Positions 1 to 64,000 of a stretch of DNA of 64,000 nucleotides are shown in pieces. The notes below the pieces were generated by a model. The model did no database searches and was not told where the DNA came from. It worked only from the letters and a program-made list of their open reading frames with translations. A program made the translations under genes and the position numbers. This DNA comes from Fimbriosthenelais zetlandica (lineage: Eukaryota). Within the stretch, counting starts at the first letter, position 1. Each line of letters opens with the position of its first letter. The stretch is taken from contig OZ365115.1 in the NCBI GenBank assembly GCA_977030845.1, positions 310,001 through 374,000 on the forward strand. Reading direction: 5' to 3'.

Positions 1-122
1 TGTTAACGGTCCTTTACACCTAGCTAAGGCTAACCACTGACACGATGACAAGTATTGGGTGTGACTAGGAATATAGTATAGCGCAGCTATCACTGGGAGA
101 ATCGTCTCTTTGTTACCAAGGC
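1..122. mobile_element. Same MITE family, right half (cut by the window edge)
   Basis: Near-identical to 21002-21095 (cctttacacc...gctaaccactgacacgatgacaagtattgggtgtgactaggaatatagtat). Confidence 0.72.
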
Positions 123-436
123 TTCCTCCTCTCTCACATCTCCACCAATTAGAAATATGACGCGGTAAAGAAAAACTTGGTTTATAGACGGTATCTATAT
201 TCATTATCTGATCAACGGAAGCTGGCAAGATCGCTTCCAAATCACGTCCAGATCTATAATGATATGACACGCCGTCACGCTGTCAGACCCTGGTGGTGTT
301 TGCAGACACTAATCACCCTGGTTAGACTCAGCTTGTCTTTCTGAACATTCATCAGTTCATTAATAAATATCTTAATATCCATTAAAGTTATAATCAGGCT
401 CGTTATCTAATCAGCCAGGGTGACTAGATGGGACTT

Positions 437-646
437 AAACCTGAGATTCACAGTGCATGGTGCAGTATAAACCTCAGATTCACTGTGCATGGTGCAGTAT
501 AAACCTCAGATTCACTGTGCATGGTGCAGTATAAACCTCAGATTCACTGTGCATGGTGCAGTATAAACCTCAGATTCACTGTGCATGGTGCAGTATAAAC
601 CTCAGATTCACTGTGCATGGTGCAGTATAAACCTCAGATTCACTGT
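437..646. repeat. 32-bp tandem repeat, about 6.5 copies
   Basis: aaacctcagattcactgtgcatggtgcagtat. Confidence 0.95.
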
Positions 647-883
647 GTAGTATTAACAGACATTCTAGGCATGGAGTACACGGCTGTATACTGCACTCTC
701 GTGCAATCCATGAAGGCGAAGTAAAGCGAGTAAACAAGTATTTATAGACGGTATAAAAATAAAAGTCATCTCAGGCTGCATATGGGACCAGGAGAGCCCG
801 AGTACAGGCGGCCATGATTGGTGCACGAGAGCCCGAGTACAAGCAGCCATGATAAATGTACATATATATATGTCCTATGTGTA

Positions 884-1268
884 TAATATGAAGCCCACCT
901 CACATCCAAGTGACTGACATATATAACCAGAAACCCTCCCCTCATATGGGTGGTGAAATTGGATGATATGGGTAGGAAACTTTGCAAGAATTGTAAATCT
1001 TCAATATCTAAATGATATCTTTATTATTTGGTACACTAATAGGGCACACCCTAGGGATAATTGCCTGCTGATTCTTGCAGTGATTCATGCTAGTGGGACC
1101 TGTCTACAAGACCTTAGATCACAAGTTCATGAATTCCAGCCAGAAATGAAATGATGCAAAAAATTGAGGGGAGAAGTCAACAATTGAGATCTACATCTAC
1201 ATAATATGAACCCCACTACACATCCAAGTATGTGACTGACATATATAACCAAAATCCCGCCCCTCCTA
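884..1268 (+). repeat. About 1.2 copies of the same 321-bp unit
   Basis: Shares gggcacaccctagggataattgcctgctgattcttgcagtgattcatgctagtgggacctgtctacaag with the 30040 array. Confidence 0.88.
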
Positions 1269-1394
1269 CAATATTATATGTGTGTATTTTATCTATATTT
1301 TCCTTCTATCCTGCGGTCAGGGCGATTAGGAGTGGGACCTGTTTATTGTCCATCTTGTTACTGTGAGTGGTATATAGAGAGAGAGGAGTGAGTC

Positions 1395-1435
<41 letters not shown>

Positions 1436-2382
1436 CCCCCTCTCCACCGTTATAACTCTAATATAAACAATCTATATAACTCACATCGATTGTTCTTTGT
1501 TATTATGTGGTACCCGGATGCGCAGATTGAACGCGTGTGATTACATGCATGTGTCAGTATCAGGCTACCTCATGGCATCAAATCATGACATACCTCATGG
1601 CATCAAATCATGACATACCTCATGGCATCAAATGTTATATATAATCCCCTTTTCTGTTGTATAAATCTAATCTAGACTATTCACAAAAATGTTCTGGTTG
1701 TATAAATCTAAACTTAGAGTATGGATCTACCACTAATATCTAAGACTATTCGTTACAGTGGGTGAGAGTTATAAGTGTATAAGTGAGGTGGTAATAGGTG
1801 GTAATAGTGGATGAGGGACATACGAGTATGGCAGTGCGTGGCTATGGGCTGGCCACAACCTCTCTCTCCTCTCACCTCCTCTCCCTCATCTTTCACCTCA
1901 TCTATCCCCTCTCCCCTCTCCTCTCAGTCTCATTTCGCCCGTTAATAGACCTAATATCGCTCACATTTAATGACCCTGTCAGTACTAATTAACTCCCGAG
2001 CTGCTCTCCTCCAACTCTCACTGTACAGAGAGAGGATGAGGTCTCAACCAACCACTGAGATCCTACATCTACCCTCTCCGCCAACCTCCCACCAACCACC
2101 CTCCCACCAACCACTCCAACCTATTACATCAATTGCCCACCCCCACCCCCACCCCCACCCCCACCACCACTCAACCCTCGACCCCGGCCACCACACATCA
2201 TATTAGAACATATAATATACATACTTACGTTATATATGCCGCCTAGTTGTAAACTCAGTCAGTAAGTTAATATAATATACTTTAGTCAGTATGTCTGACA
2301 GAATCACTCTCTCTGCTCTAAGTTAATGTAAACTTTCTGTATTTTGCAGGTGACGGTAAACCTGAGCCTCTTCACTGTGGGA

Positions 2383-2484
2383 GGCAATGAGAGGCAATGA
2401 GAGGCAATGAGAGGCAATGAGAGGCAATGAGAGGCAATGAGAGACAATGAGAGGCGATGAGAGGCAATGAGAGGCAATGAGAGG
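2383..2484. repeat. 10-bp tandem repeat, about 10 copies
   Basis: gaggcaatga. Confidence 0.95.
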
Positions 2485-2807
2485 CCTCCTCCAGAGGTCG
2501 TCATGGTAACCAGGAATACCAGTTACATGTAGCGAGGACATGTTGACATGGACATAGTGCTAGATGGACATGGACATGGTGACATGGACATAGTGCTAGA
2601 TGGACATGGACAGGATGTCATACTGACACATATACCAAGGTCACATCAAGGTCGTATGACATAGACACCAAGGTCATGGACACCAAGGTCATGGACTGAA
2701 TGAGTGATATACACCTAGCAACCATAGAGTGAGGGTACTGAACCATATCATACAGGAAATACGGTACTGATCATGGAGAATGGTGCACAGTATTCAGTAT
2801 TACTCAT

Positions 2808-3949
2808 GGAGTAGAGAATGGTGCACAGTAATCATATAGTATTACTCATGGAGTAGAGAATGGTGCACAGTAATCATATAGTATTACTCATGGAGTAGAG
2901 AATGGTGCACAGTATTCATATAGTATTACTCATGGAGTAGAGAATGGTGCACAGTAATCATATAGTATTACTCATGGAGTAGAGAATGGTGCACAGTAAT
3001 CATATAGTATTACTCATGGAGTAGAGAATGGTGCACAGTAGTCATATAGTATTACTCATGGAGTAGAGAATGGTGCACAGTATTCATATAGTATTACTCA
3101 TGGAGTAGAGAATGGTGCACAGTATTCATATAGTATTACTCATGGAGTAGAGAATGGTGCACAGTAATCATATAGTATTACTCATGGAGTAGAGAATGGT
3201 GCACAGTAATCATATAGTATTACTCATGGAGTAGAGAATGGTGCACAGTATTCATATAGTATTACTCATGGAGTAGAGAATGGTGCACAGTACTCATATA
3301 GTATTACTCATGGAGTAGAGAATGGTGCACAGTATTCATATAGTATTACTCATGGAGTAGAGAATGGTGCACAGTATTCATATAGTATTACTCATGGAGT
3401 AGAGAATGGTGCACAGTATTCATATAGTATTACTCATGGAGTAGAGAATGGTGCACAGTACTCATATAGTATTACTCATGGAGTAGAGAATGGTGCACAG
3501 TATTCATATAGTATTACTCATGGAGTAGAGAATGGTGCACAGTATTCATATAGTATTACTCATGGAGTAGAGAATGGTGCACAGTATTCATATAGTATTA
3601 CTCATGGAGTAGAGAATGGTGCACAGTACTCATATAGTATTACTCATGGAGTAGAGAATGGTGCACAGTATTCATATAGTATTACTCATGGAGTAGAGAA
3701 TGGTGCACAGTATTCATATAGTATTACTCATGGAGTAGAGAATGGTGCACAGTACTCATATAGTATTACTCATGGAGTAGAGAATGGTGCACAGTATTCA
3801 TATAGTATTACTCATGGAGTAGAGAATGGTGCACAGTATTCATATAGTATTACTCATGGAGTAGAGAATGGTGCACAGTACTCATATAGTATTACTCATG
3901 GAGTAGAGAATGGTGCACAGTACTCATATAGTATTACTCATGGAGTAGA
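2808..3949. repeat. 42-bp minisatellite x27, ending about 18 bp before the GPCR ATG
   Basis: ggagtagagaatggtgcacagta(a/t/c/g)tcatatagtattactcat; exact period 42 from 2808 to 3942. Confidence 0.97.
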
Positions 3950-3967
3950 ACATATAAAGCAGTATTA

Positions 3968-5593
3968 ATGATGGAGAATGTGACAGTATTGTTGTGGCGA
4001 GGTGACGTCACCATCTCACCATGGCGAGGTGACGTGTCACCATGGACTGTGACGTCACCGTGTGATAACGTCACGGATGTTAACTGTACGTCTGGGGTGG
4101 GTGTGACGTCATCACATGACGTGACGACGTTAAAGCTGGTCTATCACGGTGAGATCTGGACGCCGCCCGTCATTCAGCGTATCGTCATGTTGGTCATCCT
4201 CATGATCCTCACATTGATCGGTAACATTATAATCATCATCGTCCTCAGCTGTAGTAAGTATAAGAAGTTAAACCGGCGTGTCAACATCTTCATCGTGAAC
4301 CTGGCTATAGGTGACCTGACGGTGTGCTGCTTCACCATGACCACTGAGATCCTGTTTGTGGTGTTTGAGGGGGCCTGGGTGCTGGGCGCTGTAGCCTGTA
4401 AGGTTCTACTGTACATACAGGTGATCACGTTAGCCAGTACCACGTTTATACTGACCGCCATGAGCTTTGACCGTTACCAGGCCATCTGTAAACCTCTCAG
4501 TTTTGGTAACACCATCTCACGGGCTCGTAAGATGATCGCCATCTCGTGGATCCTCGCCTTCATCTTCGCGTGGCCTCAACTTCTCATCTTTAAGCAGAAC
4601 GCGGTGGGCGTATACGTGGACGGCGTGGTGAAGTATAAGTGCCGCAGTAAGGGCTACACCGCCTGGTGGCAGCGTAAACTCTACTTTACGTTCCTCACGG
4701 CCTACATCCTCGTCATACCAGCCGCGCTCATCTGCTTCTGCTATTTTAACGTCGTTAAGGTGGTGTGGCGTCAGGGACGTGACACGACGCGGGACGCGGG
4801 CGTGTCACTGCGACGTACGATACGTGACAACAAGGCCATCCCGCGAGCTAAAGTAAAGACCATCAAGATGACGCTGAGCATCATCTGTACCTTCATCATG
4901 TGCTGGACCCCGTACTTCGTGGTCCACCTCATCCACATCTGGTCTGAGTACACGGCTCAGATCCCCGAGGAGGTGTACGCCTTCGCTGAGACCATCGCCT
5001 TGTTGAACAGCGCCCTCAACCCCATCCTGTACGGCTGCTTTAACATCAAACTTAAACGTGGCTTACTGGAGGTGTTCTGTCCTCACAAAGTCAAGATGAG
5101 GGAGCGGCAGCAGTTCAGAGACATGGCGACAGGCGTCACTGAGTGTATGTCAGTCAATGAGAATAACGCGTGTGTCGACATGGCGAAACACATCAGTGGG
5201 CGGTGTGTGCGAGATGCCAGCAGCTCCAGTCATAGCTGTCACAGCTGCCAGTCACATCACAGCTGCCAGTCACATCACAGCTGCCAGTCACATCCCAGTT
5301 GCCAGTCACATCCCAGTTGCCAGTCACATCCCAGTTGCCAGTCACATCCCAGTTGCCAGTCACACCCCAGTTGCCAGTCACACCCGAGTCACAGTCACAG
5401 CTCTGGTGATAAAGATGGCCGCACGCGGACCTCGTCTAAAGATAATATAATCACAGAGGAGAACGTGAACGGAATCAAACTGAGGGTGAGGTTCACTAAC
5501 GGCGGGAGCAGGTCACCACTGTCACAGTCTATAAACGGTATTAACAGTCCTATAGACGACGAGTCAAAGACACTGATGACCACTAACACATAG
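3968..5593 (+). CDS. Intronless class A GPCR, neuropeptide receptor of the vasopressin/oxytocin-GnRH-CCAP/NPS receptor superfamily (541 aa)
   Basis: Seven hydrophobic segments with canonical motifs: TM1 GN, TM2 NLAIGDL, TM3 C...DRYQAIC, TM4 W...WPQ, TM6 CWTPYF, TM7 NSALNPILY. N-terminal N-glycosylation sequons (NVT, NVT, NCT). TM4 PQ and 'IPRAKVKTIKMT' are typical of this superfamily. GC3-rich codons. Confidence 0.96.
   Translation: MMENVTVLLWRGDVTISPWRGDVSPWTVTSPCDNVTDVNCTSGVGVTSSHDVTTLKLVYHGEIWTPPVIQRIVMLVILMILTLIGNIIIIIVLSCSKYKKLNRRVNIFIVNLAIGDLTVCCFTMTTEILFVVFEGAWVLGAVACKVLLYIQVITLASTTFILTAMSFDRYQAICKPLSFGNTISRARKMIAISWILAFIFAWPQLLIFKQNAVGVYVDGVVKYKCRSKGYTAWWQRKLYFTFLTAYILVIPAALICFCYFNVVKVVWRQGRDTTRDAGVSLRRTIRDNKAIPRAKVKTIKMTLSIICTFIMCWTPYFVVHLIHIWSEYTAQIPEEVYAFAETIALLNSALNPILYGCFNIKLKRGLLEVFCPHKVKMRERQQFRDMATGVTECMSVNENNACVDMAKHISGRCVRDASSSSHSCHSCQSHHSCQSHHSCQSHPSCQSHPSCQSHPSCQSHPSCQSHPSCQSHPSHSHSSGDKDGRTRTSSKDNIITEENVNGIKLRVRFTNGGSRSPLSQSINGINSPIDDESKTLMTTNT
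5243..5386 (+). repeat. Coding 18-bp repeat x8 (SCQSH[H/P]) in the GPCR C-tail
   Basis: agYtgccagtcacaYcMc; 8 x 18 = 144 nt, in frame. Confidence 0.95.
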
Positions 5594-5839
5594 ACCCACA
5601 CTAACTACACATAGACCTACATCACATAGACCTACACTAACTACAAACACATAGACCTACTCACAGATACAGAGAGCTAAATACACTCACCACAACCAGA
5701 GAGCTACTCTCATTCAATATAAGCTCAGACAACAAGCACCAGATCACTGCTATATTAACCAGACCAGAAACTGCTACTGAGTAATTAAACTGCTACTAAA
5801 ACACAGTATAAAACATACAATAAAAGATGTACTCACAAA

Positions 5840-5993
5840 CCAGACCCACTACTGACACTGCTACACTGACCAAGACAAACCTCCCCCAGACCAGACCCCC
5901 TACTGACACTGCTACACTGACCAAGACAAACCTCCCCCAGACCAGACCCCCTACTGACACTGCTACACTGACCAAGACAAACCTCCCCCACAC
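5840..5993. repeat. 51-bp tandem repeat x3
   Basis: ccagaccccctactgacactgctacactgaccaagacaaacctcccccaga. Confidence 0.9.
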
Positions 5994-7353
5994 CAGGTGA
6001 ACAGTGGATACCGATACGTACACATACACTGCTCACCCACCGTTCACACACGTAACGTGAAGTTCTACAACTCTATATTACGCTCAATATTGTCATCATT
6101 GAAACCCCCGTGATCGTGAAACGTTACAAATACTCAGGAAGACTTGTAAATACTTTACCTGGTGACTAACAGTGCATGATAAACTATAATAAAGTATAAA
6201 CTAATCAAAACAGAGTGAATGTTCATGATAAACTATAGAATAAACTAATCAACACAAACAGAGTGAATGTTCATGATAAACTATTCATCATTTGGTGAAT
6301 GGCTCGTGATTTGTGATCAGTGTATTACTCACTTATACACTTCCGGTTGTATAAATGAATCTGTCACAGGACAAGAACTTTCACTAGAAATGTGACAGGA
6401 AGGAAAATCACAGGAAACTCAGAACAAGGCCCTCACGAGGCCTGCAGTGGGAGAAAACAGAGAGAAAAATCCAGAGTTTTTTTTCCTGTGAGAGAAGCAA
6501 GTGAAAACTGGGTGTGTTGGCTCCCGTTAGGGGACTGTATACTAAGACAGTGCTCACGGTACTGTCCGTGAGGAGGTGGACATGTCATGCCCACACCAGG
6601 TGAGTGTCCTAACATGGACCCACACTACTGAGGCTGCTACTGACAGCAAGTACAGAGCTGACTGTTACTGACAGTAACCACAGAGCTACCACTCAACCTG
6701 CTACTGACAGCAGACCTATCGTAATAAATCTACACAATATGGTGTATTCTTATGTAGGCTGGTAAACCACAGTGTAAGAGTGTAAGCCTCGGCTCGCCTA
6801 TATTATGTAAGCCTAGAGGCTGTTACATTGTAAGCCTCAGGGCCTGTAGAGGCTGGTGTAGCATTGTGTAAGCCTGGGCTACATTTATTGAGGCTGATAT
6901 AGCTCAGTCTCTGGTCGTATACCTTTATTGAGGCTGGTGTAGCCTGCATTTAACCTATTATTGGATTGTTGTCACTCTATGTGTGATTCTAATGACGGAT
7001 TTTCATACTTGAATAATCAGATTGTGACTATTGTAAGATTTTATAAAGATTTCCTGGTGATAAATGATTATAGTGATTGATATTAGAGACTTCTTACACT
7101 CCACATTCCTGACAACTACGTCCTCGTCTGACAACTACGTCCTCGTCTGACAACTACGTTATCCACGCGGGCTCATGGTCTCATGATCACACAGGTTTAT
7201 AGTTGTTAATACAGCCGTACAGTCTCCTCACAGCTGGAGGCACAGGAACAGAACGGCCATATTAAAAACCATGAATGTTTCATATCTGTCATAACAAAAG
7301 CTTTGAAATTCGTTTTCCTCCAAGATTGGGACAGGGGCTACCCGACGAGAACA

Positions 7354-7470
7354 GGACTACCCACGGAGAGCAGGACTACCCATGGAGAATGGGACTACCC
7401 ATGGAGAATGGGACTACCCATGGAGAATGGGACTACCCATGGAGAATGGGACTACCCATGGAGAATGGGA
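7354..7470. repeat. 19-bp tandem repeat, about 6 copies
   Basis: ggactacccatggagaatg. Confidence 0.9.
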
Positions 7471-10439
7471 CTTGATGGGGTAGGGGAGAATGGAAGTTTT
7501 ATGTTATGTGAAGCTAATGGCATCATAAGATATGACATAAACTGTGTGCTTGTTTTTGTTGACTGTTGTTTGAAGCTATTATAGGTGATTATTTATTATG
7601 AATATTATAAGTGATTATTGAGTAAATATAGGTGATAATTTAAATGATAATTTAAGTGACTATTTATTGATTATATTATATGTGATTATAATGAATCTCA
7701 ATCGATGTGTGTATGGTTTGTTACTACATTAAAATCTAAAAAATTCAACTCGTATTATTTCATTTATACAGAGATGAATTAGTTAGAGATGAATTACAAG
7801 TAGTTAGCTACACGCTACATTCACTAGACAAAAATACTGCAACATTGAGGCACAATCAAAGAGGCATTTTTTCATCTAGGGTCAGCCTGTTTTAACCCTG
7901 GTTTGCCTGTTTTAACCCTGGTTTGCTTGTTTTCTGTGGTCGGTGTTTTTGTGTGGGGAGGAGGAGGTCGTCCAGACTATTAATGGGTTCTGGTTGTAGC
8001 TTTTAGCCGCCGCCCTGGACAATGTTTGCTCCCGTGTCTTCTGTTTGCTCCACTAAGAAAGTGTCTTGTGTTTGCTCCACTCAAAAACCTGTGTCCACCC
8101 TCCCTGTCTCTCACTTCTTGCTCGCTCTTTCTCCCCTCTTTCTCTTCTGTGTCACTTTCTCTCACTCCCACTCTGTCTCTCCCTCTCCTCACTCTCACTC
8201 CTCTTTCTCCCGCTTTCTCTCTCAAAGACACAGGCATAGTATAGTTTCACGGTCTACAGGCAGACAGACAGACAGACAGACAGACAGACTGACTGATGGC
8301 GGCTTGCCCACCATGGCTGACTGTCACGTCGCCGCCATCATGGACAAACAGGCTATAGCACGAACTTATTACCCTCCTATATCACTCACACCCCCAACCT
8401 AACACCCCCAACCTAACATCCCTCACACCCTCAACTCCCACACACCACACACCCAGCCCCCACACACCGAGCCCCCACACCCACGGCCCCCACACCCCAA
8501 CACCCACATACACCTTTTTTCATTATGTAGAGGAAGTGGTAGGATACCCAATTGAACACTCTTCGATCATGGTTCAAATGTACGAAACAAAACGAAAAGA
8601 ACTAAAGTTCAGATGAGATCAATTATCTTTAAGATACAAAAGAAACCATACTATAAGCAACATGATAGTCTCTAACTAAATTGTATATTCAAAATTGTTA
8701 CTTTCTTCAATAATCCCAGAGCAAATTTCTTAAAAATTATCCCACTCACCCATCATACCCCCGACTCCCTCACCCCATCCCCGCCATCATTTCCATTCAC
8801 TAAAATCCTACTGACGAGCCACTGTGAAAGCAGCCACTGTGAAAGCAGCCACTGTGAAAGCAGCCACTGTGAAAGCAGCCACTGTCAACTGTTTAGTAAA
8901 TTTAGCAGGCACGGGAACTCCCCACCTAACATTGCCATAATATCTCAGCATGGTTACAAATTAATGTCTGTGAGAATATGTGCGAATGTGGGGGAATGTG
9001 CCTGCGTGTGTGACTGTGGCACTATGTGACTTTAGTGGGGAATGTGTCGGTATGTGAGAGTCGTTTCATGGTGGGTGTGAGAGTGGATCTGGACCCCCCC
9101 CCCCCACCCCCCCCCCCCCCGCCCCCCATCCCGCTATATCCGCCGGTATTTACTGGGCGGAGTGAGCGTGATTGAGAGAGGAAGACACAGACTTTATATT
9201 CAGATTGTCTGCTACTGGAACCAGCCGCTAAAATCCTGCCCATTACAACCACAATATATACAATATATACAATACACTAGAGGAAGCAAACAATACAATA
9301 TATAGACTATAATAGACAATAAGGGGAGGCGGGTAGAAGTATTAGACGACATACCACAACCCGCCAGCCACAATCACCCTAAACTATTTATGCTGAGCAG
9401 GAAATCGTCCAATATTACATTTACCACTATATTATAGATCACCCTCCACTATACTAGTAAAGCCGGGCATCCACTATCACGATAGACCACTAAGATAGAC
9501 TCACTGATGGAGAAAACACTAAAAATACAGTCAAAATGCATGTTCACACCCGTGATAGACCATGATAGACCATGATAGACCATGATAGACCACTAAGATA
9601 GCAGTTAAGATAGGTTATACGACAGAGAGAACATCAATCAAGTTACTTTAATTCATTCCCGTATAAAACACAAACAGTATTTTCAAACACAAGCATTGTT
9701 AGAGGCAGCAACAATGAGCAGCAGTCCCTTTTGTCCAGTGAGGGTAAGTTCATCTTTCACTATTTTTCTTTCCTAATTTCGCTGTAATTTTCTCACAAAT
9801 GGCACATGTTGTCATCTCACTGTAGGACAACCTTATACGTGGATATTAATGACATCCTAAAACACGCAGCAACAGGAGAATTATATTGGCAATATTCTCA
9901 TACATATAAATGTGTAACAACTTATGACAGAAATAATATAACTTTGATTACGTACTTTCTCCTCGCTCTCTTCTACCTCTCACCTTCTCCTCGCTCTCTT
10001 CTACCTCTCCCCTTCTCCCCGCTCTCTTCTACCTCTCCCCTTCTCCTCGCTCTCTTCTACCTCTCACCTTCTCCCCGCTCTCTTCTACCTCTCACCTTCT
10101 ACCTTCTAGCCCCAAATAAATGAAGTTGAATATTCCGGTTTTGTCATAGATTGTGAGAGTAGAGTATGAGCTGTGTCAGTCCTCCAGGTCGGGCAGGTTA
10201 ATCAGATATATTATAGACAGAGCGGGGGCTAATAAGAACATGAGCTAATACCGACATGGCCTAATACCAACATGAGCTAATACCAACATGAGCTAATACC
10301 AACATGAACTAATACCAACACGTCTACTGACGGTTTAATTATAGAATAAGACCAGTACAGGGGGATTAGGCCCCGGGGAGGCCTGACTAGATCACCTCAT
10401 TTACTTTACATTCACTAAATGAAAGCTGGGTCTAATACG

Positions 10440-10582
10440 GGGCCTCCACTACCACGATAGAACAGTTAATATAGCTTAAAACAGGGCCTCCACTACCACG
10501 ATAAAAGAGCAGTTAATATAGCTTAAAACAGGGCCTCCACTACCACGATAAAAGAGCAGTTAACATAGCTTAAAACAGGGCC
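10440..10582. repeat. About 47-bp tandem repeat x3
   Basis: gggcctccactaccacgataaaagagcagttaatatagcttaaaaca. Confidence 0.85.
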
Positions 10583-11002
10583 ACCACTCTTACAATAGTC
10601 CACTAAATTTTATTTAAATAGCAGTTATGTATTGGCTTATAATTTTCGGGGGCTGGGTGCGGGCTTCTATGTCATATATATATATCCTATCCCCCCCCCC
10701 CCCCCCCAACTGTTGTAAAATGCAGCAGCTGGTCTCTGTCACCTCATCCAGGGCAAGGACATTGTGACAGACATGTTGACAGGGCCTGACGAGGCCCGGT
10801 GAGGCCCAGTGAGGCCCTCTGACCTCAGGTCCTTCCTGTAGCTGTCCCACACACCGAGTGTCCATTCTATACCGGAGATTACCATATGTATGTCTATAAT
10901 AAAACCTACTACACGCTCACCCAAAATGACTGACACACTTTGAAAAAAATCAAATTGGAACATGAACTGACTGTCACAGCAGCCCACTACAGGACCTGCT
11001 AA

Positions 11003-11190
11003 CACAGCTGCTTCACAGCTGCTTCACAGCCGCTAACACAGCTGCTAACACAGCTGCTTGACAGCTGCTTGACAGCTGCTTGACAGCTGCTTCACAGCTG
11101 CTTCACATCTGCTAACACAGCTGCTTCACAGCTGCTAACACAGCTGCTAACACAGCTGCTAACACAGCTGCTAACACAGCTGCTTGACGT
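11003..11190. repeat. 11/12-bp tandem repeat
   Basis: acagctgct(aac/tc/tg). Confidence 0.9.
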
Positions 11191-11612
11191 TCTGTGTAAG
11201 TTTTGCACTAAAGGTGAATAGGGTTACAGCAGAAATAAGAGGATTAAATATCGCACCGAGAAGGTTAGAAAGGAAATCTAGTTTTAAAAACAGGATTTTA
11301 ACGCATTTTGTACTAAATGACATTAACACGGTATTAGTTTACTAAGTAGCGACCCCTGGATGATAGTTTAATAACCTCAGAGTATCAGTTACTGCCCCAA
11401 TAACAGGTGACTGCCCCGGGGCAATAACAGGTGACTGCCCGGGGCAATAACAGGTGACTGCCCCGGGCAATAACTGGCCGGGGCTGAGGGAGTGAGATAT
11501 GATAGGTGTATTACACTAGTGCCGTACCTGTCATCACCACTCAGACAACTAATAAACGCCGGAAATACTCCGCCTCCCAGACGGCAATGGACGGAACTCA
11601 CAGAAGTGGGCG

Positions 11613-12014
11613 ACCAATAGTTAACATGAGCTCACCAATAGTTAACATGAGCTGACCAATAGTTAACATGAGCTGACCAATAGTTAACATGAGCTGACCA
11701 ATAGTTAACATGAGCTGACCAATAGTTAACATGAGCTGACCAATAGTTAACATGAGCTGACCAATAGTTAACATGAGCTGACCAATAGTTAACATGAGCT
11801 GACCAATAGTTAACATGAGCTCACCAATAGTTAACATGAGCTGACCAATAGTTAACATGAGCTGACCAATAGTTAACATGAGCTGACCAATAGTTAACAT
11901 GAGCTGACCAATAGTTAACATGAGCTGACCAATAGTTAACATGAGCTGACCAATAGTTAACATGAGCTGACCAATAGTTAACATGAGCTGACCAATAGTT
12001 AACATGAGCTGACC
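11613..12014. repeat. 21-bp minisatellite x19
   Basis: accaatagttaacatgagctg. Confidence 0.97.
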
Positions 12015-12027
12015 AGGAGACACTCAC

Positions 12028-12115
12028 ACCTGTGGCCATGTCATAACAGATACAAGCAGGAGAACAGCAAGCACAATCACAGCAGTGATGACAAATGTGA
12101 GATTCTGCTGATTCT
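12028..12115 (-). CDS. Candidate orphan exon encoding a TM-like helix (NQQNLTFVITAVIVLAVLLLVSVMTWPQ)
   Basis: Open 28-codon frame with about 20 hydrophobic residues and a strong gtgagt donor; the acceptor is weak. Confidence 0.25.
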
Positions 12116-13792
12116 CTGTTTCTCAGATGTTATATCTGTACATTCAGTCCACCTTGACATCTTACTTTAACTTTAATAATCAGAGGTGAGAGAGCTCTAT
12201 ATGAGAGAGATGTACATGAGACATGTACATCACTCAGTCACAGCTTGACGTCTGTGTATGAGGGTTAGATTAAGATGGAACTTCTGACACATGTTTCACT
12301 TTAATGTTCACCCATCACACGGTGTAGATGAATGTGGACCTTGACGTGTGATTACTTTATAAACCTTCACACATACTAATGTTACATCATCACACGACCG
12401 CTACCTGACTCACATCTCATACATTATGTTAGAGAGAGAGGGAGACAGTCTGAGAGAAAGAGAAAGAGAGGGAGACATTCATTTTGAGAGAAAGAGAAAG
12501 AGAGGCAGATATTCATTTTGAGAGAAAGAGAAAGAGAGGCAGGTCTACATTCTGAGAAAAAGAGGAAGAGGAAGAGAAGAATAAAGAGAGAGATAGAAGA
12601 GGAGAGAAGTGAAGAGAGAGATAGAAGAGAGAGAGAGAGAAGCGAGAGAGAGTGAGAGAGAAAGGAAGAAGAAAAAGAAGAGAGAGAGAAAGACAAAGAG
12701 AGCAGTTTTCCATTGGGAAAGTAGAATGTAATAAGTGTTCGCCTGGACCTACATGTCGGCTGTCTTTAAGGCTTAATTAGTGAATTTTCACTCACAATGT
12801 GTAGCGTTAAAGTGATGGTCCTGGCCACTGTAGGACTTACTCTTGTCCTGGGTGCCCGGACACGGCAGACCATTACCAGTTCTAAACTAAAACTGAATAA
12901 ATATCTATTTTGTTGTTTTATAAATAGCCCATGATGGTGGCTCATGTTCGTCAGGCCGCCTGTCATCACCCTCATCACCCGGATCATGGTCAAACCCGGG
13001 TTCCATCATAGTTACATCCGGCAGAACGGGATTCAAACCCCTGGCCGTCAGATCCGGTAAGTCTGGATTTATAACACAGTGGTACAAACACCGGGCACGG
13101 ACTGATTGGCTGACTAAGGTAGCTCATATCACAGTGATCATATCACAGTGCCAGCCTCATGCGGCAGATTACCCTTGTTTACTTTCACCATGGAGCTTGA
13201 TTGTACTGTTCTACTTTAAAGTTGCGGCTAGCTTCTGGAGGTTACAAGGATGGTTCAGTAGTGGCACAAACACCGGGCGTGGGCTCATATCACAGTACCC
13301 GCTCAACGGGCAAGATCAACTTAGTATTAACATGAGACTTGATTACAACATAAGGATCTTGTTCAGTAGTTGAAATGTTAAGGTGTTTGGACACCATGGA
13401 CACCACGAATGTGACAAGGAGTTATGATGGGAATAAACAGAAGGCCTGGTGGTAAACGTGGGTGTAGGGTTTACCACATTCACCATTATATGTTGGTATA
13501 ATGAATGAAACCTCAATGTCTTTAGGGCAGAAGGCATTGTATAGGCCGCATCGTGAAGGGATGGCCTCCATGTTTAGTGAATATACAGCCTCCCCCCCCC
13601 CCCCCGGCATCTTTATCCTCCTCCTTCTCCATGAATAAAGCGTTAATAATCCAGCATGATGAGATAATGGAGGATTATCCTGACATACAGTAGGTGGCTA
13701 ACACTAATCAGCCTTAATCCGTATAGAGGGATTAGAGGAGGATATGTAGAGAGATAATAACATCAACGTGTAGTGCTGCCTCAGGCGAGACG

Positions 13793-14113
13793 TCTCACCA
13801 CAAACAGTAAGAGACATGCCTCTCACCACAAACAGTAAGAGACATGCCTCTCATCACAGACAGTAAGAGACATGCCTCTCACCACAAACAGTAAGAGACA
13901 TGCCTCTCATCACAGACAGTAAGAGACATGCCTCTCACCACAAACAGTAAGAGACATGCCTCTCATCACAGACAGTAAGAGACATGCCTCTCACCACAAA
14001 CAGTAAGAGACATGCCTCTCATCACAGACAGTACGAGACATGCCTCTCATCACAGACAGTACGAGACATGCCTCTCATCACAGACAGTGGGACACATGCC
14101 TCTCATCACAGAC
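13793..14113. repeat. 28-bp minisatellite, about 11 copies
   Basis: ctcaYcacaRacagtaagagacatgcct. Confidence 0.95.
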
Positions 14114-15149
14114 CGTGAGAGACTTTGATATTTATATATTTATATATATTGATATTTATATATATTCGTGACTGAATGTACACTGAGAGAGGGGAGAGAG
14201 GAGAGATTGATGGGCGGGAGGTGTGATATATCTATCAGAGAAAGATGTTTAATGATCACTTAGTAAATGAGAAGTTTTACTCCAAGACAATATGTCAGAA
14301 TCCCCCAACCCCCCGCCCCCTACCCACCTCCCTCCCCCACCTCACCCCGCCCCCTACCCACCTCCCCGCCCCCCGCCCCCACCTCAGCCCGCTGGTTTAT
14401 TTATGATGTTTTGTGATAAGATAACTAGATTAGATGATGGCGGCCTGAAGGCGGATTAACGATAAACCAGGCGGATTATAGACACAGATTTATAGACGGG
14501 TATTATTATATCACCAGATCCGTCCAGAGATAGGGGTATAAGGGGGGGGGGTGGGTACTGGGGGACAAGCGGGTGGGTACTGGGGGAAGGCGGATGGTTT
14601 GGGTGGAGCATTGGGTGCGGGGGGAGTTACAGTAAAATTGGGTCATACATCATCTTTCTCCTATCAAAGTAACAAACAATCAAACAACCAAACATCCTGA
14701 CATCCTGACATCCTGACTCCGTCTCTATACATGGGCTGAGAGTCGAGCTGAGAGTCGACCTGAGAGCTCGTTGTGTCGATGTATAAAATGCTTTCATAGA
14801 AATAAATCTTGAGGGAAAACCAAATCAGGGAAAACCTTTTAACGTAAAGGACGTTTTAAAGTTTTTTTTCCAATTTTCAGGGAATCTGCACATTTGTGCA
14901 AGAGTTTTGTTTAAAAAGTTAAACCAAAACGTTCTTATTTTTTTAGCCAGATTTGACAACAAAAATCCTCTCCCCACTCCATGACTGCTGCCTCCTTATA
15001 GTGAGACCGCGTTTTATCAGTAAAGAGCTTATAACTAAAACATCTCCTCTACTGTGTGAAGTGGCCATAAATGAGTCTGAGCAATGCTCAACAGCAATTA
15101 GTTGGTACAAGCAATAGGCAGTTGGAAAAGGCAATTGGTAAAAGGTGGC

Positions 15150-15318
15150 AGGAATTGATGAAGTTTTGACTTGTAGACAGGTCCCACTAGCATGAATCAC
15201 TGCAAGAATCAGCAGGCAATTATCCCTAGGGTGTGCCCTATTAGTGTACAAAATATTAAAGATATCCTTTAGATATTGAAGATTTACAATTCTTGCAAAT
15301 CTTCCAACCCACATCCTC
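15150..15318 (-). repeat. Partial inverted copy of the 321-bp unit
   Basis: Reverse complement of the same core. Confidence 0.85.
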
Positions 15319-15564
15319 TAATTTCTCCCGTAGAGGACGCTTGTAAACGTCACTCATCGTGAGTTAGAGACAAACATGGAGGAGAAAGTTAGATGTCTAG
15401 ACGACAAATAAAGTAAGAGAATACGTCCATCACATAGACCACCCCCCCCCCCACTCCCCCCCCCACTCCCCCCACCCCCCAATCCCCATCATTCACCATC
15501 TCTCCTGACGCTCGCCATCAAGAAGAGTTTCTGTATCAGAACGAGGCTTGCCTTGTCATGTGAG

Positions 15565-15588
15565 AATCACGTGATTAAGACCGGAAGT
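15565..15588. promoter_or_regulatory. E-box palindrome plus ETS motif abutting the 29-bp array
   Basis: AATCACGTGATT (15565-15576) and ACCGGAAGT (15580-15588). Confidence 0.3.
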
Positions 15589-15589
15589 A

Positions 15590-16980
15590 GATGGCTGAGT
15601 GACCACTAGAGGGCTCTAGTGGGCTGAGTGACCACTAGATGGCTCTAGTGGGCTGAGTGACCACTAGAGGGCTCTAGTGGGCTGAGTGACCACTAGATGG
15701 CTCTAGTGGGCTGAGTGTCCACTAGATGGCTCTAGTGGGCTGAGTGACCACTAGATGGCTCTAGTGGGCTGAGTGACCACTAGATGGCTCTAGTGGGCTG
15801 AGTGACCACTAGATGGCTCTAGTGGGCTGAGTGACCACTAGATGGCTCTAGTGGGCTGAGTGACCACTAGATGGCTCTAGTGGGCTGAGTGACCACTAGA
15901 TGGCTCTAGTGGGCTGAGTGACCACTAGATGGCTCTAGTGGGCTGAGTGACCACTAGATGGCTCTAGTGGGCTGAGTGACCACTAGATGGCTCTAGTGGG
16001 CTGAGTGACCACTAGATGGCTCTAGTGGGCTGAGTGTCCACTAGAGGGCTCTAGTGGGCTGAGTGTCCACTAGAGGGCTCTAGTGGGCTGAGTGACCACT
16101 AGATGGCTCTAGTGGGCTGAGTGTCCACTAGAGGGCTCTAGTGGGCTGAGTGACCACTAGATGGCTCTAGTGGGCTGAGTGTCCACTAGAGGGCTCTAGT
16201 GGGCTGAGTGTCCACTAGATGGCTCTAGTGGGCTGAGTGACCACTAGATGGCTCTAGTGGGCTGAGTGACCACTAGATGGCTCTAGTGGGCTGAGTGACC
16301 ACTAGATGGCTCTAGTGGGCTGAGTGACCACTAGATGGCTCTAGTGGGCTGAGTGACCACTAGATGGCTCTAGTGGGCTGAGTGACCACTAGATGGCTCT
16401 AGTGGGCTGAGTGACCACTAGATGGCTCTAGTGGGCTGAGTGTCCACTAGAGGGCTCTAGTGGGCTGAGTGTCCACTAGAGGGCTCTAGTGGGCTGAGTG
16501 ACCACTAGATGGCTCTAGTGGGCTGAGTGTCCACTAGAGGGCTCTAGTGGGCTGAGTGACCACTAGATGGCTCTAGTGGGCTGAGTGTCCACTAGAGGGC
16601 TCTAGTGGGCTGAGTGTCCACTAGATGGCTCTAGTGGGCTGAGTGTCCACTAGATGGCTCTAGTGGGCTGAGTGTCCACTAGATGGCTCTAGTGGGCTGA
16701 GTGTCCACTAGGTGGCTCTAGTGGGCTGAGTGACCACTAGGTGGCTCTAGTGGGCTGAGTGTCCACTAGAGGGCTCTAGTGGGCTGAGTGTCCACTAGAT
16801 GGCTCTAGTGGGCTGAGTGTCCACTAGATGGCTCTAGTGGGCTGAGTGACCACTAGATGGCTCTAGTGGGCTGAGTGTCCACTAGATGGCTCTAGTGGGC
16901 TGAGTGTCCACTAGATGGCTCTAGTGGGCTGAGTGTCCACTAGATGGCTCTAGTGGGCTGAGTGTCCACTAGAGGGCTCT
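15590..16980. repeat. 29-bp palindromic minisatellite x48, each unit with a CTCF-type core CCACTAGRKGGC
   Basis: CCACTAG at 15603 and 16966 are 1363 bp = 47 x 29 apart (no net indels); unit (a/g)(t/g)ggctctagtgggctgagtg(a/t)ccactag. Confidence 0.97.
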
Positions 16981-17028
16981 GAGTGTTGATGTTTGAGGCG
17001 GGTGGGGGCGTAACTGCTATCTTACAGT

Positions 17029-17347
17029 GGTCTATCGTGATAGTGGAGGCCCTGTTTAAGCTACCTTAGTGGTCTATCCTGATAGTGGAGGCCCTGTTTA
17101 AGCTACCTTAGTAGTCTATCCTGATAGTGGAGGCCCTGTTTAAGCTACCTTACTGGTTTATCGTGATAGTGGAGGCCCTGTTTAAGCTACCTTACTGGTC
17201 TATCGTGATAGTGGAGGCCTTGTTTAAGCTACCTTACTGGTCTATCGTGATAGTGGAGGCCTTGTTTAAGCTACCTTACTGGTCTATCCTGATAGTGGAG
17301 GCCCTGTTTAAGCTACCTTACTGGTTTATCGTGATAGTGGAGGCTAC
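17029..17347. repeat. 42-bp tandem repeat, about 7.5 copies
   Basis: ggtctatcgtgatagtggaggccctgtttaagctaccttact. Confidence 0.93.
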
Positions 17348-19308
17348 TTTTTTATTGTTAAGTGGTCTATCAATGGACAGTGGAGTCTGATATTAGAGTC
17401 ATATAAAAGCCTTTGCGTCACCAGTCTCACGTCGCCTACTTTGTTACTGTTAGTGAAGGGGGAGCAGCTCTCTGGTTACTTTGTTACTGTGGAGTGGCTC
17501 TTCACCACTCTACGTTACCTCGTGTGGCCTGTCAACCATCTATATGTTACCACTACGTTACCACTATGTTAGCCCCGTCAACATTCGTATAAAGAATGGT
17601 GAGTAACTCATCCTCTCCTCTCTGTTCTAGCTTTTCTCTCGTAATCTGTTCCTTAACTAGTGCACTAGTCTCATTGTATCTCATTGTATTAAAGCTATCT
17701 AGGTCATATTGGGAAACCAGCAGGTCGTGAAATATGTACCTTTAGAAGTGTTGTCAATAAAATAACCAAACACCAACAGCTGCTGCTCTATAATAAACGA
17801 GGCTCTTATAATCCGGCTCTTATGTCGTTGTATAACTGGAGGGAGCCCGCACGGCCGGTTTTAAACAAAAAAAAATCATAGGGAAATTCCTGCTATGTCT
17901 CCTACGAGGGATAGCTGGCTCCCACTGGGACAAGATCTGTCGCAGCGCTGAGCCAGCGAGAGGTGTCCACAGCTGCTCCAGGCCTGCTCGCACTGGAGTT
18001 TACTCTCACTTCAGGACCAGACTGAGTGAGGCTCGCTGCAACATGCGCAGTGTTTTTTTTTGTGTAAAAGTTTTCTTTTTCCTGTGACAAATGCAGTTAT
18101 ACTACAGGGAGATTGTCTCTTGACAAACAAATATTTCTCAGGAGGTCTCGAACATGAAACAGCCTGGGGAGTAATTGGGGAGTGAGACAGAGCCTGGCAC
18201 AGCCTGGGGACAGAGGGAGGCATGACAGGCATGGAGGTAGTCAACTGTGGCGCGGGGAATTGACAGCCCCAGGTGACGAACAGATTCTCATGAAATAACT
18301 TCACTGTTCACACACGGTAACACTACTTCAAAGCTTATTCATATAATGTGTAACAGATTGAGAATATAGAGAGGGAGAAGAGAGAGGGTGAGAAGAGTGA
18401 GAGGGAGGAAGAGAGAGGGAGAGAAGAGTGACAGGGAGGAAGAGAGAAGGGAGAGGGAGAAATAGGAGAAGGAAGAATGGGGAAGGAGACAAGAGAGAGA
18501 GGGAGATATATGGAAGGAGAAGGGAGAAGGGAGAGCGAGAAGAGAGGGAGTGAGTGAGAGAGAGGATTGGGAGGTTCTGAGAGCCGGGTGATTACGGGAT
18601 CTGTGGAGACTTCTCTCCCGTCATTGTTCGTTTGGATTTATTAGAATTATCACGTGAAAGTCGCACAGACAAAAGACGTGTAGTCGATGAAGAAAGTATG
18701 AAATATGTACAGAACTGTCAACTAAAACATGAGGCAGCAATCAGAGAGTGACAGTCTGACAGCTAGCTGTCAGCCAGCTGTCATATAGAGTAATCTACAG
18801 ACAATACCTTCACCACTTACATTAAATCACAGCGCATAGAAACATAAAGAGCAATCACAGCACACAGAGACATGAGGAGCAATCACAGCACATGAAGGCG
18901 GGCTCTATACACCAACATAGAGACATGACGCCGGGAAACGGCCCAGCTCTATACACCATCAAGTCGTCAGCCCTTACAGCCATTACAGCTCTTACAGCCA
19001 TTACCGCCTCATCAAACCCTCATCAAGTCTACAGCTCTATAAAGTCTATAAAGCATCGTGATCGGTAAGATGTAATAGAGGTAACAATAGTGGGAGTTTT
19101 ATAGAGCTTTGTCAGCCTCACATTGTTGTAAGACGTAATGACTCAGCTGACACCTCTCTTACCGTCAAGTGTACACCGATACTCAATACTTCTACATCAT
19201 GACTCAACTTATCCACGGACCATTCCATGCCCGGAGTGTAACCGAGCCTTTAGTGAGACTCATTCAGATTGGGCTGTGTTTAGGCTGTAGGGAGGAATAG
19301 TGTAGGAC

Positions 19309-19432
19309 GCTAGTATAGTGAAGCTAGTATAGTGAAGCTAGTATAGTGAAGCTAGTATAGTGAAGCTAGTATAGTGAAGCTAGTATAGTGAAGCTAGTAT
19401 AGTGAAGCTAGCATAGTGAAGCTAGTCTAGTA
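19309..19432. repeat. 14-bp tandem repeat, about 8.5 copies
   Basis: gctagtatagtgaa. Confidence 0.93.
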
Positions 19433-20400
19433 TAGCCCAGTACAGGGATGTAACGCGGGGATTGTATTAAGATGTAGGAAGGTGCCAGCTATTGATTAGG
19501 TCGTCTGAGACGGGCAGAGATAGAGGGCAGAGAGGTCAGCCCCTACTGAGCCCCAACTGCCCCCAGCCCCTGCCCAACCCATGGATGTTTGTGTCACAAT
19601 GACATTTATAAACTATGGCTGAAGTGGGCGACTCCTTGCCTTTGGAGTAAGGTGTACTTTCAGGCTGCCTTTTGAAGTTACATCTGCGGCAGTTGCTTCA
19701 GTAGTGAGCCTATTAAGGCCGTCTTCCACTGGTTCATTGTTCAGTATTATTGTTACATTTTTTATAATTTGTATTAAGATGAATTGAGCCGCTGTGAACT
19801 CAATGATCGTGTAGGAGTGGCTGATCGTGTAGGAGTGGCTGATCGTGTAGGAGTGGCTGATAGGTTAGACTGGCTGATATATGATATAAATGAGACTCAT
19901 AGAATGAGGGAGTAAAGTTAGGAGGAGAGAGAAGCGATAACACATGAGTAATACCTCAATGAGTCTGACATCGGGCTATCTGAGCCTGCCCTCGGCCCGC
20001 TCTCGTCCCACTCCTGACCCGCCCTCGGCTCTCTCGGCTCGCCCTCGGCTATCTCGGTCTTTGATGTCCTCTCATCCTATATAAGGAGGACCTGCCTGGA
20101 CCTAATTATAGCAGCACATTGTGAGGAGTAGAGTGACTTTGTGACTTACTTCGTCACTGGACCTATAGCTGGACCTATAGCTGGACCTATAGCTGGACCT
20201 ATAGCTGGACCTATAGCTGGACCTATCGCTGGTATATTGTACTCACATGAAGGACTTACTCTGAATACTCACACGATCATTTATACCCAGCCTTTCATGC
20301 GGTTCGTGGGTCGGTGGGGGTTAAGGTTGAGGTCATCTCTGTAGAGAGAGGTCTCTATATACTTGTCTATGGTCTATGGTCTCTATTCTTCATGGTAGCC

Positions 20401-20590
20401 AGCCCTTGCTGCGGCTGGCCATTGTTGCGGCTGGCCCTTGCTGCGGCTGGCCATTGTTGCGGCTGGCCCTTGCTGCGGCTGGCCATTGTTGCGGCTGGCC
20501 CTTGCTGCGGCTGGCCATTGTTGCGGCTGGCCCTTGCTGCGGCTGGCCATTGTTGCGGCTGGCCCTTGCTGGGGCTGGCCATTGCGGCTG
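20401..20590. repeat. 32-bp GC-rich tandem repeat, about 6 copies
   Basis: gcccttgctgcggctggccattgttgcggctg. Confidence 0.92.
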
Positions 20591-20926
20591 ACTATTCTAT
20601 GTCAGATGCGGCTACTCTTTGTTTTTGCTTCCCCCGTACCAACCACCGGTACCAGAAGGCCTCAGTGTCTTGCGGCCATGTTTTGCCGGTTTTGTGGTCG
20701 GTGTGAGTGTATATGAACCTCCCGTCATATTATAAAACACACAGTGAATAATCACTGCACCGAGAGGCGATAAAACCCAATGTAAGCAAGTCATTAGTTG
20801 TTTATTAGACGCGCGGGGCTGGCGGGGCTAAAGGCGGGCTCCACTGTAACACGGGCCATCACTCATTGTGCTTCACTCTTACAGGCCTACTGAGGGAACA
20901 ATATAAACACTCTATAGTAGGATTCA

Positions 20927-21117
20927 TGCCGGGTCCCATAGACGCGATTCTCCAGGTGATAGATGTGGTTACTATATTTCTAGTCACACTCAATGCTTGT
21001 AATGTTAACAGTCCTTTACACCAAGGTCAGGCTAACCACTGACACGATGACAAGTATTGGGTGTGACTAGGAATATAGTATGGCGCAGCTATCACTCGGT
21101 GATTAGCTAGGCCATGC
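20927..21117. mobile_element. Same MITE family, diverged copy
   Basis: Starts tgccgggtcccatagacgcgatt; same core as the 23145 and 47556 copies. Confidence 0.72.
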
Positions 21118-21628
21118 ACCTACATGTACCTGTATCGTCCACACCGACTCACCTCATCCTAGTACTGCCTTCTTCTATTTCTGCATTCTAATCATAAACG
21201 GTCCGACCTCAGCATTTCATCCCTCCATATTACAAAGTGAAGACAGGACTGCTGTAACTCTACCTCTACACCTCCCTTAAAGCAACCTCCACCAACATCT
21301 CACATCTCACATCTCTCTCTCTCTCTGAGTCTCTCTCTCTCTCTCTCTTTCTATCCCCCTCTCCTCTCTCTGTTATCTCTCTCAAGATTTCTTTCTTTTT
21401 CTCCTTCCCCTCTTGCCACTCCCCCTCCCAGCTCCTCCATGTGCTCTCTCCCCTACCCCCACCCCCTAACCCCCCCCCCTCCCCCCCTCCCCCGGGTGAC
21501 AGTGAGTCATGTAGCGCGGCCACTTTGACTAAGTGTAGTTTTGTTAGGAGGTCAGAATGTCAGTCAAGTAGAACAGAGAGTAATGAGGCGTGGATGAGGC
21601 ACATATAGTGTCCTGTATAATGCTAAAT

Positions 21629-21895
21629 CCAGGCTGAGCCAGGCTACTCCAGGCTACTCCAGGCTACTCCAGGCTACTCCAGGCTACAAGAACTCTCATA
21701 TACTACTACTCCAGGCTGAGCCAGGCTACAAGTACTCTCATATATACTACTAACCCAGGCTGAGCCAGGCTGAGCCAGGCTACTCCAAGCTACTCCAAGC
21801 TACTCCAGGCTACTCCAGGCTACTCCAGGCTACTCCAGGCTACTCCAGGCTACTCCAGGCTGAGCCAGGCTACTCCAGGCTACTCCAGGCTACCA
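21629..21895. repeat. 10-bp tandem repeat, interrupted
   Basis: ccaggctact / ccaggctgag. Confidence 0.9.
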
Positions 21896-22800
21896 GTTCC
21901 TGCACCAGCTCTATAACAGGTCAATGAGGCGAGGTGGCATGTAGGTCAAGACAGGCGAGTTGTAGAAGACAGGGGCGGACTGAGTCTTTACCCAAAGCCA
22001 TGAGATAGACCACGAATACAAGCCACGAGTGGAGACAGGCAGACAGGGGTAGGACAGGCGGTGACTGTCTGAGACAGCCTTAACACAGGGAGCATGTAGT
22101 GGGCGTGTACACCTGTCACTGGCCTTAATACATATCACTCTCCTTAAAGCGACACTCTCACTGTCTCACCACTAAATGCTCACCACTAAATGCTCACCAC
22201 TAAATGTATTATATTGGTGGTTGTATCTGAGTGAGAATACTGTATCCATTATAGACTGGTGAAATATAATTAAGGACAGACGTCCTACATTATTACTGTG
22301 AACACATTTGATTCCGTTGCCATGGTAACTTTAATGAAGGTGAATTTTTACATAATGTCATTAATTCTCTATCAATCCAATTTGTTCTGATTGAAAATAA
22401 AACGCGAGGAGGTGACAATTCACAATAACGTCATCACCACGTCATTGTTATTACCCTGACACCTTCTGTCCCCACTAGGTACTCTCATACACTCCCTCAG
22501 CTTTTACCCCAGAGTTTACCCCAGAGTTTACCCCAGCTTTTACCCCAGCTTTTACCCCAGAGTTTACCCCCATGTATCATGAATCATGGCCAAACAGAAG
22601 CCAAAACATCACATTCCTTATAGAAAGGAAGCTAATCTCTGTAAGCCTGTAAACCTGATGAACTCTCTTACCGCAGAATTCGCCTCTTCTCAACAGCAAA
22701 GAGCAACTCTACCTGCATATTGTTTTCTCCAAAATATGAATTAAAATATAATTACCGTGCGGGGGAGCAGCTGGCGTGACTTCACCACCTTCCCGTGTGA

Positions 22801-22884
22801 TGACGTCATGACCTTGTGATGACGTATGACGACCGTCCTCCATGTGGCGCCATCTTGTGTCGTCCAGTAGCAGCTCATCACGTG
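22801..22884 (-). promoter_or_regulatory. CRE / YY1-like / E-box cluster, possible TSS region
   Basis: TGACGTCA (22801), CGCCATCTT (22848; AAGATGGCG on -), CACGTG (22879). Confidence 0.3.
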
Positions 22885-23144
22885 GTCATCAGTTACTAGG
22901 GTAACTCATTACTGAAACAAATTAAATTCACTAATATGAGATTTTAATCATCATTTGCTTTGGATGATCATTTAGCAATAAAATACAAACTCGCGAATAT
23001 AAAACGAAATAAAAGTCGTTGAAGAGAACACAATATAGTATTTATATGAGCAGGTCTATAAAAGGCCAGGCTACTGAACATGTAGACCTATAAACGTGAG
23101 TTAACGTTAGATGACGTATACGTGAGTTAAGGTAATGATGGTAA

Positions 23145-23337
23145 AGCCATGCAGGGTCACATAGACGCGATAGCGGAGCGATACTCTACTTCTATTCACA
23201 CCCAATGCTTGTAACTTTAACAGTCCTTTACACCTAGGTCAGGCTAACCACTGACAACATTACAAGCATTGGGTGTGGCTAGAAATACAATATCGCGCAG
23301 TTATCGGTTGGAGTATCGCGTCTATGTGTGCCAGGCT
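23145..23337. mobile_element. Same MITE family, palindromic copy
   Basis: Shared core 'cctttacacctaggtcaggctaaccactgac' and 'caagcattgggtgtg'; inverted arms cacacccaatgcttgtaa / ttacaagcattgggtgtg; flanked by TAA and TTA. Confidence 0.75.
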
Positions 23338-24793
23338 TTATTGTTAGTCGCAGTCAGTATGAGGACGTAGTATCAGATATTCTGTAGTCAGCACAATGCG
23401 GGTCACTGACATTTTATCTTTTAATTTTTCTCTCTCCGCTGTTAGCCTTTCATCAGCCAGGAATGTTCACAGAGATAAAACCTGAGTTAATATTGTGCTA
23501 CCCTCTCTTACCCTCTCTTACCCTCTCACCGAAAAAAAACACTGTCACAACCCTCTCTTACCCTCTCTTACCCTCTCTTACCCTCTCACAGGAAAAACAC
23601 TGTCACAACCCTCTCACGGCCCTCTCACAACCCTCTCACAAACTTGCGATAAAAATGTCACTGCACTTAACAGACGTGAAGCCACCAAGCTTTTACATGT
23701 CATTAATCTCATTTATAAATTGGCGGCATTAAATTTAACATGAAACCTAATAAATATGTCCTTTAGACTAAGTGATTTGTGAATTTGAGGACGAGGTTTT
23801 ATGTCTCTGACAATAGACTCCATTATAGAACACGTGGATATGAGAGGCGGAGAGAAAGCGAGGGGAAAAATGATAAAAGGTACAACGATGGCGAGGCCTG
23901 CAGAGACGGGACTAGCGGAGAATGGGATGGAATTGGTGGGGGGGGGGGGGGGGAAGGTGGGGAAGTGTGGGTGGGAAGGTACAGGGATGGCAAGGCAAGC
24001 ATGAGGTGGGGCAAGCAGAGGAAGGGATGAGGGTTGGGAGAGAGAAACATATTTTTTAATTGTGAACACTACACATTATTCATCGTCTTATTCATTTCCG
24101 GCCGCCCGTGAATTATAATGGATGTGGGGTGAATTATAATGGATGTGGGGTGAATTATAATAGATGTGGGTAGTTATTGTAAGTAGAACCAGGACTCATT
24201 ATGAAGGTTTGTAAAGGAATGACACAGAATCAATCAGAAAGTCATGTGATAAAAACATCATAAAATATAGGAATTAAAAATGCAGGGAGGCTTTTACAGC
24301 GCGAAGAGTTCATTATTTTCCCATAAGGCCCCACTTCCCACTTTCCCACAATGCTCTTCAGCTGAGGCCGCATTGCATGCTGGGAAGGTGATGGTAGTTT
24401 CTTATCACGTGTTCTTGTAATCAAGGTAACCATGACAACAGATCCATCAGGTGTGGGTGGCGGCGGGTGGGGGGGGGGAGGGTTGTGGGGGGGGAGGTTG
24501 TAGGGGGGGGGGTTGTGGGGGGGTGGGGGATGTTGGGGGGGGAGGTTGTAGGGGGGGCTGTAGTTGCGGTGATTCCCGTCAGGTAGCGTCTCGTGTAGGC
24601 GCACGTAATTAACACCAGCTCGCGCTCTGATTGGCTCCTGATTTTCAGCTAATTATGCCGATTTTCACCTATCTGTGTGTTTGTGTTTGGGCTGATTTTC
24701 AGCTAATTCTCACCTCATTCTCTCATTTCATCTGAGTGTTAATGTGGTAGGTGTGTCATGTTATTATGGGTTATTATATGACGTTATTAACTG

Positions 24794-24858
<65 letters not shown>

Positions 24859-25640
24859 TGATAGCGTTACACAGTCGTTGATGTGCGTGTAACTAAGCCC
24901 GTGGTTCTAACATTGATTAACGACTCGTGACATCTGACGATCACCAATCAACAAGACATTAATCACCGAGAAGAAACATCGAGAAGAAACTAGAAGTAAT
25001 ATATCACTACAGTCCGTTAACTTCACTACAGTCCGTTAACTTCACTACAGTCCGTTAACTTCACTACAGTCCGTTAACTTCACTACAGTCCGTTACTTTC
25101 TCTGGTCAGATACGGAGATACTCAATGTACCATTATTTCTGTCACTGTTTGGCAGGGATCGCATGAAGCTAGAACTGACCTCCAGGTTCCATCCGTGGCA
25201 TTATTCCCCTAAAAATGAATGGGACGGGAACCCGCGGGCTGCGACCTTGGGTTTCTCATCCCATTCACTCTCAGGGTCTAAAACCAGTACGACGTCTCAG
25301 TCGGTTCTATGTATACTCCATCCAGACACATCGATTACATGAAGACAGTGTAAGGTGAAACAATGAGAGGTTGATAATGATAGAGATTAATGTGTGTGTG
25401 GTTTTATACCAGCCTACATATTAACTTCGTGTGATACGCCGTGATTCATCACAGGTGAGAGGCCAGCCATGTGATACGATCATCATCATCATTATATCAT
25501 CATTACATCATCATTATATCATCATTTAAGTCGGCCTCTCAATCATCAAGTCTCTCATCTTAACCAGCCACGTGTGATAGAATTACAAATATAACAGTCT
25601 CACCAGCACCCCAGGCGACACACGGCGGAATTAGCCATTG

Positions 25641-26050
25641 TCTGTGATGAGAGGCATGTAAAAGGCCAGCCATGTCTCCCACTGTCTGTGATGAGAGGCA
25701 TGTACAAGGCCAGCCATGTCTCCCACTGTCTGTGATGAGAGGCATGTAAAAGGCCAGCCATGTCTGTGGTGAGAGGCATGTAAAAGGCCAGCCATGTCTC
25801 CCACTGTCTGTGATGAGAGGCATGTACAGGGCCAGCCATGTCTCCCACTGTCTGTGATGAGAGGCATGTACAAGGCCAGCCATGTCTGTGGTGAGAGGCA
25901 TGTAAAAGGCCAGCCATGTCTCCCACTGTTTGTGGTAAGAGACATGTAAAAGGCCAGCCATGTCTGTGGTGAGAGGCATGTTAAGGGTCAGCCATGTATG
26001 TGGTGAGAGGCATGTTAAGGGTCAGCCATGTCTGTGGTGAGAGGCATGTT
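25641..26050. repeat. Composite 44/34-bp tandem repeat; inverted partial copy at about 33229-33316
   Basis: tctgtgRtgagaggcatgtaMaaggccagccatg(tctcccactg). Confidence 0.92.
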
Positions 26051-29028
26051 GAGGAACCATTTGCTGGTTGAGACCATGGCGTGTTTCCCCCTCGTGTTTT
26101 GACCATGGCGGATACTGGTGTGTTCAACTTCAAACAAACAGAATCCGTAAAGAAAGTGTGAACGAGTAAATGCCATGTCAGACAGAGTGAGAGGAGAGAG
26201 AGATCCGGCGGTTAGAGAGACCGACACATGGTGAGATCAATGTATTCGAGATGAGTGAGAGGGGTGATGGATGAGTGATGGGGGTGGGAGAGGGGGGTGG
26301 GGGGGATGGCGGGGGTGGGGATAGGGGGGAGCTTAAACATAGAGCAACGTGTATTGCTAATAATCAGGAAACTCGAAGTTTTGTTAAACATTGGACATGA
26401 GTTTGGAGGGTGTGGGGTGGTATGGGTTTTGATTTGGGCGCGTATGTGTGTGGGGGGTGTGCGTGTGTGTGTGCGTGTGTGTGGGTGGGGGGGGGGGGAG
26501 TGTGTAGGGTGGATGTGTAGCATGTGGGGTGATGGATGTATAGGGACTATGACAGGGTTAAATATACAGCTGTAATAAGGCGGTATGAGTTCTCACTGAC
26601 AGCTCCACTCACCCACCATTAATTCCTCCCGTGCACACAGGAGCCCAGTAACCAACCAGAAAACTATCTCTATTATTACTTCATATAACCCTACTGCCAT
26701 CAGAGTTACAGAGCGGCTAATCAAAGACACTCACGCTCCTACAAACCGAAACTCTTATACTCTATATGTACAGAACCCTAAGAGAATATTAAACAAAACA
26801 CTTAAGAGATGAATTAGTTCGAGGGTGCAGAAGGAACCCTAACATAAGCAATATATTAGTGTCAAGCAAACTAAACTGAATATATTCTAAATTGCTTTTA
26901 CCTTCACAGTCCCATAGGAAGGAAATCTTGTCGCCAGTTCATATTTGTTAAGACCTTTCACACTCCACCTTCTCTACAGTAGCCTTCCTACAGTATAAGT
27001 CACTGTAATTCACTCTGTACAGGCCTCTACTAATGCCTCTCTAACTCCCTCAGCTATTCTACTATAAGCTCAAACATCAAAATATACTTTTTGTGATATT
27101 TTAAAACTAATGTTAATATAAGATGAATGTGAAATGTAGTGAAAAACAAGACGAACATACAGCAGGTCGCCGACTGAAAAAAACACGACCAGCACAGAGC
27201 AGAGCGCCTGGAGAGAGCTGCAGTATGTCACTACTTCACAATGTTCACAATGTTCACTTTAAAAACTTCACTCTTGTATGTATTTACGTTGTCAGCTGCT
27301 GTAGGGACGCAGGCTGGAGGCGGCTCTCAGCCACCTCTCTCATATACTCACTCTCCTGGGTCCCTTTAAAATATCATCTTAAAACTTATAACGTAAAAGA
27401 TTGGACAACACTACAGGATAAATTTAAACTGTCTAAGATCTATGCCAGCTTGGCGATGCTCGAGATATTGGTGCTTCCATTATGGGGTGTTTCCACTGCC
27501 TTGCGAGTTGCGATCTTGTTGCGACTGGCATTTGAGGCTGGTAAAGTGGTGAAGACCTTTGTTTGAATCCCTGTGAAGGCCTCTGATCATATATATCATC
27601 TATATCATCTATATCAGATTTATCTCACATTCTGTGAAGAGCGCCGCCCGCGGCTGATTCCTGTACTACTGATGGCCTTCACAGACAAGTTCAACATGAA
27701 TGGACAAAGTTGACATGAGGAGCCTGTGGGTGGGTGGACCGTATACTACCCCACCCTTCACATGTAGTATACCCGCAATGTGTAAATTATGAGAAGCACG
27801 TTAAAAGATGGCCTCAATAATCAGCCATCTACCATCACATGGCTACTGCTCCACCCTGCCCTCGCCTCCCCCCCCCCGCCCCCATATCTACCATCACATG
27901 GCTACTGCTTCACCCTCGCCTAGCCTCCCCCACCCGCCCCCCATCACCGCGCTGACCAGCAGAGCCCCCTAGTGGCGTGATTAGGAGGTGTTATTGATGG
28001 TCAAGGTGAGGCTGATAGCCGCCATGATGGACGGATGCTGGACGGACGCTGGTCAAACGCCAATTACGGTAATCACTTAGTGGCAATCAGGGTAAACTGC
28101 TTAAACCTAGAGCCCCGCGTCTAATACAATCTACTGGTTAAACCTACATAGTTGGCTCAAATCACAAAATGTTATACAATCCGTGGCCGGGGGTGTGGGG
28201 GGTATAATGGTTACAATCAGCGGTAGAGCTGACCAGCCTGTCCTCCACCTGATCAATGACTGGTCCATGGCGGCACGGCAGAAAGCAGGATAATAACAAA
28301 CTGGGTTAAGTTGGGTTTGTGTGGAGGGGAGCAGGGCGGGCGTGAGGGGAGCAGGGCGGGCGTGAGGGGGGGGGGGGGAGCAGGGCAGGCGTGAGGGGGG
28401 GGGGGGGAGCAGGGCGGGCGTGAGGGGGGTATTTGGGTCAGAATTAGAGGCTTATTGGGTCAGTGTACTGCTACACATATAACAAGATTATAAGGCAGGG
28501 ATTTAGGGATTAGATGGTCAGTCTAAACGTATACATGGAGTTTAATGAGCCCCTGTAAGAGATGTGTCTGTCATTCTGGTCATGTCCAGTCCGCCCTCGT
28601 CACAGACTTTCACACTGAGATTTAATGGGGTTTTTGAGGAGCGGCGGCTAATGAAGACACGTTTTACTGTAGACGGCTGTGATCACACAGAATACAACAT
28701 AAAACATGGAGTAAAACATGGAGTAAAACATGGAGTAAAACATGCTGCAGTGAAACATGGACTAAACATGGTACAGGGATTGTAGAGGAAGTGGCGGTAA
28801 TTATAGAGAGAGAAGCCAGGCGAGTAATGGTGTGACATGCACAGCTGGGGTGTGGCTGTGGCAGCGTGTGGCTGTGGCAGGGGTGTACGTATGGCGGCTA
28901 CATCCTTTATAAAACGTAAAGTTAGACTGGGAGGCTTGACTATATCAACTGCCACTGTGTCCACTGTTTATGTCTGCCTTATGGTGATTTTTTATCATCA
29001 TCTAATGAGACAACCAGACACGGTCTAC

Positions 29029-29300
29029 ATCCAGCCAGCATCCAGCCAGCATCCAGCCAGCATCCAGCCAGCATCCAGCCAGCATACAGCCAGCATACAG
29101 CCAGCATACAGCCAGCATCCAGCCAGCATCCAGCCAGCATCCAGCCAGCATCCAGCCAGCATCCAGCCAGCATCCAGCCAGCATACAGCCAGCATACAGC
29201 CAGCATACAGCCAGCATCCAGCCAGCATCCAGCCAGCATCCAGCCAGCATCCAGCCAGCATCCACCCAACATCCACCCACCATCCAGTCAGCATCCAGCC
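29029..29300. repeat. 11-bp tandem repeat
   Basis: at(c/a)cagccagc. Confidence 0.93.
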
Positions 29301-30039
29301 GGGATAGGGAGAGAAGTTATTACAAATCTAATCACAATAAAGTGCTACTTGAAACATGAAAACTTTAATTTTAATTCACTTGGCACGAATTTTAATTCAC
29401 TTGGCAATGTTCGAGCCTCAAACAAGCCTGGCTGGCGACATTTTCACGGCTTTCTTCTCAGACCGGTTCCAGGCGCAAAACAAACATCACAGATCCCAAT
29501 ATAAAACCAGGACGCAATATCAACTCAGTTATCAACTCCAAAATAATCCTCACACTCTCTCTGTCTCTCTTTTAGTTTAGATTTAGATTTGTTTTAAAAC
29601 GAAGCCACTCAGAACTCGTGTAAACGATCTACTGTTATCTCAACTCTGAGAGAGTTAGATTCACGGGGCACAATGAGGTATGAATAATGAGGTGTAAATA
29701 ATGAGGTGTAAATAATGAAGTGTAAATAATGAGGTGTAAATAATGAAGTGTAAATAAAGGTAGTATCAGCTCAGCCTTCTACAATCAACCAGCCTGATAC
29801 TGGAGCTCTATGACACTGAGGACTGAGGACTTTAGCCTGGTGTAGGTGTGTGTGTGTGTGTGTGTGACTAGAGGAGGGGGTGGAGGTGTGGGAGACGGTC
29901 CTGCATGGGTACACCTATAATATGGTGGACCTGGGGCTTCCCATTTAGGGGCCATCTCAGAAGTTCACAAGATTTTTTTCACACACACGTGAACAAAAAG
30001 AGAAGTGAAGTGAGGGAGAAAATAGGCAAATGAGATCTA

Positions 30040-30990
30040 TATTAACATAATATGAACCCCACCTCACATCCAACTAAATGACTGACATATATAACCAAAA
30101 AAATGCCCCTAATATGACTGGAGAAATTGGTGGACATGGATAGGAAACTTTGCATGAATTGTAAATCTTCAATATCTAAAGGATATCTTTATTATTTGGT
30201 ACACTAATAGGCCACACCCTAGGGATAATTGCCTGCTGATTCTTGCAGTGATTCATGCTAGTGGGACCTGTCTACAAGACCATAAGTCAAAAGTTCATCA
30301 ATTCCAGCCAGAAAGGAAATGATGCAAAAATTGAGGGCAGAAGTCAGCAATTGACATCTACCTGGACATTATATGAACCCCACCACACATCCAAGTACTT
30401 GACTGACACATATAACCAAAATCCCACCCCTGCTGTGTAGGGAGACATTGGTGGACATGGGTAGGAAACTTTGCATGAATTGTAAATCTTCAATATCTAA
30501 AGGATATGTTTATTATTTGGTACACTAATAGGGCACACCCTAGGGATAATTGCCTGATGATTCTTGCAGTGATTCATGCTAGTGGGACCTGTCTACAAGA
30601 CCATAAGTCAAAAGTTCATCAATTCCAGCCAGAAAGGAAATGATGCAAAAATTGAGGGGAGAAGTCAGCAATTGACATCTACCTGGACATTATATGAACC
30701 CCACCACACATCCAAGTACGTGACTGACACATATAACTAAAATCCCACCCCTGCTGTGTAGGGAGACATTGGTGGACATGGGTAGGAAACTTTGCATGAA
30801 TTGTAAATCTTCAATATCTAAAGGATATCTTTATGATTTGGCACACTAATGCAGTGATTCATGCTAGTGGGACCTGTCTACAAGACCATAAGTCAAAAGT
30901 TCATCAATTCCAGTCAGAAATTAAATGATGAAAACATTGAGGGGAGAAGTCAGCAATTGTGATCTACTTCTACATAATATGAACCCCACC
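30040..30990 (+). repeat. 321-bp satellite-like unit x3 (third copy has a deletion of about 42 bp)
   Basis: taggaaact at 30141, 30462 and 30783. Confidence 0.9.
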
Positions 30991-31310
30991 ATAATTAGTG
31001 ACATTACATTGAAAGTCGCAGATATAATAAACAGGATGTAGAACTCTAAACCCCATGGAACATCTGTATAGTCACCTCAACACGTCAACAAGGCAGGACA
31101 TTTAAAAAGCCAGATTAGGTAGATGTGTGTAAAGGTGTATTTATGATGTGTGTAAAGCTGTATTTATGACACACGTGGTGATATAGTGATGCTTAAAGTG
31201 TAATGAAAAATGTATTAAAAGGAGGGCGACTGTAAGGCATTGGACACTTTAACTGCAATTTATAAAAATATAAAAATATAATTATAAAGTATCTTCAGTG
31301 GGGGCACATG

Positions 31311-32678
31311 CCTGATACATGCATACAGTGAACACATTAAGCCTGATACATTCACACAGTGAACACATTAAGCCTGATACATTCACACAGTGAACACATT
31401 AAGCCTGATACATGCACACAGTGAACACATTAAGCCTGATACATGCATACAGTGAACACATTAAGCCTGATACATGCACACAGTGAACACATTAAGCCTG
31501 ATACATGCACACAGTGAACACATTAAGCCTGATACATTCACACAGTGAACACATTAAGCCTGATACATACACACAGTGAACACATTAAGCCTGATACATG
31601 CACACAGTGAACACATTAAGCCTGATACATGCACACAGTGAACACATTAAGCCTGATACATTCACACAGTGAACACATTAAGCCTGATACATGCACACAG
31701 TGAACACATTAAGCCTGATACATGCACACAGTGAACACATTAAGCCTGATACATGCACACAGTGAACACATTAAGCCTGATACATGCACACAGTAGAACA
31801 CATTAAGCCTGATACATGCACACAGTGAACACATTAAGCCTGATACATGCACACAGTAGAACACATTAAGCCTGATACATGCACACAGTGAACACATTAA
31901 GCCTGATACATGCACACAGTGAACACATTAAGCCTGATACATGCACACAGTAGAACACATTAAGCCTGATACATGCACACAGTGAACACATTAAGCCTGA
32001 TACATGCACACAGTGAACACATTAAGCCTGATACATGCACACAGTGAACACATTAAGCCTGATACATGCATACAGTGAAAACATTAAGCCTGATACATGC
32101 ACACAGTGAACACATTAAGCCTGATACATTCACACAGTGAACACATTAAGCCTGATACATGTACACAGTGAACACATTAAGCCTGATACATGTACACAGT
32201 GAACACATTAAGCCTGATACATGTACACAGTGAACACATTAAGCCTGATACATTCACACAGTGAACACATTAAGCCTGATACATTCACACAGTGAACACA
32301 TTAAGCCTGATACATGCATACAGTGAACACATTAAGCCTGATACATGCACACAGTGAACACATTAAGCCTGATACATGCACACAGTGAACACATTAAGCC
32401 TGATACATTCATACAGTAGAAGACATTAAGCCTGATACATGCACACAGTGAACACATTAAGCCTGATACATGTACACAGTGAACACATTAAGCCTGATAC
32501 ATGCACACAGTGAACACATTAAGCCTGATACATGTACACAGTGAACACATTAAGCCTGATACATGCACACAGTGAACACATTAAGCCTGATACATGCACA
32601 CAGTGAACACATTAAGCCTGATACATGTACACAGTGAACACATTAAGCCTGATACATGCACACAGTGAACACATTAAG
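31311..32678. repeat. 31-bp minisatellite, about 44 copies
   Basis: cctgatacatgcacacagtgaacacattaag. Confidence 0.97.
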
Positions 32679-32812
32679 TGTCTACACACCGTACACATGT
32701 CTATTATTCTGGTCACAGTCCAGGTAGATGAATTAGCCGACCATTCCACCATGAGCCGACCTGACACAGGCTCCAATAGGATTATTACCACTGCTCTTAA
32801 AGTCTATGGCCA

Positions 32813-32941
32813 NNNNNNNNNNNNNNNNNNNNNNNNNNNNNNNNNNNNNNNNNNNNNNNNNNNNNNNNNNNNNNNNNNNNNNNNNNNNNNNNNNNNNNNN
32901 NNNNNNNNNNNNNNNNNNNNNNNNNNNNNNNNNNNNNNNNN
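32813..32941. other. Assembly gap
   Basis: Run of N. Confidence 0.99.
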
Positions 32942-33475
32942 AGAGGAAGAGACAGCGGGGGAGTAAGAGAGATGAGATGAGATGAGATGGCCAGGTAATC
33001 TAATAAATGGCATTACTGTGTCCATTCCCTCACACCCGCTCTCTTTCCCCTTCACGTTCTCTCTCTCTCTCTCTCTCTCTCCCTCCATCTCTCTCACTTT
33101 CTTCATTAGCTTTCTTTCAGACCTGGATCTATTTCAGATCTACTTCTCTCAGAGAGGCTCATACAGACATACCCACGCCCTGAACTTCTCATAAATAATT
33201 ATTATAATTACTAGGGCTTGTGTGTTGGAGACATGGCTGGCCTCTCATCACAGACATGGCTGTCCTGTTACATGCCTCTAACCACAGACATGGCTGGCCT
33301 TTTACATGCCTCTCATAGTAGACGAGCCAGCAGGGGGTCAGGATGGATTGGGGGGAATGTAGAACTTTATTCCAAACTTCTAACAAAACAGTAAAACGGA
33401 GCTCTCCAGTAATTCATGTCACGGCTGGCCATGCATCATAGCCAGACATTATTGTAGCAGTGAGAGACAGAGAGG

Positions 33476-33610
33476 CGTGCACTGTAAAACCGGGTGACAG
33501 AGCGCCGTACACTGTAAAACCGGGTGACAGAGCGCCGTGCACTGTAAAACCGGGTGACAGAGAGGCGTGCACTGTAAAACCGGGTGACAGAGCGCTCTGC
33601 ACTGTAAAAC
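33476..33610. repeat. 30-bp tandem repeat, about 4.5 copies
   Basis: cactgtaaaaccgggtgacagagcgccgtg. Confidence 0.9.
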
Positions 33611-33724
33611 TAGGCCTGCTTCTCAGTCAAGTAATAACTGTACAACTTACTATTTAAAAAAAATGAAAAGACACGTTAGCGAAGGCAAAAATGACCTGAT
33701 GCATTTTACACATTTAGCTTCCAA

Positions 33725-34070
33725 CATCAGACAAGATTCAAATCAGGAGCCATCAGGTCTTATAGTGTACAGTTGCTCCCGACTACAGACAAGATTCAAA
33801 TCAGGAGCCAGCAGGTCTTATAGTGTACAGTTGCTCCCGACATCAGCCAAGATTCAAATCAGGAGCCAGCAGGTCTTATAGTGTACAGTTGCTCCCGACA
33901 TCAGACAAGATTCAAATCAGGAGCCATCAAGTCTTATAGTGTACAGTAGCTCCCGACTTGAGACAGGATTCAAATCAGGAGCCATCAGGTCTTACAGTGT
34001 ACAGTAGCTCCCGACATCAGCCAAGATTCAAATCATGAACCATCAGGTCTTATAGTGTACAGTAGCTCAA
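33725..34070 (+). repeat. 58-bp minisatellite x6 (dispersed family)
   Basis: acaagattcaaatcaggagccatcaggtcttatagtgtacag with period 58 (33731, 33789, 33847, 33905). Confidence 0.9.
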
Positions 34071-34181
34071 ACTTGCAAGTTGAGGCATGATTTCCAGTCT
34101 ACTCATGGACCGTCAGTTTGTAGGTGGTATTCGGGCTGTGATAATACATCATCAGACTATAATAGACGCTGCTTGTACTCT

Positions 34182-34195
34182 CCACCAGATGGCGC
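34182..34195 (+). promoter_or_regulatory. Single CTCF-type motif
   Basis: CCACCAGATGGCGC. Others: 27964-27975 (-, CCACTAGGGGGC), 37743-37754 (-, CCACTAGATGTC), 47193-47205 (+, CCACCAGATGGCG), 63759-63772 (+, CCGCCAGGTGGCGG). Confidence 0.45.
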
Positions 34196-34347
34196 CTCGT
34201 GTCAGGAATAGCCTCTATTATCACCCCTTGTTTATTAAGGCCTGCATTCCCCATGACAGGTCAGACATGACACTCACCTACTGTCACCTACTGTCACCTA
34301 CTTTCACTCTACCACTCCCACATATGGTGACAGGTATGTTACCCACT

Positions 34348-34590
34348 GTGACAGCTATATAAGACATGGTGACAGCTATATAAGACATGGTGACAGCTAT
34401 ATAAGACATGGTGACAGCTATATAAGACATGGTGACAGCTATATAAGACATGGTGACAGCTATATAAGACATGGTGACAGCTATATAAGACATGGTGACA
34501 GCTATATAAGACATGGTGACAGCTATATAAGACATGGTGACAGCTATATAAGACATGGTGACAGCTATATAAGACATGGTGACAGCTAAG
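34348..34590. repeat. 21-bp tandem repeat, about 11 copies
   Basis: gtgacagctatataagacatg. Confidence 0.95.
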
Positions 34591-36484
34591 TAACACGTTC
34601 TGACAGCGGTCACCAATGTTCACTTTGTCATTCATACGCGACACTTGCAATATGGCTGGAAACTTTCTCCTGTCATTGTAGTTGGGGTAGGTGGGCGGCG
34701 TGTGTGGGGGGGGGGGGGGGGGGGTTTGGTGGAGGTGTAGGGGGGGGGGGGGGGTGCGGGGAATTGATGCCTCATACCGGCATCCAGCCTCAGGGAATAT
34801 AAGGCCGTCTACATCTGGTCAACTGACAATCTAACCCCAGCCACGTGTGGATCCTTGATCCTCCACTTGTAGGGTCTTATTAGAACTGCTGGGGTGGGGT
34901 GGGTGTTACAGGTCTAGAGTGGGTCTATGGTATGGTCTATGATAGGGTCTATGGTATATGGTCGGGTCTATGGTCGGGTCTATGGTATGGTATGGTCTAT
35001 GGTCTGGTCTATGGTCGGGTCTATGGTCTATGGTCGGGTCTATGGTCTATGGTCTGGTCTATGGTCTGGTCTATGATAGGGTCTATGGTCGGGTCTATGG
35101 TCGGGTCTATGGTTGGCTGTGGGCAGGTTTGGGTGTAGGATATTAGTATGTACTAGTGTAGATGAAGTATTCAGCTATTGACGCAGTGAGACAGTAGTCA
35201 GTCTAGCCGAGAGGTCAGTCAACCTACAATAAGAAGCTTTACCCCCCCCCCCCCCACCTCCACCTCCCCCTCACCCCCCCACCACACCCCCACCCCCCCC
35301 CCCCGCCACCCCTCACCTCCCCACCCCCTCCCTCACCACCCCCCACCCCCCCCCCCCCCCACCCAGAGACAGGTGAACACCTGGCACGCCTTCCCCGGGT
35401 GATGGATGGCTTTACTTCAAGGCGACCAGAAAACAAAAATACAAAAACAGAAAAACAGAAATACCTCCACCGTCTACAGAGGGACCGAGTCTGGCCAACC
35501 ACCACTACAGCCATTAATCTAAATGATCACAAAGGATCTTATTAACTACCTTAACGTCCAACCTCACGTAAACTCAACGCAATGCTACAGAAAACAGTGA
35601 GCTTAAACAGGAATTCTATTTCCTCAAATGTGCCCGAAACATTTACAGTGAGTTACACAGCCCTTCACTGGAAGCCTTCACTGGAAGCCTTCACTGGAAG
35701 CCTTCATCCACATGGCTGACTGACTGACCATTTCACCTAAAGCGCCTTTCATGGCTTTAATCTAAACCACCATTGTTTACTGTAAACCACCATTGTTTAC
35801 TGTAAACCACCATTGTTTACTGTAAACCACCATTGTTTACTTTAAACCACCGTTGTTTACTTTTCTCCAAAGTTATAATTATGAATTCAAATATAAACAT
35901 AATATATACAGTAAACATTAAAACATTTAATGATGAGCCTACCTGGTGGAGCCGACCCTGACAGCCTGCTGACGACCTGGTGCTGACCTATGATGACCTT
36001 TAGATGACCTTGTTACGTCATGATGACCTTTAGATGACCTTGTTACGTCATGATCACCTCGTGCCTTGTCACCTCAGCTGCTGTCACCGCCATCAGTCAT
36101 GAGTAGACTGCGATGTAAAAATAATCACATTAATTCTTATATGATTTATATATAAGTGAGAGAATTTTTATAGGGTCATAGTTATGTTAATATTAACAGA
36201 TTATGTGGCCTACATCAGCCTACATCAGCCTACAGCAGCCTACATCATCTTAAACCACCCTGGATAACACTCACTCCACAACTTTAATTTTGAGCCCGAA
36301 ATAAAAGCTAGGCCCTAAGCTAGGTTCTCCTACACTAATCCTATACTACATGTACTTTTAATGGGACTAATTATTGATTATATTCCAGTGGAACAAGAAT
36401 GAAAACGATTAAGCTATTTTTCTGGAGGTATTATAGGGTGGCGGGAGTAGCCTATCATGTAGCCCCCCCTCCCCCTCACACCCC

Positions 36485-36750
36485 CCTCCCCCCCTCCACC
36501 CACTACGCTCCTTCCACCCCGCCCCCCCCCCTCCCCCCACCCTCCACCCACTACGCTCCTTCCACCCCGCCCCCTCTCCCCCCCCTCCCCCCACCCTCCA
36601 CCCACTACGCTCCTTCCACCCCGCCCCCTCTCCCCCCCCTCCCCCCACCCTCCACCCACTACGCTCCTTCCACCCCGCCCCCTCTCCCCCCCCTCCCCCC
36701 ACCCTCCACCCACTACGCTCCTTCCACCCCGCCCCCTCTCCGCCCCCCCC
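36485..36750. repeat. About 51-bp C-rich tandem repeat, about 5 copies
   Basis: ccctccacccactacgctccttccaccccgccccc... Confidence 0.88.
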
Positions 36751-36884
36751 ACTCCCCCACCCAATACACCACTTGTCACTGCCCGCTGCCCAACCTGCTA
36801 CCCCCTCACACCCCCCCCCCTCCCCCTCACCCCCCCCCCCTCACCCTCACCCCCCCCCCCCCCCCACCCCCGCCCGTTCCCTAC

Positions 36885-37295
36885 CTGTCCAGCCCGGTCA
36901 CCCCCCGCTCTCCACCTGTATCGTGGAGGTAGTGGAGGGAGCTGACCGTGTACGGCTCTCTACAGTAAACATAAACAATGTCACATCCTCAAACTATCAT
37001 AAATCACGAGTTAAACCTTCCTCTACACCCCTCACGTCGCCCGGCATGTCGCCGGCTCGTCGTGTATTACTCACTCAGGTATGTGTAGCCGCCATGACAG
37101 TCCGCCCTGCACCTGTAAACACCTGTAAACACCTGTAAACACGTGATGCGCGCGTGTGATAGACGCGTTGAAACGTGGCCTACAGAGCGCCGTGCACGTT
37201 ATAGAACCGAAACACGGTCTACAGACGCCACGTAACGCAACGTAAGGCGGAGTGGCTGAACTTACCCTCCAACACATGGACGTGAACGCTAACAT
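36885..37295 (-). CDS. Candidate unassigned gene fragment: exons 37266-37295, 37075-37112, 36885-36959 (MLAFTSMCWR|VQGGLSWRLHIPE|EPYTVSSLHYLHDTGGERGVTGLD)
   Basis: Kozak-like ACCATG; donors gtaagt, gtgagt, gtaggg; acceptors gtttacag and tttactgtag; one open frame with about 27/37 G/C third positions in exons 2-3. I recognise no homology. Confidence 0.35.
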
Positions 37296-37814
37296 GGTGT
37301 TAACTCATACAGGAGGGCACTGAGAGGATGTCAGCTGTCATATGAGAGGAACTGTACATTATAAAGCCTGCTGTGTACAGTCATACCAGACCATCAATCA
37401 TGCATTAGCAGCATGAACCTTTTATGATATTTACATCCCCCTCCCCCCCCCCCTCCCTTCCTCTGTCTCTCTCTCTGTTATGACACATGAAGGTTCAGGC
37501 AAAGTCTTAGTTCACCATCTCACCACTGCTTCGTGTGGCGCTGACTTACAGGCCAGTTTCAAACCCAGGGACAATCGTAGTTCACATTTCTGCCACCCCG
37601 TCGTGTGGCGCTGACTCACGGGTCAGTTTCAGACCCATGGACAATCTGAGATCACGTCTGACCACCTCACCGTGTGGCACTGACTTACGGTGGGTGTTCA
37701 GGAAATACAATAATCATTTAAACATGTGCTAGCTTTGTGGGTGACATCTAGTGGTTCCCTTCCCACTAAATAGTTTTTTGGAAAAATGAAAAAAATATCA
37801 ATCTTTAATTTTAG

Positions 37815-37972
37815 TAGCACTAGACACAGCGATAGGTGGAAGATCATGGTACATGCATCCACGGATGTTCCGTGGACCTACATTTCTTTTTATATTTCTT
37901 TTTGGTAGTTGTGTAGCTTCTTACTTTCTTTCTTCTATAATTATGCTGTATAAACATCTTGAATAAAAAAAA
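37815..37972 (+). mobile_element. Second copy of the same retroposon 3' end
   Basis: tagacacagcgataggYggaagatcatggtac and tgctgtataaa...ttgaataaaaaaaa are shared with 45686-45819. Confidence 0.6.
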
Positions 37973-38440
37973 TGTCTGGATGGCCAGTAAACACTGTAGT
38001 GCTGCCATCTCGTGTACAGTAAATGACGCCTCCAGCACATGTCACTTCTTATATCTCATCAAAATAGTCATCTTTTTATGTTCAGATGTTGTTTCAGTTA
38101 TGAAGCTGTTATTTTCCAGAGACTGAATGAAATGACAAACTGACATGAAGCCGACATTAGAGGAAATGGAGAAAGACTGAGACTATTTAACTTGAACTAA
38201 TTTAATTTATTTTGGCACTACATATTATTGTTAATAATTATTATTATTCTCGTTATTCTTGCCCACAATTAACATGTCAGATACAGAGAGTATGTACAGG
38301 GAGAATAGGTCTACATTATCACAATACGGTGCTCCAACACGACTTGACACTGTTAATAATATCTACAATGATTACTACTCAAACTGAGGCTTTATACACG
38401 CGACCCTACAATACCATATAGCAAATACAAGGAATGGCTG

Positions 38441-38658
38441 CAGCCTCTACCCCATCCTTCACAGTGTAAGAACAGCCTCTACCCCATCCTTCACAGTGTA
38501 ATAACAGCCTCTACCCCATCCTTCACAGTGTAAGAACAGCCTCTACCCCATCCTTCACAGTGTAATAACAGCCTCTACCCCATCCTTCACAGTGTAATAA
38601 CAGCCTCTACCCCATCCTTCACAGTGTAAGAACAGCCTCTACCCCATCCTTCACAGTG
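38441..38658. repeat. 32-bp tandem repeat, about 6.7 copies
   Basis: cagcctctaccccatccttcacagtgtaaKaa. Confidence 0.93.
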
Positions 38659-38769
38659 TCAGATTAACATAATATTATTATCATTGATATATAGCCAGAT
38701 TGACAATTACAACTTTTATATGTGATTAAAAGGAAAGAGGTGAGTCAGATCAGCCGAGGAGTGGTGGAT

Positions 38770-39063
38770 CAGGCTGGGTGAGTTAGCTCACTGATCAGCC
38801 CAGGCGGGGTGAGTTAGCTCACTGATCAGGCCAGGCTGGGTGAGTTAGCTCACTGATCAGCCCAGGTTGGATGAGTTAGCTCACTGATCAGCCCAGGCTG
38901 GGTGAGTTAGCTCACTGATCAGGCCAGGCGGGGTGAGTTAGCTCACTGATCAGGCCAGGCGGGGTGAGTTAGCTCACTGATCAGCCCAGGCGGGGTGAGT
39001 TAGCTCACTGATCAGCCCAGGCTGGGTGAGTTAGCTCACTGATCAGCCCAGGCGGGGTGAGTT
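38770..39063. repeat. 31-bp palindromic tandem repeat, about 9.5 copies
   Basis: gggtgagttagctcactgatcagSccaggcK; contains GTGAG-TTAG-CTCAC and CTGATCAG. Confidence 0.93.
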
Positions 39064-39532
39064 TCTTTCTGTGTATTTTTGATTGTAGTTTTTGTGCAAT
39101 AATACTCAGCCCAGGGTTGGTTGGGCGCGGGGAGCGTGTTGGTGATTGGGTTTTTTGGGTCGGGATCGGGATCGGGATCGGGGCGGGGTGGGTTTTGGGT
39201 CGGGGTCGGGGTGGGTTTTGGGTCGGGGGCGGGTTTTGGGTCGGGGCGGGGTGGGTTTTGGGTCGGGGGCGGGTTTTGGGTCGGGGTCGGGATCGGGATC
39301 GGGATCGGGGCGGGGTCGGGGCGGGTTTTGGAGTTGGTGATGATTTTAGGGGTAGTTGGGAGGTGGGGTGGTTGTTGGGGGGTGTGGTGATGATTTTAGG
39401 GGTAGTTGGGAGTTGGGTTGGGTGAGGGGGTGGTTATTATTTTAGGGGTAGTTGGGAGGTGGGGTTAAGTACAGACCTGTGATCGTATTAACCTGTTAAC
39501 GTATACACACGTCATTATGCGCTACTAATACT

Positions 39533-39766
39533 TTATTATTATGTAACAGTCTGACCATTATTATGTAACAGTCTGACCATTATTATGTAACAGTCTGACC
39601 ATTATTATGTAACAGTCTGACCATTATTATGTAACAGTCTGACCATTATTATGTAACAGTCTGACCATTATTATGTAACAGTCTGACCATTATTATGTAA
39701 CAGTCTGACCATTATTATGTAACAGTCTGACCATTATTATGTAACAGTCTGACCATTATTATGTAA
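39533..39766. repeat. 22-bp tandem repeat, about 10.5 copies
   Basis: attattatgtaacagtctgacc. Confidence 0.95.
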
Positions 39767-40269
39767 CGATCTGAGACACTCGTGGCCTATAAGTCTGGAT
39801 CCATGCATTATATAATAGTCATCATAATATACATCATGTCTACACATTAATAAATAGTATTTATTATCGAGTATAACTCTACAGTAGATCTCTGTAACGT
39901 ACTCAGCCGTAGCCACTGTAACGTAACGACCATCCACACTCTATAGACGTAAGAAACCAACGGTAACACTGCACGACGTCGGGGGATGTAAAAATATCCT
40001 ACTTGTAGTATGACTTACTATTAAATAAATCCTGAAAAATGTTCTCATCGTACAAAGTATGAAAACACTGTATAAAGAGTTACAGAGTTACAGCAGGATC
40101 TGCTCCTGTAGGGAGAACTCCCTGTATAGATAGAAACCATTGTTTACAGGCAGATCTTACCATCTAGGCAGATCTGCCTCTGTGGGAGATCTACCACATT
40201 TACTTTAGGAGATCTGCCTATGCAGGGAGATTTGTAAGCCTAGGAAGATCTCCCCATGTAGATAGGCCT

Positions 40270-40595
40270 GTTTAGATTATAGATCTGAATGTTCTAGTTT
40301 AGATCTGCCTGTTTAGATTATAGATCTGCCTGTTCTAGGTTACATCTACCTGTTCTAGGTTAGATCTACCTGTTCTAGGTTAGATCTACCTGTTCTAGGT
40401 TAGATCTACCTGTTCTAGGTTAGATCTGCCTGTTTTAGGTTAGATCTGCCTGTTCTAGGTTAGATCTGCCTGTTTTAGGGTAGATCTGCCTGTTTTAGGT
40501 TAGATCTGCCTGTTTTAGGTTAGATCTGCCTGTTCTAGGTTAGATCTGCCTGTTTTAGGTTAGATCTGCCTGTTCTAGGTTAGATCTGCCTGTTG
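40270..40595. repeat. 20-bp tandem repeat, about 15 copies
   Basis: tagatctRcctgttYtaggt. Confidence 0.93.
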
Positions 40596-40799
40596 TAAGC
40601 AGACCCCAGCATCTATTTGTTGATCCTAGTGGAGGATTGTGATAATATAAGGAGTGAGTGGAGGTATATAATATACAGTTATTATAGATTATAGTCTATG
40701 TACAAGAGTCGGGCACTGGATGTGCGTATTGCAGTATCCCCGTATACAAACCTCCATCATGATGCGAGTAACGCCAGTAACGAATATACAACAAAATAC

Positions 40800-41145
40800 A
40801 TCTCAACCATCCCACCTCACGGCAGTAAAGATAGAACCATCCCACCCACGGCCAGAATGTAAGATCGAACCATCCCACCATCGGCCATGAAGAGAGATTA
40901 GAGCCATCCCACCTCACGGCAGTAAAGATAGAACCATTCGACCATCAGCCGTAATGATGGAACTATCCCACCATTAGCCTCAATGTAAAGATAGAACCAT
41001 CCCACCATTAGCCTCAATGTAAAGATAGAACCATCCCAAGGTTAGCCTCAATGTAAAGATAGAACCATTCTAAATAACGGCCAGAATGTAAGATAGAACC
41101 ATCCCACCATCGGCGATAAAGATAGAACCATTCCATCGGCCACAA
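40800..41145. repeat. Degenerate repeat of about 35 bp immediately 3' of the FN3 gene stop
   Basis: Recurrent gtaaagatagaaccatcccacc. Confidence 0.8.
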
Positions 41146-41182
41146 TATAAGATAAGATCTGTAAGTGTGTGCGTTATTAGAG

Positions 41183-41649
41183 TCAGTTTTCTCCTTGCAC
41201 GTATGTGTCAATGCTCCCTGTTTTCGTCCACACCTCCTCCTGGTTGAGGTCGTTAACACGTCGTACGTGGTAGTCGTATTTACTGTCAGCCTGTAGTCCC
41301 TCTAGGAGCACCATGGGCGCCGTGGTGTTCAGGTACCACACACGGTCACGTGCTCCAGACACGTGGTACGAGAACACGTAATGTGATTGGTCGATCTGTG
41401 AACACGTGACTGAGACTTCCGTCCACGAGACTACGGCTGATACGACGTGCTTGACGAACGTATGGAACTTAACGTTAGCCGTGGTGGTGTCTGACGTCTG
41501 GGACGCGTGGTCGTGGTGGTCTGACGTCACGTGGTGTTCTGACGTCACGTGGTGTTGTGACGTGTCGACGTTGGCCGTCTCAGGGTGGACGTCATCCTCA
41601 CTGTCTCCCGTCACTGTGGGCTGTAGCTGGATCTGAGGTTCACTCCGCT
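41183..41649 (-). CDS. FN3 gene terminal coding exon: His/Thr-rich linker plus divergent FN3 (VVSW...YVFSY...LEGLQADSKYDYHV), ending in TGA
   Basis: Acceptor aataattcag, phase 1; 155 codons to the stop; no hydrophobic TM stretch. Confidence 0.85.
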
Positions 41650-44600
41650 CTGAATTATTATAAAATAAAATATAAACTTAACTTAGAAAATACAAACTTA
41701 TATAACTCACAGAGAAAGCTTATACGAGAGCACATTAAAATCACTTACTGAGACAAACTGTCAGAGAGCTCATTAAAATCACTTACTGAGACAAACTGTC
41801 AGAGAGCACATTAAAATCACTTACTGAGACAAACTGTCAGAGAGCACATTAAAATCACTTACTGAGACAAACTGTCAGAGAGCACATTAAAATCACTTAC
41901 TGAGACAAACTGTCAGAGAGCACATTAAAATCACTTACTGAGACAAACTGTCAATCTCCTTCATTTACTCTAATATGAGAACTGAACTGGTTCATGTAAA
42001 GAACATTACGCTATCTATAGGTTGGCTGAATGAAGGTTTAGGTAGCAGTAATAACTAACCCGCTATCTCCCGGGCTAGGGTTGGGGTAGGGGTAGATTTA
42101 GGGATTTATTATATGCGCATTCCATCTGAAAGTGCCATATAGGGGGGTGCCATACGGTTTTCCGTATGGAACTCCCGTTCCATACGGACCGGAACTATTT
42201 TTTTCTTATGTGGCTTTAATTTACATTGGCCGAAATTGATTTTATCCTTCAAAAAACAAAAAAACAAAATAATTTTGACGCCTTTCTATGTAAAATCCTG
42301 ATAAATATATGACATTTGCCCGTTCACATTGATTTTCCATGAAAAACCAAACCAGTGAGTAGGCCTAGCCCTAGCCCCCACGCAGCCTAGCCCCAGATGA
42401 TGGGGCCTAGCCTATAGCTTCCCTGTGCCGTGGCAAGGGCCAGGCATGCCGCACATTGATATTATATATATTTTCCTCTCTAAATTTAGTGTCCATGAAA
42501 AAATCTCAAAAGTTAGGCCTAGATAGAGCACCCCCATGCAGCCTAGATAGGCCTAGAGGCTAGACATAGCCTGCCCGTAGCCGTAGGCTTCCCTGCAGCT
42601 GCACTGCAGTGTCACTGTCAGTGACAGTGGCTTCCCGCATCAATTTTACCCAGCACCCAAAATCAAATTCGACCATCAGCATATTTTCCTATGAAAAAGT
42701 CTTAAAACCAATGAGTCCAGTGTAAAGGCCAGCCCTTCTTATCCCTGTCATGGCATGATGAAGGACGGTAGGTGAATTTCAATAGTGTTTGATCGTGGTT
42801 TTCAAGAGTGAAAATCATAAAGTAGCGATATCGCCGCATCGGACGTTGCGATCACCTAATATCGCCCGCCTATTTGTTATTATTTTGTCGTGTTAGTATC
42901 AAAGCTGCTAAATCCAATGCAGAAAAACAATTTCCCATACCTTTTTACACCGGCCTGTGAAGTCTAAAAAATATCTAGCTAGCTTTTACTGAGTTATTCT
43001 GCCAATTGTTTAACGGGCGAGCGGAGTGGATGGCGATGGTTGAGGGCGACTTGTTGACATTGGTAACCAAGACTTGACAAGGGCAGGTCTCAAAAAAAAA
43101 ATGTGCTGGTCTCAAAAAAAGGGCAAGTCTAAAAAAAAATTAGCTAAGTCTTGATGTAAAAATGAATAAAGTATTCATTTAAATAGCGCATATAATAAAA
43201 TAGAAATGGAACTCGACAGCAATATGGCGGGAATAATGGCACTCATCGTTTGTGCGGATGAATATGGGACTCACCTTCGGTTCGTCCCATATTCATCCGC
43301 ACAAACGATATCGTGCCATTATTCCCGCCATATTGCTGTCTCGTTCCATTTCTCTATTATATGGAGGTTGTAGTAATAATTCAATTCAATTCAATTCAAT
43401 GCCTTAATAACTAACCGGCTTTCTCCCGGGCGGGCCGGGTGCGCTTGGCGGGGGGTAACACCTCTAACTCATTAATGTTCACTTTAGGTTCCGTCGTGTC
43501 TTGTTTGGCCTCCAGCTCGGCTCGGCGGAAGGCGCGGGCCATCTCTAAACTGAGGTTATCCCACGGCTGGGTGCTGGCGGGGGTTGTGGCCTACAAATAC
43601 AACACATCACATTACATTCATTATCATTAACTCAAACACTCTACACTACTCTGTCTGTTTAGTCTCATCTTTTATTGACCAACGTTTCGGCAGAGTTTTG
43701 CTTCCTCAGGGACTGCCTGTTAATGAATTAAATAATTAATTAAAATAATTAATTATTTAAGTAAGTAACAGGTGAGGTATCAGGTGTGTAATAATAAGTT
43801 CTATAGAGGAGAATAAAAGCTCGAGGTGGAATTAATGACTTATAGACTAAAGGTGCACATGAACCCCGAGAAAGAGGAATTAATGAAGGCAGCAGTATAT
43901 GAATGGATGTAAAGAGTAATGGAGGTCTATATATAAAGGTGCATGAGACAGATGTGTGAAGCTAGGATTAATGTGCTGGCCATATATACAGCTATTATAC
44001 AGCTTATATACGGCTTATTATAAACAACAGCCAAGTTATTAAGATAACCCTACCCCATACCCCCAACCCCTACCCCATACCCCCAACCCCTACCCCATAA
44101 CCCTACCGCCACCATGCTTAATACAACCCTACCAGTCCTGGCACCTCCACAACCACCACCATCCCCACTCCCAAGCACAACCCCTACCCCCAGTCTCAAC
44201 CCAAACCCCCCAGTCCCCCCCCCCCCGCCCCGCCCCCACCCCCACTACATGCAGGCCTAGTGGTGTATTAGTCTTATAGTCCTACCTCTGTGTGATAACT
44301 TCTTACCATCGTGTACCCCGCCCCGCCCCGCCCCGCCCCGCCCCGCCCCGCCCCGCCCCGCCCCGCCCCGCCCCGCCCCCTACCCCCCCCCACTACATGC
44401 AGGCCTAGTGGTGTATTAGTGGTATAGTCCTACCTCTGTGTGATAACTTCTTACCATCGTGGTGGTCGTCTTGTCCTCCTGTTCGGCTCGTATACCCGTG
44501 TAGAACTCCTCCGTGTCTGACCACGGACCGTAGCCTTTAGAGTTAATGGCCTGCATGCGGACCCCGTACACCAGGTCCGGGAGCAGGTCCGTGAGGACGT

Positions 44601-45785
44601 GGCTGTAACGGTGAGCCTCTATACGGACCGTAGTCCAACTCACCTCCGACTGAGCCGGCAGGGGCGCGTACGATAACATGTAGGCTGAAACAGGCGGATA
44701 AAAACAGGTAAAAACAGCTAAAAACAGGTGAAAATAGGGGATAAAACAGGTAGAGGCAGGGGCGCGTACGATAACATGTAGGCTGAAACAGGCGGAAAAA
44801 CAGGTTAAAATAGGTGAAAACAGGTTAAAATAGGTGATAAAACAGGTAGAGGTAGAGGGGCGTACGATCATCCAATAAGGTATATTCCCGATAGGGTTTA
44901 CTGCTTCAATTCGTCATCATTCCTTTATTTAGCCACTGCATTTTTTCAACAAAATGACTTCTATTCAAGAAGCAACTCTTTGTATGGTTAACAGCAATAT
45001 GAGTATAAGTACAAGTAGTTCTCGTTCTCACCGGTGAGGTCGCCGTTGGCGTGTTGTGGCGGCCTCCAGCTGACCAGCTTGGTGGTTGACAGGTTAGATT
45101 CACTCACGTGCAGGTCGTCAGGCGGCGATCCCGGCGCTGAAGATAAAAATTAACACTAAACAACATACTGCTCAATGCCACAATCTACTGTTACTGATCA
45201 TAGAGGCAATATGAAGGGCGATTCTCATCTTGCGGTTCACGCAAATCTAATTGCCTTCCTGCGGTTGCAGTGTATAACGCAAACTTTAGTTGTAAGCAAT
45301 GAAAACCCAAGCTGCAATGCCTCAAGTACAGCAATCTGCGATTGCAAGGAATGCAAGGCAATCATCCTCAGTGGAATTACCACAAAACCTTAGTAGAATT
45401 ACACACAAACGATTTATTATGATTTACTCGATGAAGGGAAGACAAAAACACCCCAAGAAAACCCAGCAGAACCAAAATGAAGCCAGCAGAACCAAGATGA
45501 AGCCAGCAGAACCAAGATGAAGCCAGCTGAACCAAGATGAAGCCAGCTGAACCAAGATGAAGCCAGCTGAACCAAGATGAACCCTGCTCTCTCCCTGACC
45601 TATCACAATACTTGATAAATTATGTGCAAATGTTTATGTGTGTATTTTTGTTTTCTTAAAGCCTCTTAAGCTATTTTTCACTCTTTAGACACAGCGATAG
45701 GCGGAAGATCATGGTACTGTCATTTACGAATGCTCTGTGAGCCTATATTGTTATGAAAACTTGATGTGCTGTATAAATATGTTGA

Positions 45786-45821
<36 letters not shown>

Positions 45822-46129
45822 AGCTGAACCAAGATGAAGCCAGCAGAACCAAGATGAAGCCAGCTGACCCGCGGCGTACGTGTCATTACGGGTACTGACC
45901 TGCCTCGTACGTGGAGTTGTAGTTACTGATGCTGTAGGCCGTAGACTGTCCTTCTTTATGTGTGAGAACTTTAAACTCATACGTGGTGTGAGGTGAGAGG
46001 TGGTAGAGGACGACGTTTAACATCTTTACTGTGACTGTCCGCGTCTCTCCCTGCGGCATGGGGGTGTAGGACACCACGTAATACCTGTAATGTTAACACG
46101 TTAGACACGTTATGACACGTATAATGTAA

Positions 46130-46163
<34 letters not shown>

Positions 46164-49100
46164 GGTTTAACGTCACTTTTGAACATTTTTTCAGTTATAT
46201 CATGACGGTGCCTACTTGTGACAGTGAGCCCAATGCTCTTTTATAGTGCTGCCTCACTGAGGTATCATGTCGCAGGCACATGACATGATATCTCACCCAG
46301 TCACATTATACTGACACCGGGTTGACCAGTCCTAGTACTGTCCTCTTTTTGCTGAATGCCAAGCGAGGGAGCCACTAGTTACAATGTATAAGACACCACG
46401 TATTAACACATTATAATACAAAGGTTTTTTTGTTGTTTTTTTAAATGTATTTGTTATATGTCTATTCATACAGGTTACGGTGCTGATGTGCCTCCCGCAG
46501 AACATTTTCTTTGAAAACAAACAAAATGATGCTACATGACATTGAAATAAAACATTGTATTACAATATGATCAAACATGACATAAATAAGATGAGGTGGA
46601 GAAAACGCTCAATAAAAACAGCTGAGTAAGCAGTAAATTACAGCAAATCTTACAACAAGAGAAGCCCAAACCAAGCGACAACCACAATCAGTCTATCTAT
46701 GAATATATATCCACCACACCCAATAATATTCATAGATAAACAAGATTATTAAAACAATAATTAAAATATGATGGTGCAAAAAATATTTAGAGAAACTTCA
46801 AGGCTAGTGGGTTACATATCCTAGTAGTTCAATGTAGATTACATTTTAAGTAAGTTTGTAGTAGGTCTATGTATATGGTTGTAGTAGGCCTATGTCATGT
46901 ATAATACTTTATTAATATTTATCTCACCTGTTATCAGTGACTTTCTGAGCGCGCCCTAGTGACGGATCAATCCACTCTAACCACACGGTGTGAGGTGAGA
47001 GAACACGTGACCTCAGCCCGATAGGTGGCGTGAGGGGGCCCACGGTAGGCGCTACAAGATGATATATCATTATTAATTAACATTAAATCATTAAACAAGT
47101 AACGAAATGTTTCTCTTCCATCTACCCTAACATGGCCTTATACACGCCTCTCACCACATACAGTCATACACCAGTCCTAGTTCTCTAACATCCCACCAGA
47201 TGGCGTGTATGTGCTGTAGGAAGGTGCAGCTAGTAGTTCACTAGTTTACCATGAGAGGGCGCCACCGTACTGAGACTACATGGAGGGGACTCGTAGAGGT
47301 AGGTGGCTTCAATAGGCCAATCTTTCATATAGAGCTTTATCTTCACAATTAAAACAATCTTTATACGAGTATGTCCTGCCCCTTTAAAGAAACATGGTTC
47401 ATTCATCTTTTCTCTGCCTATTTCTTAACTTATACATCTATAATAATGTCTTTCCACTACATGTAGTATTGTTAAATGTGTTAAGCCCTACCCCTGGCTT
47501 CACCCTTTAACATAGTCGTTACATTTAAAGTTACCAGTACTCAGATTGAACATTATGCCGGGCCCACACAGAGGCGATTTTCCCAAGCGATGCAGCGCGA
47601 TAGTATATTTCTTTAACTGTTCTTTACACAGTTGTTTACACCTAGGTAAGGCTAACCACTGACAAAATTACAAGCATTGGGTGTGACTAGAATCCTACTA
47701 TCGCTCTGAATCGCTTGAGCAAATCGCCTGTGTGTGGGCCCGGCTTTATAGAGAGTAGAGTGAATACATTACCGTCCTCCTCCCGCGTGTAGATGAGGTC
47801 GTACACTACCGGGCCCTTCCCGAAGTTGTTGAAAGCCCTCAGACTGATGACATACTGTGTCGAGGGCTCTACAAGGTAAAACACAGGCCATGAGTCCCCC
47901 ACACACAGACAGACACACAGACAGAGATCAAATATAGCTTAACCTTCTACAGCCAAAGTAAAGTGGTGCATGGTGCCAAGCAATAGTGGTGGTGATGGTG
48001 GTGGTAGTGGTGGTGGTGCAGCCTTAAAAATCTCCAAAAAAATATCATCAAATTTCACCAGCCAATGCAACTTGTGTAGGTCAAAATGGGGCAGAAAAAT
48101 TCTAAAGCCACTGCATCCAAAAATGTTTAAAAAAATAGTGTCATTGGCGAGAAGACACTGAAGTAGCTTAGTACTCACTAAGATGTCTAATGGCAAAAGT
48201 CCGGGTGACAGCTGACAGATACTGCCACTTTGTTCTCACCAAACTCCCTACATCCAAAAGAGAAACGAGTACATGAAAAACTCCCCCACTGTATTCACAC
48301 AGTACATCAAAACGCCCCCACTGTATCACTGTATCACTGTATCACTGTATCACTGTATCACTGTATCACTGTATTGATGGGGAAACAGGACGAGATCTCA
48401 GGACAAAGTTGGCTGGTGGAGGTATGTCAGGTACAGACTGTATGCCAGGCCTTCCTCTCAAATTAAACACGTTAAACACGTTAAACCCTCAGCCCTGGTC
48501 TCTATTAAGGTTCATCAAGGCTGGGATATGAACCATCAAGGCTGGGATATGAACCATCAGGGCTGGGATATGAACCATCAGGGCTGGAATGTGGGTATTT
48601 AGGCTCATTATTTGGTCAGCCAGACTGGGCGGAGGCTGGGCGAGGTTTAGGGAGGCTAGGAGAGGTTAGTGGGGGCTGAGAGGCTTTAGGAGGCTGGGAG
48701 AGGCTTCAGGAGGCTGGGAGAGGCTTCAGGAGGCTGGGAGAGGCTTTAGGAGGCTGGGAGAGGCTTTAGGATGCTGGGAGAGGCTTCAGGAGGCTGGGAG
48801 AGACTTCAGGAGGCTGGGGGAGGCTTTAGGAGGTTGATGGAAGCTGGCAGAGAGTCTGTATATGACATACGAGGGCTTGTCGGGACTGTTGATTAGTTTC
48901 TCATTGTTACTTTATTCTGGTCTGATTGCTAGTTGTCTGCGGTGTTTGTAGGATGTAACTATAATGTAGAAATATAGCACATACTTACCTGGTAATGTCA
49001 ATGATTATACTCATCTAACCCATGTCAGGTCAATAATTATACTCATCTAAACCATGTCAGGTCAATGATTATACTCATCTAACCCATTATACCTCATACA

Positions 49101-49845
49101 GACACGGGGCCTGGCGTATTATACATCTAACTATGGTCAGACAGATTCAATATGGGGAGAAGGGGAGGTGAGAGAGAAGCTGATGTACACGTGAATTAGA
49201 GGCGTCTAGGGTTTCATTGGTTGAAGGTGAGTGAAGGCTTCCCATCATACAACACCAGGACGTGTAACCATGGAGAGGCGCGGGTGCTGCCACCTGGTGG
49301 TTTAACCTGACACCAACCCTCACATCACTCACACCGCCGCAGACTTGATTGGAAAATGTCAGACGCTAACAAAAGTATTGTGAACTGGTGGCATGTAGGT
49401 TGCCTCCCCCTAACACCGCATCTCACGACCTCCCCCCGACCTCCCCACCTCCCCCCGACCTCCCCCGATCACCCCCGATCACCCTCCCACACCTACATTC
49501 CTACTACATTCATCTCTTTATAATTCTCTCTCCTCAACTATAGAATCTACACTACTGTATGTGGCTTTAAGTGGTACTATAATGATCTCATCCACCCACA
49601 GATCAAAATATATCACCCACAGATCAACCCACCCCAAACATCCTCAAATAATCTCAAATAGTCAGAGAAAAATCCACTGAACCTCGAAGAAAAGATGAAA
49701 GTAGAATACTGTACTTCCCCATGCTGTAACACTGAGTAAAGTGAGGGTAAACTATGAGTAGAATTTACTGAATGTAGAAACATTAGAACAGCAAAAGGTC
49801 AGCACCAGGTAGAGAGAGGGGAGAGAGAAATGAACGGAGAGAGGC

Positions 49846-49886
<41 letters not shown>

Positions 49887-59517: not shown

Positions 59518-60702
59518 CTGAAAGTAAAAAAAAGACAATTTAGTCAAAAATTACAACTAAACATGGTGAAAAAACATATGATAATGAGGTATGGGGACTG
59601 AGCCCTGCTGGTGGGAGCTGCTCCTCATTCTGGGAGCAACCAGGTGGACAGACCTCGAGCTGCTCCACACATTGTCACGCCTCTCACCTCACGGTGTTAG
59701 GTGTGGTGTAGAACACCTGGACTTAAAGAGAACTGCTACACTGAGGGCAACATAGGCTTATACTTAGAATAAGACCCAAATGAAAATCACATAATGATGC
59801 CTTGATATGGTTTGCAGCCTTACACCAACTCAATTCTAACTCAAAAAAATAAGAGAAAATCGAAGAACAATGTTTCTTTCTGTATGTCCAGTGATCCCTG
59901 GATCCAACATTACTCTCTCCCTCCCAATCCCCCTCTCCCCTATCCCCCATCGCCCATCATCCCCCTTCCCCCATCCCCTCCCCCATCCCCCTCCCCCTCC
60001 CCTACTCCACCGCTAACACAGTAACATCTTATTTCAGTAAACATAAAATCGACCCCGAGTCTCAAGGCCGCCGGGAGGAGGGAGTGACATATAATAGCCA
60101 TGTAAATATATATAAACCTCCACACTTAATGTAGACCCATTACACCCGCCATTACACCTCCCATTACACCACTACACCAACCTACACTCAAACTTAAACT
60201 AATTATAACACGTGTAATGGGCCTTTATCTCAGACCATGCTGTATTAAGTGGACCCGGGGGAGGAGGGAGGTAGAGGGAACAGCTGAATAATACATCCCC
60301 CGCTGGACGCGCGCTTTTAACAGTGAATGTCCATGAGGTAAGATGGTCCGGCTACCAGCTGATGATGGTCCGGCTACCAGCTGATCATCTCCCTCAGCCC
60401 AGCCAAGACCCAGCCCAGGTCCAGCCCACCCCAGCCACAGCTGATGACGGGATGTTATCGTCCATTATTGATCATTTACATCCAAACTAAAGTCGCTTAG
60501 TAATTTATGACGATGTAAGGGGCCCTGCTCTCTCCCACATATATAATAAAAAATAGACCAGGTACAAAAAAGGGACCAAAACCGGGCAGAAAACCACTTA
60601 GAGAAGAGAACTTCTCAAAGTAATTGACAAAAGGTCTGCTCTTCATCTGGAGTAGGTTATGTAATAGCAGTATCATTTCAGGTCTAATAGTGTAGGCACA
60701 AA

Positions 60703-60818
60703 GTAGCTCCTGACTTGAGACAAGATTCAAATCAGGAGCCATCAGGTCTTATAGTGTACAGTAGCTCCTGACTACAGACAAGATTCAAATCAGCAGCCAT
60801 CAGGTCTTATAGTGTACA
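60703..60818 (+). repeat. 58-bp minisatellite family, 2 copies
   Basis: Same unit as at 33725. Confidence 0.88.
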
Positions 60819-60930
60819 CCAGTCTTTTCTCAGCTACATTGTTTGACTTTAAGAATGACTGATCTGTGAGTAAGACTTTAAGAGATCCTCATCTCTGAGT
60901 GTAAGATTCAACCGCCGCCATGTTTACCAT

Positions 60931-61103
60931 CTCTCGTGAGATCTCGTGAGAGGTGAGATCTCATGAGAGGTGAGATCTCGTGAGAGGTGAGATCTCGTGA
61001 GAGGTGAGATCTCGTGAGAGGTGAGATCTCGTGAGAGGTGAGATCTCGTGAGAGGTGAGATCTCGTGAGAGGTGAGATCTCGTGAGAGGTGAGATCTCGT
61101 GAG
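60931..61103. repeat. 17-bp palindromic tandem repeat, about 10 copies (TCTCGTGAGA-containing)
   Basis: gagatctcgtgagaggt. Confidence 0.95.
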
Positions 61104-61304
61104 ATGTAAGGTGAGTAACCATGGTGAGTTACCATAGAGAGTTACCATGGAGACCGCCTCACCTGACACTGTGACTGGGTATAATTGGTAGGTCAATAAT
61201 GGGAGGAAATATTGGAGGAAATCTCAGGTAAATATGACATATAGGTCGAGGAGGGGCGAGGAGGTGGAGTGGTGGGGGGGGGGGGAGGATGGGGGGATGT
61301 GAGG

Positions 61305-61361
<57 letters not shown>

Positions 61362-64000
61362 CGATTAGGTTACCTGGTCACATATTACGTGCAGTTTGCT
61401 CCTTTAAGATAAAGCAGCTTGGTTGTGGATTACACTTGGGACAAAACTGATAACTGCCTGTACAAGCAACATAACATGTGGAAGAAAAGTATTTGAAGAA
61501 GAGCAGGCCTTAGAACCTGTAGTGTGTTTCCTGCCTAATGCGATATGACGCCGGCTAAAATGTTAAATCATTATCTAAATAACATGAGTGTATACAAGGT
61601 TTAGGGTTAGAGCGAGGGTGTAGAGGGCCCGGGCCTGGCGGGGTGAGGGTGGAGGGGTGAGGGGTGAGGGGTTTATAGCATTGCATGCTGACTGATTGGT
61701 AGGGGAGGGAGGGTGTCGGGGGGTAGGGGGCTGATGTGGAGGGGGCGTGGCACATTAATCTGCTAATTTCCACCTTCACCAGCGTCCTAACATGGCAGAG
61801 TGAGGGAGGAATGTAGGAGCTCATGTAGAATGTAGGAGGCAGGTACAAGTGAGGCATTGTGCGGCATACCAGCACAGACAGGGGTACAATACTGGCTCTA
61901 TCTCACTATACCTGCCTCTCATACACCTCTCTACCTCCCCCCCCCCCTCCTCCCTCTCACACTCATACCTCTCTACATCTCTACCTCCTCCCCCTCCCCG
62001 ATCCCCCATCCCCCACCCCCCTCACCCCCCTTCCCCACCACACCTGGGCAGGGCCTGGGATTCCATGTATAGGATCTGGGATTTTCTGGAACCATAGAAA
62101 CTTGACAGAATGAAGGCTCAACACCTGGCCGTGCGTCCTGGGTGTAGGTCTCATCATTACATATTAAATAGTCACACGTCTAACTATTGATATCAGGGTG
62201 ACAGTTTTACATGATGTAGCAATGGTCAAAACGTTACCAACATGTAACTTAGTAATCACATAATATATATGAGATTGTCAATTGACGTTTACTGAGGTTG
62301 TGGCTTTATTGAGATAGTCGTAGACAGGTGGTGGGTTTAGTAAGGCAATCATTAAATAAGACTGCCACTTTCATGGACAAAATCATAGTTTGCATGTATA
62401 TCCCACCTTTTTCCACCCCCTCCCACCTGTCATGGTCATGCTTACTTAGTATATATCCTGGCAGCAGCCCCCCCCTGCACCCCCCCCTGACCCGCCCCCC
62501 CCTCCTGTAAGTGGTTTGTTCAGCGAGGCGTTAAACCAACTCGTCAAATATCAGGTCATGACCTCTCAACCACCGTCTACTCTGTTATTTTCATAATCAA
62601 AATAGAAGCAACTCTTAAAAAAGTCACACGCTAGTCAGCAGGGTGTATGGCTAGTCAGGGGTGTTCCCACTAGGCCAGTTACCACTAGGCCGTTATGTGG
62701 CTAGTGAGGAGGTTACCACTAGGCCGTTATGCGATCACAGGAGAGCAGAAGTTGGTTATAGATGGTCTCTTATCATGATAGTGAAGATGGTATCACCTGA
62801 AGTTCACCTGATCGCCTTTAGATCAGTTATGGTTTATTGCCTTTACACAAGCATTAAGCAGTCGCAAGCAATCCCAGGACCTGCCCATCAATTGGAAGCA
62901 ATCTTTTGCCTCTTGTGACTCTATGGATGAGCCATATTAGTTGCTGATGCCTTTAAGCTTATGACGACTTCCACGACAAGCTTTACTGCTACAGGAGTCT
63001 GTTTGTGTTTGGATGTCTGTCTGTGTGTCTGTGTGTTTGTCTCGGTAGAGAGAATACAGCCTCTGTGTTTCAATGTTGTTGTGGATCTTGTGATCCTGTC
63101 ATTACGTTTTTTGTCATTCTTCAGTCGAGGTTGTGAGCACAGAGCGCAGTAAATGGTTACATCCTCATAGAGTTACTGTGGTTAAAATCGTTACAACAAG
63201 AGCTCTACATTCCTCCCACTCTCTCTCCCTCTCCCTTTCTCTCATTCTAATCTTATTCTCTACACTGATTTTCACGTCAAGCCTCGTGGACTCTTCTAGA
63301 ATCATTATCTCTCTAATCGCCATGACAACTTAAAGTGACTCAGTCACTGTTTTACATGATCCACGGAGACAGATCTTTTGTTCCATGGCTTTGGATTGGT
63401 GCATGGAAGTGACCAGGAGACATCAAGATCAGCGCTAGAGCACCTTTAACTGACTCTCTTCTCTCTCTCTCTGACTCTCTCTCTCTCTCTACTAGAGACT
63501 GAGTTAAGTTGCCCATTTTACTGATCTTTGTTGTTCATAAATTAGTTGTAATAGACTGAAATTGGATAATTATCTTATACTAGAACGGGGGGGATGAGAG
63601 GGGTGGGGGATGACTGTGGGCGGGGGAAGAAGGGGGAGATAATGGTCTGTAGGAATGTCTGTATAAGATAATACCTGTATATAAGTGACTATAAGATAAT
63701 ACTGTATATAAGTGTATGTAAATGAGCGGTTATTGACTTAATGGCAGTGAGTGGCAGCCCGCCAGGTGGCGGAGTAACGGGCTAATAAAACAGACGTGAA
63801 AAAAGACAAGTAGGTAAAGTATAGAATCATCTACTGCGAAAATCAGTAGAGTTATCGTAGTCACTCGCAATTAAAGTGAAGGTAGTGAGGTGAAGGACGG
63901 TGGTAGACAAGGGATGGTTTACAACTAAACACAGCAAACCATGGTGAGAATCATGGATCACACATGGATCACCAACATAGAGGATCACCGCCAGACCAGG

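Follow-up and report, generated by a model that had tools for sequence, protein, structure and literature searches.

The locus analysed here raises the question of whether a tandem array that repeats a CTCF-type word in every unit and in a single orientation is a selected chromatin boundary or what minisatellite growth leaves behind. It lies in a 64,000-bp stretch of Fimbriosthenelais zetlandica DNA (contig OZ365115.1 of assembly GCA_977030845.1, positions 310,001 to 374,000 of the forward strand), which was analysed in full and is called the window below; all coordinates are positions within it. A first-pass annotation had put the array forward as a candidate satellite-encoded insulator separating a GPCR gene from downstream loci. 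Our analysis indicates that the 48-unit array is most likely an expected by-product in a minisatellite-rich, CTCF-word-rich genome. The array and its CTCF-type words are placed as follows:

15592 to 16983, + strand: minisatellite of 48 units of 29 bp, majority unit GGGCTGAGTGACCACTAGATGGCTCTAGT, indel-free and CpG-free.
15603 to 16977, + strand: 48 matches to the CTCF core CCASYAGRKGGC (word search), in one orientation, one per unit, every 29 bp.

TRF delimits the array at 15593-16985, with a period of 29, 48.0 copies, 97% matches and 0% indels. The heptamer CCACTAG occurs 48 times across 15603-16966 and all 47 of the 47 intervals measure 29 bp, which confirms the indel-free 29-bp periodicity over 48 motifs that had been described from the letters. 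Each unit is laid out as 8 bp (CCACTAGA), 4 bp (TGGC), 8 bp (TCTAGTGG) and 9 bp (GCTGAGTGA), and the inverted half-site reported for each unit is also present, as CCACTAGA-TGGC-TCTAGTGG within a unit and as TCTAGTGG-9 nt-CCACTAGA between units. Three positions of the unit vary, namely A/T one base 5' of the core, A/G at the core R and T/G at the core K, and six internal unit types occur, with counts of 24, 10, 9 or 10, 2, 1 and 1. Unit 1 begins with T, and the last unit is shortened and ends GGCTCTG; the statement that every unit carries GGCTCTA is therefore right for the 47 of 48 units that end CTA and wrong for the last one. Consisting of head-to-tail units within the range of 10-100 bp, at one locus and with high identity, the array is a minisatellite or VNTR, and its 29-bp unit is far from the kilobase-scale unit of DXZ4-type repeats. 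A 29-mer search at up to two mismatches returned 47 full units against 0 expected in the 64-kb window, with no further copy of the unit at other loci in the window, and no copies were found in JGI metagenome contigs.

How well the units match a CTCF site was assessed with words and with a matrix. The core CCASYAGRKGGC is found on the + strand in 48 of 48 units, against 0.25 chance matches for the whole window, and 100 dinucleotide shuffles of the window gave two matches at most. The matrix was a version of the 19-bp JASPAR MA0139.1 whose consensus accords with the IUPAC word in print and whose counts are to be taken as approximate; on it the array units score 17.9-19.9 of a maximum of 27.4 bits, with an exact p per unit of 1.1e-7 to 5e-7. 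In the extended 14-bp form of the published consensus, CCASYAGRKGGCRS, as quoted in PMC6746451, GGC is followed by R and then S. None of the 48 units matches this 14-bp form, and all carry T at the R position, which is the sole penalty in the units and costs 3.8 bits (-3.8 on this version of the matrix); the caveat of the first-pass annotation that GGCTC lowers the score was thus well placed. Compared with a canonical CTCF site, the units possess the 12-bp core and a significant matrix score and depart from the 14-bp consensus. A CTCF-type motif does occur in each unit, as had been claimed, and judged by word and matrix each unit is a good though imperfect CTCF-type site.

Single CTCF-type words were also located in the window:

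27964 to 27975, - strand: single CTCF-type core, with the 3' flank GGCTCT as in the array.
34182 to 34193, + strand: single CTCF-type site agreeing with the full 14-bp consensus (word and matrix search).
47193 to 47204, + strand: single CTCF-type core (word search).
49289 to 49300, - strand: single CTCF-type site agreeing with the full 14-bp consensus (word and matrix search; the 14-mer is given at 49287).

All four fall outside tandem arrays, and as core sites outside the 29-bp array they compare with 0.25 expected (~16-fold, Poisson P = 1.3e-4). The 14-bp consensus CCASYAGRKGGCRS is found in the window only at the single sites 34182 (+) and 49287 (-). In the matrix search, 10 sites reached p<=1e-5, where 150 column-permuted matrices gave 1.1 +/- 1.5; at p<=1e-6 there were three sites, and the column-permuted matrices gave 0.11. 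The site at 27964 (-), to which attention had been drawn for its array-like GGCTCT flank, is present, and its homology to an array unit was ruled out, as its flanks are unrelated to the unit. Further single-copy CTCF-type sites lie at 22834/22845, 37739, 38000, 47246 and 63756; the single-copy sites are ~9- to 16-fold over chance in the window, and the 3' flank GGCGCC is common to several of them. Since the word is enriched as single-copy sites, the genome of this animal seems to use the CTCF-type word. Bilaterians have conserved fingers 3-7 of CTCF together with the 15-bp site that belongs to them (PMC7021899), and the enrichment in the window fits this conservation.

The variants within the array had been taken to sit at degenerate positions of the consensus and to use allowed bases. 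Two of the three variants sit at the core R and K positions and use allowed bases; the argument for constraint built on the variants is not significant. Among the 87 possible single substitutions, 44 are no costlier than the worst one seen, and three random substitutions are tolerated as well as the observed ones with P = 0.12. That at least two of three random changes raise the score has P = 0.011, in a test that is post hoc. G stands at the K position in both edge units of the array, so the edges do not fix the polarity and the direction of this variant is uncertain. Three variants cannot show constraint. A quasi-palindrome templated mutation behind the variants was considered and rejected as a general explanation, as it fits the T/G site only and, with G in both edge units, the polarity is probably the reverse.

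The order of the unit types records how the array grew, and two copies of a higher-order block can be recognized in it:

15824 to 16229, + strand: units 9-22, the earlier of two copies of a higher-order block of 14 units and 406 bp (unit-type order).
16230 to 16635, + strand: units 23-36, the other copy of this block (unit-type order).

The unit-type order of units 9-22 is exactly that of units 23-36, and 0 of 2000 shuffles yield so long a block; by this 14-unit duplication the array shows the higher-order structure by which growth through slippage or unequal exchange is recognized. Five units folded as single-stranded DNA reach -38.1 kcal/mol (z = -6.5), and the palindrome of the unit is able to pair within one unit or between units. 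Its 8-bp arm is the second longest among the 58 arrays with periods of 20-45, for which the median is 4. The block duplication and the hairpin propensity are the traces left when a hairpin-prone repeat undergoes slippage and unequal exchange. A transposon, tRNA or SINE origin of the array was rejected, as no tRNA or Rfam match was obtained and the unit is unlike the other array units of the window. We propose that the array is a young minisatellite, amplified locally in a genome that would be making minisatellites at an extraordinary rate, and that the one CTCF-type site of its unit was either captured from an earlier single site or arose by chance. The 8-bp palindrome would let single strands fold into hairpins, and replication slippage together with unequal exchange may then have carried the unit to 48 copies, a gain to which one recent duplication of the 14-unit block contributed. 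On this proposal, the 48 same-orientation CTCF words would be a by-product of the amplification rather than its reason. The words appear good enough that the CTCF of the animal may well bind some units; a spacing of 29 bp is below the CTCF footprint, and we infer that at most one fully engaged molecule would be accommodated per two or three units.

The local background places the array among many others. Tandem arrays make up 33% of the window, with 149 non-redundant arrays, 132 of which have a period of at least 10; 90 of these 132 are indel-free, as are all five of the five arrays of at least 500 bp. Other arrays have as few variable positions as the 29-bp array or fewer, and several shorter ones have one or none. 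Because indel-free arrays with few variants are the local norm, these features give no sign of constraint; the array is indel-free, as had been stressed, and it is ordinary in being so. The expected number of arrays per window holding the core word is 0.016 by pure chance and 0.37 by capture at the density of the single sites, the latter figure assuming that arrays arise at random places and capture sites already present. The same rates applied to the 685 windows of this genome predict ~10 to 250 CTCF-word arrays. As ~8% of arrays attain ten copies, one long example among those predicted is to be expected.

Most array units in the window, of 10-75 bp, are unrelated to each other. One repeat family with units of 42/47 bp and the core TATCGTGATAGTGGAGGCCCTGTTT forms oppositely oriented arrays, separated by 6.5-7.8 kb, that flank the region of the CTCF-word array:

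17028 to about 17344-17365, + strand: 7.5 copies of a 42-bp unit unrelated to the 29-bp unit, 44 bp downstream of the array.
9446 to 9498 and 10432 to 10588, - strand: inverted relatives of the 42-bp array.

This family could be a foldback-like element or merely a dispersed repeat. The arrays at 13793-14123, 25635-26049 and 33240-33313 (periods of 28, 34/44 and 34 bp) have the core TCATCACAGACAG or its reverse complement in common, in differing orientations, so some minisatellite units belong to dispersed families. Many long C-/G-rich tracts are also present, including 14323-14392, 15439-15480, 35242-35364 and 36464-36875, often beside minisatellites; such tracts are prone to form i-motifs or G-quadruplexes, and one of them lies ~110 bp upstream of the 29-bp array. 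N gaps are present elsewhere in the window.

The genes around the array and the sequence at its left edge were then considered:

3968 to 5593, + strand: single-exon rhodopsin-family GPCR, neuropeptide S / CCAP-receptor-like (Pfam and protein comparison).
15567 to 15588, + strand: left flank carrying the E-box palindrome TCACGTGA and the ETS-type word CCGGAAGT; a partial proto-unit, TAGATGGCT, comes next.

The 3' end of the GPCR gene is 10 kb upstream of the array, and the 3' end of an FN3-domain gene (- strand) is ~24 kb from it. The two genes are convergent, tail to tail, and the array sits within ~35 kb between their 3' ends without detectable coding sequence. When 18 ORFs of the window were compared with Pfam, the GPCR and two FN3-like ORFs were the only matches, with no further family that would indicate a hidden gene beside the array, and neither an Rfam RNA family nor a tRNA was found in the array interval. 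The intronless GPCR belongs to the neuropeptide S / CCAP / GnRH-receptor-like group. The nearest proteins in the database share 75% and 68% identity with it, the protein of the window itself being absent from that database, and its best named relatives are from annelids (Ridgeia 58%, Owenia 53%). At a related GPCR locus of another organism (L001), whose protein is 73% identical over 64% of the query, tandem arrays occupy 2.7% of 21 kb. The CTCF core word is absent there within 10 kb on either side of the GPCR, at a locus that may be a paralogue or too distant. In the left flank of the array, TCACGTGA and CCGGAAGT are 14 bp apart and 4-25 bp from the array, each occurring one to two times in 64 kb. 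The flank has no CpG island (CpG o/e 0.14-0.34), and the 29-bp unit is without CpG in a genome that is itself CpG-depleted (o/e 0.46).

We think it probable that the array arose neutrally, as a by-product of minisatellites forming rampantly where CTCF-type words are common in the genome, with incidental CTCF binding possible. As far as its letters allow a judgement, the array is probably a real and plausible CTCF-binding substrate that came about as a by-product. Against plain neutrality stand the very good per-unit match (p ~2e-7 by matrix) and the non-random occurrence of the word, which would make binding in vivo a live possibility; a dense same-orientation array, once bound, could have an effect whether it was selected or not. 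A selected, dense, same-orientation CTCF platform, insulating the GPCR from the downstream loci or forming a boundary between them, would account for the perfect 12-bp core in 48 of 48 units in one orientation, for the per-unit matrix p of 1e-7 to 5e-7 in a window enriched for the word, and for variants that keep to allowed bases. It would also suit a CpG-free unit in the CpG-depleted genome, since sites without CpG are immune to CpG methylation, which favours constitutive availability. In mammals, insulation is indeed obtained with tandem sites in one orientation and with synthetic arrays (PMC7087399, PMC7200164), and in a squid the borders of domains are enriched for CTCF motifs (PMC10658181). 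We nevertheless regard this selected role as unlikely. The base rate predicts CTCF-word arrays as by-products, the growth pattern looks neutral, and all units carry T where the sites with the 14-bp consensus have R, at -3.8 bits by matrix. The spacing of 29 bp is shorter than both the 34-bp two-core motif and the ~70-bp footprint (PMC10234305, PMC6746451), the neighbouring genes converge tail to tail, the one related locus compared shows no counterpart, and orientation-dependent CTCF function is unproven outside vertebrates (PMC13317027). Beyond the motif itself, an insulator or selected-element role of the array is not supported by the sequence, and the step from a motif array to a directional insulator is unproven in spiralians.

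The array might alternatively serve a role apart from CTCF, either as a repeat, promoter-proximal or transcribed, under the control of the E-box and ETS words or through a series of 20-bp palindromes (CCACTAGA-4-TCTAGTGG) that a dimeric factor would bind. The rare TCACGTGA and CCGGAAGT words only 4-25 bp away and the strong palindrome with its hairpins agree with such a role, which we hold to be improbable nonetheless, as the flank lacks a CpG island, no downstream ORF matches a family and no Rfam match was obtained; to our knowledge, no factor that binds the palindrome CCACTAGA-4-TCTAGTGG can be named. Near-identical short units are hard to assemble and the window has N gaps elsewhere, so that the array could be real with a length or internal order that is partly an assembly artefact, in which case the number 48 and the 14-unit block would mean less. 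The structured mix of six unit types and the clean unique flanks are typical of real long-read arrays, nothing positive points to an artefact, and we consider it very unlikely. The most far-reaching proposal, for which we hold out little expectation, is that in this spiralian local minisatellite amplification is a regular maker of dense, same-orientation, CpG-free and hence methylation-proof CTCF platforms, and that the 48-site array is one of these, bound and working as a directional boundary; it would then be a satellite-encoded insulator outside vertebrates.

If the CTCF of the animal binds the array, the locus would provide a natural 48-site substrate for testing canonical CTCF specificity in spiralians and would address whether motif orientation matters in this group; clusters of CTCF sites would then have minisatellite growth as a source besides transposons. 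At present, dense arrays of transcription-factor words are what one would expect as by-products where one-third of a genome is minisatellite and the CTCF word is enriched, and arrays of this sort should be read as function only with occupancy data in hand.

Transposable elements, such as the rodent SINE B2, multiply CTCF sites without prior selection, and some of the copies are later co-opted. SINE B2 disperses its sites by transposition, whereas the array is local, head to tail and confined to one locus. CTCF-dependent loop extrusion is established in mammals. Natural tandem CTCF sites and the STITCH synthetic arrays resemble the array in setting several same-orientation sites in a row, and such rows strengthen insulation in mammals (PMC7087399, PMC7200164). 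For spiralians, only an enrichment of CTCF motifs at borders or loop anchors in cephalopods has been reported (PMC10658181, PMC13652810), and in echinoderms the motif enrichment comes without an orientation rule (PMC13317027). Our literature search on minisatellite-rich annelid genomes returned nothing useful.

Among mammalian repeats, the DXZ4, ICCE and FIRRE macrosatellites and the 1q23.3 tRNA VNTR share with the array one CTCF site per unit in one orientation, and they have been proposed or shown to anchor chromatin structure (PMC3491370, PMC6125249, PMC4041453). DXZ4-type units measure 3-7 kb and give each site room for a full CTCF footprint, in contrast to the 29 bp of the array unit; their binding was demonstrated by ChIP and different species have kept their motif as the remaining sequence diverged, whereas binding to the array is putative. 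Closer in scale are the 5-HTTLPR and Stin2 repeats of SLC6A4 (units of 16-23 bp, PMC2848977) and the HRNR repeat (PMC10234305), in which, as in the array, the count of units determines how many potential CTCF sites there are. In these human short-unit VNTRs a unit offers far fewer motif matches, or weaker ones, than in the array, and they are vertebrate loci with expression associations. The Helitron-derived minisatellites of C. elegans, described as "mechanical insulators", offer another case of a minisatellite as a proposed chromatin barrier (bioRxiv 10.64898/2026.08.08.743475). Their action depends on curvature with a 10-bp period and involves no protein motif, whereas the agent proposed for the array is a zinc-finger protein and the 29-bp period of the array corresponds to 2.76 helical turns, out of phase and unlike the 10-bp periodicity in C. 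elegans. CTCF sites multiplied by tandem repeats, VNTRs or transposons were thus already known, and the addition made by the present array is an example from a spiralian.
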